From: an uncultured Desulfobacteraceae bacterium
GTDB taxonomy: Bacteria > Desulfobacterota > Desulfobacteria > Desulfobacterales > UBA5852
Assembly: GCA_913060875.1 (NCBI GenBank)
Contig: CAJXSL010000008.1
Coordinates: 18,807 to 82,806 of the forward strand
Length of the DNA: 64,000 bases
Direction: 5' to 3'
The translations under genes were made by a program, and so were the position numbers. The notes beneath the pieces are model-generated. The model was not told the DNA's origin. It saw only the letters and a program-made list of their open reading frames with translations, and made no database searches. Positions 1-64,000 of the stretch are shown here, one piece after another; position 1 is the stretch's first letter; each line of letters begins with the position of its first letter.

Positions 1-149
1 ACCTGTTGAAATCACGCCATTAATAAAAAACTAACGGTCTGATCGGCCATTTCGGCATGCGTGTTGCATTAAAAAATGAGCGTCGTTCATTGATTCATTT
101 TTTATTTTTTTGGGCTTAAGATTTAAACTATCCCCAAACGAGGTGAGCC

Positions 150-347
150 ATGATTTCGTCTCCATGCCGCAATTGTGAAAAGAGACACCTGTCCAAGGAT
201 GAATGTCTTGAAACCTGCGAGAAACTCGCGCAAATCCGGAACATGCAATTCAGCCGACGGGAAGTCAACTTCTGCCACGCCATCGATTATGCGGACGACA
301 ACCGGTTTCTCATTGGATACGTGGACACCAAACGCGTAGCCGCCTAG
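150..347 (+). CDS. Small Cys-rich hypothetical protein
   Basis: SD GAGGTGA before the ATG; SPCxxC...CxxxC motif; 65 aa. Confidence 0.65.
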   Translation: MISSPCRNCEKRHLSKDECLETCEKLAQIRNMQFSRREVNFCHAIDYADDNRFLIGYVDTKRVAA

Positions 348-521
348 TTCAGGAATTACGCCGGACACCCTGGCGAACATTTACGGAAAGACGCGTGTCA
401 CAGCCATTGTTGGGCCTCCTTAGAGCACGGGGCCGGCTCAAACGGCGGCATACTGAAAAGGCCATCGGTATTCCGTTGGACATCAGGCCCCGGGATGTAT
501 TGTCAGACCTCCCTCCCTCCG

Positions 522-552
522 AAAAGGTCTGCCGGAAACGGCAGGCCTTTTT
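522..552 (+). terminator. Rho-independent terminator, possibly bidirectional
   Basis: AAAAGGTCTGCCG-GAAA-CGGCAGGCCTTTTT hairpin with a T run. Confidence 0.7.
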
Positions 553-705
553 GGGTTCCATCGCCCCTGAAACGGGCGGGTGGACCCGGACCTGTTTTCT
601 GATATACCCCTGAAGATCATTTTACATCCCTACCCATTCGTCCTAAAATCCTGTAAAGGCATATCAGTGGCAAGCATCCAAAACGAATGTGACAAGCGAT
701 CCCCC

Positions 706-1212
706 ATGGTGACAATACGACAAGCCAAACCATCCGATCTCCCGGATATCGTGGCGATCCATATTCAAAGTTGGCAGGACGCCTATGCGAATGTCTTACC
801 GGCGGAATTTCTGACCGATTCCATTGCCCGTGTATTGGAAAAACATTGGGAAAAAATCGAAATTCAACCAAACGACATTTTGCTGGTAGCGGAGGAAGGA
901 TCCATCGTGGGGTTTGCCGCTGTTTGGTGCCGACCCCATCCCTTTATTGATAACCTGCATGTAAAGCCGTCGCAGAGGTCCAGGAAAATCGGTTCCGCCC
1001 TGATGAACGCGGTGGCCCGGGAGCTCATCCATAAAGGGCAGCAAAGCGCTTATCTTTGGCTGTTTGAAAGGAATACAAGCGCCATGCGGTTTTACGGACG
1101 ACTGGGTGGCATTCCGAAAGAACATGCCATTAAAAACGTGTTCGGACACGATGTTCCGAGTCGCAAAATCGAATGGGACGGTCGGTCTCTGGCGAACCTT
1201 GCATCCGCATGA
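706..1212 (+). CDS. GNAT family N-acetyltransferase
   Basis: MVTIRQAKPSDL start; LHVKPSQRSRKIGSALM acetyl-CoA motif; NTSAMRFYGRLG. Start moved to ATG 706. Confidence 0.85.
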   Translation: MVTIRQAKPSDLPDIVAIHIQSWQDAYANVLPAEFLTDSIARVLEKHWEKIEIQPNDILLVAEEGSIVGFAAVWCRPHPFIDNLHVKPSQRSRKIGSALMNAVARELIHKGQQSAYLWLFERNTSAMRFYGRLGGIPKEHAIKNVFGHDVPSRKIEWDGRSLANLASA

Positions 1213-1241
1213 TCGCCTGATCAATCCTCAGTGGGCATGAC

Positions 1242-2624
1242 ATGAATAGGGAGGATGTCATGAAGACGGTCAAACAGGTCGAAGACGTGGTCAATGGGAC
1301 CCTGATCAAATCCGGAAGCCGGATCTATGCGTCCGGCAACGCGGCAACACCGCAGGTCCTGTTGCGGCAACTGGCGCGGGACCCGGCGATCCAGGGCGTC
1401 GAGCTGATCGGCGTCCTGTTTCTGGGAGAACTGGAAGACCTGTTTGCCGAAGCCAGTTGTGGACGGATCACCCATCGCGTCATCTTCAACAGCCATCATA
1501 CCCGGGAGGCGGTGAACAAGGGCTGGGCCAAATACCAGTTGATGCATCTGGGGGATATCCCCAGACAGGTACGGCATTGCCTGCACCCCAATGTGGCCAT
1601 GATTTCCGTTGCCGGACCGGATACCGGCGGCAACTACAGCCTGGGGACGACCTCCGAGGGCGTCATGGCCGCCATCGCGGCGGTCAAAGCCCAGGGCGGG
1701 ATCATCATTGCCGAGCGCAACGCCCAGATGCCCTTTGTGTTGGGGGATACGGTGCCGGCGGCCTTGATCGACTATCGCTTGGATACGGATTATCCGCTGC
1801 CCGCAAGTCCGGTACAGCCTGCCGACGATAACGCCCGGCGTATCGGCCGCATCATCGCCGAGCGGTTTGTCGAAGATCGCAGCACCATCCAGTTCGGCAT
1901 CGGCCAGGTGCCCGAAGCGGTTACGGAAGCCATTCTCGACAAAGGGGTCCGCGACCTGGGGATTCACACCGAGCTTTTCGCCGATGCCATGGTGCGCCTG
2001 GTGGATGCGGGGGTCGTGACCAATCGTTTCACGGCCACGCGCAACAATTTCAGCATTGCGTCCATTTTCCTGGCCAACGACGCTTCCGGTTACGAATGGC
2101 TCCATTACAACTCTTCGGTGCAGAGCCGTCCCGCCGACTATACGAACAACATCCTCAATATTGCCGCGCAGCCCCGGATGGTTGCCATCAATGCCGCTAT
2201 CGGGGTTGATCTCCATGGCAACATCTGGGCCGATTCCATGCGGGCGCGCTGGATCTACAGCGGGGTGGGCGGCCAGTGCGATTTCATCCGGGGGGCCAAT
2301 CTTTCGGCCGGCGGCGTGCCGATCATTGCGCTCAAATCCCTGACTTCCAAGGGCGTTTCCAAGGTCGTGGATATGTGCCCCAAGGGCATTACCACCACGG
2401 CCATCGCAGCCGATCCGGTGGTCATCGTCACCGAAAACGGCGCATTGGATCCCCGTGGCCTCAGCATTTCCGAACGGGCAGTGGGTATTGCCCATCTGGC
2501 CTCGCCGGAGGTCAAAGAACAGCTGCTGCGGGAGATATACGACAGCCCGGAGTTCCACCGCCCGGGTGCTGCGCTCGCCGGCGGCGTTGCCAAGGGGTTT
2601 ATCCCCTATGAGGCGATCAGGTAG
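1242..2624 (+). CDS. Acetyl-CoA hydrolase/transferase family (4-hydroxybutyrate CoA-transferase-like)
   Basis: IQFGIGQVP, DLGIHTE (catalytic Glu), SGVGGQCDFIRGA, VTENG motifs. Confidence 0.88.
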   Translation: MNREDVMKTVKQVEDVVNGTLIKSGSRIYASGNAATPQVLLRQLARDPAIQGVELIGVLFLGELEDLFAEASCGRITHRVIFNSHHTREAVNKGWAKYQLMHLGDIPRQVRHCLHPNVAMISVAGPDTGGNYSLGTTSEGVMAAIAAVKAQGGIIIAERNAQMPFVLGDTVPAALIDYRLDTDYPLPASPVQPADDNARRIGRIIAERFVEDRSTIQFGIGQVPEAVTEAILDKGVRDLGIHTELFADAMVRLVDAGVVTNRFTATRNNFSIASIFLANDASGYEWLHYNSSVQSRPADYTNNILNIAAQPRMVAINAAIGVDLHGNIWADSMRARWIYSGVGGQCDFIRGANLSAGGVPIIALKSLTSKGVSKVVDMCPKGITTTAIAADPVVIVTENGALDPRGLSISERAVGIAHLASPEVKEQLLREIYDSPEFHRPGAALAGGVAKGFIPYEAIR

Positions 2625-2683
2625 GGTGAGACCTTCATGCGATCCCCAGCCCTTTTGTTTTCCACGGAATTCCTGCGACGGAG

Positions 2684-3256
2684 CTACCTGGATTTCTGAT
2701 AGGTCCCCATCAATTCAGCCGTTGCGAGAATGTGATCCCGCATGGCCGCCTCAACCTGGGGTTTGGTCGGCGTGCCCAACCCGGTCAGTGTCGTATCGAG
2801 GGCATACAGTTTGAAAAAATACCGGTGCCGGCCGATCGGCGGGCAGGGGCCGCCATAGCCGGTGCGCTTCCAGTCGTTCAGGCCCTCTTTTGTCCCGGGT
2901 GGAAGATCTGCGGAAGCAATACTTTCCGCCAAACCGCTTGTGGCCGGTGGGATGTTGTAGAGAACCCAGTGGACCCACGTCATTTTGGGGGCCTGGGGGT
3001 CGGGGGCATCCGGGTCGTCCACGATGAGGACCAGGCTGCGGGTATCCCCAGGTGTCCCCTCCCATGTCAGGGCCGGGGAGATGTCTTCGCCCTGGCATGT
3101 GTGGACATTGGGGATGGCCCCCGCATGTTCAAAGGCGGTCGATGAGATGATCAGTGTCATTTGATCCTCCGCATGTGAATGGTTGCCGGTAAGGCTGATT
3201 GCCAGACCGAACGCCAATAGAAATGCAACCTGCCGACAGGTGGCCCTGGAATGCAT
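2684..3256 (-). CDS. YbhB/YbcL (PEBP, Raf kinase inhibitor-like) protein with signal peptide
   Basis: DDPDAP, WVHWVLYNIP, YGGPCPP, HRYFFKLYALD motifs. Confidence 0.92.
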   Translation of the reverse strand: MHSRATCRQVAFLLAFGLAISLTGNHSHAEDQMTLIISSTAFEHAGAIPNVHTCQGEDISPALTWEGTPGDTRSLVLIVDDPDAPDPQAPKMTWVHWVLYNIPPATSGLAESIASADLPPGTKEGLNDWKRTGYGGPCPPIGRHRYFFKLYALDTTLTGLGTPTKPQVEAAMRDHILATAELMGTYQKSR

Positions 3257-3655
3257 GCATCCGTCACGATTGGCTTCATGCGATTTTCTTTCCTTGAGCT
3301 TCTTATGGATGGAAATGACTTCATGCTCTTGCCGGGCAGTTACGCGACCCGTTCGAACGCAAAAAACGGGAACCGGGGTGGGTCAACAGGTGACGGGTGT
3401 GTCAGAAGCGAATGAACTAGCTCAGAATTATGAAGAACGGTTATGTTTGTCAAGATGATAAATCAGGCCTTGCCGGGGGTGAGACACATCCTCTTATCCT
3501 ATCCTCCTATCAATTGAGGAAACAGCAAGTGTCGATTTTGTACACTTGGCAGTTCCAGGCAAGTTGACTGAACAATTATGCATCAGTCACATGGTGTATC
3601 CGACACGCTTGTAACTGGAAGTGGCACAAGACCATGTTGATTTTTATTATTTTCT

Positions 3656-3681
3656 TGTCACACTTTTTAAATAGATGAGTC
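3656..3681 (+). promoter_or_regulatory. Putative ECF-type autoregulatory promoter
   Basis: TGTCACA-N15-AGTC just upstream of the ECF sigma gene; resembles the TGTCACA..CGTC ECF promoter class. Confidence 0.45.
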
Positions 3682-3719
3682 TAAATAGAAAAACACATTT
3701 TAACTGAAGGATTGATTAG

Positions 3720-4556
3720 ATGGGTTCAAATTTAGAACAATTCGTCAGGCGGGCAAAAAATGGGAATCTGCAGGCACTCGAAGAGGTCGCCTGTGGTATC
3801 CAAGAGAAAATTTATGGTTTGGCATTGCGAATGCTGGGTCACCAAGAAGATGCAGAAGATGAGACACAGGAGATTCTAATCAAGGTGATAACACATTTAA
3901 GTGACTTTCGTGAAGAAAGTGCTTTCAGTTCCTGGGTATACAGAATCGCCTGTAATCATCTTCTGACTGTACGGAAAAAACGATACGAACGCATGGATTT
4001 AACATTCGATCTAATGGAAGAATCGGTTTCTGCCGGGCTTGAAAATATGGAACCTCTGACTGTTTCAGGACCGGAGCGGGATGTCTTGTTGGAAGAAACC
4101 AGGGTCGGTTGTATGCAGGGAGCTCTTGTCTGTCTGAAGAGGGAAGTGCGAATAGCCTTTATTCTTGGTGAACAATATGGGGTAACCAGTAAAGAAGGTG
4201 CTTTTATATTGGATATCACGCCTGAACTGTTCCGCAAACGCCTTTCCCGCGGCAGGAAGAGTTTACAGAATTTCATGCAAAAAAACTGTGGCCTTGTCAA
4301 TAAGGACAATGCCTGCAGGTGTCACAGGCAAGCCGGAGGACGCTTGAAAAATGGCCTGATCGATATGACTTTTGTTAACAAGGAAAATGCTTCAAAAGGC
4401 AGATCTGAAGCTGTGGCCCATTTAGGGGAATTGGCTGAAATCGACCGTACTGTCGCAATGTATCGCCATTATCCAGAATATCATACTCCGGAGTCGTTTG
4501 CTCATATTATGAAAGATTTAATAAATTCAGGGAAATACAAATTCTTTAATCAATAA
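3720..4556 (+). CDS. ECF RNA polymerase sigma factor with Cys-containing C-terminal extension
   Basis: DAEDETQE, FSSWVYRIACN (region 2); region 4 ending FRKRLSRGRK; tail CGLVNKDNACRC. Confidence 0.9.
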   Translation: MGSNLEQFVRRAKNGNLQALEEVACGIQEKIYGLALRMLGHQEDAEDETQEILIKVITHLSDFREESAFSSWVYRIACNHLLTVRKKRYERMDLTFDLMEESVSAGLENMEPLTVSGPERDVLLEETRVGCMQGALVCLKREVRIAFILGEQYGVTSKEGAFILDITPELFRKRLSRGRKSLQNFMQKNCGLVNKDNACRCHRQAGGRLKNGLIDMTFVNKENASKGRSEAVAHLGELAEIDRTVAMYRHYPEYHTPESFAHIMKDLINSGKYKFFNQ

Positions 4557-4591
4557 AATCTTTCTTAAAAACTTAATCATAAGGAGAAAAA

Positions 4592-4837
4592 ATGAAACAG
4601 CATAATTGTGAAAACTGTGGTTTAAGATCACGTTACGACCAGAACCCAAGATCCATTATAGGTCGTTTGTGGAGGTGGCACATCAACTGGTGTCCCGGAT
4701 GGAAAAAGTACATCACCTCATTGCCGGATGAAGATCGAAACAGGATTTCACGAACATACAATATGAAAAAATATCAAAAGGGGGATGGGACCATCGGTTT
4801 CGAATTGCAGGAGCAGACTTCGAACCAACTTAAGTAA
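4592..4837 (+). CDS. Small hypothetical protein (CxxC ... WRWHxxWCPGW)
   Basis: Strong SD AAGGAG; lies between the ECF and flavoprotein genes in the same orientation. Confidence 0.75.
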   Translation: MKQHNCENCGLRSRYDQNPRSIIGRLWRWHINWCPGWKKYITSLPDEDRNRISRTYNMKKYQKGDGTIGFELQEQTSNQLK

Positions 4838-4882
4838 TATAATAAAAAATTCGCAGAACCAAAACCAGAGGAGAATTAAGCA

Positions 4883-5584
4883 ATGAAAGTATTGGGCATT
4901 TCTGGAAGCCCTAGAAAAGAAGGCACATCAGGGACTTACAAGCTTGTGAAAACAGTTGTGGAGAACACCGGGTGTGAGGTTGAGATTGTCTCTTTAAGAG
5001 GGAAACAGATTTCAGGCTGCATTGCCTGCCTTGGATGTGTCAAGGATAATATTTGCAAGGTAAAGGACGATTTAGAGCCCCTGCGGGAAAAAATAGTGGA
5101 GGCGGACGCCTTTGTGATAGGCGGGCCCAATTATTTCAACAACCTGAACGCCCTGACACACGCTTTATTTGAGCGTTGGTTCCAGTTCAGGCATCAGGCA
5201 GGTAGTACCCTGTGGGGAAAACTTGCCGTGGCCGTTGGTGTGGGCGGGACCCAGGGGAACGCCCCTGCAGACGAGATTGAAAAAATGTGCATGTATAATT
5301 TAATTGAAACCGTGGCCAAGGTCCAGGGCCAGGGAGCTGCTTCCTGTTATAGCTGCGGGTTCGGGGAAACCTGCGAAGTGGGGATACCTGTCAATCTCCA
5401 CGGCCCAGGGGTTAAATTAACAGACGATATCATTCCGGATGTTGAAAAACAGACAGATGTTATGGCGGCAGCAGCAGATGCGGGAAAGCTGCTTGGACGT
5501 CGCCTTGGTGACGGACATGACAGAACAAAAGTTGCCAGTACAGTCAAGGAAAAAGTCATGGCTATGTTCGGAGAGGCTGTATAA
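4883..5584 (+). CDS. Flavodoxin-fold iron-sulfur flavoprotein (Isf / NADPH-dependent FMN reductase family)
   Basis: GISGSPRK FMN loop; CIACLGCVKDNIC cluster motif; extra CYSCGFGETC motif. Confidence 0.88.
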   Translation: MKVLGISGSPRKEGTSGTYKLVKTVVENTGCEVEIVSLRGKQISGCIACLGCVKDNICKVKDDLEPLREKIVEADAFVIGGPNYFNNLNALTHALFERWFQFRHQAGSTLWGKLAVAVGVGGTQGNAPADEIEKMCMYNLIETVAKVQGQGAASCYSCGFGETCEVGIPVNLHGPGVKLTDDIIPDVEKQTDVMAAAADAGKLLGRRLGDGHDRTKVASTVKEKVMAMFGEAV

Positions 5585-5662
5585 TTGTATAATACATTTG
5601 CTCCGGCTGTTACCGGCAGGGCCGGGTACTCTTAGGGGCAAAAATAACAATCGGTCTATAAT

Positions 5663-5697
5663 TAAACGCCCACGGCTCCTGGTTCGTGGGCGTTTAC
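5663..5697. terminator. Hairpin between convergent genes (probable terminator)
   Basis: TAAACGCCCACG...CGTGGGCGTTTA inverted repeat. Confidence 0.5.
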
Positions 5698-5876
5698 TTC
5701 TTCTGCCAGTAGTTGCTTTTAGGCCAGTCCAAAATCAGAAGGCAAACTGGACTGCGGACTATTGCCAATAGTTCTGAGTGGGGGTAAGAATATCGACACA
5801 TCAAATTAGCCGCCATATGCTTCAGTGTTGGCCGCCGGCAATCTCAGATGGCGGTCTTGTTCCCAGTTTGCCGCCG

Positions 5877-7310
5877 TCATCCATGCAGGGGGCGGCCTAT
5901 GGCCTTCAGGGCGGTTTCGCCGATGATTTCGGCCAGGGTGGGGTGGGCGTGGATCGTGCCCGCCATGTCTTCCACCGTCAGGCCCTTGTTGACGGCCAGG
6001 GTGCCCTCGGCAATCAGCTCGGTGGCATGGGGGCCGATGACGTGCACCCCCAGCACCTGCCCCGTGCGTGATTCGGAGACGATTTTGGCCTGGCCGGCGA
6101 TGTCACCGATGACCTGGGCCTTGCCCAGGGTGCGAAACAGGACTTCATCCGAGCGCACGGCATATCCGGCCTCCCGGGCCTGGGTTTCCGTCAGGCCCAC
6201 GGTCGCGACTTCCGGAGACGTGAATATGGCACCGGGAACAGCCTGGTAATCCATCCGGCGGTCGCCCCCCAGGGCGTTGTCCGCCGCCACCAATCCTTCG
6301 GCGGAAGCCGCGTGGGCCAGCATGACCCGGTCCGGGCCGAGAACATCACCCACGGCAAAGATGGCGGCATCGGCCGTCTGCATGCGGTCGTCGGATTTGA
6401 CCCAGCCCCGTTCGTCCAGTTCCACCCGCGTCTGTTCCAGCCCGATGCCGTCGGTATTGGGCCTGCGGCCCACGGCCACCAAAACGGTGTCCACCGTGAT
6501 GTCGACGGGCGCTTTCTCCTTGGCCGACGGATTGGCCTTGAAGGGCGAGGGGCCGATGACGACCCGCAGCCCCTCGGGATGTTCATGGATGGACTGGACC
6601 GTGCGGTGGACCAGGCACCGCACCCGGCGTTTTTTCATCTCGCGCTGGAGGACCTTGCTGCAGGCCCCATCCACGGACGGCAGGGGCAGCAGACGATCCA
6701 GGGCTTCCACCACGGTGACCTGGGTGCCCAGCGCGCCGAAGATATGGGCGAACTCGCAACCGATGACGCCGCCGCCCACAATCAGGAGAGAGGGCGGCAC
6801 CCGCTCCAGGCACAAAGCGTCGTTGCTGGAGAGAATCCGCCGGCCGTCCACCTCCAGGCCGGGGAGGTCCACCGGTCGCGACCCGGTAGCCAGGATCAGG
6901 CGGTCCCATGCCACTGCGGTGGCCGGGCCGTCCGGCGGGGTGACTTCGGTGACGCCGGTTTTCAAAATTTTGGCGGTGCCGTTGTGGTAGCGTATGCGGT
7001 GATGGTCAAAGAGGTTGCGCAGCCCCTTGATCTGATCCTGAATGACTTTTTCCTTGCGCGCCATCAGCCGGCCCATGTCCACGGCCATGTCGCCCGGCAG
7101 GGTGATCCCGAAATCGGCCGCCCGGTGGCAACGCTCCCAAAGTTCAGCCGTGGAAATCAGAACCTTGGAGGGGATGCACCCCCAGTTGAGGCAGGTGCCG
7201 CCGGGGTTTTCCTTCTCGACCAAGGTGACTTCCGCTCCTTGCTGGGCCGCGCGAACCGCGGCCACATAACCGCCCGGTCCGGCGCCCATGACACAAATGC
7301 GAGGGGCCAT
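5877..7310 (-). CDS. lpdA: Dihydrolipoyl dehydrogenase (glycine cleavage L protein)
   Basis: GAGPGGY; GGTCLNWGCIPSK disulfide; HAHPTLAE; divergent from the gcv operon. Confidence 0.95.
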   Translation of the reverse strand: MAPRICVMGAGPGGYVAAVRAAQQGAEVTLVEKENPGGTCLNWGCIPSKVLISTAELWERCHRAADFGITLPGDMAVDMGRLMARKEKVIQDQIKGLRNLFDHHRIRYHNGTAKILKTGVTEVTPPDGPATAVAWDRLILATGSRPVDLPGLEVDGRRILSSNDALCLERVPPSLLIVGGGVIGCEFAHIFGALGTQVTVVEALDRLLPLPSVDGACSKVLQREMKKRRVRCLVHRTVQSIHEHPEGLRVVIGPSPFKANPSAKEKAPVDITVDTVLVAVGRRPNTDGIGLEQTRVELDERGWVKSDDRMQTADAAIFAVGDVLGPDRVMLAHAASAEGLVAADNALGGDRRMDYQAVPGAIFTSPEVATVGLTETQAREAGYAVRSDEVLFRTLGKAQVIGDIAGQAKIVSESRTGQVLGVHVIGPHATELIAEGTLAVNKGLTVEDMAGTIHAHPTLAEIIGETALKAIGRPLHG

Positions 7311-7801
7311 TGTCCGTCTCCTTTGCTGTGGGCTATCCCGAACATTTCATAAAATTTTAACCCTATGGGCGCATGAAACATCCGGGCTAGTGGCATAGAA
7401 AACCCCTAAAGAATGTTGACCGCGGCGTCAACGCCGCCAATAGGGGTTGGCGTGGTCAATAAAAGTTAACAAATGGTAAAAAATTGAAAATCATCTTGAT
7501 TAATTCATAAAAACTATATAACGATTTTTATGGATCAATCAATTCATTTGATGGTGTTGTCTGATTTCAAACACCGGCTGGAAGGAACGACACCGCCCTT
7601 GTTTTTCGGAACCATCGAATAGCCGTGGTGTCGTGACCTGATGTCAACCCAGACGGCGGCTGCCAGCCTGTTGCACGCGCTCACGGCCGTTCGGAATACG
7701 CGGCTCCGTACGGCTGAATGCAAACTCCCACTCATATTCGCCCCTGGCCATGTTCCGCGCTGCGCCGCCAATCAGCATTCACCCCCTCAGGAGAGGCTGT
7801 C

Positions 7802-9073
7802 ATGACATCTCTGAAAACTTCTTTGCATGCCTGGCATACCGGGCATGGCGCCCGCATGGGGCTGTTCGGCGGTTACGACATGCCCCTGTGGTATGCCTCG
7901 GCCAAGGATGAGCATCTGGCCGTACTGAATCATGCCGGTATTTTCGACACCAGTCACATGGCCGTGGTCCTGGTGGAAGGCCCCGGAGCCTTAGACCTGC
8001 TGCAATTTTGTTTTACCAATGATTTGACGGCCTGTCTGGGGCCGCGCAAAGCATCGCTCCGTCCAGGCCGGGCGGTTTACGGCGCCTTTCTGGACGCCCA
8101 AGGCCATGTGGTCGACGATGCCATTGTGTTTATGCTGGCAGCCGATGCCTTCATGGTGGTGGTGAATGCGGGCATGGGACCGGCCGTGGCCGCGCACCTG
8201 GTTCAGCATGGCGGGGCGTATGCCGCCCGCGTGACCGACCTTTCCGGGCAAGTCGGCAAGATGGACGTGCAGGGACCCATGGCCGCCCGCATGCTATACG
8301 ATGTTCTGGCCGAACCGGAAACCGTGTTCGACGCCATGCCCTATTTCAGCTTCAAAGGCGGCTTTACGGACGCCATACCGTCCTGGGGTGCGGTGGTGAC
8401 CCGCCAGGGGGTGCCATTGCTGTTGTCGCGCACGGGCTATACGGGGGAATTCGGATTCGAACTTTTTGCAGGCCCGGAACAGATCGTCGCCCTCTGGGAG
8501 GCGATCGTGGCGGCCGGCGCTTCCCTTGGGGCGGTTCCCTGCGGGCTGGCGGCCCGGGATTCCCTGCGTGCCGGCGCCGGTCTGCCGCTGTCCCACCAGG
8601 ACATCGGCGCCTGGCCTTTTTGCCGTCACCCCTGGCCTTTTGCGCTGCCCTACCGGCCCGGCACCCAGGAATTCTCCAAACCGTTTCTGGGGGACACCGC
8701 GCTGCAAACGTGCCAGGGACCCTATACCTATCCCTTTATCGGCCGGGATCTTCGCAAGGTCACCCTGCCGGCCGAAGTGCTGGACGCCAGCGGCCGGTCG
8801 ATCGGCGATGTCCTCACGTGCGTCACGGATATGGCGGTCGGCCGGCACGAAGGCCGTGTTTTCAGTATTCGCAGCCCGGACCGCCCGAAGGATTTCAGGG
8901 GCGGCGGGCTCTGTTGCGGGTTTGTACGGGTCGCCGACCCGTTGCCCCTGGATGCGCCATTGGCCTTGAAGGATAAACGCCGCCGGATCGATGTCCGGAT
9001 TGTCAAAGACATCCGGCCGGATCGAACCGCACGTCAACCGATTCACACATTGCTGCAACCAAAGGAGGAGTAA
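7802..9073 (+). CDS. gcvT: Glycine cleavage system T protein (aminomethyltransferase)
   Basis: GYDMPLWY, IFDTSHM, SRTGYTGEFGFE, GLAARDSLR; SD GGAGAGG before ATG 7802. Confidence 0.92.
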   Translation: MTSLKTSLHAWHTGHGARMGLFGGYDMPLWYASAKDEHLAVLNHAGIFDTSHMAVVLVEGPGALDLLQFCFTNDLTACLGPRKASLRPGRAVYGAFLDAQGHVVDDAIVFMLAADAFMVVVNAGMGPAVAAHLVQHGGAYAARVTDLSGQVGKMDVQGPMAARMLYDVLAEPETVFDAMPYFSFKGGFTDAIPSWGAVVTRQGVPLLLSRTGYTGEFGFELFAGPEQIVALWEAIVAAGASLGAVPCGLAARDSLRAGAGLPLSHQDIGAWPFCRHPWPFALPYRPGTQEFSKPFLGDTALQTCQGPYTYPFIGRDLRKVTLPAEVLDASGRSIGDVLTCVTDMAVGRHEGRVFSIRSPDRPKDFRGGGLCCGFVRVADPLPLDAPLALKDKRRRIDVRIVKDIRPDRTARQPIHTLLQPKEE

Positions 9074-9076
9074 TTC

Positions 9077-9484
9077 ATGAAAGAGCTCAGTGAAGTCAAC
9101 CTGCCCGAAGACGTTCGCTACACCAAGGATCACGAGTGGGCGCGCCCGAAGGGGGAGGCCTTCCAGATCGGCATAACCGATTTTGCCCAGGACCAGTTGG
9201 GGGACATCGTTTTTGTCGAACTGCCGGAGACCGGAGACCGCTTCGAAAGCGGTGACGAGTTCGGCACGGTGGAATCGGTCAAGGCGGTGTCCGAGCTTTT
9301 TATGCCCATGGGCGGTGAAGTGGTCGCCATCAACGAGGCCCTGGAGGATTCCCCCGAGCTGGTCAACACCGCCCCTTACACGGACGGTTGGATGCTGGAG
9401 ATCAAGGTTGGCGATCCGGCCGCTTATGACCAGCTGATGGACCGGGCCGCTTACCTCGACATGCTGAAAGGATTAGAGGAATGA
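9077..9484 (+). CDS. gcvH: Glycine cleavage system H protein
   Basis: YTKDHEW; VESVKAVS lipoyl-Lys motif. Confidence 0.97.
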   Translation: MKELSEVNLPEDVRYTKDHEWARPKGEAFQIGITDFAQDQLGDIVFVELPETGDRFESGDEFGTVESVKAVSELFMPMGGEVVAINEALEDSPELVNTAPYTDGWMLEIKVGDPAAYDQLMDRAAYLDMLKGLEE

Positions 9485-10812
9485 GATACCTATCCCATAC
9501 ACCCGAAGATCTGTCGATCATGCTTCAGGCCGTAGGGGTGCGGGATCTGGACGAACTCTTCAGCACCATTCCGGATGACTGCAAGCGTGAAAATCCGCTG
9601 GATTTACCGGAGATGACCGAATGGGAGCTCAACGATCACATGGCGGCCCTGGCCGGCCGGATGGTATCGGGAGCGGATTACAAGGTCTTTGCCGGTGCCG
9701 GCAGTTATCATCATTACATTCCGGAAGTCACCCGTTACCTGCTCAGCCGTTCGGAGTTCGTCACCGCCTACACCCCCTACCAGCCGGAGATCAGCCAGGG
9801 AACCCTGCAGGGTATTTTCGAATACCAGACCCTGATATGCCGTCTGCTCGGTATGGATGTGGCCAATGCGTCCCTCTACGACGGGGCCATGGCCGTGGCC
9901 GAAGCTTTGTTGATGGCCATCCGCATCAGCCGCCGAAAAAAGACGGTGGCGGTTTCATCCCTGGTCAACCCTTACTACCGCAAGGTGGTCGAAACCTATT
10001 TCAAGCCCACGGAGTTCCATGTGGTGGAACTGCCCCGCCGGGAAGACGGCACCACGGACCTCTCCGGCCTGGACCGAATCGACGACCTGGCCGGCGTGGC
10101 CATCCAGTCGCCCAATTTCTTCGGGTGTATCGAAGATCTGGCGGCGGCCGGACAGGCCATCCATGATCAGGGCGCTATTTTTATCACCTGTTTCAGCGAA
10201 CCCCTGGCCTACGGAATTCTAAAAGCCCCGGGGGCGCTGGATGCCGATATTGTCTGCGGTGAGGGCCAGAGTTTGGGGATTCCCCAATCCTTCGGCGGTC
10301 CGGGGGTGGGCATATTCGCCGCCAAGCAGCAATACGTGCGCAATCTGCCCGGGCGGCTCGTGGGCCAGACCGTGGATGCCGACGGCAAGCGCGGCTTCGT
10401 GCTGACCCTGTCCACCCGGGAGCAGCACATCCGGCGCGAAAAGGCGACCTCCAACATCTGCTCCAACCAGAGCCTCTGCGCCATGGCGGCCGGCATGTAC
10501 ATGGCCGCTCTGGGGGGCACCGGGTTCCGCGAACTGGCGGCCCTGAACCGCGACAAGGCCGAATACCTGAAATCCGCGCTGCAGGACGCCGGGTTGGAAA
10601 TCCCGTTTGCCCCGGCCACCTTCAATGAATTCGTGGTGAAATTCCCGGATGGCTTCGATCAGAAATGGCAGGCGCTTTTGCAGAAGAAGATTTTAGCCGG
10701 TATCCCCCTGGTGTGCTACTATCCGGAACTGGCCAACCATTATCTCCTCTGTGTGACCGAAACCCGAAGTAAAGACGACATGGATGCGCTCGTCAAGGAG
10801 GTGCAATCATGA
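9481..10812 (+). CDS. gcvPA: Glycine dehydrogenase subunit 1
   Basis: AYTPYQPEISQG, REQHIRREKATSNICSN. Confidence 0.97.
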   Translation: MRYLSHTPEDLSIMLQAVGVRDLDELFSTIPDDCKRENPLDLPEMTEWELNDHMAALAGRMVSGADYKVFAGAGSYHHYIPEVTRYLLSRSEFVTAYTPYQPEISQGTLQGIFEYQTLICRLLGMDVANASLYDGAMAVAEALLMAIRISRRKKTVAVSSLVNPYYRKVVETYFKPTEFHVVELPRREDGTTDLSGLDRIDDLAGVAIQSPNFFGCIEDLAAAGQAIHDQGAIFITCFSEPLAYGILKAPGALDADIVCGEGQSLGIPQSFGGPGVGIFAAKQQYVRNLPGRLVGQTVDADGKRGFVLTLSTREQHIRREKATSNICSNQSLCAMAAGMYMAALGGTGFRELAALNRDKAEYLKSALQDAGLEIPFAPATFNEFVVKFPDGFDQKWQALLQKKILAGIPLVCYYPELANHYLLCVTETRSKDDMDALVKEVQS

Positions 10813-12263
10813 AAGAGCCCGTCGGCACACGCGGATTGATTTTAAACGAGCCGTTTCTGTGGGAGCGCGGCGGCAAGGGCCGCACCGGTTATTCCCTGCC
10901 GCGGCGGGACGTGGACTCCGCCCCGCTGCCGGAGGATCTGGCCGGCGACGGTCCGGATTTCCCCGACCTGAGCGAAGTGGAACTGGTGCGTCATTACACC
11001 CGGTTGTCCACGTGGAACTACGGGGTGGACTCCGGCATGTACCCCCTGGGCTCCTGTACCATGAAATACAACCCCAAAACCAATGAACGCCAGGCTTCCC
11101 TGCCCGGCTTCACCGGGGCCCATCCCCTGGTGCCGAGCGAATTGTGCCAGGGTGCCCTGCAGTTGATCTATGAACTGGAACATTCCCTGGCCCACGTGGC
11201 CGGCCTGGATGCCGCCTCGGTACAGCCGTCCGCCGGCGCCCAGGGCGAGTTGGCCGGCATGCTCGTGTTTGCGGCCTACCACCGGGATCAAGGCAAGGCG
11301 CGCAGCAAAATCCTGATTCCGGATACCGCCCACGGCACCAACCCCGCCAGTGCGGCCCTGTGCGGGTTCAAGGCGGTTTCCGTGGCCACCGGACCGGATG
11401 GCGTGCTGGTGCCCGAGGCGGTGGAAGCCCTCATGGATGAGGATACCGCCGGTATCATGGTCACCAACCCCAACACGCTGGGGTTGTTCGAAACCCATAT
11501 CCAGGCCATTGCCGATATCGTGCATGCCAAAGACGGTTTGGTCTATGCCGATGGCGCCAACCTGAACGCGGTCATGGGTGTGGTGGATTTCGGCCGGGCC
11601 GGGGTGGATGTGCTGCACATCAACCTGCACAAAACCTTTTCGACCCCCCATGGCGGGGGGGGGCCGGGCTCCGGTCCCGTGTGCGTGGTCAAGCGTCTCG
11701 AGCCCTTTTTGCCGGCGCCCCGGGTCGTTAAATCCGGTGATGGCTATGCCCTGTCCGAAGACTTCCCCAAAAGTATCGGCAAGCTGCACGCCTTCTACGG
11801 GAACTTCGGGATCATGGTACGGGCCTACAGCTATATCCGCACCATGGGGAACAAGCTGAAGGACGTCAGCCAGCATGCGGTCCTGAACGCCAACTATATC
11901 AAGGAGAAGCTCAAGGACGTCTACCATTTGCCGTTCGATGTGCCTTGTATGCACGAGTGTGTTTTCTCGGACAAACTCCAGGAGCAACACAAGGTGACGA
12001 CCCTGGATGTGGCCAAGCGGCTGATCGATTACGGATTCCATCCCCCCACGATTTACTTTCCGCTGGTGGTCCATGGGGCCATCATGATCGAACCGACGGA
12101 ATCGGAATCCCGGGAGAATATCGATCAGTTCATTGCCACCATGCGCCGGATCGCCAGGGAGGCCCAGGAGGAGCCGGCCCTGCTGCAGGAGGCCCCCCGC
12201 AATCCCAAGGTTCGGCGTATGGACGAAACCCAGGCGGCCCGCAAGCCCTGCCTGCGGGGCTGA
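10809..12263 (+). CDS. gcvPB: Glycine dehydrogenase subunit 2
   Basis: PLGSCTMKYNP; LHKTFSTPHGGGGPG (PLP Lys); EPTESE. Confidence 0.97.
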   Translation: MKEPVGTRGLILNEPFLWERGGKGRTGYSLPRRDVDSAPLPEDLAGDGPDFPDLSEVELVRHYTRLSTWNYGVDSGMYPLGSCTMKYNPKTNERQASLPGFTGAHPLVPSELCQGALQLIYELEHSLAHVAGLDAASVQPSAGAQGELAGMLVFAAYHRDQGKARSKILIPDTAHGTNPASAALCGFKAVSVATGPDGVLVPEAVEALMDEDTAGIMVTNPNTLGLFETHIQAIADIVHAKDGLVYADGANLNAVMGVVDFGRAGVDVLHINLHKTFSTPHGGGGPGSGPVCVVKRLEPFLPAPRVVKSGDGYALSEDFPKSIGKLHAFYGNFGIMVRAYSYIRTMGNKLKDVSQHAVLNANYIKEKLKDVYHLPFDVPCMHECVFSDKLQEQHKVTTLDVAKRLIDYGFHPPTIYFPLVVHGAIMIEPTESESRENIDQFIATMRRIAREAQEEPALLQEAPRNPKVRRMDETQAARKPCLRG

Positions 12264-12344
12264 CGGGTGCTTGCGGTTTGCCGCTCGAACATTGGCGTTT
12301 GATGCGGGTATCACGTTTGATCCTGTGCTGCGGGCTTTGATGCC

Positions 12345-13163
12345 ATGGCATTCTATTCTCCGGCGGGTGATAGCCGCCTTTATTACGAGGTGTATGGCGA
12401 AGAAAGTGGCGGGCCATCCCTGGTCTTTCTGAATGGGACGGCCCAGACCACGGCCAACTGGCGGCCTTTGGCCCTGGGGCTGAAGGAGCGCCACCGGGTG
12501 GTCCTCTACGATGCCCGCTGCCAGGGGCGCAGTGATTGCGGCGCCGGAACCTTTTCCCTGGAGCGGCATGGGGAAGACCTGGCGGGGCTGATGGAGCATC
12601 TGTCCGTCGAACGTGCCGTGCTGGTGGGGTTGAGCCATGGTGCCCGGGTGGCCCTGGCCGCTGCAGGGCGGCGGGAGTCCCGTGTTGCCGGCCTGATCCT
12701 GCTCAGCCTGGGCCTGGTCGCTTCGACGCGCATGGCCTGTGCCCTTATGGCCTGGCGGGCTGCCTTGCACTCAGGCGGATGCGAAGGCCTTATGCAGGCC
12801 ATGATGCCATTGGTTTTTGGAGAGCTTTTTCTGCGGGAGCACCGGTCGGTCCGGTCGAAAATCATTGCGGCCCTGGTACAGCGCAACGACGAGCGGAAGA
12901 TGGCACAGCTATTGGCCGCAATCGACGGATATCCGCCCGTGAAAGCAATGTTGCCGGCGAAGCCGGTGCCGTCGATGGTCCTGTCCGGAGAAGACGACCC
13001 GCTGGTCAGCGACACCCAGGCCCGGGCCCTGGCCACACGGCTGGGAGCCGACTACCGACGGCTGCCGGATACCGGCCATTCCATCCCGGCGGAAGCCCCG
13101 GAAGCGTTGATGGAAGCCATCGCAATATTTTTCACGCAATTCCCGGATGATGCCACGCCATGA
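12345..13163 (+). CDS. Alpha/beta fold hydrolase
   Basis: GLSHG nucleophile elbow; GEDD acid; TGHS His. Confidence 0.85.
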   Translation: MAFYSPAGDSRLYYEVYGEESGGPSLVFLNGTAQTTANWRPLALGLKERHRVVLYDARCQGRSDCGAGTFSLERHGEDLAGLMEHLSVERAVLVGLSHGARVALAAAGRRESRVAGLILLSLGLVASTRMACALMAWRAALHSGGCEGLMQAMMPLVFGELFLREHRSVRSKIIAALVQRNDERKMAQLLAAIDGYPPVKAMLPAKPVPSMVLSGEDDPLVSDTQARALATRLGADYRRLPDTGHSIPAEAPEALMEAIAIFFTQFPDDATP

Positions 13164-13603
13164 AAATTGACGATACCACGATTGCCATTATCAAACATCT
13201 TCGCAACGGCCGGAAGTCTTTCAAGCAGATTGCCCAAAGCCTCCAGCTGGCGGAGAATACGGTGCGTACCCGGGTGCGCCAGCTCCAGGACCAGGGGATT
13301 CTGGAAATTGCCGGCCTGGTGGATCCGGAATCCATCCCCAGCCACCAGCCGGTGATCATCGGCGTCAAGCTGAAAACCACCGACATGTTCAAAAAGGGCG
13401 AAGAATTCAGTCATCTCAAGGGGGTGGTGTCGGTCAGCGTGGTGACCGGGCGCTATGACCTGATCCTGGTAGTGTTGTTCAAGGAAGACTACGGCCTGGA
13501 AGAATTCTACACCGAAGAAGTGGTCAAGATCGAAGACGTGCAATCCCTGGAAACCTTCGTTATCTGCAAGGGGTACAATCTCAAGGTCCCCTACATCCTT
13601 TAG
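13160..13603 (+). CDS. Lrp/AsnC family transcriptional regulator
   Basis: N-terminal HTH (GRKSFKQIAQSLQLAENTVRTRV); VTGRYD. Confidence 0.93.
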   Translation: MKIDDTTIAIIKHLRNGRKSFKQIAQSLQLAENTVRTRVRQLQDQGILEIAGLVDPESIPSHQPVIIGVKLKTTDMFKKGEEFSHLKGVVSVSVVTGRYDLILVVLFKEDYGLEEFYTEEVVKIEDVQSLETFVICKGYNLKVPYIL

Positions 13604-13746
13604 ACGCTGTTTCAAAAAAGCCTTTTGGCCCAAGCTCTGTGTTGGGTGTCAGTTCCAAGTCCTCGAAATACGATAGTATTCCTCCGGTTTAAAACAGACA
13701 CCCGCCTTGATCTTGAACCAAAATCCAATTTTTGAAACAGCGTCTA
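13601..13746. mobile_element. 146-bp MITE (ERIC-like architecture)
   Basis: Perfect 18-bp terminal inverted repeats TAGACGCTGTTTCAAAAA / TTTTTGAAACAGCGTCTA; TA at both ends; no ORF. Confidence 0.8.
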
Positions 13747-13884
13747 ATGAATATAATATTTTTCTAAAACCATCTTGGAAAGGGGACCTATCCGAGTCTG
13801 TAACCTGGGGCGGTTTTGTACGCGACGCCCTCGCCGCAAAGTCTCGGCTTGAAGATTGATGATCCCGTAAAAAGTGGTATATCT

Positions 13885-13909
13885 GTCATTCCGGACTTGA
13901 TCCGGAATC
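13885..13909. repeat. GTCATTCCGG-type REP-like palindrome (half unit)
   Basis: GTCATTCCGGACTTGATCCGGAATC; related to the 46666-46743 unit. Confidence 0.55.
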
Positions 13910-13930
13910 TCTAACATAAGGAGTGCTCCT

Positions 13931-16372
13931 GTGGAAACTTACGAGAAGCTGGGAAGCTTTTACCTGGGGAAGCAGTACGACATGGGGCGCCAGGAGCAGC
14001 AGCCGGATCTGGTGCTCTACGATGCCAAGGACCTGACCACGCACGCGGTGATCATCGGCATGACCGGCAGCGGTAAAACCGGTCTGGGGGTTGCCCTTCT
14101 GGAAGAAGCCCTGATTGACAAGGTCCCGGTGATCGCCATTGATCCCAAAGGGGATTTGACCAATCTGGCCCTGACCTTCCCGGGGATGAAAGCTGCGGAT
14201 CTGGCGCCCTGGGTCAATCCCCAGGAAGCGCTGGCCAAGGGCAAGACCGTGGAAACCCATGCGGCGGACGAAGCCCGGAAATGGACTGAGGGATTGGCCA
14301 AATGGGGGCAGGGGGTTGATCGTATCGCCCGGTTGAAAGCGGCGGCCGATTTGAAAATCTATACCCCCGGCAGCACCGCCGGGGCCTCTGTCAGCCTCCT
14401 GCGGCGGTTCAACGCCCCCTCCCGGGCCGTGCTGGACGACGCGGATCTTTTCAGCGAGCGCATTGAAACCACCACCAGCAGCCTGATGGCCCTCCTGGGA
14501 TTGGATGCGGATCCGTTGTCCAGCCGGGAGCACATCCTGGTGGCCAACATTTTCAGCCACGCCTGGCAGGCAGGGCAGGGCCTCGACCTGGCCGGCCTGA
14601 TCCAGGCCATCCAGGATCCGCCTTTCGAGCGGGTGGGCATAATGAACCTGGACAGTTTTTATCCCGCCAAGGAACGTTTCGCGCTGGCCATGCGGATCAA
14701 CAACCTTCTGGCGGCGCCGGGCTTCAGCGCCTGGCTGGAGGGGACGCCCCTGCACATCCCCGATCTGCTGCACACCCCTGCCGGAAAACCCCGGGCGTCC
14801 GTCTTTACCATCAGCCACTTATCGGATGACCAGCGCATGTTTTTTGTTTCCATGCTGCTGAACGAATTGCTGGGCTGGCTGCGCACCCAGCCGGGCACCA
14901 CCAGCCTGCGGGCGATTCTCTACATGGACGAGATCTTCGGCTATTTCCCGCCGGTGCGCAACCCGCCTTCCAAGACGCCCCTGCTGCGCCTGCTCAAACA
15001 GGCCCGGGCTTTTGGGTTGGGGGTCGTGCTGGCTACCCAGAACCCGGTCGACCTGGATTACCGCGGGTTGTCGAACATCGGCACCTGGCTGATCGGGCGG
15101 CTGCAGACCGAACGGGATCAGGCGCGGGTCATGGACGGACTCCAGGGCGGCGCCCTGGGCGGGCAGACGGATGCGGGCCGCATCAAGTCGATCCTGGCCG
15201 GCCTGGAAAGCCGCACGTTTCTTTTGCACAATGTTCACGAAAACGAGCCGGTGGTCTTCAAATCCCGCTGGGCACTGTCTTACCTGCGGGGGCCGCTCAC
15301 CCGGGACCAGATCAAACAATTAGGGGACCAGGCCGTGTCTTCGCCCCCACTGCCCGGATCCGCCCCCCCAATACCTGCAGCCGCCTCCGGTGAAACGGCT
15401 ATTCGGTCGACCCCGCCGGCCCTGCCACCCGACATCCCCGCCTATTTTATCAGGGGCTCGGGAGCAGGCCCGGCCCTGATCTATCGCCCGTATGTTCTGG
15501 GGCATATGGACGTCTATTACAACCGCGCCACATATCAGGTAGACCTGGTGCGTTCCCTGACCCTCGCGGCGCCCCTGGAGGACGGTCCCCTGCCCCTCGA
15601 TTGGGATGCCGCTGTCGCACTCGGTACCGACGGGAGCCATCTGGACATGGAGTCCATGCCGGGGGCCGGGTTTGACGCGCTGCCGGCTGCGGCCCTCAAC
15701 GCCAAGGCCTATCGCAAGTGGCAGAAAGACCTGACGCGTTGGGTCAAGGCCAACCGGCCGGTTACCCTCTGGCGCTGCAAGCCTCTGAAGTTGATAAGCA
15801 CCCCGGGGGAAACCGAAGGGGACTTTCGCAGCCGTATGGCCCTGGCCCTTCATGAAAAGCGGGACCTGGCCGTCGCCAAACTGCGACGCAAGTATGAGCG
15901 CCGCTTTCAAACCCTCAAGAACAGGCTGCTGACGGCCGAACAGGCCATTGCCCGTGAAGAGGAACAGGCCAAAGCCCGCCAGATGGATACGGTCATTTCT
16001 TTCGGGACGGCGATCCTGGGTGCCTTTCTCGGGCGCAAGACCGTCAGTGCCCGGTCCACTTCCCGGGTGGGGACGGCCATGAAATCGGCCGGACGCATGC
16101 GCAAGGAAAAAATGGACGTGGCCCGCGCCAGGGAACGGGCGGCCGCTGTCCGGGAGCAGATGGCCGAACTGGAAGACCGTCTGCAGGATGATATCGACAA
16201 GCTGGACATGCAGTTCGAGCCTGAAAACGAGCCCCTGGAGGAAATCCGTATTGCGCCGAAGCTCTCCGACATCACCTTTGCGGTTTTCGGCCTGGCCTGG
16301 CTGCCCTACCGCAAAAACGACACGGGTCAGTTCGTGCCGGATTGGCACGAAGCGGATTCGGCTTTACTTTAG
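13931..16372 (+). CDS. HerA/FtsK-superfamily ATPase (DUF87/DUF853-like) with C-terminal coiled coil
   Basis: Walker A GMTGSGKT; IDPKGD; Walker B YMDE; ARAFGLGVVLATQNP; SD AAGGAG before GTG. Confidence 0.85.
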   Translation: METYEKLGSFYLGKQYDMGRQEQQPDLVLYDAKDLTTHAVIIGMTGSGKTGLGVALLEEALIDKVPVIAIDPKGDLTNLALTFPGMKAADLAPWVNPQEALAKGKTVETHAADEARKWTEGLAKWGQGVDRIARLKAAADLKIYTPGSTAGASVSLLRRFNAPSRAVLDDADLFSERIETTTSSLMALLGLDADPLSSREHILVANIFSHAWQAGQGLDLAGLIQAIQDPPFERVGIMNLDSFYPAKERFALAMRINNLLAAPGFSAWLEGTPLHIPDLLHTPAGKPRASVFTISHLSDDQRMFFVSMLLNELLGWLRTQPGTTSLRAILYMDEIFGYFPPVRNPPSKTPLLRLLKQARAFGLGVVLATQNPVDLDYRGLSNIGTWLIGRLQTERDQARVMDGLQGGALGGQTDAGRIKSILAGLESRTFLLHNVHENEPVVFKSRWALSYLRGPLTRDQIKQLGDQAVSSPPLPGSAPPIPAAASGETAIRSTPPALPPDIPAYFIRGSGAGPALIYRPYVLGHMDVYYNRATYQVDLVRSLTLAAPLEDGPLPLDWDAAVALGTDGSHLDMESMPGAGFDALPAAALNAKAYRKWQKDLTRWVKANRPVTLWRCKPLKLISTPGETEGDFRSRMALALHEKRDLAVAKLRRKYERRFQTLKNRLLTAEQAIAREEEQAKARQMDTVISFGTAILGAFLGRKTVSARSTSRVGTAMKSAGRMRKEKMDVARARERAAAVREQMAELEDRLQDDIDKLDMQFEPENEPLEEIRIAPKLSDITFAVFGLAWLPYRKNDTGQFVPDWHEADSALL

Positions 16373-16448
16373 AATACAACGACTGGTTGCCCAAGATTCG
16401 ACCCATATGAAGGTCCCTGCCGGGGCTGCCGGAATGACGGGAATCCAT

Positions 16449-16886
16449 ATGCCCAAGTTTTTGGTTTATCTGATAACGTTTTGCGGTGGCATCGCGGCCA
16501 CGGTGCAACCTTCCATCAACGCCCGCCTGGCCGAGAAAACCGGGGTAATCGAAAGTGCCTGCGTGTCCTTCGCCGTGGGGATGCTGGCGCTCATACTGGT
16601 GATTTCCCTGGCGGGAACAGGAACTCCACGGGGGATCCTGGATGCCCGCTGGTGGGAACTGACCGGAGGCGTCCTGGGGGCCTTTTTCGTGGTCGCCGTC
16701 ACCCTGGCGGTACCCCGTATCGGCACGACGGCGGCCATGGTCCTTATCATTGCGGCCCAGCTGATGGTGGGCATGCTGCTGGATCATTTCGGTGCGTTTG
16801 GTCTCAAGGTCGAACCCGTTACCCTGCCACGCCTGGTGGGGGCCGGAATGCTGGCGGCCGGTGTGTTCCTGATCCTTCGGCGTTAG
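16449..16886 (+). CDS. DMT family (YdcZ-like) inner membrane transporter
   Basis: QPSINARL, WWELTGGVLGA, PRIG, LDHFG motifs; hydrophobic. Confidence 0.88.
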   Translation: MPKFLVYLITFCGGIAATVQPSINARLAEKTGVIESACVSFAVGMLALILVISLAGTGTPRGILDARWWELTGGVLGAFFVVAVTLAVPRIGTTAAMVLIIAAQLMVGMLLDHFGAFGLKVEPVTLPRLVGAGMLAAGVFLILRR

Positions 16887-17001
16887 GGGCCGGTGCGAAA
16901 AGGGACCGTATCGACGGGTTGCGGATTGGCGTCGCCCGCCCCGCCGCAGCAGGCTCCGTCCGGCGATGCCATATGTAAGATGCTTTTGCCCGGGGGGCAC
17001 C

Positions 17002-18978
17002 ATGGCACAGGATCCGCTCTTCGAGCCTTTGACGATCGGCGGCTGCCGGAGCCGGAACAGGATTGCGGCCCTGCCGTTGTTTACGGGTTATGCCAGACCC
17101 GATGGCGGTGTGACGCCTTTGCTGCGGGAGCATTATTGGCGGCTGGCCACTTCCGGTGCGGGTCTGGTGGTGGTGGCCAACGTGGCGGTGTCCGGGGACG
17201 GGCGCACTTCCCCGCGGGCATTGCGCCTGGACGATGATCGCTTGATCCCCGAACTGGCGCGGCTGGCCGCTACGATCCAGCACCGCGGCGCCCTGGCCTG
17301 CGTGCAGCTCAACCATGCCGGACGATTTGCACGGACCGAGCGGCCGCTCCTGCCGGCCCCCTTTGACGCGACCCACCTGGATCACGACGTGGCCGCCCTC
17401 AAACACTTCATGCATTCCTTTCCCTTTACCGAACGTTTTGGTCTGACCGCCAAATTCATGCAGATGAGTTCCCGGTGGCGCACGGGCATGACGGCGGAGG
17501 ACCGGGAGCGGGTCATCCAGGATTTCGGGCAGGCCGCCGGCCGGGCTGCGGCGGCCGGGTTCGACATGCTGGAATTGCACGGGGCCACCGGTTATCTTCT
17601 GGCCCAGTTTCTCTCCGCCTTTACCAACCGTCCCCCCGGTCCGTGGGCCGGGGATTTCGACGCCCGGTCCGCCTTTGTCCGGGACGTGGTGCGAGCGGTC
17701 AAACAGGCGGTTCCGGAGGGATTCCCCATCGGGTTCCGGCTGCTTGTGCAGGAATGGGTGCCCGAGGGCATCGATCTGGCCGAGGCGACGGCGCTGGCAA
17801 AGGTTCTGGAAAAGATGGGGGTGGCGTATCTTTCGGTCAGCGCGGGCACCTACAATTCCATGTTCAGCCGACCGGCCCTCAAGGTTTCCCGACGGCCGGC
17901 CTATCTGCAGGAAGACACCCGGGCTTTGCGCCAGGCGGTAAATACCCCCTTGATTCTGGGCGGCCGTGTCTTTCGACCGAGTTTGGCCCGTCGGGTTCTG
18001 GAAGAGGGTGTGGCCGACATGGTGGGCCTCGGACGCCCCTTGCTGGCCGATCCCGGCTGGCTGGCAAAAGCCCGGGCCGGAAAACGCGTGCATGTCTGCA
18101 TCGACTGCCGGCATTGCCTCAAACGGGTGATTCAGGAAAAAGCGCTGGCCTGTGCCCGTTGGCCGGAAGTGGAGATCGAGCGGGTGGATCTGGAGTGCGC
18201 CTTGCACGTGCGCATGAATGCCTGTTTACTGTTCACCTCGCCGTCGTCGCTGGCCCTACCGGTGGGCCAATTGCCGGCCAGGCTGCCGGGGCCGGACGAT
18301 CTCGCGGTGCGCGTCATTTACCTTATCCCGCCGGAGGAGGCCGGCAGCGGCTTCAAAACGGATGCGGAAGCCCATTGGAAGCAGATCCGAAACGACTGGG
18401 CCAAGGCGGCGGCCGGCCGTTCCCCGGAAGGCGTTTTCCGAACGGCCGCCCCCCGTGCCTATGACGACATATTGGCGGAAGCCCGCAGGGATGGCTACGG
18501 CATGCTTGTATTGGTGGACGGGCAGGATGTGCGCCGGGGGGAGCTTTTGGCCAGCAAGTGGCGGGAGGGGATATTCCTGGCGATGTCCCGCCACGCGTCC
18601 CCCGGCCGCAGGGTGTTTGTTGCCGTGGACCTTTCGCCCGCCACCCACATGCTGCTGCGGTTCCTGTCCTACGGGTTTCCAGAGCGGTCCAGATACCGAT
18701 TCCGGTTCGTGCATGTGCTGGAGGGGGCGGCACAGGCGGCCCGCAGCCGCTGGGAAAAAATGCTGCCCATATCCGGATGGGACGGGGATACCCCCCTCGA
18801 GGTGGTGGCGCCAGGACCGGACGGCGTGGCCCCAACCCTTCTGGACGCCGCCGCGGGCTGGGATACCCTCGTTGTCGGGCGGCGGGGGCTTTCCCGGATC
18901 AAATCGCTGTTGCTGGGCAGCGTGTCCCGCCGGATTCTGCGGGAAGCGACGGATGCCGATGTGGTGATCGTTTCTTAG
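17002..18978 (+). CDS. Old yellow enzyme family NADH:flavin oxidoreductase fused to universal-stress-protein-like domain(s)
   Basis: LFEPLTIG, QLNHAGR, GFDMLELHGATGYLLAQFLS, GRPLLADP; CIDCRHC..C cluster motif; C-terminal VAVDLS..VVGRRGLS..LLGSVS (USP). Confidence 0.85.
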   Translation: MAQDPLFEPLTIGGCRSRNRIAALPLFTGYARPDGGVTPLLREHYWRLATSGAGLVVVANVAVSGDGRTSPRALRLDDDRLIPELARLAATIQHRGALACVQLNHAGRFARTERPLLPAPFDATHLDHDVAALKHFMHSFPFTERFGLTAKFMQMSSRWRTGMTAEDRERVIQDFGQAAGRAAAAGFDMLELHGATGYLLAQFLSAFTNRPPGPWAGDFDARSAFVRDVVRAVKQAVPEGFPIGFRLLVQEWVPEGIDLAEATALAKVLEKMGVAYLSVSAGTYNSMFSRPALKVSRRPAYLQEDTRALRQAVNTPLILGGRVFRPSLARRVLEEGVADMVGLGRPLLADPGWLAKARAGKRVHVCIDCRHCLKRVIQEKALACARWPEVEIERVDLECALHVRMNACLLFTSPSSLALPVGQLPARLPGPDDLAVRVIYLIPPEEAGSGFKTDAEAHWKQIRNDWAKAAAGRSPEGVFRTAAPRAYDDILAEARRDGYGMLVLVDGQDVRRGELLASKWREGIFLAMSRHASPGRRVFVAVDLSPATHMLLRFLSYGFPERSRYRFRFVHVLEGAAQAARSRWEKMLPISGWDGDTPLEVVAPGPDGVAPTLLDAAAGWDTLVVGRRGLSRIKSLLLGSVSRRILREATDADVVIVS

Positions 18979-18990
18979 GATCTTTCTTAA

Positions 18991-19250
18991 TTCTTTTCTT
19001 TCCCGGGAAAGAAAAGAAATCAAAAGAAACCGCCCGCGTCCCGCGGCCCCTACGGGGCTTCCCTGCGCGTCGTCGGTGCGGCCGGAGCACGCGGAAACTC
19101 ACCCGCCTTCGCATAGGCTACGGCGGGCTCAGACAGTCCGCGCGCTTTTTCCCGTCCGCCCCGCCGATGCTCGGCGCGGGACAATGGGAAAACCAAAACC
19201 AAAAGCCGCAAACCATTTTACCTCCCCTTCGAGGTGGTAACCTGAAGTCT
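18991..19250. repeat. Dispersed structured repeat, copy 1
   Basis: 45 nt (19062-19106) identical to 52155-52199; opens with the 28-bp palindrome TTCTTTTCTTTCCCGGGAAAGAAAAGAA. Confidence 0.85.
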
Positions 19251-19272
19251 TCCATTATACGGCGAGGGCTTT

Positions 19273-20481
19273 TCACGGATAGGGGATCACCTGCACGGCC
19301 TCGTCGTACCGGGTGATCTGCTCCAGGCCGTTATTGCCGACGATATGGGTGTTCTCGATGCCCACGACGCCTTTGCCCGGGATGACGAGCTTGGGTTCCA
19401 GGGCAATGGCCATGCCTTTTTCCAGGGGCATATCCTGTCCCCTGGCCAGAAAGGGATATTCGTCCAGCTCCAGCCCGACGCCGTGGCCGATAAAGCGGAT
19501 ACGCTGGTCGTCGGCCCCCATGAACCAGTCGCCATAGCCTTTATCGGCAACCCAGCGGATGGCAAAATCATAAAGCCCCCCGGCTTTGATACCTGGCCGG
19601 GCCCGGTTTTTGAGGGCTTCCTGGAGATCCAGCATGGCCTGGTGCGCCTTCAGCAGATCATCGGGCAGATCCCCCAGGGCAAAGATCCGGGTATGATCGG
19701 CAATATACCCCTGCCAGGCAAAAACATAGTCCAGCAAAATAGGCTCATGGGGCTGGATCGGCCTGAACCCGGCCCCCTGGGCCACGGCAGCGCTGGCACC
19801 CTGCCCGCCGGTGGGAGAGGCCAGGTAGCTGGGGACGGCGGCCGACGGGCCGGCCAGGAGGTGTCCGTAGAACAGTTCGCCCCCCCACATGCGCATGCGC
19901 ACCACGCCTTGATGGCCCCGACGCCGGGCTTCGGCCTCCACCTGCCCGGCCAGATCGATTTCGGTCATGCCCTCTTTGATGAGATGGCGAGCCGCTCCGG
20001 CCACCCCGTCGGCCAGGGCCGCCGCCTGCCGCATGAGATCCTGTTCGTAGATGGATTTGACAGCGCGCACCATGCGGATTCCAGGGGCCACATCCGTCAG
20101 CGCGGTTCCCTCGAACAGACGGGTGTAGTTCAGGTAAAGCGCGGCCGGGAGAACATCCATTTCCAGGCCCAGCGTTTCCGGCAGGGGCAGCTGCCGGGCT
20201 TTCAGGAGCGCGGGGATTTCCCGGGGACTCTTCAAGGGGACGATGTCGGGGAGGGCCGATTCGGCCCGGGCCCGTTCGATACTTTTGCGGACCATGAGGA
20301 GGGGGGCACCGTCGGCCGGGATGTACAGGTGGGCCTGTTGAACCGTACCGCTGAAATAAAAAAGATCGCTGTTCTGCAGAATCAGGGCCCCCCCGATCTG
20401 CTGTCGGGTGAGATAGGCCTGGAAACGCCGGATGCGTGTGTCGAGCTCTTCCCGGGGTGTGCTTGGGGCAATGGCTTCCAT
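19273..20481 (-). CDS. M24 family Xaa-Pro peptidase
   Basis: RAVKS, GYIADHTR, IGHGVGLELDE, ALEP, GIENT metal-ligand motifs. Confidence 0.9.
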   Translation of the reverse strand: MEAIAPSTPREELDTRIRRFQAYLTRQQIGGALILQNSDLFYFSGTVQQAHLYIPADGAPLLMVRKSIERARAESALPDIVPLKSPREIPALLKARQLPLPETLGLEMDVLPAALYLNYTRLFEGTALTDVAPGIRMVRAVKSIYEQDLMRQAAALADGVAGAARHLIKEGMTEIDLAGQVEAEARRRGHQGVVRMRMWGGELFYGHLLAGPSAAVPSYLASPTGGQGASAAVAQGAGFRPIQPHEPILLDYVFAWQGYIADHTRIFALGDLPDDLLKAHQAMLDLQEALKNRARPGIKAGGLYDFAIRWVADKGYGDWFMGADDQRIRFIGHGVGLELDEYPFLARGQDMPLEKGMAIALEPKLVIPGKGVVGIENTHIVGNNGLEQITRYDEAVQVIPYP

Positions 20482-20497
20482 GATTTTTCCTTTGGCG

Positions 20498-22855
20498 TCA
20501 TTGTTGTGGATGAGATGCGCCGGCTGCCCAGAAGTCCGCCAGAATTGGGGCAATGCCACTATTGCCGCGGGGGTTGAGGGGCTGCCAGTCTTCCGGGTAA
20601 AGGCAGCGGTAGCGCTGGCTCGTCAAGCGGCTGTCCACCAGCAGTACCGTGCCCCGGTCCCGGGCCGTCCGGATGACCCGGCCAACCGCCTGCAGGACCC
20701 GGTTGAAGCCGGGATAACGGTAGGCAAAATCGAATCCGGCCTGCAATTTAGCGTCATAATGATCCTTGATCAGGTCCCGTTCCAGGCAGATGCCGGGCAG
20801 CCCGACCCCCACGATGGCGGCTCCGGAAAGCCGGCGGCCGACCAGGTCGATGCCTTCGCCGAAAATGCCGCCCATCACGACAAAACCCACCAGCGTCTGC
20901 GGGTTGTCGTCACTGAAGCGCTCCAGAAAGGCTTCCCGGGCCGGTTCGTCCATATCCCGGGCCTGGACCATGGTCGTGATGTCCGGGAAAGCTTCTGTGA
21001 AGACATCGTGTACCATTTCCAGATAGGCATAGGAGGGAAAAAACGCAAGGTAGTTGCCTGTCTGTCCCCCCACCAGCTGCCCGATGACTTCTGCCAGGCG
21101 GTGCTTGGTTTTTTCCCGATCCCGGTAATAGGTGGACAGGCGCCCGTCAATGATCAGGCGTCGGTTCTCCGGGGGGAACGGCGACGGCAGCCGCAGAAAG
21201 GCGGTGTTTTCGCCACCGCCGAACAATTCTTTGAAATAGGTGAAAGGGGTCAGGGTGGCGGAGAAAAATACCACCGCGCGACATCGCTGAAGGGCTTCGG
21301 CCATCTGATCGGCAGGGTCGAGGCAGAAGAGTTTGACCCGCAACTCCTTGCCCTCGCACGCCAAACAGGTGGTGTAGCTTTCATCGTAGCGCTCGGAAAC
21401 CCTTAAAAAATGCGACACCGCGAAGTAAAGCTGGAGCAGATCGTCTTTCCAGGGAGCCGGTTTGTTTTTCACCAGCCAGGATTCGGCCAGCCGGTGAAAG
21501 CGCTGCAGGTGCGGCAAAAGCTCGTCCGGCAGGGCCCGGCAGGCGGATTCGCCTCCGGCCGTGACACAGTCCCGCCGGGCGGCAACCATCCAGGTGTTGA
21601 TGCGGCCCAGGGCCCGGAAAAGGGTTCGGTGACTCTCCTTTAGCGCCCGTCGCAAATCCAGAAAGGACTGCTTTTCAAGGGCGGCCGAGAACATCTCCCG
21701 GGACCGGTCCACCAGGTTGTGTGCTTCGTCCACCAAGAAGGTGTAGGCCCCGTTGGGATCGTCGAAAAAACGGCGCAGATAGACCCGGGGATCGAAAGCA
21801 TAGTTGTAGTCTCCGATAATGGCATCGACCCAGAGGGCCATGTCCAGGCTGAACTCAAAAGGGCAGACCGTGAACGTTTCCGCTATCCTGACGATGGCCT
21901 CCCGATCCAGGGCGTCCTCCGCGAAGGCGGCCACGCGGGCATCCCGCATGCGATCGTGGTGCCCGCGGGCCCGCGGACATTCATCGGGGGTGCAGGCCGC
22001 ATCGGGATGAGCGCAGATTTTTTCCTTGGCGGTCAGGCTAAGGCTCTTGAGCTGCAATCCCCGGTCCCGCATGACTGCAAGGGCTTTTTCAGCGGCCTGG
22101 CGGCCGGTGGTCCGGGCGGTCAGGTAGAAGAGTTTGGCAGTCAGCGCTTCCCCCAACGCTTTTATGGATGGGAAAAGGGCGGCCATGGTTTTGCCGATGC
22201 CCGTGGGCGCCTGGATTAAAGCGTTTCCATCGGTCCGGATTGTACGATAGACGGTGACGGCCATGTGGCGTTGTCCGTCCCGGTAGGTGCCGAAGGGAAA
22301 ATTCAGATTTTGGATCGACCGGTCGCGTTCGACGCGCCATTGGTCCAGACGGTTGGCCCAGTCGATATAGATCTCGAGCAGGGCTTCCATAAACGTGTCG
22401 AGTTCGGCGATAGTGCAGGTTCGCCGGATTTCCAGCGTCTCTTTGGTGGCCAGCTGGTAATAGGTCAGTTGAGCATCCACGGCATCCAGGTCGTGCCGGG
22501 TAGCGTAGAGCCAGGCATAGGCCTGGACTTGTCCCCAGTGAAGATCATCGGGGTGCGCTTCGATGGCCTTCAGATCCTTGTGGGTCGATTTGATTTCGTC
22601 CACAACCATCCGGGGGCCATCGCTGAAGACACCATCGATGCGGCCGCTGATCGCAAGTAGAAAACGTTCGGTCTCAATTTCACGTTGGACCGTGACCTCA
22701 GCCTGGTAACCGGGCGGACGCGAGCGCTGGATTTTTTGATGGGCCCGGATGCCTTCCAGGGAACGCTGGGATCCTGCAAAGGTCGCATCCAGATCGCCGT
22801 TTTGCAGGGCAAAGGCCACCAGGGTGCGGACGGCAACGGGCAGGCGAGGTTTCAA
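20498..22855 (-). CDS. Rad3/XPD/DinG-type Fe-S DNA helicase with N-terminal PD-(D/E)xK nuclease domain
   Basis: GRIDG..DEIK..QxxAY nuclease motifs; APTGIGKT; C..C..C..CPF Fe-S; DEAH; SAT; QAVGRVIR. Confidence 0.9.
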   Translation of the reverse strand: MKPRLPVAVRTLVAFALQNGDLDATFAGSQRSLEGIRAHQKIQRSRPPGYQAEVTVQREIETERFLLAISGRIDGVFSDGPRMVVDEIKSTHKDLKAIEAHPDDLHWGQVQAYAWLYATRHDLDAVDAQLTYYQLATKETLEIRRTCTIAELDTFMEALLEIYIDWANRLDQWRVERDRSIQNLNFPFGTYRDGQRHMAVTVYRTIRTDGNALIQAPTGIGKTMAALFPSIKALGEALTAKLFYLTARTTGRQAAEKALAVMRDRGLQLKSLSLTAKEKICAHPDAACTPDECPRARGHHDRMRDARVAAFAEDALDREAIVRIAETFTVCPFEFSLDMALWVDAIIGDYNYAFDPRVYLRRFFDDPNGAYTFLVDEAHNLVDRSREMFSAALEKQSFLDLRRALKESHRTLFRALGRINTWMVAARRDCVTAGGESACRALPDELLPHLQRFHRLAESWLVKNKPAPWKDDLLQLYFAVSHFLRVSERYDESYTTCLACEGKELRVKLFCLDPADQMAEALQRCRAVVFFSATLTPFTYFKELFGGGENTAFLRLPSPFPPENRRLIIDGRLSTYYRDREKTKHRLAEVIGQLVGGQTGNYLAFFPSYAYLEMVHDVFTEAFPDITTMVQARDMDEPAREAFLERFSDDNPQTLVGFVVMGGIFGEGIDLVGRRLSGAAIVGVGLPGICLERDLIKDHYDAKLQAGFDFAYRYPGFNRVLQAVGRVIRTARDRGTVLLVDSRLTSQRYRCLYPEDWQPLNPRGNSGIAPILADFWAAGASHPQQ

Positions 22856-23371
22856 CTAAAGAGCCCTTTCGATGGCTTTTCTGATGCGCGCATCGGAAGA
22901 ATGGGAAATGGCGGAATGGCCGCCAGGGCCACTCTGGTGGCCTCCGTTATGGCGCTCGAGCAGAGGCGAGCCTAAAAGATTATCGGTGGTTAAGTCAAGG
23001 AGTTCGGGTGAGGGCCGGGATGCGCTCACGGTGTCACTGCCGTTCACTTGCCCCTCCGGCAGACCGGTACCGGAATCCTGGCTTGATTCAGACCCGGCGA
23101 AAGGATAAGAAACGTATTACTGGCGATCCTATCTCCTATCGATCCTATAACATCTTTCAGCAAAACCGCCGGCTGGGGCCGGTGAAATCATTCATGAAAA
23201 TAGCGCCTGCCGCACTGGGCGAGTTCGGCATTTCGGTGTCGACGCGTAGCGCCGCCCTTTCAGCTTGACGCTTTGAGCTTGGCCCTTTCTTCATAAGAGC
23301 TATCGGTCGATAACCTGACCGTTTTGCGGCAACCCGGGCCGCTGCCCGGCATTACCCCAGGGAGTCATGCC

Positions 23372-24391
23372 ATGAGCGAAGCCATCACCTACGACGACGT
23401 CCTGCTTGTTCCATCTTACAACCATTGGGAATCGCGCAAAATTGTGGATACATCCATGACCGACAAGACCGGTAAGTTGCACCTCGAACTGCCGGTGATG
23501 ACCGCCAATATGGACACCATTACCGAGACTGCCATGGCCGATTTTATCGGCGCCAAGGGAGGCATCGGCGTGATCCATCGCTTCATGTCCATCGAGGACA
23601 ATATCGCGATTCTCAAAGCCTGCACCCACAAGGCCTTTGTTTCCATCGGGTGTTCACCCGGCGACCTCGAACGGGTCGCGGCCCTGCGGGATGCCGGGGC
23701 CGATTTGTTCTGCATCGATGTCGCCCATGCCCATGCCCGCTATGTTGGCAAAACTCTCAAAAATGTCAGGGATATGCTGGGCAAGGAGGTATGTATCATG
23801 GCCGGCAATGTGGCCACCTACGCCGGGGCGGACTATTTGGCCTCCCTCAGTGCCGATATCGTCAAGGTCGGCATCGGCGGCGGGGCGGTCTGTTCGACCC
23901 GCATCAAGACAGGGTTCGGGGTACCCAACCTGACCGCCATCCGCAATTCCGCCCGGGTGGATCGGTCGGTTGTGGCCGACGGCGGCATCCGGTCCCCCGG
24001 GGATATCGTCAAGGCCCTGGCTTTTGGGGCTGATTTTGTGATGATCGGGAGCATGCTGGCCGGAACCCGGCCGACCCCGGGGCCGGTTTTGAGCCGCAGG
24101 AATGAAGAGGGTAAGACGGTTAAGGTCAAATCCTACCGCGGTATGGCCAGCAGCGAAGTTCAGGATGACTATCACGGCGGCATGGCCGAGTGGAAAACCG
24201 CCGAGGGGGTCGCCGTCGATGTGCCTTACCATGAAACCGAAGAAGCCGTCGTTGCCGATATTGTCGGTGGGTTGCGATCCGGTCTGACTTATGGCGGGGC
24301 GGCCACCATTCGGGAATTGCAGCGCAAACTGGATTATATCCGGATTACGCCGGCGGGCCGCCACGAAAGTCTGCCCCATCGCACCCTTTAA
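23372..24391 (+). CDS. IMPDH/GMP reductase family protein without CBS domains (GMP reductase-like)
   Basis: TYDDVLLVP, ANMDT, IDVAH, KVGIGGGAVCSTR, ADGGI, YRGMAS, AEGV. Confidence 0.88.
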   Translation: MSEAITYDDVLLVPSYNHWESRKIVDTSMTDKTGKLHLELPVMTANMDTITETAMADFIGAKGGIGVIHRFMSIEDNIAILKACTHKAFVSIGCSPGDLERVAALRDAGADLFCIDVAHAHARYVGKTLKNVRDMLGKEVCIMAGNVATYAGADYLASLSADIVKVGIGGGAVCSTRIKTGFGVPNLTAIRNSARVDRSVVADGGIRSPGDIVKALAFGADFVMIGSMLAGTRPTPGPVLSRRNEEGKTVKVKSYRGMASSEVQDDYHGGMAEWKTAEGVAVDVPYHETEEAVVADIVGGLRSGLTYGGAATIRELQRKLDYIRITPAGRHESLPHRTL

Positions 24392-24519
24392 CCCGTCCGG
24401 ATAATCGTGTTCGTCGGGCTCACGACGCTGGCTATTGATTGATTCATGCCGGATGTGCGATAAGCGATTGATTCAACCGCAACCATTGCCAGGCCGGCAG
24501 GCCACAGGACAACATCGTA

Positions 24520-26889
24520 TTGGCCCAAGATAAAAACCATATCGAAATGGCGGCCCGCATCCGCCAGCTTGAAAAAGCCCTGGCCCATTCCCGCCAGGCC
24601 GAGGCGGCGGCCCATGAAACCCTGTCCCACTATCGTGTTGTCGCTGACAACCTGACCGATATTGTCTGGACGCTGGACAAGGCGTTAAGGCCGACCTTCG
24701 TGACCCCGTCCGTCAAGACCCATTTGGGGTATGCTTTTGAAGAGGTCCTTGGCAAGGCCTTTACCGACACCCTGACCTTGTCCAGCCAGGACCAGCTGGG
24801 ATACGCTCTCAAAATGCTGGATGGTGGCGTGGCCTCTACGACACTGGATCTGGAGCATGTGCATCGCAACGGCTCAGGGTTTTGGTTCGAATGCCAGTTG
24901 ACCGGTCTTTTTGACGACCAGCGCATGTTGACGGGCTATGTCTGCGTATCCCGTAATATCGACCGCCGCAAGCAGGCCGAAAGCGCCCTGCAGCTCAGCA
25001 ACGCCTTGTTCCAGACGGCCTTTGCCATCAGCCCGGATGCGGTCACGCTCAATCGGATGCGTGACGGTGTTTACACCATGGTCAATGAGGGGTTTGCTTT
25101 GCTTACCGGATATGCCCGTGAGGCGGTGATCGGCAAAACCACCGAAGAGCTTGATATCTGGGCGGATCCCAAGGAGCGTGATCAGTTGATGGAGGCCTTG
25201 GATGCCTCCGGCTCGATCCGGAATCTGGAGGCCCGTTTCCGGGTCAAAGACGGCAGCATCCGTACCGGCTTGGTTTCGGCCAATATCATTATCCTCAACC
25301 GGCACCCTTACGTCCTCTCGATTACCAAGGATATCGATACGTTCAAAAAGGCCAAAAAGGCCCTGAGCGAGTCTGAAGAAAAATACCGCACGCTGATCGA
25401 AACCGCCACCGATGCGATCTTCATTCTCCAGGACGGCGAGGTGAAATTCCCCAATCCCAAAGCCCGGGAAATGGCCCGCATGATGGGGGTGGATCTCCGG
25501 CAGCACGCCTTTTTCGAGTATGTGGCCCCGGAAGATCAGAATATGATTCTGGAGCGCCATTTCCGTCGCCTGAAGGGCGACAACGTACCCAGCACGTACA
25601 ATTTCAGACTGTTGCGGGCCAATGGTGAAACCTTCTGGGTGGAGATAAACGCCGTCAAAATCCTCTGGGAGGGCAAGCCGGCGACCTTGAATTTCATTCG
25701 GGACATCGATGACCAGGTCAAGCTCGAGGCCGAATTTCAACACGCCCGCAAAATGGAGGCCGTGGGAACACTGGCGGGCGCCATAGCTCACAATTTCAAC
25801 AACCTGCTCATGGCGATTCAGGGCAACGTGTCCCTGCTGCTCCTGGATACCGATGCACAGGACACGCGTTTCGAGGAAATTCAAAAAATTCAGGAGCATG
25901 TGACAAGCGGCTCCCGGTTGACATCGCAGCTTCTGGGCTATGCCCGCAAGGGCAAGTACAAAATTCGTTCCCTGGACTTCAACGGGCTGATCACCAAGAC
26001 AGCCGCCACTTTTCGCCAGTCGCATCCGGCCATTAAGGTTTCCACCCAACTGGCCACCGACCTCCATAGTGTTGCGGGGGATCGCACCCAACTGGAGCAC
26101 GTGTTGTACAACATCTTCAAAAATGCTGCGGATGCCATGCCGGAAGGCGGCGAACTTTTTATCAAGGCCATGAATGTCAGCCACCAGCAGATCCGTAAGC
26201 GGAATTACAAGATCAAGGCGGGTGAATACATCATGATGGTCATCGCCGACACCGGCGTCGGTATGGAACAGAAAGTCCGCCGCCGTATCTTTGAACCCTT
26301 TTTCACAACAAAGGAACTCGGGCGTGGCACGGGGCTGGGGCTGGCTTCCGTTTATGGCATCATCAAAGGGCATGGCGGCTACATTGATGTGGATTCCAAA
26401 AAAGGGCATGGTGCCACTTTTTTCGTTTATCTTCCCATATCCACCCGTCCGGCGGAAAAAACCGACTACAAAGACCAGAGCGTTATCCATGGCAGTGGCT
26501 GCATCCTCGTGGTGGACGACGATCCGGCGGTTCTGGAAATCAGCAGCAAAATGCTGTCCAAACTGGGCTTTCGCGTTCTGGAAGCCTGCAGCGGCCATGA
26601 CGCCCTGAGTCTTTTTCGCCAGAATCGGGATATGATCGATCTGGTGCTGCTGGATATGATCATGCCGGATATGGGCGGCGGTGAAGTCTACGAGCGCATG
26701 AAAGATATCGATCGCAATGTCAAGGCCATCCTGGCGACGGGATATAGCCTGGATGGGGAGGCGTCCCGTATATTGAAGAAAGGATGCGATGGCGTAATTC
26801 AGAAGCCGTTCAGCATCGACCGACTCTCCCGTGTCATCTACCGCGTTTTGAAACCCCATGGCGCATCCCAGGAAAGAATCGCCAACTGA
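24520..26889 (+). CDS. PAS-domain hybrid sensor histidine kinase/response regulator
   Basis: Three PAS repeats; AHNFNNLL H-box; EPFFTTK; GTGLGL; C-terminal receiver (VVDDD, LDMIMP). Confidence 0.93.
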   Translation: MAQDKNHIEMAARIRQLEKALAHSRQAEAAAHETLSHYRVVADNLTDIVWTLDKALRPTFVTPSVKTHLGYAFEEVLGKAFTDTLTLSSQDQLGYALKMLDGGVASTTLDLEHVHRNGSGFWFECQLTGLFDDQRMLTGYVCVSRNIDRRKQAESALQLSNALFQTAFAISPDAVTLNRMRDGVYTMVNEGFALLTGYAREAVIGKTTEELDIWADPKERDQLMEALDASGSIRNLEARFRVKDGSIRTGLVSANIIILNRHPYVLSITKDIDTFKKAKKALSESEEKYRTLIETATDAIFILQDGEVKFPNPKAREMARMMGVDLRQHAFFEYVAPEDQNMILERHFRRLKGDNVPSTYNFRLLRANGETFWVEINAVKILWEGKPATLNFIRDIDDQVKLEAEFQHARKMEAVGTLAGAIAHNFNNLLMAIQGNVSLLLLDTDAQDTRFEEIQKIQEHVTSGSRLTSQLLGYARKGKYKIRSLDFNGLITKTAATFRQSHPAIKVSTQLATDLHSVAGDRTQLEHVLYNIFKNAADAMPEGGELFIKAMNVSHQQIRKRNYKIKAGEYIMMVIADTGVGMEQKVRRRIFEPFFTTKELGRGTGLGLASVYGIIKGHGGYIDVDSKKGHGATFFVYLPISTRPAEKTDYKDQSVIHGSGCILVVDDDPAVLEISSKMLSKLGFRVLEACSGHDALSLFRQNRDMIDLVLLDMIMPDMGGGEVYERMKDIDRNVKAILATGYSLDGEASRILKKGCDGVIQKPFSIDRLSRVIYRVLKPHGASQERIAN

Positions 26890-26958
26890 CGGCGCTCGAT
26901 AGATGGTGGCAGCATTAACGCGTTGTCCGTTCCTGGACGGATCTGACAGGAGGAATCT

Positions 26959-27282
26959 ATGCGGCAATGGATTGTAACCGGGGTGCTGGCCGTGGTTCTA
27001 TGTTTAACGCCTGGAATCGTTGACGCGGAAGACCAATCGATCGCCAAGAGCGCGGGGGAGGCCGGCCGCGCCATCGTGGATGAGTCGAGACATGTTTACG
27101 AGGATTCCCGTGAATTTTTCATTACAACCGGCCAGAGTATTTCGGAAGGCGCCCAGGAAGCATACGAAGAAGCCAAAGATATCGGCCCCCGGATGGTGGA
27201 CGATATGAAGGAGGGGTTCTGCGGCAATGGCCAGGCCCCGGATCCTACCCAAGATGCCGAACCGGCGACGGAACAACCGTGA
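26959..27282 (+). CDS. Secreted hypothetical protein
   Basis: SD AGGAGG; signal peptide; overlaps the next gene by 4 nt. Confidence 0.75.
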   Translation: MRQWIVTGVLAVVLCLTPGIVDAEDQSIAKSAGEAGRAIVDESRHVYEDSREFFITTGQSISEGAQEAYEEAKDIGPRMVDDMKEGFCGNGQAPDPTQDAEPATEQP

Positions 27283-28223
27283 GAGCCATTCAGTTTGACC
27301 GTTATGGTGCCCCGTCTGTTCTGGTCTGCCGGGAAATCGATCGGCCGGCCTGCGGTCCACGCGACGTATTGGTTCGTGTACGGGCCGCCGGCACCAACCC
27401 CAAAGACTGCCTGGTGCGCAAAGGCAAATTTCGCTGGTTCACGGGGCGGCGTTTCCCGATGGGCCTGGGGCACGATTTCAGCGGCACGGTTGCGGCGGTT
27501 GGCCGGCAGGTGGCTGCGTTTCAGGTGGAGGATGCGGTTTTTGGCATGACCAATGGGTGGCAGGGGCGCGCCTACGCCGATTACCTAACGGTCCGGCCTT
27601 CGGAAACCGCCCTCAAGCCGTCGCCATTGGAGTTCACGGCGGCGGCGGCCGTCCCGCTGGCTGCCCAGACAGCCTTGCAGGCGCTGCGCGATCTGGGGGG
27701 CCTGTCCGGCAACCAGCGCGTCCTGATCAACGGCAGTTCCGGCGGTGTCGGAACCTTTGCCGTCCAGGTCGCCCGCATTCTGGGCGCCCGTGTCACCGCC
27801 GTATGCAGCGGCCGCAATGCCGACCTGGTCCATGACCTGGGGGCCCACCGGGTAATCGATTACACGCGCGAGGAAATTCGACACCTTGGCGCGTCGTTCG
27901 ATGTTTTTTTCGATGTGTTCGGCAACTGCCGTTTCCCCGATATCCGAGCGGTCCTGAAACCCAATGGCCGGTTTATATCCACCGTACCCGGAGTCCCCGT
28001 CATGCGATGGAGCATCCTCTCCCGGTTATCCTCAGGCCCCCGGGCCCATCTCGTGATTGTCAAGTCCAAGACCGGGGATTTGCAGACGCTTGGCCGCTGG
28101 ATCGAAGAAGGGCGTCTTGTCCCTGTGGTGGACCGTGTTTATCCCCTCGCCGACGCGCAGGAAGCGCATGCCTACATTGAAACCAAACGGGCACGGGGCA
28201 AGGTTGTTTTGCAGATTGCCTGA
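27279..28223 (+). CDS. Zn-independent MDR family NAD(P)-dependent oxidoreductase
   Basis: NPKD, GHDFSG, NGSSGGVGTFAVQ, RARGKVV. Confidence 0.9.
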   Translation: MRAIQFDRYGAPSVLVCREIDRPACGPRDVLVRVRAAGTNPKDCLVRKGKFRWFTGRRFPMGLGHDFSGTVAAVGRQVAAFQVEDAVFGMTNGWQGRAYADYLTVRPSETALKPSPLEFTAAAAVPLAAQTALQALRDLGGLSGNQRVLINGSSGGVGTFAVQVARILGARVTAVCSGRNADLVHDLGAHRVIDYTREEIRHLGASFDVFFDVFGNCRFPDIRAVLKPNGRFISTVPGVPVMRWSILSRLSSGPRAHLVIVKSKTGDLQTLGRWIEEGRLVPVVDRVYPLADAQEAHAYIETKRARGKVVLQIA

Positions 28224-28225
28224 TG

Positions 28226-28335
28226 TGGCCGGAGCACGCGGAAACTCATCCGCCGCTCCGCTGCTCGGCGCGGGGCAACGGGACAACCAAAAACCAAAAT
28301 ATCGTTTAACCCCCTTCGCGGGGAGCTATCAGAGG
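28226..28335. repeat. Dispersed structured repeat, internally deleted copy 2
   Basis: GGCCGGAGCACGCGGAAACTCA and TGCTCGGCGCGGG..GGGA.AACCAAAA blocks shared with copies 1 and 3. Confidence 0.8.
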
Positions 28336-28393
28336 CCGTCTACTTCGCCGGAGGCGCCTCACGATGGTGTTTATTAAGGAGCCTATTTCTTCA

Positions 28394-28732
28394 ATGGCAG
28401 CAGAAAACGACGGCATGCTTCGCAGGGCCATCCACGACCGGGATCGGCGGGGCATTCTGATCCCCGCCGGCCAGTTGGAAGGGAGCGGCCTGTCAGTGGG
28501 CGACCGCTTCAGGCTTAAAAAAGGGCAACGCGATCTTTTTGCACTGACCATTGTCAAACATGCCCAGGGAGATATCCTGTTTGACCGCAACGGCATTTTT
28601 ATCGCGCGCACCCGGCGAGTGGATATTCTCCTGGGGGGAATCTTCGACGAATACCAGGTGGAGATTGTCGACGCGGACCCGGTGATATTGCTGGTCAAGA
28701 CGATGGATCCGGGCCTGGCCGCCATCCGCTAA
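28394..28732 (+). CDS. Hypothetical protein, possible AbrB/SpoVT-like fold
   Basis: SD AAGGAG; GILIPxxxLExxGLxVGDxF pattern. Confidence 0.6.
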   Translation: MAAENDGMLRRAIHDRDRRGILIPAGQLEGSGLSVGDRFRLKKGQRDLFALTIVKHAQGDILFDRNGIFIARTRRVDILLGGIFDEYQVEIVDADPVILLVKTMDPGLAAIR

Positions 28733-28753
28733 AACCTGCCCGCGAAAACAATT

Positions 28754-29320
28754 CTACATTGCAGGCGCCATCCCCGGCGGGTGCTGGCGCAGGTACTCCC
28801 ACATGACAATGGAGGCTGCAATGCTCACGTTCAGGCTCTGGACCTTGCCGAACTGGGGGATGCTCAGGGACTGGATGTCGCTGCAGGCGGCGATGTCCGC
28901 ACTGATGCCGTTTTCTTCATGGCCCAATATGAACGCGCTGCGGCGCGGAAGTTGCGACCCGGGAAGCGGGGTGCCCCTGACCGGATCCAGGGTGAACAGG
29001 GTGTAGCCCCGTTCGCTGAGATCCCGGTGGCAGGTTGCAAAACGTTCATGAAAGCGGGCCGGCACCCACTTGAAGGACCCCATGGCCGGGGCCGGGTCGA
29101 AAAAGTCGATGCCGATCAGGTGGATTTCTCGGGCGCCGAACGCGTCGGCGCTTCTGAAAATTTTGCCGATATTGAAGGCCGGCTTGAGCCCGTCCAGAAT
29201 AACGATGAAATCATGGGGGCCTGACGGGGCCAGGAGGTTGGCGTTTTTTTGACGTCGAAAACGCTGCTGGGCGGCCATCCGTTGCTGTTGAAGGCGCCGT
29301 CGCACCTGCCGGAGTCCCAT
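28754..29320 (-). CDS. TrmH/SpoU family RNA methyltransferase
   Basis: NIGKIFRS, LGHEENG, IPQFGKVQSLNVS SPOUT motifs. Confidence 0.92.
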   Translation of the reverse strand: MGLRQVRRRLQQQRMAAQQRFRRQKNANLLAPSGPHDFIVILDGLKPAFNIGKIFRSADAFGAREIHLIGIDFFDPAPAMGSFKWVPARFHERFATCHRDLSERGYTLFTLDPVRGTPLPGSQLPRRSAFILGHEENGISADIAACSDIQSLSIPQFGKVQSLNVSIAASIVMWEYLRQHPPGMAPAM

Positions 29321-29694
29321 AACGTCGCATGTCCCTTTTTCGTGTTTACGGCAATGGCGCCGCTGTCGTTAGCGCTGACCTTTGGCGGAAAGGCCTAACA
29401 TGGCTGTAAAACGGAATCAAGTCGACCAGAAATATGCCCCTTTCCTGAAAACCAAGGGCGTCGCTTGACCAGCCCGAACAGGATGCCTGACCACGTGATG
29501 GCGCCGGGGGGACGATCGCAACCGTCCTCCGGCTCTTCGTGGCCCCGCCCCAGGCTTTACAAATATTCCCCGATATCTTAGCTTTGAATCTATGGATACA
29601 GCCCGGGCCGGGCATTCCCGTAGCGGAGTGATGGCCTTTGATGATTCGTTTACGTGAATGTATCGCAACAAACCTGTTGCGGAGGGGAGGACGT

Positions 29695-29895
29695 GTGGCA
29701 GCCATAAAAAAATACCGGTGTGAAAAATGCGGTTTGCAGATTGAACGGGAAGGAGCGGCCTCCGGCCTTTCGGATTGCTGCCAGGGACGCTGGGTCGAGG
29801 TGGAGCAACTGCCGGCCTGCGGCATGCCCGCCTCGGCGGAGCATTCCCGACTGGATGTTGAAGACGGGCCCTGTGACGATGGGCGGTCGGGCTAA
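29695..29895 (+). CDS. Small Cys-rich protein (CxxC..CC..C..C)
   Basis: SD GGAGG before GTG; YRCEKCG...DCCQ...PACG...AEHSR...PCDDGR. Confidence 0.65.
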   Translation: MAAIKKYRCEKCGLQIEREGAASGLSDCCQGRWVEVEQLPACGMPASAEHSRLDVEDGPCDDGRSG

Positions 29896-29952
29896 CGAAA
29901 TAGGTGACTTTATCTTGCGGCCAGCTATTCGTAAAGAAGCGTGAGGTATGCC

Positions 29953-30273
29953 ATGAACAAGCAATTTGTCTACATGACCGCCGGAAGCCGGGATGAAGCC
30001 CAACGGATCGGTGAAGCTCTTGTGGAAAAGCGGGTGGCGGCCTGCGTCAATATCATCGATGCCATGCACAGCATCTACCGCTGGGAGGGGGCGATCCAGA
30101 AAGATCGGGAAGTGGTCATGATCGCCAAAACAACCCGGAGCCGGCTACCGGAATTGATTGACACCGTCAATGCCCTGCACAGCTATGACTGCCCCTGCAT
30201 CCTCAGTTTCGACATCGACGGCGGCAATCCGGCCTTTTTGGAATGGATTGGCGCCGAGGTGGGTGAAGGGTGA
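29953..30273 (+). CDS. cutA: Divalent-cation tolerance protein CutA
   Basis: AACVNI, SIYRWEG, KT, LHSYDCP. Confidence 0.93.
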   Translation: MNKQFVYMTAGSRDEAQRIGEALVEKRVAACVNIIDAMHSIYRWEGAIQKDREVVMIAKTTRSRLPELIDTVNALHSYDCPCILSFDIDGGNPAFLEWIGAEVGEG

Positions 30274-30319
30274 TTCTAAAGAAATCGCATGTCTTCCGCT
30301 TTCTGGCAGAAGACGCGCT

Positions 30320-32686
30320 TCATCTCCCCTCATGGGCCGTGCGCCTTATGATTTCCTCCTGCAGTTCCGGCGTCAAATCCACGAAATAATCACTGTAGCC
30401 GGCCACCCGCACGATCAGGTCGCGATGGGCCTCGGGATCCTTCTGGGCCTTGCGCAGGGTTTCGGCATCCACCACGTTGAACTGGATGTGGTGGCCGTCC
30501 ATGCGGAAATAGGTCCTGACCAACTGGGCCAGGCGTTCGATGCCGGTGTCGTCCGCCAGGATATGGGGGAGAAATTTCTGGTTCAGCAGGGTACCGCCCG
30601 TGCGCACATGGTCGATCTTGGCGGCGGACTTGAGAACCGCGGTGGGCCCCTGGCGGTCGGCGCCCTGGACCGGGGAAATGCCTTCGGAAAGCGGTGTGCC
30701 GGATCGGCGCCCGTCCGGGGTGGCTCCTAGTTTGCTCCCGAAATACACGTGCACGGTGGTGGGCAAGAGGTTGATGCGGTGGACCCCGCCCTTGGTGTTG
30801 GGCCGGCCGTTGATCGCCCGGTAATAGGCCTCGAAAACCCGGCGCAGGATATCGTCGGCGCGGTCGTCGTCGTTGCCGTAGCGGGGTGTTTCCTCTCCCA
30901 GCCGGCGCCGCAGGGCCTCGGCCTCACGGAAGTCTTCCGCCAGCCGGCGCAGCATTTCCGGCATGGAGAGCAGTTTGCGGTCGAACACGTTATATTTCAG
31001 GGACGACAGGCTGTCCGTGACGGTGCCGAGCCCCACCCCCTGGATGTAAGAGGTGTTGTAGCGGGCGCCGCCGGCATTGTAGTCGGTGCCGTTGGCGATG
31101 CAGTCGTCGATCAACAGGGACAGGAACGGTACCGGCATATACTTGGCGTTGATGCGTTCGATGATGTTGTTACCCAGGATTTTGATGTCCACGAAATAGG
31201 CCAGCTGACGCTCGAAGGCTTCAAACAGGTCGTCGAAGCCGGTGAAGGCGGCCGCCTTCCCGGTGTCCGGCCCGATGCGTTCGCCGGTCTGCGGGTCAAC
31301 CCCGTCGTTCAGGGTCAGTTCCAGGATCTTGGGCAGGTTGAAATAGCCGGTCAAAATATAGCATTCCTTGCCGAAAGCCCCGCTTTCCACGCAGCCGCTG
31401 GCTCCCCCGTTGCGGGCGTCGGCAATGGATTTACCCTGGCGCACAAGTTCCTGGACGATGGCATCGGTATTGAAGATGGACGGTTGCCCAAAGCCGGTTT
31501 TGACGATGTGCAGCGCCCGTTTCAGGAATCGGTCGGGGTTTTTCTTGCTGATCTGCACCATGGCGCTGGGCTGCAGCAGCCGCATTTCTTCAACCACGTC
31601 GAGGATGAGATAGCTCAGGTCGTTGACGGCGTCGGCGCCGTCGGCGTTAACCCCGCCGGTGTTGATCAGGGCGAAGTCGACGTAGGTGTTGCTTTCTTTG
31701 GCCGTCACCCCGACCTTGGGCGGGGCCGGATGGTTGTTGAATTTGATCCAGAAGGCCTGAAGCAATTCACGGGCTCGCTCTTCGGTCAGCGTGCCGGCGT
31801 CCGTTTCGTGGCGGTAAAAGGGGTAGAGGTGCTGATCAAGGCGCCCCGGGTTGAAGGCGTCCCAGGGGTTCAATTCGGTGATGACCCCCACGTGCACAAA
31901 CCAGTAATATTGCAGGGCCTCCCAGAAGGTGTCGGGTTTGTGGGCCGGAACCTTGCGGCAGATGGCCGCCATCCTTCGCAGTTCCTCGGCCCGCTCCGGG
32001 TCGGTTTCCTCCGCCGCCAGGCGGGTGAGTTCGCGGGCATGCCGCCGGGCAAATGCGATCAGGGCGTCGGCCGCGATATCCATGGCCTGCAATGCTTCCT
32101 GCTTGTCCAGGGCCTGGGGGTCGTTATAAAAATCCAGGGCGGCGGCTGTTTCGGCAATGTCCTGTTTGAGATCGAGAAATCCGCGGCGGTAGATTTTGTC
32201 CCCCAGCACGGTATGGCCGGGTGAGCGCTGCTCCTGGAATTCGGTGAAAACGCCGGCCCGGTAGGCGGCCTGCCAGCGTTCGGGCAACTGTCTGAACAGG
32301 TGGTCGCGGATGGTGCGGCCCTTCCAGAAGGGGATGATGTCTTCTTCATAGGCCTGGCGCATGCCGGCGTCGGATGCGTACGGCACCTTGGGCCGGTCAT
32401 TGAGAATTTCCAAATCCTCCAGGCTGTGCAGGCAGATTTCAGGGTAGGTGGGTGTGGCTTTGGGCGCCGGGCCGCGTTCGCCCACGATCAGCTCCCCCGG
32501 CTGGATGCAGAGGGTCTGGTTGGCGAGGATGTGCTGGAAAACCCTGGCCCGCTGGATGGCGACGGCCTCTCCGGCCAGGCGGCCGCTTTGCAGCAGGCGG
32601 GTGACCAGCAGCGCCCGCTCGGCGCTTAATGTCGCGCGGGCGTCCAGGCTCTGCTGCCGCAGGTTGCGAATGCGTGCGTTCATCAT
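30320..32686 (-). CDS. hypD: Glycyl radical enzyme, trans-4-hydroxy-L-proline dehydratase type
   Basis: RVAGYS glycyl loop; SGCVE; HypD-type segments FTEFxEQRxPGHTV, WDAF, ESxTYxDF, LTGY, LPTT. Confidence 0.85.
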   Translation of the reverse strand: MMNARIRNLRQQSLDARATLSAERALLVTRLLQSGRLAGEAVAIQRARVFQHILANQTLCIQPGELIVGERGPAPKATPTYPEICLHSLEDLEILNDRPKVPYASDAGMRQAYEEDIIPFWKGRTIRDHLFRQLPERWQAAYRAGVFTEFQEQRSPGHTVLGDKIYRRGFLDLKQDIAETAAALDFYNDPQALDKQEALQAMDIAADALIAFARRHARELTRLAAEETDPERAEELRRMAAICRKVPAHKPDTFWEALQYYWFVHVGVITELNPWDAFNPGRLDQHLYPFYRHETDAGTLTEERARELLQAFWIKFNNHPAPPKVGVTAKESNTYVDFALINTGGVNADGADAVNDLSYLILDVVEEMRLLQPSAMVQISKKNPDRFLKRALHIVKTGFGQPSIFNTDAIVQELVRQGKSIADARNGGASGCVESGAFGKECYILTGYFNLPKILELTLNDGVDPQTGERIGPDTGKAAAFTGFDDLFEAFERQLAYFVDIKILGNNIIERINAKYMPVPFLSLLIDDCIANGTDYNAGGARYNTSYIQGVGLGTVTDSLSSLKYNVFDRKLLSMPEMLRRLAEDFREAEALRRRLGEETPRYGNDDDRADDILRRVFEAYYRAINGRPNTKGGVHRINLLPTTVHVYFGSKLGATPDGRRSGTPLSEGISPVQGADRQGPTAVLKSAAKIDHVRTGGTLLNQKFLPHILADDTGIERLAQLVRTYFRMDGHHIQFNVVDAETLRKAQKDPEAHRDLIVRVAGYSDYFVDLTPELQEEIIRRTAHEGR

Positions 32687-32688
32687 GT

Positions 32689-33468
32689 TCAGCCTCCTAC
32701 CGTGAGGGCAAACCCGTCACGTGCCAAATCCGCTTTGACGCGGTCGATGACATCCGCCTCCGGCGGGGCCAGGTCACCCAGGCGGTCGGGGTGCCCGAGG
32801 CGATGGAATTTTTGCCGATGGATGTCATGATAGGGCAAAAGGTCGATACGCCTCAGCCCCAATTCCTGCAGAAAATGCTTCATTTTCCCCAGATGATCCG
32901 ACGTATCGTTGATGTGCGGAATCAACGGAAAACGAATGATCACTTCCCTGCCGGTTCGCACCAGATGGCGCAGATTGGCCAGGAGGCGGTCATTGGACAC
33001 GCCGGTGTATTTCCGGTGATGGGCATCATCCAGAAGTTTAAGATCATACAGGAAGAGGTCAACCAGAGGCGCGATGCGGGCCATGATGTCAGCCGGGGCA
33101 TGGCCGGTGGTGTCGAGGGCCGTGTGGATGCCCTGTCGGCGGCACTGGGCCAGTACTGCGGCCAGAAAGTCCGGTTGCAGGAGGGGTTCACCCCCTGAAA
33201 ACGTTACGCCGCCCCCGCTTTCATCGTAGAAAAGCAAATCTTTTTCGATTTCGGCCATGACCTGGCCGACGCTCATCAAAGCGCCTACCGTTATTGGGCC
33301 CGTATCGCCGGGTCCGCCGGCCATGGATTCCGGCTCCGGCCGCTGACCCTCGGGATTGTGGCACCACCAGCAGTTCATGGGGCAGCCCTTCAGAAAAATG
33401 GTGGTGCGGATACCGGGGCCGTCATGGATGGCGAATTTCTTAATGTCGAAAATCGTGCCCTGTGTCAT
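32689..33468 (-). CDS. Glycyl radical enzyme activating protein (radical SAM)
   Basis: HDGPGIRTTIFLKGCPMNCWWCHNPE; SGGEP; LLPYH; directly upstream of the GRE. Confidence 0.93.
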   Translation of the reverse strand: MTQGTIFDIKKFAIHDGPGIRTTIFLKGCPMNCWWCHNPEGQRPEPESMAGGPGDTGPITVGALMSVGQVMAEIEKDLLFYDESGGGVTFSGGEPLLQPDFLAAVLAQCRRQGIHTALDTTGHAPADIMARIAPLVDLFLYDLKLLDDAHHRKYTGVSNDRLLANLRHLVRTGREVIIRFPLIPHINDTSDHLGKMKHFLQELGLRRIDLLPYHDIHRQKFHRLGHPDRLGDLAPPEADVIDRVKADLARDGFALTVGG

Positions 33469-33635
33469 GGAATGCGCATCGCCCTTCCTAATCCGGCATG
33501 ATCCTGGTTAGGGGGGGCGCTGTCGCCCGGATCATGCTTACGTTGGCGCTAATTGTATAAATCCAACCTACCATATCACCTGCCGGCCTGTAAATTCAGC
33601 CGGAATAAGGACCGGTGGGGTGTGACAGAAGAAAA

Positions 33636-33683
33636 ATGAATGTCATTCATCTGTTGACAGGCCATTTAAATACATAATATAAA
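33636..33683 (+). promoter_or_regulatory. Sigma70-type promoter with adjacent palindromic operator for the TRAP operon
   Basis: ATGAATG-T-CATTCAT palindrome (33636-33650), then TTGACA-N18-TATAAA. Confidence 0.55.
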
Positions 33684-33801
33684 TCATTCGCCCTTTTAAC
33701 GGCGTTGTGACAAACGGGTCGATACGATTTGTGCAAGTGCTCCTGAGCCTGGACATTCCGAATGCGATAACGCGATATTTTTTGCGGCGAAAGAAGATCG
33801 A

Positions 33802-34332
33802 ATGGGTCTGATCATCAAACTCTGTCGTTGGATCGACGCGCTGAACACCTGGGTGGGACATGTCGTCGCCTGGGCTACGGCTATTGTGGTGGCGGTGGTT
33901 TTTATCGACGTGGTCATGCGCTACGCCTTCAACATCAGTTTCGTGTTCACCCAGGAACTCGAATGGCATCTGTTCGCGTTCATCTTCCTGATGGGGGCGG
34001 GCTACACGCTGCTGAAAGACGGGCACGTGCGGGTGGACATCTTTTACCAGCGCTGCAGTCCTAAAACACAGGCCTGGATCAATCTGCTGGGGGTCATTTT
34101 CTTCCTGATCCCGGGCTGCTACATGATCATCGCCACTTCGCTCAATTTTGTCTACAACGCATGGGTTGTCATGGAGGGTTCCCCCGACCCCGGCGGCATT
34201 CCCTACCGTTTCCTTCTAAAAAGCTGCATACCGGCGGGCTTTGTCCTGATCCTGCTCCAAGGACTTTCCCTGTTCGGCAAAAGCCTGCTCACCATTCTCG
34301 GAAAAGAGACGGACGCGGAGGGGGGACGCTGA
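33802..34332 (+). CDS. TRAP transporter small permease (DctQ)
   Basis: VVMRY, ELEWHL, GHVRVDI; four TM segments. Confidence 0.92.
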   Translation: MGLIIKLCRWIDALNTWVGHVVAWATAIVVAVVFIDVVMRYAFNISFVFTQELEWHLFAFIFLMGAGYTLLKDGHVRVDIFYQRCSPKTQAWINLLGVIFFLIPGCYMIIATSLNFVYNAWVVMEGSPDPGGIPYRFLLKSCIPAGFVLILLQGLSLFGKSLLTILGKETDAEGGR

Positions 34333-35660
34333 TGTTTATGGAGTATCTGCCCGGTTGGATGTTCCTGGCCCTGACGATTCTGCTGATGGTGGGCTTTCCC
34401 GTCACCTTTACCCTCATGGGCACCGCCCTGACTTTCGGCCTGATCGGGTTCGGTTGGGATTTTTTCAATCTGCTGCCCCTGCGCATCTGGGGTGTGATGA
34501 CCAACGTGACCCTGCTGGCTGTTCCCCTTTTCGTTTTCATGGGGGTGATGCTGGAGCGCTCCGGTTTGGCCGAAGAACTGTTGGATACCATGGGGCTGGC
34601 CTTCGGCCGTTTGCGGGGCGGTCTGGCAATTTCCGTAGTGGTGGTCGGGGCCCTGCTGGGGGCTTCCACCGGCATTGTGGGGGCCACGGTGGTCACCATG
34701 GGGTTGCTGGCCGTGCCCACCATGCTCAAACGGGGCTACCAGAAGGAGATGGCCACGGGAACCGTGTCAGCCTCGGGCACCCTGGGGCAAATTATTCCCC
34801 CCAGCATCGTGCTGGTCCTGATCGGGGACATCGTGGGGGTCCCGGTGGGGGATCTCTTCATGGGCGCCGTCCTGCCGGGCATGGTACTGGTGGGGCTCTA
34901 CATCCTCTACATTCTTATCGCCGCGTTTCTAAAACCGGACTGGGCACCGGCCATCCCCAAGGAGGAACTGGCGGCCCTGACCCCGGCCATCATGCTCAAG
35001 AAATTCAGCCGGGCTCTGTTTCCGCCCCTGTTTCTCATGGTGGCGGTGCTGGGATCGATCTTTGCCGGCATCGCCTCACCCACCGAGGCGGCCGGTGTGG
35101 GGGCGGTGGGGGCGACCCTGCTGACCATCGCCAATAAAAAATTCAGCCTGAAAATTTTGCAGGAAGTCATGCATTCCACCATGAAGCTGACCTGCATGGT
35201 GTTCATCATTTTGGTGGGGGCGGCCTCGTTCGGCCTGGTGTTCCGCGGGATGGGCGGTGATGAGCTGGTCCGTGCCTTTCTGGGGGGCATCTCCCACCAG
35301 TACGGCCAGTGGACCGTGCTGGCCATCGTCATGGGGATCATCTTCGTCATCGGTTTTTTCCTGGATTTTATCGAAATTACCTTCATTCACGTGCCGGTGC
35401 TGGCGCCGATCATGATCGAGTTCGGATTCGACCCGGCCTGGTTCTGCATCCTGATCGCCGTGAATCTGCAGACCTCGTTCATGACGCCGCCTTTCGGGTT
35501 TTCCCTGTTCTATCTCAAGGCGGTAACCCCGCCGGAAATTCGAACCGGCCACATTTACCGTGGGATTATTCCCTTTGTGTTCTTCCAACTCATCGGGCTT
35601 CTGATCGTGGTGTTTTTTCCCGAGTTGGTGACGTGGCTGCCGTCGGTGGTCTTCAAATAG
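34332..35660 (+). CDS. TRAP transporter large permease (DctM)
   Basis: LAVPLF, GTLGQIIPPS, SPTEAA, TPPFG; TGATG coupling to dctQ. Confidence 0.94.
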   Translation: MFMEYLPGWMFLALTILLMVGFPVTFTLMGTALTFGLIGFGWDFFNLLPLRIWGVMTNVTLLAVPLFVFMGVMLERSGLAEELLDTMGLAFGRLRGGLAISVVVVGALLGASTGIVGATVVTMGLLAVPTMLKRGYQKEMATGTVSASGTLGQIIPPSIVLVLIGDIVGVPVGDLFMGAVLPGMVLVGLYILYILIAAFLKPDWAPAIPKEELAALTPAIMLKKFSRALFPPLFLMVAVLGSIFAGIASPTEAAGVGAVGATLLTIANKKFSLKILQEVMHSTMKLTCMVFIILVGAASFGLVFRGMGGDELVRAFLGGISHQYGQWTVLAIVMGIIFVIGFFLDFIEITFIHVPVLAPIMIEFGFDPAWFCILIAVNLQTSFMTPPFGFSLFYLKAVTPPEIRTGHIYRGIIPFVFFQLIGLLIVVFFPELVTWLPSVVFK

Positions 35661-35703
35661 CGCGTATCATTTCCTTGAACCCGCAGCAAAGGAGAAGGAA
35701 GGT

Positions 35704-36843
35704 ATGGAACGACGTGATTTCTTGAGGAAAGCAGGTCTGGCAGCGGCCGGTGCGGTCGCGGCCGGCGCCGGTCTGGCCGGATGTGCCCAGCAGAAGGAAG
35801 AAGAGGTCAAAGGTCCGGCGGTTCAGCCGAAAAAGACCTACGAGTGGAAGATGGTCACCACCTGGCCGCCCAACCTGCCGGTGCTGCAGACCGGGGCGGT
35901 AAGGTTTGCCAAGCGCGTAGAAGAAGCTTCGGGCGGGCAGCTCAAAATCCAGGTGTTCGCCGGCGGCGAACTGGTGCCGCCCCTGGGTGTTTTTGATGCG
36001 GTTTCCGAAGGCACGGTGGAATGCGGCAGCGGGGCCGCCTATTACTGGGCCGGCAAGGTGCCGGCCGCCCAATGGTTTGCCGCCGTACCCTTCGGCTTCA
36101 ATCCCCAGGGCATCAATGCCTGGTTTTACAGCGGCGGCGGCCTGGAACTCTGGGAAGAAGTCTATGCCCCCTTCAACGTCATCCCGCGCCCCCAGGGAAA
36201 TACGGGGGTCCAGATGGGCGGCTGGTTCCGCAAGGAGATGAATTCCATCGATGACTACAAGGGCCTCAAAATGCGCATCCCCGGCCTGGGCGGCAAGGTC
36301 ATCAGCAAGGCCGGCGGCACGGTGGTGCTGCTGCCCGGCGGTGAGATTTTCACTTCCCTGGAGCGCGGCGTTATCGACGCCACCGAGTGGGTGGGCCCCA
36401 TGCACGATCTGCGGATGGGCTTTTACAAGGCCGCCAAGTACTACTACTATCCCGGTTGGCATGAGCCCGGCACCTGCCTGGAGGTCATGTTCAACAAAAA
36501 AGCCTACGAGTCCCTGCCCGTGGAACTGCAGCAGATTCTCGACGCCGTGGCCGCCGAGACCAACATGTGGAGCCTCTGCGAATTCGAGGCTGGCAACGGC
36601 GCGGCCCTGCAGACCCTGATCTCCGAGCACAATGTCAACCTGGTGCGCTTCCCGGAACAGTTGCTGAACGACCTGCGCAAGCTGGCCGACGAAACCCTGG
36701 AAGAGGAAGCCGCCAAGGATGCCATGAGCCGCAAGGTCCACGATGCCTTCAAGAAGTTCAAGGCCCAGGTGGGCGTCTGGGGCTCCGTGTCCGAGAACGC
36801 CTACTACAACGTGATTGCGGATAAGTATGCCTTGAAGAAGTAA
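35704..36843 (+). CDS. TRAP substrate-binding protein (DctP, TakP-like) with Tat/lipoprotein signal
   Basis: RRDFL Tat motif; LAGC lipobox; GNTGVQMGGWF; KMRIPG; EWVGP. Confidence 0.93.
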   Translation: MERRDFLRKAGLAAAGAVAAGAGLAGCAQQKEEEVKGPAVQPKKTYEWKMVTTWPPNLPVLQTGAVRFAKRVEEASGGQLKIQVFAGGELVPPLGVFDAVSEGTVECGSGAAYYWAGKVPAAQWFAAVPFGFNPQGINAWFYSGGGLELWEEVYAPFNVIPRPQGNTGVQMGGWFRKEMNSIDDYKGLKMRIPGLGGKVISKAGGTVVLLPGGEIFTSLERGVIDATEWVGPMHDLRMGFYKAAKYYYYPGWHEPGTCLEVMFNKKAYESLPVELQQILDAVAAETNMWSLCEFEAGNGAALQTLISEHNVNLVRFPEQLLNDLRKLADETLEEEAAKDAMSRKVHDAFKKFKAQVGVWGSVSENAYYNVIADKYALKK

Positions 36844-36877
36844 ATGGAATGGCCGTGAATTGCGTTCGTTGAAAGGT

Positions 36878-36914
36878 AAGCACCCCCGGCAGGATTTGTC
36901 GGGGGTGCTTTTTT
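36878..36914 (+). terminator. Rho-independent terminator
   Basis: AAGCACCCCCGGCA..TGTCGGGGGTGCTTTTTT. Confidence 0.8.
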
Positions 36915-36964
36915 ACGGCGTGTTTGATGAATTTGTGGGCGGTCTTTTATCTGTCATGCCCAAT

Positions 36965-37638
36965 CTATTTTCGGAACTTCCTCCGTCCCAAGCCGGCCAA
37001 GCCCACCAGACCAAGACCCATCAGGACCATGGTGGAGGGTTCCGGCACCTGGGCCACGTCGATGCGTACGGCGAAATCGTCGTGGTTGTCGTCGGGACCG
37101 GCGCCGCCGTCGTCGAGAAAGAGAATCAGGCTGGTGCCGGATGTGGCGGCGGGATCGCCCACAAAGCTCACCAAAAAGTTGGTGTAGATTTCCCCTTCAA
37201 TGGTTTCGTCCGGATTGGCGCCGTTTTCGAGAATTTCGGTGTTATTATTGATGCCGAACCAAAAGGGAATGACCCCGGCATCAAGGTAAAATGGCCCGGC
37301 CAGATCGGCGATGCCGACAACTATATTGGAGCCATAGTCTTCCGTGCTGAAAAGCTTCGTGCTGTCGAGAATGAAATCGTTTTGGTAACCGGCCTCGAAT
37401 CCCAGGAACGTAAAGTGAGATTGGCAGCTTCGGTCAATGCGATGGTGCTGCCATAGTACCCCTCAACGCGCGTGGTACCGGGACCGTAAAGGGTCTCCAC
37501 AAGATCGTTTTTTTCGCCGTCCGGAATGGCGCCGTATGTTCCGGGATCGGCTTCGATGCTTAACATGGGCAGGGCATGGGCGGCCGGGCATAAAAATATG
37601 AACAGCAGAACAATGAACAGACACAATCCTTTCCGCAT
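36965..37638 (-). pseudogene. PEP-CTERM protein gene with a 1-nt frameshift (pseudogene or sequencing error)
   Basis: SD plus signal peptide MRKGLCLF.. from 37638; adding one base at the A3 run 37412-37414 gives ..NLTFTFLGFEAGYQNDF.., open through VPEPSTMVLMGLGLVGLAGLGRRKFRK. Confidence 0.8.
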
Positions 37639-37686
37639 GCGTTTCTCCTTATGAGTTGTGGTAAAATGATTGACCGACACGTCCAC

Positions 37687-37702
37687 GGCAAGTCGTGTGC
37701 CA
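37687..37702 (-). promoter_or_regulatory. Sigma54 (-24/-12) promoter
   Basis: Minus strand TGGCACACGACTTGCC, about 50 nt upstream of the ATG. Confidence 0.8.
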
Positions 37703-38046
37703 TAATAAAAAATCATTAAAATACGATTAGATAGGCAATTCTATGTGGTAGCGCGCCGTGATGTGGAGGCCTGCTTGGGAATATTGTTTCCCATCCGGGG
37801 CGGATGCCACCGCTGACCTGATCGTCGTATCCTATGCGATCCTGCCCTAAGTCCTTAAGCAACAGATGTTAGGAAAGGATTTGCGCATTATGAAAATGTT
37901 TGCCTATTTGTCGGATTAAAAACTTGGATGCGCGACCCTATGGCTTTCCTAAAATGCGTGATGTAGAAGTTTAAAATACTATAAATAACAATGATTTAAA
38001 AGATTTTCGAACTGTGACGTCTGCGACGTAAAGCGTTCTCTGGTGA

Positions 38047-38062
38047 CGGCTCGGATATTGCA
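38047..38062 (+). promoter_or_regulatory. Sigma54 (-24/-12) promoter
   Basis: CGGCTCGGATATTGCA (GG-N10-GC); predicted TSS coincides with the riboswitch 5' end. Confidence 0.65.
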
Positions 38063-38069
38063 TTTACTG

Positions 38070-38152
38070 ACACAAAAGCCAAACCTGGCGGAAGCCGGGG
38101 ACGGAAAGCCACGGGTCCTAAATCGAACTTCGGATAGCCGGGTTGCTGAGAG
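38070..38152 (+). ncRNA. Cyclic di-GMP-I (GEMM) riboswitch
   Basis: GCCAAACC-TGGC-GGAA-GCCG-GGGACGGAAAGCCACGGGTCC...GGATAGCCGGGTTGC matches GEMM P2/P3 with a GNRA loop. Confidence 0.85.
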
Positions 38153-38195
38153 CAAGCCGGCTATTTTTGTCTGTATCGACATAAGGAGATGGGTT

Positions 38196-38771
38196 ATGAA
38201 GAAACTGTTGTGGGGTCTGTTCAGTGTGTTTTTATGTCTGGTATTCATCAGCCCGGCCGGTGCGATGGTTTGGGAGTTGGGCGTTGGTGGAAACGGGCAT
38301 GATTATGTGGTCGTCGGATTTGAGGACATTGCGTGGGGGGATACCTGGGGCGATATCTATAATCTCCTTGGCGATGGCTATGGGTTAGCCACCATTACCA
38401 GTCAGGCGGAACAGGATTTCGTTGAAAGTCTGCTGGCGGGCTATTCCGGCGAGTATTGGATCGGCGGATTCCAGAATCCTGGCGAGGCAGACCCCGAGGC
38501 CGGCTGGAATTGGGTCACGGGTACGGAGGATTGGCATTACACCAACTGGGCAAGCGATGAGCCCAACGACTACAATGGCATCGACGAGATGCACCTGGCC
38601 TTGTGGGACAAATACGAAGCGAACAGTTGGAAATGGAATGACGAGCATAACCGCTTTAACATCGCGGGCTATATCGCCGAAAGCCTGCCCGTGCCCGAAC
38701 CCGGCACCATCGTGCTGATGGGTTTGGCCCTGGTGGGGCTGGCGGGCATGGGGCGCAAGCGGTTCCGCTAA
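38196..38771 (+). CDS. PEP-CTERM protein with C-type lectin-like domain
   Basis: Signal peptide; LATITS, YWIGG, YTNWASDEPND, WKWND; VPEPGT-TM-RKRFR tail. Confidence 0.9.
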   Translation: MKKLLWGLFSVFLCLVFISPAGAMVWELGVGGNGHDYVVVGFEDIAWGDTWGDIYNLLGDGYGLATITSQAEQDFVESLLAGYSGEYWIGGFQNPGEADPEAGWNWVTGTEDWHYTNWASDEPNDYNGIDEMHLALWDKYEANSWKWNDEHNRFNIAGYIAESLPVPEPGTIVLMGLALVGLAGMGRKRFR

Positions 38772-38815
38772 CGTTCATGTGGGACGACAGCCCGTCCCGC
38801 TGGTCTTGTTTTGAC

Positions 38816-38854
38816 GCCGGCATCGTTGCCTATGGCAATGTTGCCGGCTTTTTT
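38816..38854 (+). terminator. Rho-independent terminator
   Basis: GCCGGCA..TTGCC-TAT-GGCAA..TGCCGGC followed by T6. Confidence 0.75.
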
Positions 38855-39063
38855 AGGCGGCCCCCATTTCGGAAAATCAGGCATGAGAATTCCATTTTCC
38901 TATAGGAATTAAAATCCATAATATTATGGGTAATTATAGGTTAAAGTATAGTCCTCCGAAGGCCTTCGAAACGACTATCAGACTTCTATTTGTTTAAATT
39001 AATAAAGTGATTTCGGTATGATAAATTTCATTCATCCCGCTTTCCGTGCTGTGGATCGATGAA

Positions 39064-39079
39064 CGGCACAACATTTGCT
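39064..39079 (+). promoter_or_regulatory. Sigma54 (-24/-12) promoter
   Basis: CGGCACAACATTTGCT (GG-N10-GC). Confidence 0.75.
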
Positions 39080-39089
39080 GAATGGCACC

Positions 39090-39175
39090 CCAGATAAAGC
39101 CAAACCTGGCGCGAGTCAGGGACGGAAAACCACGGATCTCCCAATGCTTGTGCGAGAACGCCGGGTTGCCTCTAC
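39090..39175 (+). ncRNA. Cyclic di-GMP-I (GEMM) riboswitch
   Basis: GCCAAACCTGGC-GCGA-GTCAGGGACGGAAAACCACGGATCTC...GAGAACGCCGGGTTGCC; paralogous to 38070-38152. Confidence 0.82.
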
Positions 39176-39275
39176 CGCGGGGTTGTTTGGTGAAGCGGCC
39201 CTGCCCACATCCAGAGTCGCTGGCGGACGCCTTCCGCCGGCATGATTTTAACGCACAACATGGGAGGAAAGCGTT

Positions 39276-39998
39276 ATGAAAAAAATTGCGTTGTTATCCG
39301 TCTTTTTAGTGCTGATCTTTTCGGGGTCCGCGTTTGCGCTTACCGCAACCTTTTTCGGGGAAGATGAAGGGTTGGGTGAAAACTCTCCTTTATTGTCTTA
39401 TCCGAACTCCACAGCTGCGGAAGCCGAATTTTTGTCTAACCTTGTTGGTGTGGGAACCGAAACATTTGAGAGTTATGCAGATAACACCTATGCGCCTCTC
39501 GGCATAGACTTTGGCGTTGCTGGCACAGCCACTCTTCAAGGTAGTGGCTATGTCAACGAAGTAACTCCGGGTACGACTAACGGTGCTGGTCGTTATGCTA
39601 TTTCGGGTTCCAAATATTGGGAAGCTACTAATTCGTTTTCCATTGAGTTCTCAGAAGCAATAGCAGCATTTGGTTTTTATGGTATCGACATCGGTGATTT
39701 TGGAGGTAACGTCGTCGTCGAACTGTTAAACGGAGAATCCATAGAATACGTTATCCCCCATGGAGTCAATGTCGAAGGTGGCGGCGTCCTCTACTGGGGA
39801 GTTATCGACACCGAGAATCTTTTTACCTCGGTCACGTTTTCCAATACAGCGGCTGGTGTTGACTATTTCGGTTTCGATAATTTCACCATCGGAAGCGTCG
39901 AACAAGTCGTGCCGACTCCCGAGCCCGGCACCATTTTCATGATGGGTCTCGGCCTGTTGGGTCTGGCCGGCATGGGCCGCAAGAAGCTGTTCAAATAA
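39276..39998 (+). CDS. PEP-CTERM sorting domain protein
   Basis: Signal peptide ending AFA; TPEPGTIFMMGLGLLGLAGMGRKKLFK tail. Confidence 0.92.
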   Translation: MKKIALLSVFLVLIFSGSAFALTATFFGEDEGLGENSPLLSYPNSTAAEAEFLSNLVGVGTETFESYADNTYAPLGIDFGVAGTATLQGSGYVNEVTPGTTNGAGRYAISGSKYWEATNSFSIEFSEAIAAFGFYGIDIGDFGGNVVVELLNGESIEYVIPHGVNVEGGGVLYWGVIDTENLFTSVTFSNTAAGVDYFGFDNFTIGSVEQVVPTPEPGTIFMMGLGLLGLAGMGRKKLFK

Positions 39999-40027
39999 CC
40001 TTCAGCACATCTTTACGGGTTGCCATT

Positions 40028-40069
40028 GAAAAGGGCATGGGGTATGAAATTCATATCCGTGCCCTTTTC
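40028..40069. terminator. Bidirectional terminator-like hairpin
   Basis: GAAAAGGGCATGGGGTATGAA / TTCATATCCGTGCCCTTTTC. Confidence 0.65.
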
Positions 40070-40274
40070 GTCAACCCTTTCGGGGTGTTTCAATTGCCCC
40101 GGGGAAGGATGGCGCCATGGAGGCCAAGCAATGCGACAATGGCGGTCGCCGATCCGGTTTTGACCGTCGGCAGTTTTCCTACTCCGGCCACGTGCCGGAG
40201 CGGCGTTCCGGGGAGGAGCGTCGCAGTGGGGCCGACCGGCGGCAGGGCGCGCGCCTTGGCCCTGAACATCGAAC

Positions 40275-40317
40275 ATAATATTTGGCCCGGAGAACGTTTC
40301 TCCGGGCCAAATATTAT
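40275..40317. repeat. Perfect 20-bp inverted repeat
   Basis: ATAATATTTGGCCCGGAGAA-CGT-TTCTCCGGGCCAAATATTAT. Confidence 0.9.
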
Positions 40318-40580
40318 ATGATGAAAAGCAAACTCTAACTTCAATTTTCTCTATAACCTCCCTCCCGTCACTTCAACTAAAGCCGGAGTCTCTTCGCCCG
40401 CCTCGTTGTTTCCCTGAAAGATCCCCGCCAAACTCAGAAAGAGGGGTCATTTTTTGCAGCCATCCCGAAATCCTTAAAGTGTTCTCCCCATAGTGCCGAG
40501 AAGCTTTGTATCGACTTCCTGTCGATCACGAACCTGACAAAGGCCACTGAAATTTGCGAACTGAAAACGGGTGGAGGATC

Positions 40581-42503
40581 ATGGACGCCACGGCGGCAGC
40601 GACTTCGGTAACCAATGCCAATCCAACAGCACCTGCAACGGGTCCTCGCTACAGCGAAATTGTGGACATGCTCCTGCGGGAGGGGTACGTCACCGATGAG
40701 CAGGTGGCCTATGCCCGCCGGGTGCAGGGCAAGCTGGAGACCCCGCGGCGGCTTCTGGACGTGCTCAAGGAGCTGGACTACATCAGCGGCGACCAGGTCA
40801 AAGCGGCCATCCAGGAAAACCGTTTGTCCATGCGTATCGGCAGCCTGCTGGTGGAGTTGGGCTATATTACCGAGCAGGCCCTTCAGAACGCCTTCGAGAT
40901 CCAGCGAGAGGACAAAAAACGGCCCAAACTGGGCGAAGTGCTGGTGGCCCACAATTTCATCAGCCAGAAACAGTTTCTGGAAGTCCTGTCTATCCAATTG
41001 GGATACCCGCTGGTGGCGCCCGAGTTCCTGCCCATCGACCCGAAACTTTTCACTCGGGTGCCGGGGCGCTGGTATGACAGCCACATGATGATTCCCATTC
41101 GCGAAGAAGGCGATCAAATCCTGATGGCTTTTGCCGATCCCCTGGACAAGGCTGAAATCAATGCGGCCCGCCAGGCGTTCAGCCAGGACATCCTGCCGGC
41201 CATTGCCGCCCCGGATGCCATCCGGGCCGCGGTGGACCAGGCCCGCAACGGTTTCAGCGCCGGCCGTTCAGCGGCCATGCGGGAAGACTCGGTGGTGGGG
41301 CAGGTGGACGCCATCATTGTGGCCGCGGTGGAGGCCGGGGCCAGCGACATTCACATCGAGCCTCTGAAAGACCGGTTGAGGATTCGCTTCCGCCAGGACG
41401 GCATCCTGGTACACCACAAGGATCTGCCCCGGGAGATCATTCCCTCCCTGACCAGCCGCATCAAGGTCATGTGCGAAGTGGACATTACCGAGAAACGGAG
41501 GCACCAGGGGGGGCGCATGCTGTTCGAGCGGGGAGGGATCAAGCTCGATCTGCGGGTCTCCTGCTATGTCACGGTGCATGGTGAAAAGATCGTCCTGCGC
41601 CTGCTCAACCGCAAGGCCGAACTGATCCAACTGGAAGATTTAGGCATGGCGCCCAAGATGCTGGAACGGTTCATCGAACATGCCCTGGAGCAGCCCAGCG
41701 GGGTTATTCTCATCACGGGGCCGACGGGATCCGGCAAGACCACCACGGTTTACAGCAGCATTAACCGCATCAACAGCCCCCAGATAAGCATTGCCACCGC
41801 CGAAGAGCCCGTGGAATACATGATCGACGGCATTGCCCAGTGCTCCATCAATCCCAAGATCAACCTGACCTTCGAGGAGACCCTCCGCCACATCGTGCGC
41901 CAGGATCCGGACGTTATCGTGATCGGGGAGATCCGCGACAATTTCTCCGCTGAAATCGCCGTCCAGGCCGCCCTGACCGGACACAAGGTGCTGACCACCT
42001 TTCATACCGAGGACAGCATCGGCGGGCTGATCCGGCTGCTCAATATGAATATCGAGGCCTTTCTGGTGTCCTCCACCGTGGTGAGCGTTCTCGCCCAGCG
42101 GCTGCTGCGGCGGGTCTGTCCGGCCTGCGCCGCCCCGGAAATGCCCAGGCCGGGCGATCTCCAACGCCTGGGCTACACGGCCGAAGCCGTCGCCGGAGCC
42201 AAATTCATGAAGGGGCAGGGCTGCTCGGAATGCGCCTACACGGGCTACAAGGGGCGCATCGGGGTCTATGAACTGCTGGTGCTGGATGAGATGGTCCGCA
42301 ACGCCCTGATCGAACAGCGCACCAGCCACGAGATTCGCTCCATCTGTATCGAGTCCACGGGACTGGTCACCCTCCTGGAAGACGGTATCGTCAAGGCCGC
42401 CGCCGGGGTGACCACCATCGAAGAAGTGCTGCGGTGCCTGCCGCGGCTCAATCGCCCGCGCCCGCTGGGAGAGCTGCGGCGCGCTCTGGGCGCGAGGGAA
42501 TAA
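40581..42503 (+). CDS. GspE/PilB family secretion/pilus ATPase with N-terminal MshEN-like repeats
   Basis: RIGSLLVELGYITEQALQNAFEIQ and KLGEVLV..; ASDIHIEP; GPTGSGKT; RQDPDVIVIGEIRD; two CxxC. Confidence 0.92.
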   Translation: MDATAAATSVTNANPTAPATGPRYSEIVDMLLREGYVTDEQVAYARRVQGKLETPRRLLDVLKELDYISGDQVKAAIQENRLSMRIGSLLVELGYITEQALQNAFEIQREDKKRPKLGEVLVAHNFISQKQFLEVLSIQLGYPLVAPEFLPIDPKLFTRVPGRWYDSHMMIPIREEGDQILMAFADPLDKAEINAARQAFSQDILPAIAAPDAIRAAVDQARNGFSAGRSAAMREDSVVGQVDAIIVAAVEAGASDIHIEPLKDRLRIRFRQDGILVHHKDLPREIIPSLTSRIKVMCEVDITEKRRHQGGRMLFERGGIKLDLRVSCYVTVHGEKIVLRLLNRKAELIQLEDLGMAPKMLERFIEHALEQPSGVILITGPTGSGKTTTVYSSINRINSPQISIATAEEPVEYMIDGIAQCSINPKINLTFEETLRHIVRQDPDVIVIGEIRDNFSAEIAVQAALTGHKVLTTFHTEDSIGGLIRLLNMNIEAFLVSSTVVSVLAQRLLRRVCPACAAPEMPRPGDLQRLGYTAEAVAGAKFMKGQGCSECAYTGYKGRIGVYELLVLDEMVRNALIEQRTSHEIRSICIESTGLVTLLEDGIVKAAAGVTTIEEVLRCLPRLNRPRPLGELRRALGARE

Positions 42504-42506
42504 CAC

Positions 42507-43340
42507 ATGCAGCAGTCCATCGTCGACATTTTTGAATACCTGGCCACCAAGGACATCCAACTGCCGATTTTTGACCGCACGGCCATGCAGATCCAGGACG
42601 AACTTACCAAGCCCGAGCCGGACACGCGGACCATTGAATCCCTGATCGTGAAAGACCAGACCCTGACCAGCCAGGTGTTGAAGGTGGCCAATTCGTCTTT
42701 CTACAAAGGCTTGGCGGAGGTCACCACCGTGCGCAGCGCTATTGTGCGGCTGGGCATCAAGGAAGTGGCCAACATGGTGACGCTGATAGCCCATCGCGGA
42801 TACTTCAAGGCCCGGGATCCTCTGCTGCGTCAACGCATGAACGATCTATGGCGGCATTCAATCGCCTGCGCCATCGGCGCCAAGTGGCTGGCGGAAAAGA
42901 GCGGCTTCGACGTACCATCCAACGAAGCCTTTTTTGCCGGTTTGCTGCACGATGTGGGCAAGCTGTTCATCGTCACCGTGCTGGAAAAGCTGAAAAAAGC
43001 CAAAGACCTGAATTGTCTGCCTTCCGAAGCCCTGATCGACGAGATCATTGCCAGCCTGCACGGCAAGCACGGCTACGCCATCATGCGCAACTGGAATCTG
43101 CCGGAGAAATATTGTCTCATCGCCCGTGACCACCATGCCGAAGATTTCGATACGGATAATGTCCTGTTGTGCCTCGTGCGCCAGGCCAACATGACATGCC
43201 ATAAAATCGGTGTCGGCCTGCGTTCGGATGTCGATCTAGTGCTTTCCGCCACACGGGAAGCCGGACTGCTGGGAATGACGGACATGGACATGGCCCGACT
43301 GGAGATCCATTTGGAGGATGCCAAACTGTTGGCTGCATGA
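42507..43340 (+). CDS. HDOD domain protein
   Basis: LKVANSSFY, AIVRLG, LWRHS, AGLLHDVGK, WNLP. Confidence 0.92.
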   Translation: MQQSIVDIFEYLATKDIQLPIFDRTAMQIQDELTKPEPDTRTIESLIVKDQTLTSQVLKVANSSFYKGLAEVTTVRSAIVRLGIKEVANMVTLIAHRGYFKARDPLLRQRMNDLWRHSIACAIGAKWLAEKSGFDVPSNEAFFAGLLHDVGKLFIVTVLEKLKKAKDLNCLPSEALIDEIIASLHGKHGYAIMRNWNLPEKYCLIARDHHAEDFDTDNVLLCLVRQANMTCHKIGVGLRSDVDLVLSATREAGLLGMTDMDMARLEIHLEDAKLLAA

Positions 43341-43447
43341 TTCCAGAGCAGGCAATTTCAAAAATGTCGAGAGCTTGAGCCGAGGGCTCAACACCGATAT
43401 CTGCTGGTCCCGGGAGGATCGTGCGAAAAGATTTTATTAAATGTCTT

Positions 43448-44224
<777 letters not shown>

Positions 44225-44324
44225 CGTGAGGCTTTCCTTCAATCAAATTCCTAAGTAAAACTTTTATGAAATGCGCCAAGCTTTTCGATTTGTTCTATCC
44301 AATAATGGCTTTTCCCCCAATTCA

Positions 44325-45422
44325 TTACAACCCCGTATCCAACTCCCGCTCCAATTTGCGGCTGAAATTGGACATGTAGAAGCAGCATACAAAGTAAATC
44401 ATGGCCACAAAGATATAAGCTTCGGCCGAAAAGCCCATCCAGCGGGGATCTCCGAGGATCGACTGGGTGGTCTTGAGCAGGTCGTAAAGGGCGATGATGA
44501 CCACCAGCGAAGTATCCTTGAAGGCCGAAATCAGGATGCTGACGGATGGGGGAATCACGATTTTCAGGGCCTGGGGCAGAATAATCAGGCGCATGGTCTG
44601 GACGTAATTCAGCCCAATGGCTTCGGCGGCTTCATACTGCCCCTTGGACATGCCCTGCAACCCGCCGCGCACCACCTCGGCGATGTAGGCGGCCGTAAAC
44701 AGAATGATGGCCACCTGGGCCCGAAGAATGGCGTTGACCGAGACACCCTCCGGCAAAAACAGCGGAAAGACAACAGAGGACATGAACAGCAGGCTGATCA
44801 GGGGCACCCCCCGGATGAGTTCGATGTACACGACACAGAGGGAACGGATGGCCGGCAGGCGGGACTGGCGTCCCAAAGCCAATACGATTCCCAAGGGGTA
44901 GGCCGCCGTAAGGCCGAAGACGGAAAGCAGCAATGTGAGCGGGAGACCGCCCCATTTAGAGGTTTCGATGGAAGTGAGGCCCAGAAGGCCGCCCCGCATC
45001 AGGATGCCCATCACCACCAGTCCGCCGATCCAGATATAAAAAAGACTTTTCTTCCAGTTGCGTCGATACTGGCTGTAGATCAGCAGGCTGACCAGCATGG
45101 CGATGGCGATGGCCGGACGCCATTGCTCTTCGTACGGATAGAAGCCGAAAAGAATAAACCGCAGATTGGCCGGAATGATGGACCAACAGGCCCCGTCGGC
45201 GGCCAGGCACTCTTTGCCGGTAGACATCCAGAGGCTGTCAATGAAGGCCCAGCGGACAAAGGGCGGAATGGTTTTGTAAAAAAGGAACAGGACCAGCAGC
45301 GTCAGCAGGGAATTGAACCAGGAGTTGAAAAGGTTCGCTTTGAGCCAGCCGATCACGCCGACACTGGTCCGGGGCGGCTTGATGTTGTCGGCAAAAGGTT
45401 GTTGGGGGCGTGCGTCTTCCAT
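44325..45422 (-). CDS. aapM: Amino acid ABC transporter permease (AapM/BztC type)
   Basis: NLFNSW, GACWS, RGVPLI, GQYEAA. Confidence 0.9.
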   Translation of the reverse strand: MEDARPQQPFADNIKPPRTSVGVIGWLKANLFNSWFNSLLTLLVLFLFYKTIPPFVRWAFIDSLWMSTGKECLAADGACWSIIPANLRFILFGFYPYEEQWRPAIAIAMLVSLLIYSQYRRNWKKSLFYIWIGGLVVMGILMRGGLLGLTSIETSKWGGLPLTLLLSVFGLTAAYPLGIVLALGRQSRLPAIRSLCVVYIELIRGVPLISLLFMSSVVFPLFLPEGVSVNAILRAQVAIILFTAAYIAEVVRGGLQGMSKGQYEAAEAIGLNYVQTMRLIILPQALKIVIPPSVSILISAFKDTSLVVIIALYDLLKTTQSILGDPRWMGFSAEAYIFVAMIYFVCCFYMSNFSRKLERELDTGL

Positions 45423-45429
45423 AAACCGC

Positions 45430-46626
45430 CTATCGCTCCACGAGTTTCATCTTTTTATTGTACCAGTTCATAAAGGCCGAAGTGGACAGGCTGAAGATCA
45501 GGTACACCATCATGATCAAGGCCACGCCCTCGATGGCCTGGCCCGTCTGGTTGATGGCGGTGCCGGCCACGGATACGAAATCGGGATACCCGATGGCCAC
45601 GGCCAGGGAGCTGTTTTTGGTCAGGTTCAGCATCTGGCTGGTGAGGGGCGGGATGATCACCCGCAGGGCCTGGGGCAGGATCACCAGGTTCAACACCTGT
45701 CCGGGTCGCAAGCCAATGGACATGGCCGCTTCGGTTTGCCCTTTGCTGACGGACTGGATGCCGGCCCGCACGACCTCGGCCACAAAGGCCGCTGTGTAGA
45801 GCACAAGCCCAAGGAGCAGGGCTGCGAATTCGGGGCTCACGCTGACGCCGCCCTTGAAATTGAAGCCCTTCAATGCCGGTATGTTCATGGCCGTGGGGGC
45901 GCCGGCCAGCCACCAGGTGATCAGCGGCAGGCCGATGAGAAGGGCGGCTCCGACACGTCCCGTGGGTAAAATTTGTCCGGTTTGGTCCTGCCGACGCCGG
46001 GCCCAGCGCCGGATGAAATAGACCGCCACGCAACCCGCTAAAAAGGCAATGGCCATGTATTGCCAGGCCGGGTGGGCGGCCGGGACGCCGAAAATCAATC
46101 CGCGGTTGCACAGGAAAACTCCGGCCATGGGATTCAACGCCTGGCGCGGGCCGGGCAGCATCTCGTAGAAAAAGGCGTACCAGAAGAAGAGTTGCAGCAG
46201 GACCGGGATGTCCTGAAAGACTTCGATATAGATGGCCGCCATCCGGGATACCAGCCAGTTGGTCGACAGCCGGGCGATGCCGATAAAGGTGCCTAAAATA
46301 ATCGTGATGACGACCCCGATAAAGCTGACCAGGAGGGTGTTCAGGGCGCCTACCAGCAAGGCTTTGAAGTAGGTGTCCGCGGCCGTGTAGGAAATTAGGG
46401 ATTCCCCGATTTCAAAAGAGGCCTGCTTTTCGAGAAACCCGAATCCGGTGGCGATGGCCTGGCGCTCCAGGTTGGCCAGGGTGTTCGACATGAGGTAATA
46501 GGCCAGCAGGCCGACGGTCAGCAGGGCGCCGATCTGGTAAAGAACGCCGCGCACCTTGGGATCGTACCAGAAAGACGCTTTGGACGGTGCTTCGGTACCT
46601 GAAAGAGGGGTCTCGTTTGGAGCCAT
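45430..46626 (-). CDS. aapQ: Amino acid ABC transporter permease (AapQ/BztB type)
   Basis: GFGFL, GFNFKGG, SPEF, GQTEAA, KNSSLAVAIGYPD. Confidence 0.9.
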   Translation of the reverse strand: MAPNETPLSGTEAPSKASFWYDPKVRGVLYQIGALLTVGLLAYYLMSNTLANLERQAIATGFGFLEKQASFEIGESLISYTAADTYFKALLVGALNTLLVSFIGVVITIILGTFIGIARLSTNWLVSRMAAIYIEVFQDIPVLLQLFFWYAFFYEMLPGPRQALNPMAGVFLCNRGLIFGVPAAHPAWQYMAIAFLAGCVAVYFIRRWARRRQDQTGQILPTGRVGAALLIGLPLITWWLAGAPTAMNIPALKGFNFKGGVSVSPEFAALLLGLVLYTAAFVAEVVRAGIQSVSKGQTEAAMSIGLRPGQVLNLVILPQALRVIIPPLTSQMLNLTKNSSLAVAIGYPDFVSVAGTAINQTGQAIEGVALIMMVYLIFSLSTSAFMNWYNKKMKLVER

Positions 46627-46665
46627 AGGATGCTTTATCGTTCTGAATGCGGTGCCAAAATCCTC

Positions 46666-46743
46666 GTCATCCCGGCGAATGCCGGGATCTGCTTCAGCTA
46701 AGACGGGGAGAAAATCGTCGATTCCGGCGTATGCCGGAATGAC
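46666..46743. repeat. Paired REP-like palindromes (GTCATCCCGG..CCGGAATGAC type)
   Basis: GTCATCCCGGCGAATGCCGGGATC ... GATTCCGGCGTATGCCGGAATGAC in inverted orientation. Confidence 0.75.
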
Positions 46744-46862
46744 CGAAACGCGTTCCCATTGCGTCAGCGAGTGGCGAAATGGGTGCGCTGCCAGGCGCTG
46801 TTACGGTGGCCGCCTGGCAGCGTGTCCAGTTTACCGATTCCGATTTACGCTGATTCGGATGC

Positions 46863-47882
46863 TTACTTGAATGGCGGTGTATACATCAGGCCGCCGTCGG
46901 TCCACAGGGCGTTGAGGCCGCGTTCGATTTTGAGGGGCGTGTTGACGCCGACATTGCGTTCGAACACTTCGCCGTAGTTGCCGACCATTTTGACAATATT
47001 GTAGGCCCATTTTTCATCCAGGCCCAGGGCCTTGCCGTTGCCGGCACTCACACCGAGGAAACGCTGAATTTTGGGATCCGTGCTTTTCAGCATTTCATCC
47101 ACGTTTTTGGAGGTGATGCCCAGGTATTCGGCCTCGATCAGGGCCTTGGTGGCAAAGTCGACGATGTCATACCACTTGTCGTCTCCATGACGAACCGCCG
47201 GGCCCAGGGGTTCGCGGGAGATGATTTCCGGCAGGATGATGTAGTCATCGGGGTTGGGGGCGACCGCGCGCGTTCCGGCCAACTGGGAGGCATCCGAGGT
47301 CAGGCAGTCGCAGCGGCCGGCAAAAAAAGCCTTGGCCAGTTCCGGGGTGCTTTCGATCACGACCGGTTTCATGGTCATGCCGTTGGCGCGGAAGTAATCG
47401 GCGGCATTCAGCTCGGTGGTGGTGCCGGGCAGGACGCATACCGTGGCGCCGTCCAGTTCTTTGGCGCTTTTGACCCCCAGGCTTTTGGGAATCAGGAAGC
47501 CCTGGCCGTCATAGTAATTGGTCTGGACAAAGTTCAGCCCCAGGGCGGTTTCACGTCCCAGGGTCCGGGTGGCGTTGCGGGTGAGCACATCGATTTCGCC
47601 GGACTGCAGGGCCGTAAAGCGGGTTTTGGCGGTCAGGGGCACGAACTTGATCTTGTCCGGGGCACCGAAAACCGCAACCGAGATGGCGCGGGCCGTGTCG
47701 ACGTCCAGTCCTTTCCAGACGCCCTTTTCATCCGGTTTGGAAAAGCCGAACAGGCCTTCGTTGACACCAACGGAAATATACCCTTTGGCTTTTACATCTT
47801 CGAGGGTTCCGGCCGTGGCCATACCGGCACACAGGAAGACGGTCAAAAGGGCGGCGACAAACATAATTCGGGCAAGCTTCAT
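46863..47882 (-). CDS. aapJ: Amino acid ABC transporter substrate-binding protein (AapJ/BztA type)
   Basis: RFTALQSGEIDVL, YYDGQGF, SDASQL, VGNYGEVFERN, GLNALW. Confidence 0.92.
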   Translation of the reverse strand: MKLARIMFVAALLTVFLCAGMATAGTLEDVKAKGYISVGVNEGLFGFSKPDEKGVWKGLDVDTARAISVAVFGAPDKIKFVPLTAKTRFTALQSGEIDVLTRNATRTLGRETALGLNFVQTNYYDGQGFLIPKSLGVKSAKELDGATVCVLPGTTTELNAADYFRANGMTMKPVVIESTPELAKAFFAGRCDCLTSDASQLAGTRAVAPNPDDYIILPEIISREPLGPAVRHGDDKWYDIVDFATKALIEAEYLGITSKNVDEMLKSTDPKIQRFLGVSAGNGKALGLDEKWAYNIVKMVGNYGEVFERNVGVNTPLKIERGLNALWTDGGLMYTPPFK

Positions 47883-48195
47883 CCTTTCCTCCTTGGTTGC
47901 GGGTTGTATCGGGATATCACTCTGTTGGTTGGGCGGTGGTCCTCCTCTCCGTAGTGAGTAGGCATTTTGATAACCGGCTGATGATGCGCGTTGTCTTCCA
48001 CGTACAAAAATGAATGAATTTCATCAAATGGAAGATGATTCGCAGGGGTAATCTGTATATCAAAAGGGCCTGATATGGCAAGGGTAAAAACACTCAGGAG
48101 CATGTCTAATCGTGACCTCAGTGGCTGCCGGAGCCGAAAGCAGGGGATTTTTTCTCCGCCCGACCGATTTGGGATAGGAAATCGCCAGCCGGGGT

Positions 48196-49230
48196 TCAAC
48201 CGGTCATCCACACACCGAAGCGCAGACGCCACCACAGGGCCGGCCCAACCGTCATAAGGACGAAAAAAATAGCCGTCAGAACCGTGTTGCGGGCGGCGCC
48301 GGCGGCATGCCGGCCGGCCATGCGGTCCAGGGGGGGCAATGGGTTTGTGGCGAAAAAGGAGAGCGCCAGGGCGGACGCGGCCTCCAGGGCCACCAGCATC
48401 CAGGCGGCCCAGATGGGGAACCCCAGCATGCGATGCTCCGGCAGGAAGAGGCACCATGGACAATGATGGTGCAGCACGCCGTAATGGTAGGCAGCCAGCA
48501 CCCGGACCAGCGCGATGGCCGAGAGGGGCAGCCACACCATCGTCAGGACAGCCAAAAGGACCGTAACGGTGCGGTGGGCGCAAGTCTTCCATGTCGTTAT
48601 GGCGGCGATCAGCAGGCCGATGGTCGTGATACTGAAGGCTGTCATCCAGGACGGGTTGTTTACACCCATGGTCTGGCGCGCGTCATCCAGTGAGCTGAAC
48701 TGGTCGTAAATCACGGCACAACAGTCCACCGGCTGCTGAAATTCCATGGCCAGGGCCGCCTGCCACGCGGCGTGCTCCGCGAGGAAAAGCACCGGGAGGG
48801 CCAGCAGAACCAGCCGGGCATTGACGACCGCCAGCGGGGATTCCGGCAATTCCCGGTTGACCTTCTCCATCCGCCACCAGACCCAGAGAATGGCCAACCC
48901 TACCAGCCGAAAAATCAGCATGCGCGGTCCTCCGCTGCGCATGGCCTGCAGGACGCCGGTGCCGCACATGGCGCCCGGCACCATATCCGGCAGAATATTG
49001 GTGAGGGCGTAGATCAGGGTCACGGTGGCGAAAAGGTGCAGGCCGAAGGCCCAGGCCCCGGCCAGAGCGGCTGTTTCGGAATGGGCCTGCAGCCGCAGCT
49101 GCTGCGCACCGGTATCCTTCGGATCCCAGTGAAGCACGACGCGAAAAGCGACGGTCGCCGCACCGGCGAGCAGAAGCAGTGTCAGGATATCCGTTGCGAA
49201 AACGGCCAGCAATAGCGGGTGACGGGTCAT
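48196..49230 (-). CDS. Polytopic membrane protein with Cys/His motifs, function unknown
   Basis: About 8 TM segments; GAMCGTG, VDCC, HHHCPWC. Confidence 0.8.
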   Translation of the reverse strand: MTRHPLLLAVFATDILTLLLLAGAATVAFRVVLHWDPKDTGAQQLRLQAHSETAALAGAWAFGLHLFATVTLIYALTNILPDMVPGAMCGTGVLQAMRSGGPRMLIFRLVGLAILWVWWRMEKVNRELPESPLAVVNARLVLLALPVLFLAEHAAWQAALAMEFQQPVDCCAVIYDQFSSLDDARQTMGVNNPSWMTAFSITTIGLLIAAITTWKTCAHRTVTVLLAVLTMVWLPLSAIALVRVLAAYHYGVLHHHCPWCLFLPEHRMLGFPIWAAWMLVALEAASALALSFFATNPLPPLDRMAGRHAAGAARNTVLTAIFFVLMTVGPALWWRLRFGVWMTG

Positions 49231-49916
49231 GGCACAGGTTGCAGGGTTCCGTTGTCAAGCTTCAGGTGTTGATCGACAGCGATCCATTCTTCCACGTGGC
49301 GGTCATGGGCCGCGACGACCACCACGGCGCCGCGATCCGCGGCCTGCCGAAGCAGCCGGCCGATGCGGCGGGCATTAGCGGTGTCCTGGTGGGCCGTGGG
49401 TTCGTCCGCCATGATGTAGTCCGGCGCATCCACAAGGGCCCGGGCTGCGGCCACCCGCTGGCGTTGACCGCCGGAAAGGGCGGTGATTGCTTGTCCGGCG
49501 AGCTGCTGAGCGTTGAGACGGTTCAGGATGTCCAGGCCCATTGATCGCCATTTGCCAGGCCCGCCGGAGCGGGGTATCAGGGGCAGGATGACGTTTTCCA
49601 GGACATTCAATCCGCTGACCAGATGGTCCTGCTGAAAAATGATGCCGACCCGGCGACGCCAGCGGTCCCGGTGGGCGGCCACCCAGCGGGAAACCGGCTG
49701 CCCCGCGGCGCGGATTTCGCCCCGGGTGGGGCGCCGGAGACCGGCCAGCAGGTGGAGCAGGGTGCTTTTGCCGGCGCCGCTGATGCCGCTGATCAGAACC
49801 ACCTGTCCGGCAGGGAAGATGCTGTCGATTTCCTGCAGAAGAAATCCATTCAATGCGGTTCTATCCGCATTGGGGTAGCGGTAGGCCAGGCGGCGGCATT
49901 CAAGTGCAGCAGGCAA
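49227..49916 (-). CDS. ABC transporter ATP-binding protein (LolD/FtsE-like)
   Basis: GISGAGKST, LSGGQRQRV, ADEPTAHQD; probable TTG start right after the permease stop. Confidence 0.85.
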   Translation of the reverse strand: MPAALECRRLAYRYPNADRTALNGFLLQEIDSIFPAGQVVLISGISGAGKSTLLHLLAGLRRPTRGEIRAAGQPVSRWVAAHRDRWRRRVGIIFQQDHLVSGLNVLENVILPLIPRSGGPGKWRSMGLDILNRLNAQQLAGQAITALSGGQRQRVAAARALVDAPDYIMADEPTAHQDTANARRIGRLLRQAADRGAVVVVAAHDRHVEEWIAVDQHLKLDNGTLQPVP

Positions 49917-49918
49917 GG

Positions 49919-51067
49919 TCAGTTCCCCCGGTTCAGTAGATCCTGCGGATCCGAGGCCGCCTGCACCAGCGACGACCACAGGACAGCGGCCAAAAAGGGC
50001 GCCAGCAGGATTCCGGTGACTTCCAAAAAGATCGGTGCGGCGTGGCCGGCCTCCAGGTGCAGCAGCGGGGCGTTTTCCTGCCATCCCAGCAGGAGGAAAC
50101 CGATCCACTGTCGGGATGGTCCGTAAACCAGGCCGTAGGCGGCTGTCAGACCGATGGTGATGGCAGGCAGGCCCACCAGCAGAGCTTTGGTCACCTGGAG
50201 GGCGACGATGTCACGGCTGGTCCAGCCAAGGGCTTTGAGCAACCCCACCCGGGCCCGGTCGCCGATCTGCTGGCGGACAATGCCGGCGACCAGGAGCACC
50301 AGGGCCATGATGGCCGGGGCAAACAAGAGCAGGCCCAGTCCGCCGCGCCGACCAAAGGCGGCGGCGTAATGCTTGCGGGCATCCTCCCGGGTGGCGATAT
50401 GCACCGGATAAGGAAATGCCTGGGCCAGTTCCGGCAGCAGGGCCTCGGCCTCGTCGGGATGGAACACCCCAAGGGCCAGATCGCTGGCATCGCCCGGTGC
50501 CAGCCCCAAAAGTCGCCGGGCATCCCAGGGGTGGAGAAGGACGAGATCGTGGGTCATCAAATCGGTTTCTTCCATGAAGCGCTGGACGACACGGACGCTG
50601 ACCGAAGATTCACCTTGCAGGGTCAGGACCCTGGCGTCGTCCGTAAAAGCGATGCCCCGGCCGATGATGGCTTCGCCCTGATCCGGTGGCCGCAATACTT
50701 CCGAAGGGCACCACCGCGCAATGGCGTCCTGATCGGCGGCTGCGATGGTGACGGGGCCCTGGGGGGCGCGCACCGTACCCCATATGCGCGGGCGGGCGTC
50801 CGTTATGCCGGGAATGGTCAGGGCCCGGGCCGTTGCCTGGGCATCAATGGAATGCCAGCCGCCGGCGGTCACCCGGCGGACTACAAGATCCGGGCCTTCT
50901 GCCAACAGATGGGCCGTCGTGGTTGTCAGGGCTTGGGACAGGAGGAGCCCCGTGGTGATCATGGTGGCCAGCAGACCCACGGAAAAGGCCATCAGAAGGT
51001 TGACGCCCGGGCGTGTCAAAAGTTCGCGGGCGGCCCAGAGGATATTGGCGTATCGGCAGGCGGTCAT
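49919..51067 (-). CDS. FtsX/MacB-like ABC permease
   Basis: One N-terminal TM, a periplasmic loop and three C-terminal TMs; GLLKALGW motif. Confidence 0.85.
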   Translation of the reverse strand: MTACRYANILWAARELLTRPGVNLLMAFSVGLLATMITTGLLLSQALTTTTAHLLAEGPDLVVRRVTAGGWHSIDAQATARALTIPGITDARPRIWGTVRAPQGPVTIAAADQDAIARWCPSEVLRPPDQGEAIIGRGIAFTDDARVLTLQGESSVSVRVVQRFMEETDLMTHDLVLLHPWDARRLLGLAPGDASDLALGVFHPDEAEALLPELAQAFPYPVHIATREDARKHYAAAFGRRGGLGLLLFAPAIMALVLLVAGIVRQQIGDRARVGLLKALGWTSRDIVALQVTKALLVGLPAITIGLTAAYGLVYGPSRQWIGFLLLGWQENAPLLHLEAGHAAPIFLEVTGILLAPFLAAVLWSSLVQAASDPQDLLNRGN

Positions 51068-51375
51068 GGTTTGGAAGCCTCATGCGGCATCGCAACGTCT
51101 TGGTCCAGCAGGTGGATCGGCCCCGGATCCCTTTTCGGCAGGGTCGGCAGATAGCTTCCCTGGACGGCCGGAGGTCCTGGAAATGGGTGGCGCGCTTCCC
51201 GTCCGGCCGGTATCAGCGCCGGATAGCCAAGTCCGACAGCACGATAGATTTCGACGGTATTTTTCCTTACCGGCCGCATGCCTTGAAGCATGTCAAAGGC
51301 GGCCACCAGGATCACCAGAATAACGCCTGCTGCGGCAAACCCGAGCAATCCGCCGGCCGGTAACAGCCCGTCCAT
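51064..51375 (-). CDS. Small membrane-anchored hypothetical protein
   Basis: One TM; PALIPAGREARHP; ATGA overlap with the permease; start uncertain. Confidence 0.55.
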   Translation of the reverse strand: MDGLLPAGGLLGFAAAGVILVILVAAFDMLQGMRPVRKNTVEIYRAVGLGYPALIPAGREARHPFPGPPAVQGSYLPTLPKRDPGPIHLLDQDVAMPHEASKP

Positions 51376-51424
51376 GCGTTGATGGCGGGGTTCTTCGGTC
51401 GGCCGGGATGCGGCCGTCAGGCGG

Positions 51425-52012
51425 TCAGTTGCCGATGGCCTTTTTGCCGGTGAAGGTTTCCCAGGTGTCATGATTCAGTTCTTCCAGGCGGAAAATTCGT
51501 TTGGCGCCGTGGCGCTGGCGAAATACTTCCAGATGGGCTTCATCTTTCAACGGAACCAGGGCCGGACCCATTGGCCCGATGACATCCGAGCCGGAAACCC
51601 AGATCACCTCACGGGCATCGAGGGGCTTCCCGTCCAGGTATTCCAGGACGATGGGACGTTTTAATGAGGTGCCTTTTGTGCCAAGGAATATGTCGGGTTG
51701 CAGCCAGGTTTTCAACATGCAGCCCGGTGAACAGAAATAATACGTGCGGCCATCCTGCAGTTCAATGGCGGCGGCAAAACGGGGATAGCGGATGGGCAGC
51801 ATGGCGCAAACCGGGCAACGGTCCCCGTCGCTGATGTGCAGGGCCCCATCGGGGCCGAGGGCCTCCCGGCCCGGCGCAGGGCCTCCGGCCAACGTCGGAC
51901 GGGCGAGGGTGAATACCATACCGATCAGCAGCAACCCGCCAAGCCAGTGGCGCCATGCAGGGCCGGTGGATGCCGATGGTCTTCCGGTGTCGCACAGAGA
52001 GTCGAGACGCAT
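51425..52012 (-). CDS. NosL family (copper chaperone-like) protein
   Basis: Signal peptide; RCPVCAM, YYFCSPGC, GSDVIGPMG. Confidence 0.85.
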   Translation of the reverse strand: MRLDSLCDTGRPSASTGPAWRHWLGGLLLIGMVFTLARPTLAGGPAPGREALGPDGALHISDGDRCPVCAMLPIRYPRFAAAIELQDGRTYYFCSPGCMLKTWLQPDIFLGTKGTSLKRPIVLEYLDGKPLDAREVIWVSGSDVIGPMGPALVPLKDEAHLEVFRQRHGAKRIFRLEELNHDTWETFTGKKAIGN

Positions 52013-52059
52013 AATCCCCCTTCTTTGATCTTGATTTAAATCGTTCAAATCCGAAATCG

Positions 52060-52470
52060 TCTCTTCATTTTCTTTCACGTGAAAAGAAAACGAAGCAATC
52101 ACGCCTTTTATGAAAACGGCGTGACAGGCTTCACACGCCCGTGCCCCGCTTTATCCTGCGCGTCGTCGGTGCGGCCGGAGCACGCGGAAACTCACCCGCT
52201 GTTAGCGGGTTCAGACAGTCCGCGCGCCAAACCGTGGGATGAAGCCAGCATCATGCTGTCAGGCAAGGCGCAAAACAAAGTGAGCAGCGCAGTCCCGCTG
52301 ACGGCGGGATGAGCACGCGAACGCGTTTTGCAACGCCGCCTGGCGGCATGAGGAGCCGCTTCATCGCTCGGTTTTCCGTCCGCCCCGCCAATGCTCGGCG
52401 CGGGACAATGGGAAAACCAAAAACTCCAAAACCGTTTCCAAGACCGCTTACAGAGAGCTTTCTAAAGCCA
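52060..52470. repeat. Dispersed structured repeat, copy 3, containing insertions
   Basis: Shares a 45-nt identical block and a CGTCCGCCCCGCC.ATGCTCGGCGCGGGACAATGGGAAAACCAAAA block with copy 1. Confidence 0.85.
52229..52374. mobile_element. 146-bp MITE-like insert nested in repeat copy 3
   Basis: Absent from copy 1; ends AAACCGTGGGATGAAGC / GCTTCATCGCTCGGTTT (15 of 17 complementary). Confidence 0.65.
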
Positions 52471-52641
52471 GCGTCTTTGCATAATGGGCGGCCGACTCTT
52501 GTTGGTTTAACATTCCAGCCAACAAACCTGGGGGTTTCCTCCGGCAACAGAAGATGTTATCAGTTTGGCCAAACTAAGACGCCCTGTCAATAGACCTAAC
52601 GTTCGGGAGAGTGCTTTCTGGATTTCTGGGATGGTTATGCC

Positions 52642-53316
52642 ATGTTTCTCATGGGGTTTCTGGGCACGGGCCACTGCCTGGGCATGTGCGGGCCGCTGGT
52701 GTTTGCCTTTCCCGGCCAGGTGGGCGGCATGCCGGCCCATGGCGCCTATCATGCCGGCCGAATCCTGACCTATACGATGGTGGGGCTGGTCATGGGCGGC
52801 ATCGGCCGAACCATTCTTCTTATCGCGGATCAGACCAAGGCGGATCCCCTTGGATGGATGGTGGGTATCCAGGCCGGCTTGGCCCTGGTGGCCGGTGTGT
52901 TTATGTTGGGGTTCGGCCTGTCCCGCATCGGTCTGATACCGGAACCGGAATGGCTGGCGGTGGCGGCCCCGGCCCATATTCCCGGGGCGCGAGGCCTCCT
53001 GCGCCGTTCGGATCGTTCCCGACCGCTCCCCCGAATGTTCATCACGGGGCTGGTCATGGGGCTGTTGCCCTGCGGCCTTTCTTTCGGGGCTTTCGCCCGT
53101 GCGCTGGCCACGGCGAATCCCCTGACCGGCGGCGGGTTGACCCTGGTCTTCGGTTTGGGGACCCTGCCGGGACTGCTCTTGCTGGGAACAGGCCTCTCGG
53201 TACTGGCCCGCCGCTACCGGCGGCATTCGGATCTATTGGCCGGGATGGTGATGATTTTACTGGCCGGTCGTTTGTTGGTGGACGGCATCATGGCGTTCTG
53301 GCCGTCTGGTGGCTAA
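52642..53316 (+). CDS. DsbD_2/UreH-like (TauE/SafE-annotated) membrane protein
   Basis: GHCLGMCG, YHAGRILTY, GLLPCG, FGLGTLP. Confidence 0.88.
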   Translation: MFLMGFLGTGHCLGMCGPLVFAFPGQVGGMPAHGAYHAGRILTYTMVGLVMGGIGRTILLIADQTKADPLGWMVGIQAGLALVAGVFMLGFGLSRIGLIPEPEWLAVAAPAHIPGARGLLRRSDRSRPLPRMFITGLVMGLLPCGLSFGAFARALATANPLTGGGLTLVFGLGTLPGLLLLGTGLSVLARRYRRHSDLLAGMVMILLAGRLLVDGIMAFWPSGG

Positions 53317-53341
53317 CGGTTGGTTGATGGAGAAAGCGTTT

Positions 53342-54154
53342 ATGGAATGGAAGACCCCCCAGTGGTTTGGCGCGGCGGATCGCCGTGCCCAGTTGGATGA
53401 CCATATCGATCAGGCCGATATCGCCCATTTCGGTTACCGCCGGATGCCCACCGCCGAAAAGGTCGACTGGGTGCGCCGGCACTTCAACCGTGTGGCCCCC
53501 AAATACGATTTCATGAATACACTGCTCAGTTTTGGCATTCAATATGCCTGGAAGCGGGCGGCCATCCGCATGATGGGACTGTCCCGGGGCGACCGGGTGC
53601 TCGATGTCTGCGGCGGTACGGCTGATTTGTCCATCATGGCCGCCCGGCAAATCGGCGCCGGCGGCCTGTGTGTGGTATATGACATCAACAGGGCCATGCT
53701 GAAAGCGGGGCAGCCCAAGGTCGCCCGGATACCGGGGGGCGAGCGGATTCATTTTACCCTGGGGGATGCCGAGCATATCACCTTCCCGGATCATACCTTC
53801 GATGCCGCCATGGTGGGGTTCGGCATTCGCAATGTCACTCACATGGAGCAGGGCTTCCGGGAGATGCACCGGGTGCTGAAACCCGGGGGAACCTTCATGT
53901 GCCTGGAGTTTTCTCGGCCCGTCAATCCCGTCTTTCGGTGGCTTTACGACGTTTATTCCTTCTACATCATGCCTTTCCTCGGCCACCTGCTCGTGGGCTC
54001 GGCGGAATCCTATTCCTGTCTGCCGGAAACGATTCGCCTGTTTCATTTACCGGACGAAATCTCGGCCATTCTCACCCGTATCGGTTTCCGCCAGGTGACC
54101 TATCGCCGTTTTACCAATGGGATTGCTGTCGCGCATGTCGGACGCAAAGGTTAG
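53342..54154 (+). CDS. ubiE: UbiE/MenG quinone C-methyltransferase
   Basis: HFGY, FNRVAPKYDFMN, LDVCGGTAD, FGIRNV, RVLKPGG, LEFS. Confidence 0.9.
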   Translation: MEWKTPQWFGAADRRAQLDDHIDQADIAHFGYRRMPTAEKVDWVRRHFNRVAPKYDFMNTLLSFGIQYAWKRAAIRMMGLSRGDRVLDVCGGTADLSIMAARQIGAGGLCVVYDINRAMLKAGQPKVARIPGGERIHFTLGDAEHITFPDHTFDAAMVGFGIRNVTHMEQGFREMHRVLKPGGTFMCLEFSRPVNPVFRWLYDVYSFYIMPFLGHLLVGSAESYSCLPETIRLFHLPDEISAILTRIGFRQVTYRRFTNGIAVAHVGRKG

Positions 54155-54174
54155 CTTGAGATGCTGAAGATGGA

Positions 54175-55122
54175 CTACAGCAGCAGGCGGGTGACGACGA
54201 TGGCGAATAGGGCCAAGGGGAAATAGCTGGCCCGGTTGAAGAGTTCCATGGCGTCGCTTTTGCGCCTGGAGTCGTAGAGGACCCAGGCCGGCCACATGAG
54301 CAGGTAGATGCCGGCCGCCAGTGTGACCAGATAGAAAAACGGACCAAAGGCCGTGCCTGAAAAAAGAAACAATACCAGGTTCGCCAGCACGGCCAGCAGC
54401 AGAGAACCCAGGATGATGTCACGCGTTCGCGTGAGCCCCACCACCACCGGAATGGTGCGCGCCCCGAAGCGTTGATCCTCTTCGATATCCGTCCAGTCGT
54501 TGGGGGCGTTCTGACCGCCGATTTCCCAGAAGAAAATCACCAGGAAAAGGAAAAGCAGGAACAGGGGCGAGGGGGCGGGATCCACCGCAAAAACCGCGGC
54601 CATGGCCCCGGCGGATTTGACGGCACCGCTGACCAGCGACCGATAGGGGCTAATCCGCCACAACAGGCAGTAAATGGCTTCCAGAAGGCATCCGGCCCCG
54701 AAGATCAGCAGGCAGACGGGATTGAGCCAATAGGCACCGGCGGCGGCCACGATCCCCCAGCCGGCTGCCCAGGCAAGACCGGCCGGGAAGCTGATCAGCC
54801 CCTGGGCCATGGGGTGGCGCACCAGCAGGGCATCGATATCGCTGGCGTGTGCGGCCCCGGTGAAACCGCCGGCCTCAAGCTTGGCGCGGTCGGACCGGTA
54901 GCCGATGATGTCGTTTAGCGCGTAGACCGCCGTATAACCTGCAAATACGGTGATGAGACCCACCATGATGATCGCCGGGGAGGGAAATTCGCCTAGCCAG
55001 ACCAGTGCGGCCATGCACGGGGTTGTCATGTCGATGATACCGTGGGGCGTGCGCGATAGCGCCCAGAAGAGTTTCAGCTTTTCGCGGTATGAGGCGAGGG
55101 GCGACTGTGATTTGGATGTCAA
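54175..55122 (-). CDS. UbiA family prenyltransferase
   Basis: YALNDIIGYRSD, RHP, NDWTDIEED Asp-rich motifs; multiple TM; start uncertain. Confidence 0.85.
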   Translation of the reverse strand: MTSKSQSPLASYREKLKLFWALSRTPHGIIDMTTPCMAALVWLGEFPSPAIIMVGLITVFAGYTAVYALNDIIGYRSDRAKLEAGGFTGAAHASDIDALLVRHPMAQGLISFPAGLAWAAGWGIVAAAGAYWLNPVCLLIFGAGCLLEAIYCLLWRISPYRSLVSGAVKSAGAMAAVFAVDPAPSPLFLLFLFLVIFFWEIGGQNAPNDWTDIEEDQRFGARTIPVVVGLTRTRDIILGSLLLAVLANLVLFLFSGTAFGPFFYLVTLAAGIYLLMWPAWVLYDSRRKSDAMELFNRASYFPLALFAIVVTRLLL

Positions 55123-55274
55123 CGGTTTGTCCTGTTCGGGTGATTGCGATCGGTTGCGGTTGCAACTGGCATACGGGTGCAAGCCCTTTGTACCGATGCC
55201 GCCCCCACATAGCATGGGTAAGCCCCATGGTCAATCGGTGGTGGCTATCCCGACAATTTCATGAAATGTTCGGG

Positions 55275-55786
55275 CTATGGGAGAAAAAAGGCCAGGTCCT
55301 CCGGCGGGCAGGATCTGGCATAATCCCATATCCAACGGGCATAACGGCCTGTGACATTGATGTGCTGCATGGCCGTGGCAACATCCGGATGGCGACTGTC
55401 CGCGCCCGGGCTCAAGAGGCGGGGCACCAATAGGGCGTTGATGTAAGGGATGGCTTCCCGCCGGCAGAACGCCGCCGCCGGGCCGTCATCCACTAGAATG
55501 AAATCACCGGCCCCCTGGTAATACAGTTCGATGCACTCGCGCTCCCCCGGGCCCAGGCGTTGGAGGTTTGCGGGCCTGTCTGCAAGGGGCACGCCGCAGG
55601 TGTGCAGGGCGATGCGGGCCTGCTGTTGCCAATGGCTGAAAGAAATGGCCCCCGGGTAGTTTGCTACGGTCATTTCCCGGAAAGCCGCCGGGCCGGTCCC
55701 GACCCGGTAGTTTTCCATCAACGGCATCATCCAACCGGCCTTGTAGAGCAGGATGGCGGAAGATGCGTCGATAAGAACGGTTTTTT

Positions 55787-55790
<4 letters not shown>
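55275..55790 (-). CDS. PIN-domain-like (DUF3368-like) protein
   Basis: [22 protein letters not shown] acidic pattern; overlaps the cysK stop. Confidence 0.7.
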
Positions 55791-56719
<929 letters not shown>

Positions 56720-56728
56720 TGTTCCCTC

Positions 56729-57679
56729 CTATTTGTAAACCAGTTTGGGGGTTTCCAGCATGACACGGGTATTGGCCGGCACGGATTCCGTCAACCAGAC
56801 GCTGCCGCCGATGGTGGTGTTGGCGCCGATGACCGTTTCCCCGCCCAGAATCGTGGCGCCCGAATAAATCACCACGTTGTCCTCGATGGTCGGGTGGCGC
56901 TTTTGGTAGCGCAGCTCCGCCACCATTTCCCGCGGCAGGGAAAGGGCCCCCAGGGTCACGCCCTGGTAGATGCGCACGTTGTCGCCGATTTCCGTCGTTT
57001 CACCGATGACGACACCGGTGCCGTGATCGATCACAAAGCGTTTGCCGATCTTGGCCCCGGGGTGAATGTCGATTCCGGTGTGGCTGTGGGCATATTCGGT
57101 CATGATGCGCGGCAGCAGGGGAACATCCATCTGGTGGAGCTGATGGGCCAGGCGATAGACCGTAAGGGCGTACATGCCGGGGTAGCTGAAAATGATTTCA
57201 TCGTGGCTTTTGGCGGCCGGATCGCCGTCAAAGGCGGCCTGGACATCGGCGGTAAGGGTTTTGCGAAGCTCCGGAACGGCCTTCAGGACTTCCAGGGCGA
57301 CTTCATATCCTTTTTCGGTATGCCGGGCGCAGGGCCGGTCGTGCCGGAAGCACTCATGCCGGACGCTCAGGGCAACCTGATGCGAAAGGCTGTCGAAAAA
57401 ATGCGAGACCGCCTGCCCTAGACTATAGCGCAGGTTGGCGGGATCGAGTCTTTCATTGGAAAAGTAGCCGGGGAAAACGATTTCCCGGAACTGGTTGATG
57501 ATTGCCACCACGGATTCCCGGGAGGGTATCGGGTCGAACTCCACGTGGGTGAAGCATTTCACCTCATCGCAGATGTGGATGATGTCTTCGGCGATGGCCG
57601 GTATTTTTTCACGGTAGCTGGAGAGCAATTTCGTTTCCCGGGTGCACAGGGTTTTCCTGTCGAAGGCTTCATCTTTCAT
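56729..57679 (-). CDS. cysE: Serine O-acetyltransferase (long EpsC/CysE type)
   Basis: GDPAA, SYPG, GIDIHPGA, IDHGTG, KRHPT. Confidence 0.93.
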   Translation of the reverse strand: MKDEAFDRKTLCTRETKLLSSYREKIPAIAEDIIHICDEVKCFTHVEFDPIPSRESVVAIINQFREIVFPGYFSNERLDPANLRYSLGQAVSHFFDSLSHQVALSVRHECFRHDRPCARHTEKGYEVALEVLKAVPELRKTLTADVQAAFDGDPAAKSHDEIIFSYPGMYALTVYRLAHQLHQMDVPLLPRIMTEYAHSHTGIDIHPGAKIGKRFVIDHGTGVVIGETTEIGDNVRIYQGVTLGALSLPREMVAELRYQKRHPTIEDNVVIYSGATILGGETVIGANTTIGGSVWLTESVPANTRVMLETPKLVYK

Positions 57680-57753
57680 GGGGTGGTCGTCCTTTTTATG
57701 ACATTAAGGGCAGTATAGGGGCTGGCGGCGGATTGTCAATTCGGCCGTACGGG

Positions 57754-59121
57754 CTAAAGCTCCCGGTGCAAATCGATGCCGTATTTTCTGATCCGTTTCC
57801 AAACCGTGACACGACTGACCCCCAGGCGCCGGGCCGCTTCGGACTGGTTGCCGTTCGCCTTTCGCAGGGCCATCATCAGGGCCTCGCGCTCCGGGGTAGA
57901 GCCGGCATCGACGCGGCGGGCGGCGGTGCCGGGTCCGGCTTCTCCCTGTGTAATGCGGTGAGGCAGATGCTCGGGGCCTATCCAGCCGCCGGGACACAGG
58001 ACAAAGGCATATTCGACGGTGTTGCGCAACTCACGCACATTGCCGGGCCAGGCATAGGCCAGCAGGGCATCCAGGGCGTCGGGCGAAAATCCCTCAATGG
58101 TTTTTCCGCTGCGCTGGTTGTTTTGCCGAATAAAGTTCTGGACCAGGGCTGGGATGTCTTCCATGCGATCCCGCAACCCGGGCATGGTCAGGGGAAAGAC
58201 ATTGATGCGAAAAAAGAGGTCTTCGCGAAAGCGATTCTCGGCCACGCTTTGGTCCAGATCCTTGTTGGTGGCCGATATCACCCGGACATCCACCTGAATT
58301 GGCTTGTGGTCCCCCACCCGTTCGATTTCCTTTTCCTCCAGAACCCGCAGGAGTTTGACCTGGGTGGCCGGGGGAATATCGCCGATCTCGTCCAGGAAAA
58401 TGGTGCCCCCGTGGGCGGCTTCGAACCGCCCGACGCGATCCCGGTCTGCGCCGGTGTAGGCTCCTTTGACATGACCGAAGAGTTCGCTTTCCAACAGATT
58501 TTCGTTGAGGGCGGCACAGTTGACCTTGATAAAAGGTTTGTTTTTGCGGGGGCCCGCTTCGTGTACGGCGCGGGCGGCGAGTTCTTTTCCGGTGCCGCTG
58601 GGCCCGTGGATCAGCACCGGGGCATCGCTCTGGGCGACATTGTCGATGAGTTCAAACAGGCGCTGCATGGGGGGCGCATGGCCGATAATGCCGTGGAATC
58701 CGTCATCAAGGTGGCAGGACTGGCGCAGGGAATTGATTTCCTGCTGCTGGCGGACGACTTCGGAGATGTCGGTGAGGGTTTCGATGGCACCGACCACCCG
58801 GCCGTGATCATCCTTCAGCACCGTGGCATTCTTCATGACGAACAGGGCGCGGCCGCTTTTGTCGGTAATCGTGCATTTCTTGGCACGAATGCGCTTGTTG
58901 ACATAGAGACCGCACCAATCCTTGCCGGCGCCCCGGCCGAAAATCTGGCACCCCGAGCAGTTCAGTATCCGGCAGTTCTGGCCCACCAGTTCCTCGGCCG
59001 AATAACCGGTCAGTTTTTCCGCGGCCGGATTCACGTTCAGGATCGTTCCCCGGGTGTCGACCACGAGCAGGCCGTCGTGCAGGGTGTTGACGATGGTTTC
59101 CCAGAAACTGGCGATATCCAT
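57754..59121 (-). CDS. Sigma54-dependent enhancer-binding protein (PAS-AAA-Fis)
   Basis: Cys-rich PAS; GPSGTGKE; [15 protein letters not shown]; WPGNVREL; Fis HTH. Confidence 0.94.
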
Positions 59122-59210
59122 TACGGTGGCTCCTTTTTTATTTTCGAAAACCGCTTGCCTCCCGGTCCGTGTGATGGGTCGACCATTTGGGGATGGCGGT
59201 TTTGCTAATC

Positions 59211-59243
59211 TGTTAACTTAACAGGTGTTAACATAATCTTAAC
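59211..59243. promoter_or_regulatory. Candidate upstream activator sites
   Basis: TGTTAA-C-TTAACA palindrome, TGTTAACA and a further TTAAC, about 200 nt upstream of the sigma54 promoter. Confidence 0.5.
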
Positions 59244-59427
59244 GAATGGGCTTGGCAAGGGGAGCGCCGAGTCGACCATCGACTCCCGGCGGGGGCTTTA
59301 GCCGGAATTGATATCTATTGTGTGTGGTTAAAATCGGTATTGACATTAGTGGGTTATGCTGTGATACAATTTATACCGGCTTGTGGTTGTCATCACTTAT
59401 GGTCATTTCTTGCGCAAAAGCTATTCC

Positions 59428-59443
59428 TGGCATCATCGTTGCT
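59428..59443 (+). promoter_or_regulatory. Sigma54 (-24/-12) promoter of the octaheme cytochrome operon
   Basis: TGGCATCATCGTTGCT; divergent sigma54 activator gene adjacent. Confidence 0.8.
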
Positions 59444-59565
59444 TTTTATTCCTGAATCACAAATTTGCGGCTTAGATCCCCTGCGGTAATAAATCGTCTT
59501 TACACCGGCAAACGTGGGCGTCTGCCGGTGGGGTTTCGATCATATCAAGCAATAGGAGCGGATGA

Positions 59566-61230
59566 ATGCAACGTATGACATTGATGTTAGCCGGCTGGGT
59601 ATTGTCGACGCTGGTCGTTCTCGGGGCGATCGGGCCTTCGGCAGCGCATGCCCAAATCGAGGCGCGCGATGTAAATCAGGCTCCCGGGCGGACCATGGCC
59701 CAGCAGGCGACCAAAGAGCGACAACTCTGGATCACCGCCGATCATTCGAAACATGAAATCCTGCAGCAGGAATTCAGCTCCGGTCCCGAGGTGACCAAGG
59801 CCTGTTTGTCCTGCCATTCAGAGGCTGCCGCCCAGTTTCACAAGACCATTCACTGGACCTGGATGGATCCTTCCACCGAAGATAACCTGAAGCTGGGTAA
59901 AGGCGGGCTGTCCATCAACAACTTCTGAGTGAACATCCAGAGCAACGAGGCTCGTTGCACATCATGCCATGCCGGCTACGGCTGGAAAGACGCCAAAAAA
60001 TTCGATTTCACCGATCCGACCAGGGTAGATTGCCTCGTCTGTCACGAACAGACCGGCACATACAAGAAATTTCCTGCCGGTGCCGGCAACCCGGTCAAGG
60101 AGACAAAAGTATTCAAAGGCAACAAGAAAACATATCATCCGCCCGAATGGAACAAGGTGGCCCAGAGCGTGGCCCGGCCGGGCCGTAAAAACTGTGGATC
60201 CTGCCACTTTTTCGGTGGTGGCGGCGACGGTGTCAAACACGGCGATCTGGATTCGTCCCTCATGAAGCCCAGCAAGACACTGGACGTTCACATGGGTGTG
60301 GACGGTCAGAACTTCGACTGTGTCCGCTGTCATTCCACCACGCTGCACCACATCGCCGGCCGGGTCTACACGACACCGGCATCCAAACACCGCAAAAGCC
60401 TGATCGAGGACGATCTGGCATCCAAGATCACCTGTGAATCCTGTCACAGCAGCACACCCCACAAATCCCACAACAAGGCCAACGACCATACCGACAAGGT
60501 GGCCTGCCAGAGCTGCCACATCCCCGAATATGCGCGGGTGCAACCGACCAAGATGTGGTGGGACTGGTCCACGGCCGGTAAAAAGAAAAACGGCAAGCCT
60601 TATCAGGAAAAAGGTGAACTGGGAAAGCCGGTCTATGATACCAAAAAGGGCGATTTCGTGTGGGAAAAGAACGTTAAACCCGAGTACTTCTGGTTCAACG
60701 GATCCCTGCAGCAGCTGACCGTCAAAGATACCATCGACCCGAGCAAACCGGTGCGGATCAACTGGCCGGTGGGCAGCCGGGAGGATGAACACTCGCGGAT
60801 TTTTCCGTTCAAAGTCCATCGCGGCAAACAGCCCTACGACAAAGTCAACAAGACCCTGACAATCCTGCATCTTTTTCCGAAAGGCAAAGACGACAAGGAC
60901 GCCTACTGGAAGGGGTATGACTGGAATAAAGCCATCGCCTACGGTCAGGACTATGCCGGTCTGCCCTATTCCGGTGAATACGACTTTGTGGAAACCAGCT
61001 ATGTGTATCCCACCACCCACATGGTGGCGCCCAAAGACAATGTGGTGGCCTGCATCGAGTGCCACAGTGCGGATGGACGTCTGGCATCGCTGGCGGGATT
61101 TTACATGCCGGGCCGGGACGATTTTAAAGCCATCAATGTCTTCGGGTGGATTCTGGTTCTGGGCACATTGGTGGGCGTTACCTTTCACGGCCTGGGACGC
61201 GCCATTTCAAGAGGTCGTAAGGAGGACTGA
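59566..61230 (+). CDS. Tetrathionate-reductase-family octaheme c-type cytochrome, probable selenoprotein (TGA 59926-59928 = Sec)
   Basis: ORFs 59566-59928 and 59929-61230 are in frame; signal peptide and 1 CxxCH lie before the TGA, 7 CxxCH after it; context INNF*VNIQSNEARCTSCH. Confidence 0.88.
59929..59965 (+). other. Putative bacterial SECIS element
   Basis: GCAACGA-GGC-TCGTTGC hairpin (59942-59958); G-led apical loop about 20 nt after the UGA. Confidence 0.7.
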
Positions 61231-61232
61231 AC

Positions 61233-61919
61233 ATGACAGGCAAGAAAATGGTCAACACTTATCTTTATACACGCTACGAACGCTTCTGGCACTGGCTGCA
61301 AACCACCCTGATCACCATTCTGCTGGTGACCGGCTTTGAGGTGGACGGCCTCTACACGCTGATGGGATATGGAACAGCGGTCGAAGTCCATAATTTTGTC
61401 GGGCTGACCTGGCTGATCGCTTTCGCTTTCTTTGTTTTCTGGCTTCTGACGACCGGTGAATGGAAGCAATACGTGCCCACCACGAAAAAGATGTTTACCG
61501 TCATTCACTATTACATGATCGGTATCTTCCGCGGCGATCCGCACCCGGTGCCCAAACGCAAGGAGGCCAAGCACAACCCCCTGCAGCGGATCGCCTACCT
61601 GTCCGTGGCGGCCTTCCTGCTGCCGATCCAGATGATTTCCGGATTTCTTTACTGGGGTTACAATTCCTGGGCGGCCTGGGGCCTGGACTGGTTGAGCCTG
61701 CCGGTGGTCGCGGCCATTCATATCCTGGGGGCCTTCGGCGTGCTCAGTTTCCTGGTCGGGCATGTTTACATGACTACCACGGGCCACACCCTTTTCGCCC
61801 ACATCCGGGCCATGATCACCGGCTGGGAGGAGATTCAGGAAGGGGTCGAGCTGGAGGATTGGGAAAAACGTCAACGCAAGGGCCGCAAGGCCGGCGAACC
61901 GGAAGCGCCTTCGGCCTGA
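61233..61919 (+). CDS. Cytochrome b subunit (PhsC/HyaC-like membrane anchor)
   Basis: ERFWHW, EVHN, HNPLQR, IHIL..GHVY heme-ligand His residues; four TM. Confidence 0.9.
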   Translation: MTGKKMVNTYLYTRYERFWHWLQTTLITILLVTGFEVDGLYTLMGYGTAVEVHNFVGLTWLIAFAFFVFWLLTTGEWKQYVPTTKKMFTVIHYYMIGIFRGDPHPVPKRKEAKHNPLQRIAYLSVAAFLLPIQMISGFLYWGYNSWAAWGLDWLSLPVVAAIHILGAFGVLSFLVGHVYMTTTGHTLFAHIRAMITGWEEIQEGVELEDWEKRQRKGRKAGEPEAPSA

Positions 61920-61968
61920 TTTGCGCTTCCTGCCTTTCCACTAGCATATCCGCTTGTCACAACCCTCG

Positions 61969-62007
61969 GCAGGCAGCGCCGCAACCAGCGGCTCTGCCTG
62001 CTTTTTT
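61969..62007 (+). terminator. Rho-independent terminator
   Basis: GCAGGCAGCGCCGC..GCGGCTCTGCCTGC followed by T6. Confidence 0.75.
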
Positions 62008-62118
62008 GGGTCCCTTTGATGCCGGCCCCTTTGCTTCCTGCAATTGATGCTTACCATGTTCGTTACGCTAGTCAAAAACGCGGTCCAATCGTGAATGAAT
62101 TCATTTGGAGGTGATCGT

Positions 62119-62949
62119 ATGTGGGAATATACGGACAAGGTCAAAGAGCATTTTCTCAACCCGCGTAATGTGGGGGCCATCGAGAATGCGGATGGCGTGG
62201 GTGAGGTCGGCTCACTGGCCTGCGGCGATGCTTTGACCCTTTATTTTAAGCTGGATGGTGATGGGCGCATCCAGGATGCTAAATTTCTGACATTCGGCTG
62301 CGCCAGCGCCATTGCCTCGTCTTCGGCCCTGACCGAGATGATTATCGGCAAGACTCTGGAAGAGGCCGAGAAAATCACCAATGAAGATATTGCCGATTTC
62401 CTGGGGGATCTGCCCAAGGAAAAAATGCACTGTTCCGTCATGGGCAAAGAAGCCCTGGACAAGGCCATTGCCCACTACCGCGGGGAGGCGGCCAGGGCGC
62501 CGGACGGCAACATCGTCTGCGAATGTTTCGGTATCACGGACCGGGAAATTGAAAAAACCATCCGGGAGCACCGCCTCACGTCCATCGAGGATGTCACCGG
62601 CTATCTCAAGGCCGGCGGCGGCTGCGGGAAATGCCATGACAACATCCAGCAGATTATGGATCATGTTTTCGGCCAGCCGGTCAGCATTCAACCCCAGGCG
62701 AAAAAAATGACCAATATCCAGAAAATTCGCCTGATCGAAGAGACCCTGGAGCGGGAGATCAAACCGGCCCTGCATCAGGATGGCGGGGATATCGAGCTGG
62801 TGGATGTCGACGGCGTGCGGGTCATGGTCAAGCTGCGCGGGACCTGTGCCGGTTGCAGCGCGGCCCAGGTTACCCTCAAAAACGTGGTGGAAGCCAAACT
62901 GCGCGAACTGGTCACTACGGATCTTGTGGTCGAGGAGGTGCGGGCATGA
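62119..62949 (+). CDS. nifU: Fe-S cluster scaffold NifU
   Basis: MWEYTDKV; CGD, FGC, KMHC; CECF..GCGKC; DGGD..CAGC (three-domain NifU). Confidence 0.95.
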   Translation: MWEYTDKVKEHFLNPRNVGAIENADGVGEVGSLACGDALTLYFKLDGDGRIQDAKFLTFGCASAIASSSALTEMIIGKTLEEAEKITNEDIADFLGDLPKEKMHCSVMGKEALDKAIAHYRGEAARAPDGNIVCECFGITDREIEKTIREHRLTSIEDVTGYLKAGGGCGKCHDNIQQIMDHVFGQPVSIQPQAKKMTNIQKIRLIEETLEREIKPALHQDGGDIELVDVDGVRVMVKLRGTCAGCSAAQVTLKNVVEAKLRELVTTDLVVEEVRA

Positions 62950-64000
62950 AAACCGTCTACGTGGACAACAATGCGACGACCCAGGCCGCGCCGGAAGTGG
63001 TGGACGCCATGCTGCCTTTTTTCACGGAACGCTACGGCAATGCTTCCAGCATGCATAGCTTTGGTGGAGGGTTGATCGTCGATATCCGCCGGGCCCGCGC
63101 CCGGGTGGCGGATCTGATTGGGGCCCGGCCCGACGAAATTCTTTTCACCAGCGGAGGGACGGAGAGCGACGCCACGGCCATTCATGCCGCGTTGCAGTCC
63201 AATCCGGGCAAACGCCATATCGTCACGACCCGGGTGGAGCATCCGGCCATCAAAAATCTCTTCGAGCAGTATGGCCAAAACGGATACCGGGTGACCGTCG
63301 TCCCGGTGGATGGTCAAGGACGGTTGGATCAGGAGACCCTTCTGAAGAGTTTGGATGATGATACGGCCATCGTGAGCATCATGTGGGCCAACAACGAGAC
63401 CGGTGTCATCAACCCCATGGACGACCTGGCAAGGGAAATCCGTTCGCGCGGCATCCTTTTTCATACCGACGCTGTCCAGGCCGTGGGCAAACTGCCCATC
63501 GACGTCGGCCGCACCAAGGTCGACCTGTTGTCCATGTCGGCCCATAAATTTCATGGCCCCAAGGGCATCGGCGCCCTTTACATCCGCAAAGGGACCAAGT
63601 TCAAACCCCTGGTGGTCGGGGGGCACCAGGAAGCGGGCCGGCGGGCCGGCACCGAAAATGTGCCCGGTATCGTGGGGATGGGCAAAGCCTGTGAACTGGC
63701 GGGGCAGCATCTTGAGGATGTGGGCACCCGTGTGCGCCGTTTGCGGGACAAACTTGAACAGTCCCTGCTGCGGGCCGTGCCCCGGTCCATGGCAAACGGG
63801 GGGCAGTCGGACCGCCTGCCGAACACCAGCAGTATTGCTTTCGAATATGTGGAAGGTGAAGCGATTCTTCTGCTGATGAACGAGCACGGGATTTGTGCAT
63901 CTTCCGGGTCGGCCTGCACCTCCGGATCACTGGAGCCTTCCCATGTGTTGCGCGCCATGGGGGTGCCCTTTACGGCGGCGCATGGTTCCATCCGCTACAG
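62946..64000 (+). CDS. nifS: Cysteine desulfurase NifS (3' end truncated by the window)
   Basis: YVDNNATT, FTSGGTE, HTDAVQ, SAHKFHGPKG, SSGSACTS; missing from the ORF track because there is no stop in the window. Confidence 0.95.
   Translation, partial: MKTVYVDNNATTQAAPEVVDAMLPFFTERYGNASSMHSFGGGLIVDIRRARARVADLIGARPDEILFTSGGTESDATAIHAALQSNPGKRHIVTTRVEHPAIKNLFEQYGQNGYRVTVVPVDGQGRLDQETLLKSLDDDTAIVSIMWANNETGVINPMDDLAREIRSRGILFHTDAVQAVGKLPIDVGRTKVDLLSMSAHKFHGPKGIGALYIRKGTKFKPLVVGGHQEAGRRAGTENVPGIVGMGKACELAGQHLEDVGTRVRRLRDKLEQSLLRAVPRSMANGGQSDRLPNTSSIAFEYVEGEAILLLMNEHGICASSGSACTSGSLEPSHVLRAMGVPFTAAHGSIRY

Follow-up and report, generated by a model that had tools for sequence, protein, structure and literature searches.

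Sigma-54 promoters and c-di-GMP riboswitches have each been described at genes for exosortase-sorted proteins. According to the accessible text of Haft et al. (2006; PMC1569441), 99 out of 167 PEP-CTERM genes from proteobacteria have a sigma-54 motif in their upstream region, and the accessible part of PMC12530212 describes several adjacent PEP-CTERM-type genes in Methylophaga nitratireducenticrescens GP59, each with a c-di-GMP riboswitch of its own. For Vibrio cholerae gbpA, the accessible part of PMC4545359 reports control by two signals, the first acting at initiation and the second through a GEMM-I leader. Both parts, the sigma-54 promoter and the GEMM-I riboswitch, are thus already known, and their fusion was found in no paper; our literature search returned none that joins the two, and subscription journals and supplements may contain one.

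Here we describe a locus within a 64,000-nt stretch of DNA from an uncultured Desulfobacteraceae bacterium, the whole of which is referred to as the window. We consider it fairly probable that two of its genes, here called genes 1 and 2, form separate units of a sigma-54 promoter and a GEMM-I riboswitch, which would place exosortase-sorted surface proteins under AND-like control by an enhancer signal and c-di-GMP.

PEP-CTERM genes and sigma-54-type sites

An earlier, sequence-only reading of the window had named three PEP-CTERM genes, each with a GG-N10-GC promoter (37687-37702 on the minus strand, 38047 and 39064). All three genes scored above the Pfam and TIGR02595 cut-offs, the three motifs were found at these positions, and a sigma-54-type site precedes every one of the genes (Table 1). 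The broken minus-strand gene has its N-terminal part, signal peptide included, in one frame and its C-terminal part with the PEP-CTERM tail in another, the fragment at 36965-37174 scoring 37.4 bits with PF07589 and 28.8 bits with TIGR02595; its site lies about 45 nt 5' of the ATG at 37641, and no riboswitch was found 3' of that site. Gene 1 encodes a C-type lectin domain (PF00059, 33.7 bits, cut-off 22.6) and a PEP-CTERM signal (PF07589, 28.5 bits; TIGR02595 also above cut-off), and the terminator that follows it implies that gene 2 needs a promoter of its own. The PEP-CTERM signal of gene 2 scored 27.0 bits with PF07589 and 21 bits with TIGR02595, and no homolog of this gene was found at E<=1e-10 in the 15 other genomes of the family. 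Locating the exosortase, as the sequence-only reading had suggested, gave two EpsH-family enzymes above the cut-off of 105.55 bits, both outside the window on other contigs (C21:15667-16365, 153.2 bits; C19:9916-10635, 127 bits). Close to the PEP-CTERM genes of the window are genes for an HDOD protein and for an MshEN ATPase that binds c-di-GMP.

Table 1. Coordinates of the features discussed, in window positions.
Feature	Position	Strand	Details
Broken PEP-CTERM gene	36965-37641	minus	One frameshift (three-frame translation); frame switch near 37415-37430
Sigma-54-type -24/-12 site TGGCACACGACTTGCC	37702->37687	minus	Motif search; 10/12 consensus positions by reading
Sigma-54-type site CGGCTCGGATATTGCA	38047-38062	+	GG 38048-49, GC 38060-61; 10/12 positions
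GEMM-I aptamer 1	38069-38151	+	Infernal/Rfam: RF03167 70.8 bits, RF01051 65.1 bits
Predicted intrinsic terminator, riboswitch 1	38134-38170	+	Hairpin 38134-38164, then T run; inverted repeat I2, 93% complementary
Gene 1	38196-38771	+	191 aa; signal peptide, C-type lectin domain, PEP-CTERM
Predicted terminator 3' of gene 1	38816-38854	+	Hairpin and TTTTTT; inverted repeat I3; terminator scan row 38833-38846
Sigma-54-type site CGGCACAACATTTGCT	39064-39079	+	GG 39065-66, GC 39077-78; 10/12 positions
GEMM-I aptamer 2	39090-39174	+	Infernal/Rfam: RF03167 65.4 bits, RF01051 57.0 bits
GC-rich terminator-like hairpin	39219-39250	+	Hairpin 39219-39241, then ATGATTTTAA; terminator scan
Ribosome-binding region of gene 2	39246-39272	+	GGGAGG 39262-39267; complementary to aptamer P3 5' strand and loop
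Gene 2	39276-39998	+	240 aa; signal peptide and PEP-CTERM, no further recognised domain

Sites were scored by the number of matches among the 12 specified positions of the sigma-54 promoter consensus TGGCACG-N4-TTGCW. The 5.89-Mb genome, with both strands counted, has 410 sites of 10/12 quality, corresponding to 3.5e-5 per position and strand. The looser motif GGCNC-N5-TTGC was not enriched, occurring 10 times in the window (6.3±2.3 expected) and 309 times genome-wide (about 282 expected); counts of this motif, being at chance level, were rejected as stand-alone evidence, and the weight of the sites therefore rests on their position and conservation. As to position, sites of at least 10/12 were found within 450 nt upstream of 7 of the 19 PEP-CTERM ORFs of this genome, where about 0.3 would be expected (the seventh being the broken minus-strand gene, whose site was found by reading), and within 150 nt upstream of 3 of its 19 GEMM-I aptamers, where about 0.1 would be expected. 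It counts against our main reading that the other 16 aptamers have no such site within 150 nt and that five of the eight riboswitch-led PEP-CTERM genes of this genome have none scoring at least 10.

The genome encodes RpoN (457 bits, cut-off 277) and shows 58 matches of at least 231 bits to the sigma-54-interaction domain, and a PAS-AAA+-HTH activator is found inside the window at 57775-59190. A link of such genes to sigma54-PrsR control, which the sequence-only reading had brought in, found no support in this genome, where no PrsR equivalog (TIGR02915) reached the cut-off of 502.6 bits, the best of 114 matches scoring 444.6 bits, and where both exosortases lie on contigs other than that of the window. 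For PrsK (TIGR02916), nothing was found at E<=1e-40, in a search whose control gave no match in any genome either. In a repeat search and a k-mer comparison of seven upstream regions, all that emerged were short repeats rich in AT and, at some loci, a GGGTAATTA-like word; no enhancer site common to these loci was found, a point against our main reading, nor could a cognate activator be assigned.

Aptamers and expression platforms

The Infernal search with the Rfam c-di-GMP-I model, proposed in the sequence-only reading, placed both aptamers above the gathering score of RF01051 (35). Both also exceeded that of RF03167, the 'GGC' variant (59), which is the best model for either aptamer and beats RF01051 by 6-8 bits. 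The G at the G20-equivalent position and the C21-G46 swap noted earlier are visible in the Infernal alignment of both aptamers, in whose numbering position 10 is the Vc2 G20 equivalent, 11/36 the 21-46 pair and 37 the A47 equivalent: aptamer 1 has G38078 (G20), the flipped pair C38079/G38104, A38105 (A47) and C38146 (C92), and aptamer 2 has G39099, C39100/G39125, A39126 and C39169 at the corresponding places. The consensus of RF03167 has G at model position 37 and G/C at 11/36, where both window aptamers have A and C/G, respectively. Going by the consensus, 'GGC' probably names positions 20, 47 and 92, and the G at 37 is probably the defining change; the papers found to contain the name of the c-di-GMP-I-GGC variant do no more than list it. 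A G at this variant-marking position was seen in none of 45 related aptamers, in an alignment partly read by eye.

The A that marks the cGAMP subclass at the G20 position is absent from the window aptamers, both of which have G; it does occur at position 20 of two homologous aptamers from other species (L059 and L060). G20 and C92 are ligand contacts according to the recognition rule in the accessible text of PMC6140456, and because the equivalents of G20, A47 and C92 are all present, the sequence makes c-di-GMP most likely the ligand of both aptamers. The earlier preference for c-di-GMP over the A20 cGAMP subclass is thereby backed by G20 under the same rule. The flipped 21-46 pair, found in nearly all aptamers of this lineage, adjoins the ligand pocket, which counts against our main reading.

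That the aptamers of the two genes set in near the expected transcription start, as had been proposed, was borne out by their geometry. The -12 C lies 7 nt from aptamer model position 1 at riboswitch 1 and 11 nt from it at riboswitch 2. At riboswitch 2, a start predicted 12 nt past the -12 C would be the first position of the aptamer; at riboswitch 1 it would fall on model position 5, inside the aptamer model and within a weak P1 of only two standard pairs and one non-standard pair. A canonical start at riboswitch 1 would thus remove the 5' strand of P1, another point against our main reading.

The predicted terminator of riboswitch 1 takes its 5' arm from the P3 3' strand, the junction and the P1 3' strand of the aptamer, and terminator and aptamer would therefore be mutually exclusive. 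The MFE fold of this leader has a z of -3.9, and the aptamer-enforced fold was calculated at -31.3 kcal/mol against -52.0 kcal/mol for the free fold. The same terminator design was found in four further leaders (L053, L054, L034 and L048). By its in silico structure, riboswitch 1 is an antitermination ON switch, a function that we infer from the modelled folds.

The switching logic of riboswitch 2 is less settled, since the GC-rich hairpin at 39219-39241 is predicted to form whether or not aptamer 2 is folded (pair probability 0.96-0.98); a plain antitermination platform was rejected on this ground. In the free MFE fold, the ribosome-binding region of gene 2 pairs with the P3 region, and this duplex was calculated at -26.4 kcal/mol, compared to -14.6±2.9 kcal/mol for shuffled sequences, none of the 500 shuffles reaching the native value. 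The pairing is a candidate sequestration helix, and on these models riboswitch 2 probably frees the ribosome-binding site upon ligand binding.

Conservation and recurrence of the arrangement

Homologs of the lectin gene (gene 1) were found in 5 of the 15 other genomes of the family. Four of the five have a GEMM-I aptamer, and GG-N10-GC adjoins the aptamer in three cases and lies 37 nt upstream in a fourth, with divergent flanks. In the homologous leaders L057, L058 and L059, GG-N10-GC is kept in flanks that differ from the surroundings of 38047-38062. The promoter-aptamer gap is 6 nt in L058 and L059, whose sites reach only 9/12 by reading and thus fall below the listing threshold of 10, which counts against our main reading. 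Counterparts of the 39064 site in the same-genus loci L053, L054 and L068 retain GGCAC-N5-TTGC at gaps of 10-12 nt.

Across 401 genomes of the order, a strict pattern of promoter plus aptamer gave 39 matches in 32 genomes, compared to 4 for the reversed pattern run over the same genomes as a control. Rfam confirmed 22 of the 37 pattern loci outside the window's own genome, and with that genome included the confirmed set comprises 24 loci in 18 genomes and 12 families. At positions that the pattern leaves free, the 22 confirmed foreign loci agree with the consensus TGGCAC-N5-TTGCW, 16 of them having T at -26, 20 having A at -22 and all 22 having A or T at -11. In 20 of these 22 loci the promoter-aptamer gap measures 11 nt or more, and a PEP-CTERM gene follows in 8 of the 22. 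Judged from the comparison of leaders and this order-wide pattern, the predicted sigma-54-type sites are real, and by the same sequence comparisons the promoter-riboswitch arrangement is a recurrent design in the order and not a local accident.

The leaders of genes 1 and 2 align pairwise over the aptamer core only, their promoter-aptamer spacing differs by 4 nt, their expression platforms differ, and each has closest counterparts of its own in other genomes, all of which makes a recent local duplication unlikely. The sequence-only reading had taken them for a copied promoter-riboswitch cassette, an idea that is only weakly supported and was rejected on the pairwise alignment.

Proposed two-input control, its alternatives and known systems

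On the reading that we favour, each transcript would begin with the GEMM-I aptamer or within a few nucleotides of its start, and initiation would require an active enhancer-binding protein, presumably one of the many of this genome. For gene 1, the terminator, which takes over the aptamer's 3' half, would stop the transcript at about 38170 when ligand is lacking, and bound ligand would hold the aptamer together and let the polymerase read through. For gene 2, less firmly, the P3 5' strand and loop may pair with the ribosome-binding region when no ligand is bound, and ligand may release it. Matrix and surface proteins would then be made only when the enhancer signal coincides with a high second-messenger level. 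ON-type logic behind an enhancer-dependent promoter would amount to the AND-like gate of the sequence-only reading, of which the ON logic is clear for riboswitch 1 and only plausible for riboswitch 2; the enhancer dependence of the promoter we infer. A sigma-54 promoter shows hardly any basal activity, and an ON riboswitch that lacks its ligand prevents elongation or translation; placed in series, the two would form a natural AND gate that is very tight, at genes for surface and matrix proteins that are costly to make.

It is unlikely, in our judgement, that the riboswitches are real and the GG-N10-GC motifs are not working promoters, transcription starting instead at upstream sigma-70 promoters and yielding a leader with a complete P1. 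Such starts would avoid the truncation of P1 at riboswitch 1 and would sit well with the chance-level count of the loose motif and the 16 of 19 aptamers without a sigma-54-type site. A sigma-70-like site does lie at 38993-39022, some 60 nt 5' of riboswitch 2, and counts against our main reading; however, the region has 4 sigma-70-like sites where 3.9 would be expected by chance, and a scan of the region found none 5' of riboswitch 1. Working sigma-54 promoters are favoured by the retention of GG-N10-GC in homologous leaders despite divergent flanks, by the excess of order-wide matches over the control, by the free positions of the 22 confirmed loci, and by the published sigma-54 link of PEP-CTERM genes (PMC1569441, accessible text).

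A gate other than a plain AND also seems improbable, whether because riboswitch 2 turns expression off or does not regulate it, or because the enhancer-binding protein itself responds to c-di-GMP in a feed-forward loop that reads one signal twice. The hairpin that forms regardless of aptamer 2 and a P3 3' strand that, by reading, could pair with the 5' arm of this hairpin would suit such an alternative, as would the nearby c-di-GMP-binding MshEN ATPase and HDOD protein; against it stand the classical aptamer-versus-terminator ON design of riboswitch 1 and its four relatives and the complementarity at riboswitch 2 that beats all 500 shuffles. We regard it as very improbable that some ligand different from c-di-GMP is sensed here: the higher score of RF03167, the 21-46 pair flipped under the pocket in nearly all aptamers of the lineage and the A at position 20 in two homologs would point that way, but the two window aptamers retain G20, the A of model position 37 and the C92 equivalent, the variant-marking G is missing from all 45 aptamers in the partly eye-read alignment, and the downstream genes are typical c-di-GMP targets.

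Returning to two-input control by enhancer signal and c-di-GMP, a wider version of it is tentative and, to our minds, rather doubtful. It holds that the gate is widespread in the order, that the lectin subgroup uses P1-less sensors with P3 as the switching helix, and that a G20/A20 toggle may rewire c-di-GMP to cGAMP sensing. Among the 401 genomes sampled, at least 18, from 12 families, have gate-type loci; at the gaps of 6-7 nt in the lectin subgroup the RNA would begin inside P1, which suggests a two-hairpin sensor of this kind; and position 20 varies between G and A within this one homologous group. The promoter-riboswitch arrangement would connect the PEP-CTERM/exosortase cargo, itself poorly understood, directly with c-di-GMP signalling in bacteria of anaerobic sediments. 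The 24 Rfam-confirmed loci offer a test set for the coordination of riboswitch folding with promoter type, and allow asking whether GEMM-I functions without P1 and how an exchange between G20 and A20 would rewire homologous genes; being compact, the design would also lend itself to reuse in synthetic biology.

Among known systems, Vc2-type c-di-GMP-I riboswitches (RF01051, clan CL00126) share with the window RNAs the two-hairpin core, the G20 and C92 equivalents, the ON-type terminator platform and surface and matrix genes as targets. The window aptamers differ from them in a 21-46 pair that is C-G and not G-C, in a very short P1, and in that their RNAs appear to start at or inside P1, directly past a predicted sigma-54 promoter. 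The c-di-GMP-I-GGC model (RF03167) scores best here, yet the window aptamers have A at its position 37 and C/G at 11/36. The system of Haft et al. is alike in its single-gene PEP-CTERM units behind long intergenic regions with a -24/-12 motif, and the distance to the start codon here is within the published range (maximum 221 nt; PMC1569441, accessible text). It differs in that a riboswitch here stands between promoter and gene, the word 'riboswitch' occurring 0 times in that paper, and in that neither a PrsR equivalog at cut-off nor a shared upstream activator motif was found in our case. The GP59 genes belong to a gammaproteobacterium, and the accessible part of PMC12530212 does not describe their promoter type. 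At gbpA, as far as the accessible part of PMC4545359 goes, the first signal is cAMP-CRP at a sigma-70 promoter, in contrast to the predicted sigma-54 promoters fused to an aptamer in the window.

Aptamers and genes of the PEP-CTERM cluster

The region from 36.9 to 40.0 kb of the window comprises three single-gene units, all encoding PEP-CTERM proteins (see table). Exactly two Rfam matches were found in the 64-kb window using Infernal, both to GEMM-I clan aptamers and above the gathering scores, bearing out the sequence-only reading that such aptamers lie in two of the PEP-CTERM leaders; the whole genome has 19 GEMM-I matches.

Features of the PEP-CTERM cluster, its surroundings and a further unit of the same genome (C, contig)
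Feature	Position	Strand	Remarks
TRAP transporter DctM/DctP			one flank of the cluster
Third PEP-CTERM gene	36965-37641	-	one frameshift near 37415-37430
Aptamer 1	38069-38151		RF03167 70.8 bits (gathering score 59); RF01051 65.1 bits (gathering score 35)
Gene 1	38196-38771	+	signal peptide, C-type lectin domain (PF00059, 33.7 bits), PEP-CTERM
Terminator of gene 1	38816-38854
Aptamer 2	39090-39174		RF03167 65.4 bits (gathering score 59); RF01051 57.0 bits (gathering score 35)
Gene 2	39276-39998	+	signal peptide and PEP-CTERM only
GspE/PilB-type ATPase and HDOD/HD protein	40581-43340	+	directly downstream; MshEN c-di-GMP-binding domain in ATPase (PF05157, 57.9 bits; NF053729, 68 bits)
Third promoter-aptamer-PEP-CTERM unit	C4:117735-117942		47 nt from GC doublet to aptamer

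The Rfam alignment also agreed with the earlier reading in detail: in both aptamers, model position 10, equivalent to Vc2 G20, is G, and C/G at positions 11/36 shows the swap of the 21-46 pair noted there. Assignment to the c-di-GMP-I-GGC variant (RF03167) is contradicted by the marking letter of that model, an upper-case G in the consensus at position 37, which is A in both aptamers; the meaning of "GGC" is presumed here from the model consensus. C was found at the C92 equivalent in both. Passages of PMC6140456 describe contacts of G20 and C92 as reading the two guanines of c-di-GMP, and A at position 20 in cGAMP riboswitches; judged by these residues, the ligand pocket of both aptamers looks canonical for c-di-GMP. 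The G20 equivalent is A in the aptamers preceding homologs of the lectin gene (gene 1) in two related genomes, at L059 (2022-2106, minus strand) and L060 (1352-1441, plus strand), which reads as a cGAMP-type signature, while the window copy has G. The L060 homolog contains four stop codons.

The lectin domain of gene 1 carries an EPN tripeptide (…SDEPNDYNG…), which we take to be the mannose-type sugar-binding motif of animal C-type lectins; to our knowledge, such a domain is an unusual cargo for an exosortase substrate. The signal-peptide and PEP-CTERM halves of the minus-strand gene lie in different frames, which may reflect either a pseudogene or a misassembly of the 30-contig draft. Many c-di-GMP parts are encoded around the cluster. 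The two exosortases of the genome are both on other contigs.

Sigma-54-type sites and their conservation

The GG-N10-GC sites of all three genes were present as proposed: TGGCACACGACTTGCC (minus strand), CGGCTCGGATATTGCA and CGGCACAACATTTGCT, each matching 10 of 12 specified positions of the sigma-54 -24/-12 consensus used for scoring. As gene 1 has its own terminator, gene 2 needs its own promoter. The loose motif by itself is not evidence, occurring 10 times in the window (6.3±2.3 expected) and 309 times in the genome (about 282 expected), and the case for promoters rests on position in the genome, homologous loci and an order-wide pattern.

Sites scoring at least 10/12 have a frequency of 3.5e-5 per position and strand in the genome. 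Of 19 PEP-CTERM ORFs identified by a regex search, 7 have such a site in the 450 nt preceding them (about 0.3 expected; six from the script, plus the site of the frameshifted gene, added by reading), as do 3 of the 19 aptamers in the preceding 150 nt (about 0.1 expected). Eight of the 19 ORFs have an aptamer at most 400 nt upstream. At C25:38800-42750 there is a group of five PEP-CTERM ORFs. Three follow GEMM-I aptamers in which P3 has a long insert, and no site scoring at least 10 adjoins these aptamers. Those at C25:41952 and C25:41180 are true local copies, as they share nearly identical upstream sequence. Pairwise alignment gave no support to a recently copied promoter-riboswitch cassette in the window, the two leaders not being recent copies of each other. 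The same word, TGCATAATTTTTGCAT, precedes the aptamers at C13:161585 and C1:1076088; it has a -12-like TTGCA, yet TG replaces GG at the -24 position, and may represent a different type of promoter or operator.

Among 15 further genomes from the family, five carry homologs of the lectin gene, and four of these five have a GEMM-I aptamer upstream of it. Sites adjoin the aptamer at L057 (CGGTACGTTTTTTGCA), L058 (CGGTTCGAATCTTGCA) and L059 (CGGTACAATTTTTGCT), and at L060 TGGCGCAAATATTGCT lies 37 nt upstream of it. The sequence around these sites has diverged; those of L058 and L059 match just 9/12 consensus positions.

Across 401 genomes of the order, a strict pattern ([GGCNC-N5-TTGC], 6-36 nt, [GSCAAAYY, 10-17 nt, GACG]) gave 39 matches in 32 genomes versus 4 for the pattern read backward. 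Rfam confirmed the aptamer in 22 of 37 loci outside the window's genome; including that genome, confirmed loci occur in 18 genomes from 12 families. Positions left free by the pattern follow the sigma-54 consensus in the 22 loci (-26 is T in 16, -22 is A in 20, and -11 is A or T in all). The first downstream ORF encodes a PEP-CTERM protein in eight, is a long ORF exceeding the stretch read in six and encodes another protein in five; three have no ORF before the contig end. On these sequences, the promoter-aptamer arrangement is judged real and conserved. Genome G074 has five copies of the pattern (L028, L063-L066) before long ORFs (>450 aa), with N-termini alike in at least three; L066 did not reach the gathering score in Rfam.

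The genome carries rpoN, and its strong matches to the sigma-54-interaction domain number 58, in line with the very high activator counts described for Desulfobacteria in passages of PMC12316311. The suggested link to PrsR was not supported, as PrsR was not detected at equivalog level in the genome; PrsK likewise gave no equivalog-level match there, in a search whose control matched nowhere. Repeat and upstream-region comparison found no common enhancer site. A PAS-AAA+(sigma-54 interaction)-HTH_8 enhancer-binding protein is encoded 18 kb from the cluster (57775-59190, minus strand), with nothing to link it to the promoters of the cluster.

Predicted switching and transcription starts

In the free fold of the gene 1 leader (riboswitch 1), P3 and P1 are replaced by a 14+14-bp hairpin (38134-38164) followed by a T run, the two folds being mutually exclusive. 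Since the free fold is more stable (-52.0 versus -31.3 kcal/mol with the aptamer enforced), termination is predicted to be the default, with the ligand-held aptamer as antiterminator. The terminator design recurs in L053, L054, L034 and L048, and by eye in the lectin-gene homologs. In the gene 2 leader (riboswitch 2), a terminator-like hairpin (39219-39241) has a probability of 0.96-0.98 irrespective of the aptamer. The ribosome-binding region of this leader is complementary to the P3 5' strand and loop, and their helix is present in the free fold; the duplex (-26.4 kcal/mol, versus -14.6±2.9 for shuffles) was reached by 0 of 500 shuffles. With less confidence than for riboswitch 1, a translational ON switch is predicted.

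In the 22 confirmed loci, the gap between the -12 C and the first aptamer position is 7-26 nt. As 20 have at least 11 nt, a start located 12 nt beyond this C would fall at or shortly before the aptamer, as the sequence-only reading expected. This does not hold for riboswitch 1, where the gap is 7 nt (L057, 12 nt; L058 and L059, 6 nt) and a start at the canonical distance would be at model position 5, cutting off the P1 5' strand. Transcription may here start unusually close to the GC doublet, or be driven in part by another promoter. Alternatively, the lectin-gene subgroup may not need P1 and may switch through P3; the P1 of riboswitch 1 consists of just two standard pairs plus a non-standard one.

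Comparison with known systems

Enhancer-dependent promoters have almost no basal activity. Such a promoter with an ON riboswitch behind it would give AND-like control, its two inputs being an activator signal and raised c-di-GMP.

A sigma-54 motif has been reported before 99 of 167 proteobacterial PEP-CTERM genes in PMC1569441, a paper that does not contain the word "riboswitch". According to passages of PMC12530212, c-di-GMP riboswitches precede adjacent PEP-CTERM genes in a Methylophaga strain, and gbpA is described in PMC4545359 as under dual control by a promoter-level regulator and a GEMM-I leader. In the literature covered, to which Weinberg et al. 2017 with its supplements might add, no paper was found to describe the fusion of a GEMM-I aptamer with a sigma-54 promoter. 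The parts of the arrangement are each in print, and its apparent novelty lies in the joining of promoter and aptamer.

Follow-up and report, generated by a model that had tools for sequence, protein, structure and literature searches.

A gene pair at positions 59566-61919 of the analysed window (the whole stretch of 64,000 nucleotides) most probably constitutes a two-gene operon, which encodes an exported, selenocysteine (Sec)-containing octaheme cytochrome c of the octaheme tetrathionate reductase (OTR) family and a cytochrome b, and which would be fed by quinol and engaged in chalcogen or oxyanion chemistry. Codon 121 of the first gene is an in-frame UGA (59926-59928) at the column of a conserved active-site cysteine and, from the sequence comparisons detailed below, is predicted to be decoded as Sec.

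Under Table 11, the cytochrome c region (plus strand) was translated as two open reading frames (ORFs): 59566-59928 (120 amino acids) and 59929-61230 (433 amino acids, GTG start). The TGA that separates them lies in the frame of the ATG at 59566, and no further stop or frameshift was found in the gene. When this TGA was read as U, a single protein of 554 residues was obtained, ending at a terminal TGA (61228-61230), so that the gene spans 59566-61230 with its stop included; a ribosome-binding site (AGGAG, 59554-59558) was read from the sequence 7 nt 5' of the ATG. The original prediction, that one in-frame TGA interrupts an otherwise intact gene, was borne out. The read-through product had also been predicted to carry a signal peptide, eight CxxCH motifs and a C-terminal membrane helix, and the motif count and hydropathy agree: the eight motifs start at residues 80, 131, 156, 210, 252, 290, 314 and 496, and the two top-ranking 19-residue hydropathy windows begin at residues 4 and 522. 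The first window lies in a signal-peptide-like N-terminus (residues 1-29, ...SAAHA/Q; 59566-59652; model helix at residues 2-27), for which the cleavage site was assigned by eye. The second lies in a predicted transmembrane helix (residues ~522-545; 61129-61200), modelled by AlphaFold as a helix at residues 521-549 (block pLDDT 79-93). For the whole cytochrome c, AlphaFold2 was supplied with 49 sequences (the query plus 48 full-length sequences, hand-picked from the best 120 matches) and the mean pLDDT was 61.6; because heme-binding parts scored below 50 (residues 110-143 and 204-314), residue 121 is not placeable relative to heme 2 in this model. Synonymous and nonsynonymous changes relative to a 95%-identical relative (L029) numbered 23 and 13 before the TGA and 33 and 9 after it, and, judged by these counts, the TGA-split gene is one ORF under selection.

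The protein matched the OTR family model TIGR04315 at 634.9 bits (cut-off 375) over model positions 1-440 of 440, with 632 bits in the genome search, and matched the Shewanella oneidensis OTR chain (PDB 1sp3_A) with an E value of 6.8e-123 over residues 63-507. The family is large: 7943 of 8000 scored candidates had E values of 1e-50 or lower. In the alignment with 1SP3, U121 faces Cys64 (SINNFCV), and the aligned stretch of 1SP3 reads SINNFCVAISSNEPRCTSCH. This alignment confirmed the family motif given in the original prediction (NNFC..SN..RCTSCH), together with the claim that the TGA stands for a conserved non-heme cysteine beside heme motif 2, which is Cys64 of the 1SP3 chain. The heme-2 binding motif, CTSCH (residues 131-135), is encoded at 59956-59970 and overlaps the 3' arm of the hairpin described below. 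Upstream, Lys112 of a Gly-Lys pair (59899-59901) is the counterpart of Shewanella Lys56 and probably serves as axial ligand to the active-site heme 2. Both G111 and K112 were unchanged in 49/49 aligned proteins, and the pair was located 8 or 9 residues N-terminal of the Sec/Cys column in all 81 related loci that were compared. Mowat and co-workers are said to have found in 2004 that Lys56 ligates heme 2 in the Shewanella enzyme, and Cys64 presumably sits in the distal pocket of that heme. The passages on OTR in PMC7096707 and PMC8840924 are silent on Cys64.

The second gene (61233-61919, plus strand) starts 3 nt past the cytochrome c stop and encodes a 228-residue cytochrome b (PF01292, 93.5 bits; cut-off 30.1), in which His20, His53, His104, His163 and His177 were constant in 36/36 aligned sequences. 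The protein fell below the cut-offs of both the PhsC equivalog NF011582 (101.1 bits; cut-off 204) and the hydrogenase cytochrome b equivalog (40.2 bits; cut-off 121.5), and on these scores it is assigned to the wider PF01292 family only. With the di-heme cytochromes b of this family (HyaC, FdnI, PhsC) it shares the PF01292 match and the five constant histidines, but its partner is a multiheme cytochrome c instead of an iron-sulfur subunit. The partnership itself, already proposed in the original prediction, is backed by gene order and by a complex model. A cytochrome b homologue was located directly 3' of the cytochrome c gene in 54 of the 81 loci (gap -12 to +184 nt). A model in which the cytochrome b, carrying two hemes, was combined with residues 470-554 of the cytochrome c scored 0.80 (best of three controls: 0.20), with at least 95% of the contacts shared between runs and a partner pLDDT of at least 72; the C-terminal helix of the cytochrome c was packed on cytochrome b residues 156-183 (helix 4). 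The mark used for such models is attained by 58/80 solved complexes and 2/110 mismatched pairs, counts which hold only roughly here because the model was built with its own alignments and with hemes riding along. Solved complexes of a cytochrome b with a periplasmic subunit anchored by a single helix are available (formate dehydrogenase-N and hydrogenase-1), so the pass may reflect likeness to these precedents. The contact with helix 4 presumably resembles that in the FdnH/FdnI structure.

In the mechanism that we propose, the C-terminal helix would hold the cytochrome c at the periplasmic face, packed on the cytochrome b, and electrons would pass from menaquinol through the cytochrome b hemes and the eight c hemes to the heme 2/Sec site. 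At that site, Sec would replace the invariant non-heme cysteine, nine residues past the lysine expected to ligate the catalytic heme 2, and a substrate bound at this heme, either an oxyanion or one with a chalcogen-chalcogen bond, could undergo nucleophilic attack by the selenolate. Tetrathionate, polysulfide and thiosulfate-type S-S bonds are the candidates, with selenite as a further possibility, and heme electrons would then resolve the Se-S adduct so formed. No gene that would name the substrate was seen in the neighbourhood of the locus.

The same Sec enzyme might instead serve detoxification or ammonification by reducing a nitrogen oxyanion, either nitrite or hydroxylamine, with the Sec/Cys residue merely tuning the pocket. 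We consider this substrate assignment unlikely, though it has a precedent in the NrfA nitrite reductase, where a Lys-ligated heme is the catalytic centre. In vitro activity of Shewanella OTR in reducing both compounds is also on record (Atkinson et al. 2007, cited in a passage of PMC13510729). Against it, the column was occupied by Cys or Sec in 81/81 loci, a constancy which suggests a chemical role of the residue. Sec usually substitutes for a catalytic, redox-active cysteine, and the carriers are mostly sulfate- or sulfur-metabolising bacteria. Finally, a Sec-containing multiheme cytochrome of another family, MccSep, cleaves S-S bonds via its Sec, according to the part of PMC13510729 that deals with this enzyme. 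None of these points is decisive, even when they are taken together, and chalcogen chemistry is retained here as the preferred reading.

Cys and TGA codons alternate at a single column among the relatives of the gene. At the column of U121, TGA was found in 39 of the 81 related loci and TGC or TGT in the other 42, and an NN[FY]U column holds the TGA in every one of the 39. The TGA is not peculiar to one strain, since the 39 loci span many genera and three parts of the family tree. A natural Cys orthologue exists within the same genus as well (loci L026-L028). A search of 61 related genomes gave 66 match rows, 14 of them with one TGA; in 401 genomes sampled evenly from the phylum, one TGA was present in 30/70 matches above the cut-off and in 0/11 below it. 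Species-representative genomes contain the exact combination of codon and hairpin (TGA-N13-GCAACGAGNCTCGTTGC) in 119 stretches or more and, among the matches listed, 78 of 80 stretches contained in-frame OTR genes. Cultured strains with this combination include Desulfosarcina alkanivorans PL12, Desulfosarcina cetonica JCM 12296, Desulfocicer vacuolatum DSM 3385, Desulforhopalus vacuolatus DSM 9700 and Pseudodesulfovibrio pelocollis SB368. Public gene calls contained fragments of 432-438 amino acids in 12 of the best 120 matches, and the five fragments examined all begin at the codon right after the TGA. The carriers belong chiefly to sulfate- and sulfur-metabolising lineages.

The codon itself was inspected in other contigs, where TGA was retained. 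A contig from a DNA run spans 59796-59963 with 0 differences; this run may be the source sample and hence not independent. A contig from an RNA library spans 59837-59975 and differs only at 59925 (C>T, synonymous), as from a slightly different strain; RNA-library contigs over the locus are no proof of transcription. Among the sequencing runs, the best contained 0.39 of the sampled words and none reached half.

A putative SECIS hairpin was located in the minimum-energy fold at 59942-59958 (plus strand), within the codons for S-N-E-A-R-C: a 7-bp stem GCAACGA/UCGUUGC (arms at 59942-59948 and 59952-59958) closed by the loop GGC (59949-59951). The original prediction had placed a hairpin with a G-led loop about 20 nt downstream of the TGA, in agreement with a stem that begins 13 nt past the TGA and a loop at +21 to +23. 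The distance rule of bSECISearch is ~16-37 nt from the UGA to the apical loop. The fold of the 71-nt stretch is within chance when considered alone (z = -1.46; 17/200 shuffles equally stable), and the weight therefore comes from the comparison of loci. All seven stem pairs were constant in 16/16 distinct sequences, and each of the six hairpin codons was represented by one codon in 19/19 loci, with two exceptions (GGC for AGC in one locus, TCT for GCT in one locus). The same positions are free to vary in Cys forms with N-E-x-R-C (n=13; 2-4 codons per hairpin position), and codons 11-18 of the same 19 genes had 2-5 synonymous codons, so the conservation of the hairpin extends to synonymous sites. 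No covariation was found in the GCAACGA-type stem across the 16 distinct sequences because this stem never varies. A second Sec group (20 loci) carries a different hairpin, CUGGUGC-AGGU-GCACCAG, 17 nt past the UGA, which was 99.2% paired and showed one compensatory change (C-G to U-A) in 2 sequences. From within the coding sequence, 13 nt past the UGA, the hairpin at 59942-59958 would recruit SelB and the Sec-tRNA.

A lower stem formed by UGAGUG and CACAUCA had also been proposed below this hairpin. The pairing is possible but is absent from the minimum-energy fold of the window and appears in the folds of some relatives only; as the bases that flank the GCAACGA-type hairpin differ between its 19 loci, the lower stem was rejected as a part of the element. 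An Rfam scan of 59850-60050 (E <= 10) returned no SECIS family, and two chance-level matches (a snoRNA and a miRNA family).

The Sec machinery that was searched for is present in the genome: tRNA-Sec (selC; 75.6 bits, gathering score 47; anticodon TCA by ARAGORN), selB at 355.6 bits, selA at 616.4 bits and a pair of selD genes (374.3 and 367.5 bits), all of them above their curated cut-offs. Each of the selD genes carries one in-frame TGA. Across relatives, selA was found in 34/35 genomes with TGA forms and in 33/34 genomes with Cys forms only, and its presence was dropped as a discriminator between Sec and Cys, with 67/69 genomes positive. In one TGA-carrying genome (G196, 99% complete), selA was not matched even at E = 0.001, although selB is present.

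If the UGA acted as a stop, two products would be expected: a monoheme cytochrome of 120 amino acids and a heptaheme protein of 433 amino acids translated from the GTG at 59929. This is very unlikely, even though a GTG immediately follows the TGA and gene callers start there in 5/5 fragments examined. The 433-residue part has no signal peptide; heme is attached to cytochrome c in the periplasm, so the part would have no route to the compartment in which its hemes are attached. Of the 19 loci with the GCAACGA-type hairpin, just 5 have GTG directly after the TGA (ATG, ATC, GTT, GTC or ATA in the others), and the Cys relatives have one continuous domain across both parts.

An intact protein would likewise be produced if the UGA were read through by other means than Sec insertion (near-cognate Cys or Trp, or an altered code), which we regard as highly improbable. 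TGA terminates both the cytochrome c gene and the cytochrome b gene, so the genetic code is standard, and the genome holds a complete Sec system. In addition, a conserved hairpin at a SECIS-like distance accompanies every TGA form, and the column is otherwise always occupied by Cys, the usual counterpart of Sec.

The two ORFs given by Table 11 and the post-TGA part that stands alone in 12 of the best 120 public gene calls would also fit a pseudogene, created by a nonsense mutation in an ordinary Cys-type octaheme cytochrome. The likelihood of this is minimal: 39 loci, spread over many genera and three parts of the tree, have the TGA at one column, no second stop or frameshift has accumulated, nonsynonymous changes are outnumbered by synonymous ones both before and after the TGA, and the hairpin is constant in TGA forms only. 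A sequencing or assembly error is next to inconceivable: the true codon would be TGC or TGT, and close relatives do have Cys codons that differ from the TGA by a single base, but the DNA-run contig (possibly from the source sample) and the RNA-library contig retain the TGA, which is shared by the 95%-identical relative and 37 further loci.

The protein was compared with known systems. Shewanella OTR (1SP3) has in common with it the TIGR04315 match, the eight CxxCH motifs, the Gly-Lys pair and the NNF-C/U-...-SNE-x-RCTSCH pattern. It differs in carrying Cys64 in place of Sec and in its crystallised chain (443 residues), which is without the C-terminal membrane helix: the alignment stops at residue 507 of the present protein. 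We take Shewanella OTR to be a soluble periplasmic protein with no adjoining cytochrome b gene.

In Table 1 of a 2026 review (PMC13188914), TIGR04315 is entered as a 'GenBank annotated' selenoprotein family, with WP_331457571.1 as example; in that row, the Sec-motif column holds a '-', and neither a reference nor an analysis is given. The GenBank/RefSeq Sec proteins referred to in this row share the family model and the single Sec with the protein described here. The gene in the window very probably adds one to their number, and because the family is already in the table, the finding is not new in kind. The literature search found no experimental or comparative study on Sec in TIGR04315; the supplements of the review and of the MccSep paper may list the family.

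The known precedent for Sec in such a protein is MccSep/ExtKL of Geobacter sulfurreducens (GSU2937-2936), a pentaheme Sec polysulfide reductase: according to the sections of PMC13510729 that deal with it, this multiheme cytochrome c uses Sec to reduce polysulfide and selenite. In the same account, MccSep resembles the present protein in being a periplasmic multiheme cytochrome c of the Desulfobacterota with one Sec near the catalytic heme 2, a SECIS-like hairpin at most 30 nt past the UGA, and Sec/Cys alternation in the family. It differs in its five hemes, Cys-ligated active heme, Ig-like stem and tetrameric assembly (PMC13510729), whereas the protein in the window combines eight hemes with a probable Lys ligand, a membrane anchor and a cytochrome b partner. 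The MccSep family model (NF040886) was absent from the five NCBIfam matches of the protein at E <= 0.01, and on this profile comparison the two families are unrelated.

A wider reading, to which we assign somewhat less than an even chance as a whole, is that the OTR family forms a second class of heme-Sec catalysts, independent of MccSep and far more widespread, with a Lys-ligated heme and Se-S or Se-Se intermediates. The same joint and tentative estimate covers three further points: that approximately four in ten members in the phylum would use Sec, with at least 5 or 6 Sec/Cys exchanges; that the two SECIS hairpins would dictate the peptides SNEARC and SNWCRC; and that fused 13-heme versions would pair with quinol oxidases of the NrfD type, not the cytochrome b type. 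The points of this reading were absent from the print found, the row of the table in PMC13188914 excepted.

The SNWCRC version has an extra cysteine beside heme motif 2.

Repeated swapping of Cys and Sec at one invariant residue by a catalytic heme singles the residue out as chemically active and suggests nucleophilic chalcogen chemistry. After MccSep (2026), the octaheme protein would be the second type of heme/Sec enzyme, and one common in sediment bacteria that cycle sulfate and sulfur. Gene callers blind to Sec split such genes, and their number is therefore underestimated in surveys of selenoproteomes and multiheme cytochromes.

The ends of the operon were searched for regulatory elements. 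A terminator-like hairpin with a T run was found 3' of the cytochrome b gene by a consensus scan (61987-62002, plus strand); with five such sites in the region and 3.6 expected, this one is weak on its own. On the other side, a divergent gene (57754-59121, minus strand) was identified by Pfam matches as encoding a sigma-54 enhancer-binding protein with a PAS sensor, an AAA+ sigma-54 interaction domain and a Fis-type HTH (PF00158, 245 bits; PF13426, 54.8 bits; PF02954, 51 bits). A sigma-54 (-24/-12) promoter-like site, TGGCATCATCGTTGCT, lies at 59428-59443 (plus strand), 122 nt 5' of the ATG. Across the 64-kb window, TGGCAYN5TTGCW is matched at this site only (expectation, 0.18; at least one match in 18/100 shuffles). 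A relaxed sigma-54 motif was present 5' of the gene in 12/81 loci, with no other match on both strands of 685,872 nt. From its position and the promoter motif, the divergent sigma-54 activator probably regulates the octaheme operon, and the site at 59428-59443 would probably drive transcription under this PAS-containing protein.

A comparable arrangement is described in the passage of PMC4641369 on the Ohc complex (ohcBAC) of Desulfovibrio vulgaris, which is under the control of DVU3142, a sigma-54 activator: there, a periplasmic octaheme cytochrome c is accompanied by a heme b membrane protein, with a divergent sigma-54 activator and an upstream sigma-54 promoter. That passage makes no mention of Sec, and the gene for the iron-sulfur protein OhcB is absent from the present locus. 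A homologue with 68% identity (P0053) was labelled 'OhcA-like' by its depositors.

The in-frame TGA at 59926-59928 (forward strand) shares its frame with the ATG at 59566; an AGGAG at 59554-59558 precedes this start codon. Translation with table 11 gave two forward-strand ORFs: 120 aa (59566-59928) and 433 aa starting from GTG (59929-61230). When the TGA was read as selenocysteine (Sec, U), a single protein of 554 aa was obtained, terminated by a TGA stop and carrying eight CxxCH motifs (first residues 80, 131, 156, 210, 252, 290, 314 and 496); its two top hydrophobic windows were the N-terminus (signal-peptide-like, ...SAAHA/Q) and residues 522-545. The 120-aa half holds the sole export signal and one heme motif, and the 433-aa half holds seven heme motifs without an export signal; neither half is plausible as a cytochrome c alone. 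The original prediction had described this read-through product, incomplete in either half, as a Sec octaheme cytochrome c with a cytochrome b partner: the observation was confirmed and the interpretation is supported, and the genes very probably encode a functional Sec-containing cytochrome of the octaheme tetrathionate reductase (OTR) family with its cytochrome b.

The protein scored 634.9 bits with the family model TIGR04315 (cut-off 375) and matched the OTR chain of Shewanella oneidensis (1sp3_A) with E = 6.8e-123. U121 was aligned with Cys64 of this chain (SINNFCVAISSNEPRCTSCH), 10 residues ahead of the first Cys of heme motif 2, and is thus placed at the conserved non-heme Cys that the TGA had been proposed to replace. 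A Gly-Lys pair was found 8 or 9 residues ahead of the Sec/Cys column in all 81 loci compared, and was invariant in 49/49 aligned proteins. The OTR lysine (Lys56) is reportedly a ligand of the catalytic heme 2, and K112 of the window protein is likely its counterpart; Cys64 is presumably on the distal side of heme 2. The AlphaFold model of the window protein was unreliable precisely around the U121/heme 2 region.

Exactly one TGA was present in 14 of 66 match rows from 61 related genomes. The phylum, sampled evenly with 401 genomes, yielded 61 with a match above the family cut-off; one TGA was present in 30 of the 70 matches above the cut-off and in 0 of 11 weaker matches. Into the 81-locus set went every TGA row of both searches (39), 27 Cys rows from the first search and 15 from the second (40 stop-free rows above cut-off: 15 added, 2 already in the set and 23 left out). 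The anticipated Cys/TGA alternation was found at one column, after NN[FY]: TGA in 39/39 TGA loci and TGC or TGT in the 42 others. At least six Sec/Cys changes were needed on a quick maximum-likelihood tree of the 81 loci (five forced by well-supported branches), a count that is only indicative because the Cys forms were under-sampled.

In three species of the same genus (L026, L027 and L028), the orthologous locus carries a Cys-form octaheme cytochrome 71-73% identical to that of the window, with a cytochrome b 88-93% identical and an equally placed sigma-54 motif. This points either to much faster evolution of the cytochrome c gene than of its neighbour, or to replacement of the cytochrome c gene by recombination during a Sec/Cys exchange.

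The source genome (5.9 Mb, 99.7% complete) contains the full Sec machinery, as the reading of the TGA implied: tRNA-Sec (75.6 bits, anticodon TCA by ARAGORN), selB (355.6 bits), selA (616.4 bits) and two selD genes outside the window (source genome contigs C7:188817-189743 and C15:54858-55781). Each selD has one in-frame TGA, SelD itself being made as a selenoprotein, twice, in this organism. TGA is otherwise a normal stop and ends both operon genes. In another genome (G196, 99% complete), which carries a TGA-form OTR gene (L081) with the type-2 hairpin described below, two selB-like matches above cut-off were found, and a selA search down to E = 0.001 found none.

The hairpin GCAACGA-GGC-UCGUUGC (59942-59958, forward strand) starts 13 nt past the UGA and was present in the minimum-energy fold; 17 of 200 shuffles gave an equally good local fold, so the case for it is comparative. 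Nineteen Sec loci (type 1) encode (S/G)NE(A/S)RC, with proteins down to only ~40% mutual identity, and use AGC AAC GAG GCT CGT TGC without synonymous variation at any of the six codons; the exceptions (GGC and TCT, one locus each) are non-synonymous first-base changes outside the pairs. In the same genes, codons 11-18 use 2-5 synonymous codons apiece, and in 13 Cys-form genes the five positions of N-E-x-R-C are written with 2, 2, 4, 4 and 2 codons, respectively. The predicted hairpin is therefore conserved down to its synonymous sites; the lower pairing proposed with it (UGAGUG/CACAUCA) is not. As all seven pairs are invariant, the type-1 hairpin shows no covariation.

The 20 other Sec loci (type 2: L060, L065, L068-L071, L073-L077, L079-L086 and L089) encode SNWC(R/S/G)C and carry the hairpin CUGGUGC-AGGU-GCACCAG, 17 nt past the UGA. 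This hairpin was 99.2% paired; two sequences show one C-G to U-A double change, and two show G-C to G-U. Both types have A-G-G at the top. The RNA signal accordingly constrains the protein, with Ala (GCU) in Sec forms in place of the Pro of Cys forms, and Trp-Cys in type 2. The type-2 hairpin forces Trp-Cys-(Arg/Ser/Gly) right before heme motif 2, hence CxCxxCH with one extra cysteine, which is absent from Cys forms and type-1 Sec forms.

The exact motif TGA-N13-GCAACGAGNCTCGTTGC was sought in a single genome of each species, and at least 119 stretches carry it. Among the 80 matches listed, 78 were OTR genes read in frame (76 recognised by pattern, the other two being L146 and L161) and two (L111 and L172) were chance matches. 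Most carriers among the matches listed belong to Desulfobacterales, Desulfovibrionaceae or Desulfohalobiaceae, several of them cultured strains; MAGs labelled Acidobacteriota, Holophagae or Pseudomonadota account for a few. Three loci from MAGs with these labels (L162, L167 and L179), with the exact motif within an OTR frame, could reflect lateral transfer or binning error.

The cytochrome b gene (61233-61919, forward strand; 228 aa, PF01292 93.5 bits) begins three bases past the cytochrome c stop. A homologue followed immediately (gap -12 to +184 nt) in 54/81 loci, of which 6 are type-1 Sec, 17 are type-2 Sec and 31 are Cys forms. All 54 belong to one half of the tree, which has 58 loci (2 of its other 4 are cut by contig ends); in the other half, 0 of 23 loci have it. 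Five cytochrome b histidines were invariant in 36/36 sequences; the alignment used 35 of 53 full-length matches (the first 45 minus 10 running past the stop). The proposed partnership, consistent with this gene order, was also favoured by a complex model (cytochrome b, two hemes and cytochrome c residues 470-554), which reached a score of 0.80, the highest of three controls being 0.20; the runs shared at least 95% of their contacts, with partner pLDDT of at least 72. The complex-score mark was reached by 58/80 solved complexes and 2/110 mismatched pairs, a calibration that is only rough (the author's own alignments and riding hemes). In the model, helix 523-548 packs against residues 156-183 of cytochrome b, whose periplasmic loops are touched by the heme-8 region (496-501) of the cytochrome c. 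Similar solved complexes exist (formate dehydrogenase-N and hydrogenase-1) and may explain the pass.

The only sigma-54 consensus match in the window (0.18 expected) lies upstream of the gene at 59428-59443, and a protein with PAS, sigma-54-activator and HTH domain matches is encoded divergently (57754-59121, reverse strand). Every match to a relaxed motif in the 685,872 nt scanned lay upstream of the gene, in 12/81 loci. PMC4641369 describes the same layout for the Ohc octaheme cytochrome complex of Desulfovibrio vulgaris, where genes for an octaheme cytochrome c and a membrane protein with heme b stand behind a sigma-54 promoter, next to a divergently transcribed sigma-54 activator. Beyond a terminator-like hairpin, the operon is followed on the forward strand by a full-length nifU (62095-62949; NifU_N, BFD-like 2Fe-2S and NifU C-terminal domains) and a NifS/IscS-like class-V aminotransferase gene (62946-63998). 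A hexapeptide-repeat transferase, possibly a serine acetyltransferase, is encoded at 56729-57679 (reverse strand).

In the proposed mechanism, SelB would bind the hairpin and Sec would be inserted at residue 121; the cytochrome c would be exported, loaded with eight hemes and docked by its C-terminal helix onto the cytochrome b, which would oxidise menaquinol. Electrons would pass through the c hemes to heme 2, where the selenolate would attack the substrate over the iron, the Se-S adduct being reduced afterwards. Tetrathionate, polysulfide or a related compound, attacked at an S-S bond, would be the most plausible substrate, and selenite a possible one. MccSep, a Geobacter pentaheme cytochrome unrelated to the OTR family, with Sec-dependent polysulfide cleavage beside heme 2 (PMC13510729), shows that heme-adjacent Sec chemistry exists. 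The Sec protein may instead act on a nitrogen oxyanion, a role kept as a candidate beside S-S cleavage because nitrite and hydroxylamine are in vitro substrates of Shewanella OTR (as cited in PMC13510729).

The gene appears to be neither dead nor the product of sequence error: a pseudogene is contradicted by the synonymous excess on both sides of the TGA relative to L029 (95% protein and only 84% DNA identity; synonymous/nonsynonymous differences 23/13 before and 33/9 after), and a sequencing error by other contigs retaining the TGA. A DNA-run contig spans 59796-59963 with 0 differences (the run may be the source sample), and a metatranscriptome-library contig, no proof of transcription, spans 59837-59975 with the TGA kept and one synonymous change at 59925. 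Public gene calls often still split these Sec genes: 12 of the best 120 hits were fragments of 432-438 aa, and 5/5 fragments inspected start right after the TGA codon, with the N-terminus (M/V)N(I/V)(Q/K)SNEARCTSCH.

The predicted Sec-containing OTR cytochromes are a genuine and widespread group, yet already catalogued: the family (TIGR04315) is listed as a 'GenBank annotated' selenoprotein family in Table 1 of a 2026 review (PMC13188914), so annotators know the kind, and the window gene adds a member to it. No other mention of Sec in the family was found in the literature searched (main texts), nor any published account of how the Sec position maps to Cys64, what share of the family uses Sec, the two types of hairpin with the marks they leave on the protein, the recurrent exchange of Sec and Cys, or the cytochrome b module.

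Two paralogues lie elsewhere in the source genome. L064 (contig C16:74306-75847) is an 8-heme Cys form, 57% identical (54% by tblastn); a cytochrome b homologue was sought within 1.6 kb downstream and none was found. L054 (contig C12:66589-68694; locus positions 590-2695) is a second Sec form with the same TGA column and hairpin: 701 aa with 13 CxxCH, a class III cytochrome c3-like domain being fused ahead of the OTR domain. The gene immediately upstream encodes an NrfD-type membrane protein, in place of a downstream cytochrome b, and 11 Sec forms with 11-13 hemes, like L054, cluster in the tree.
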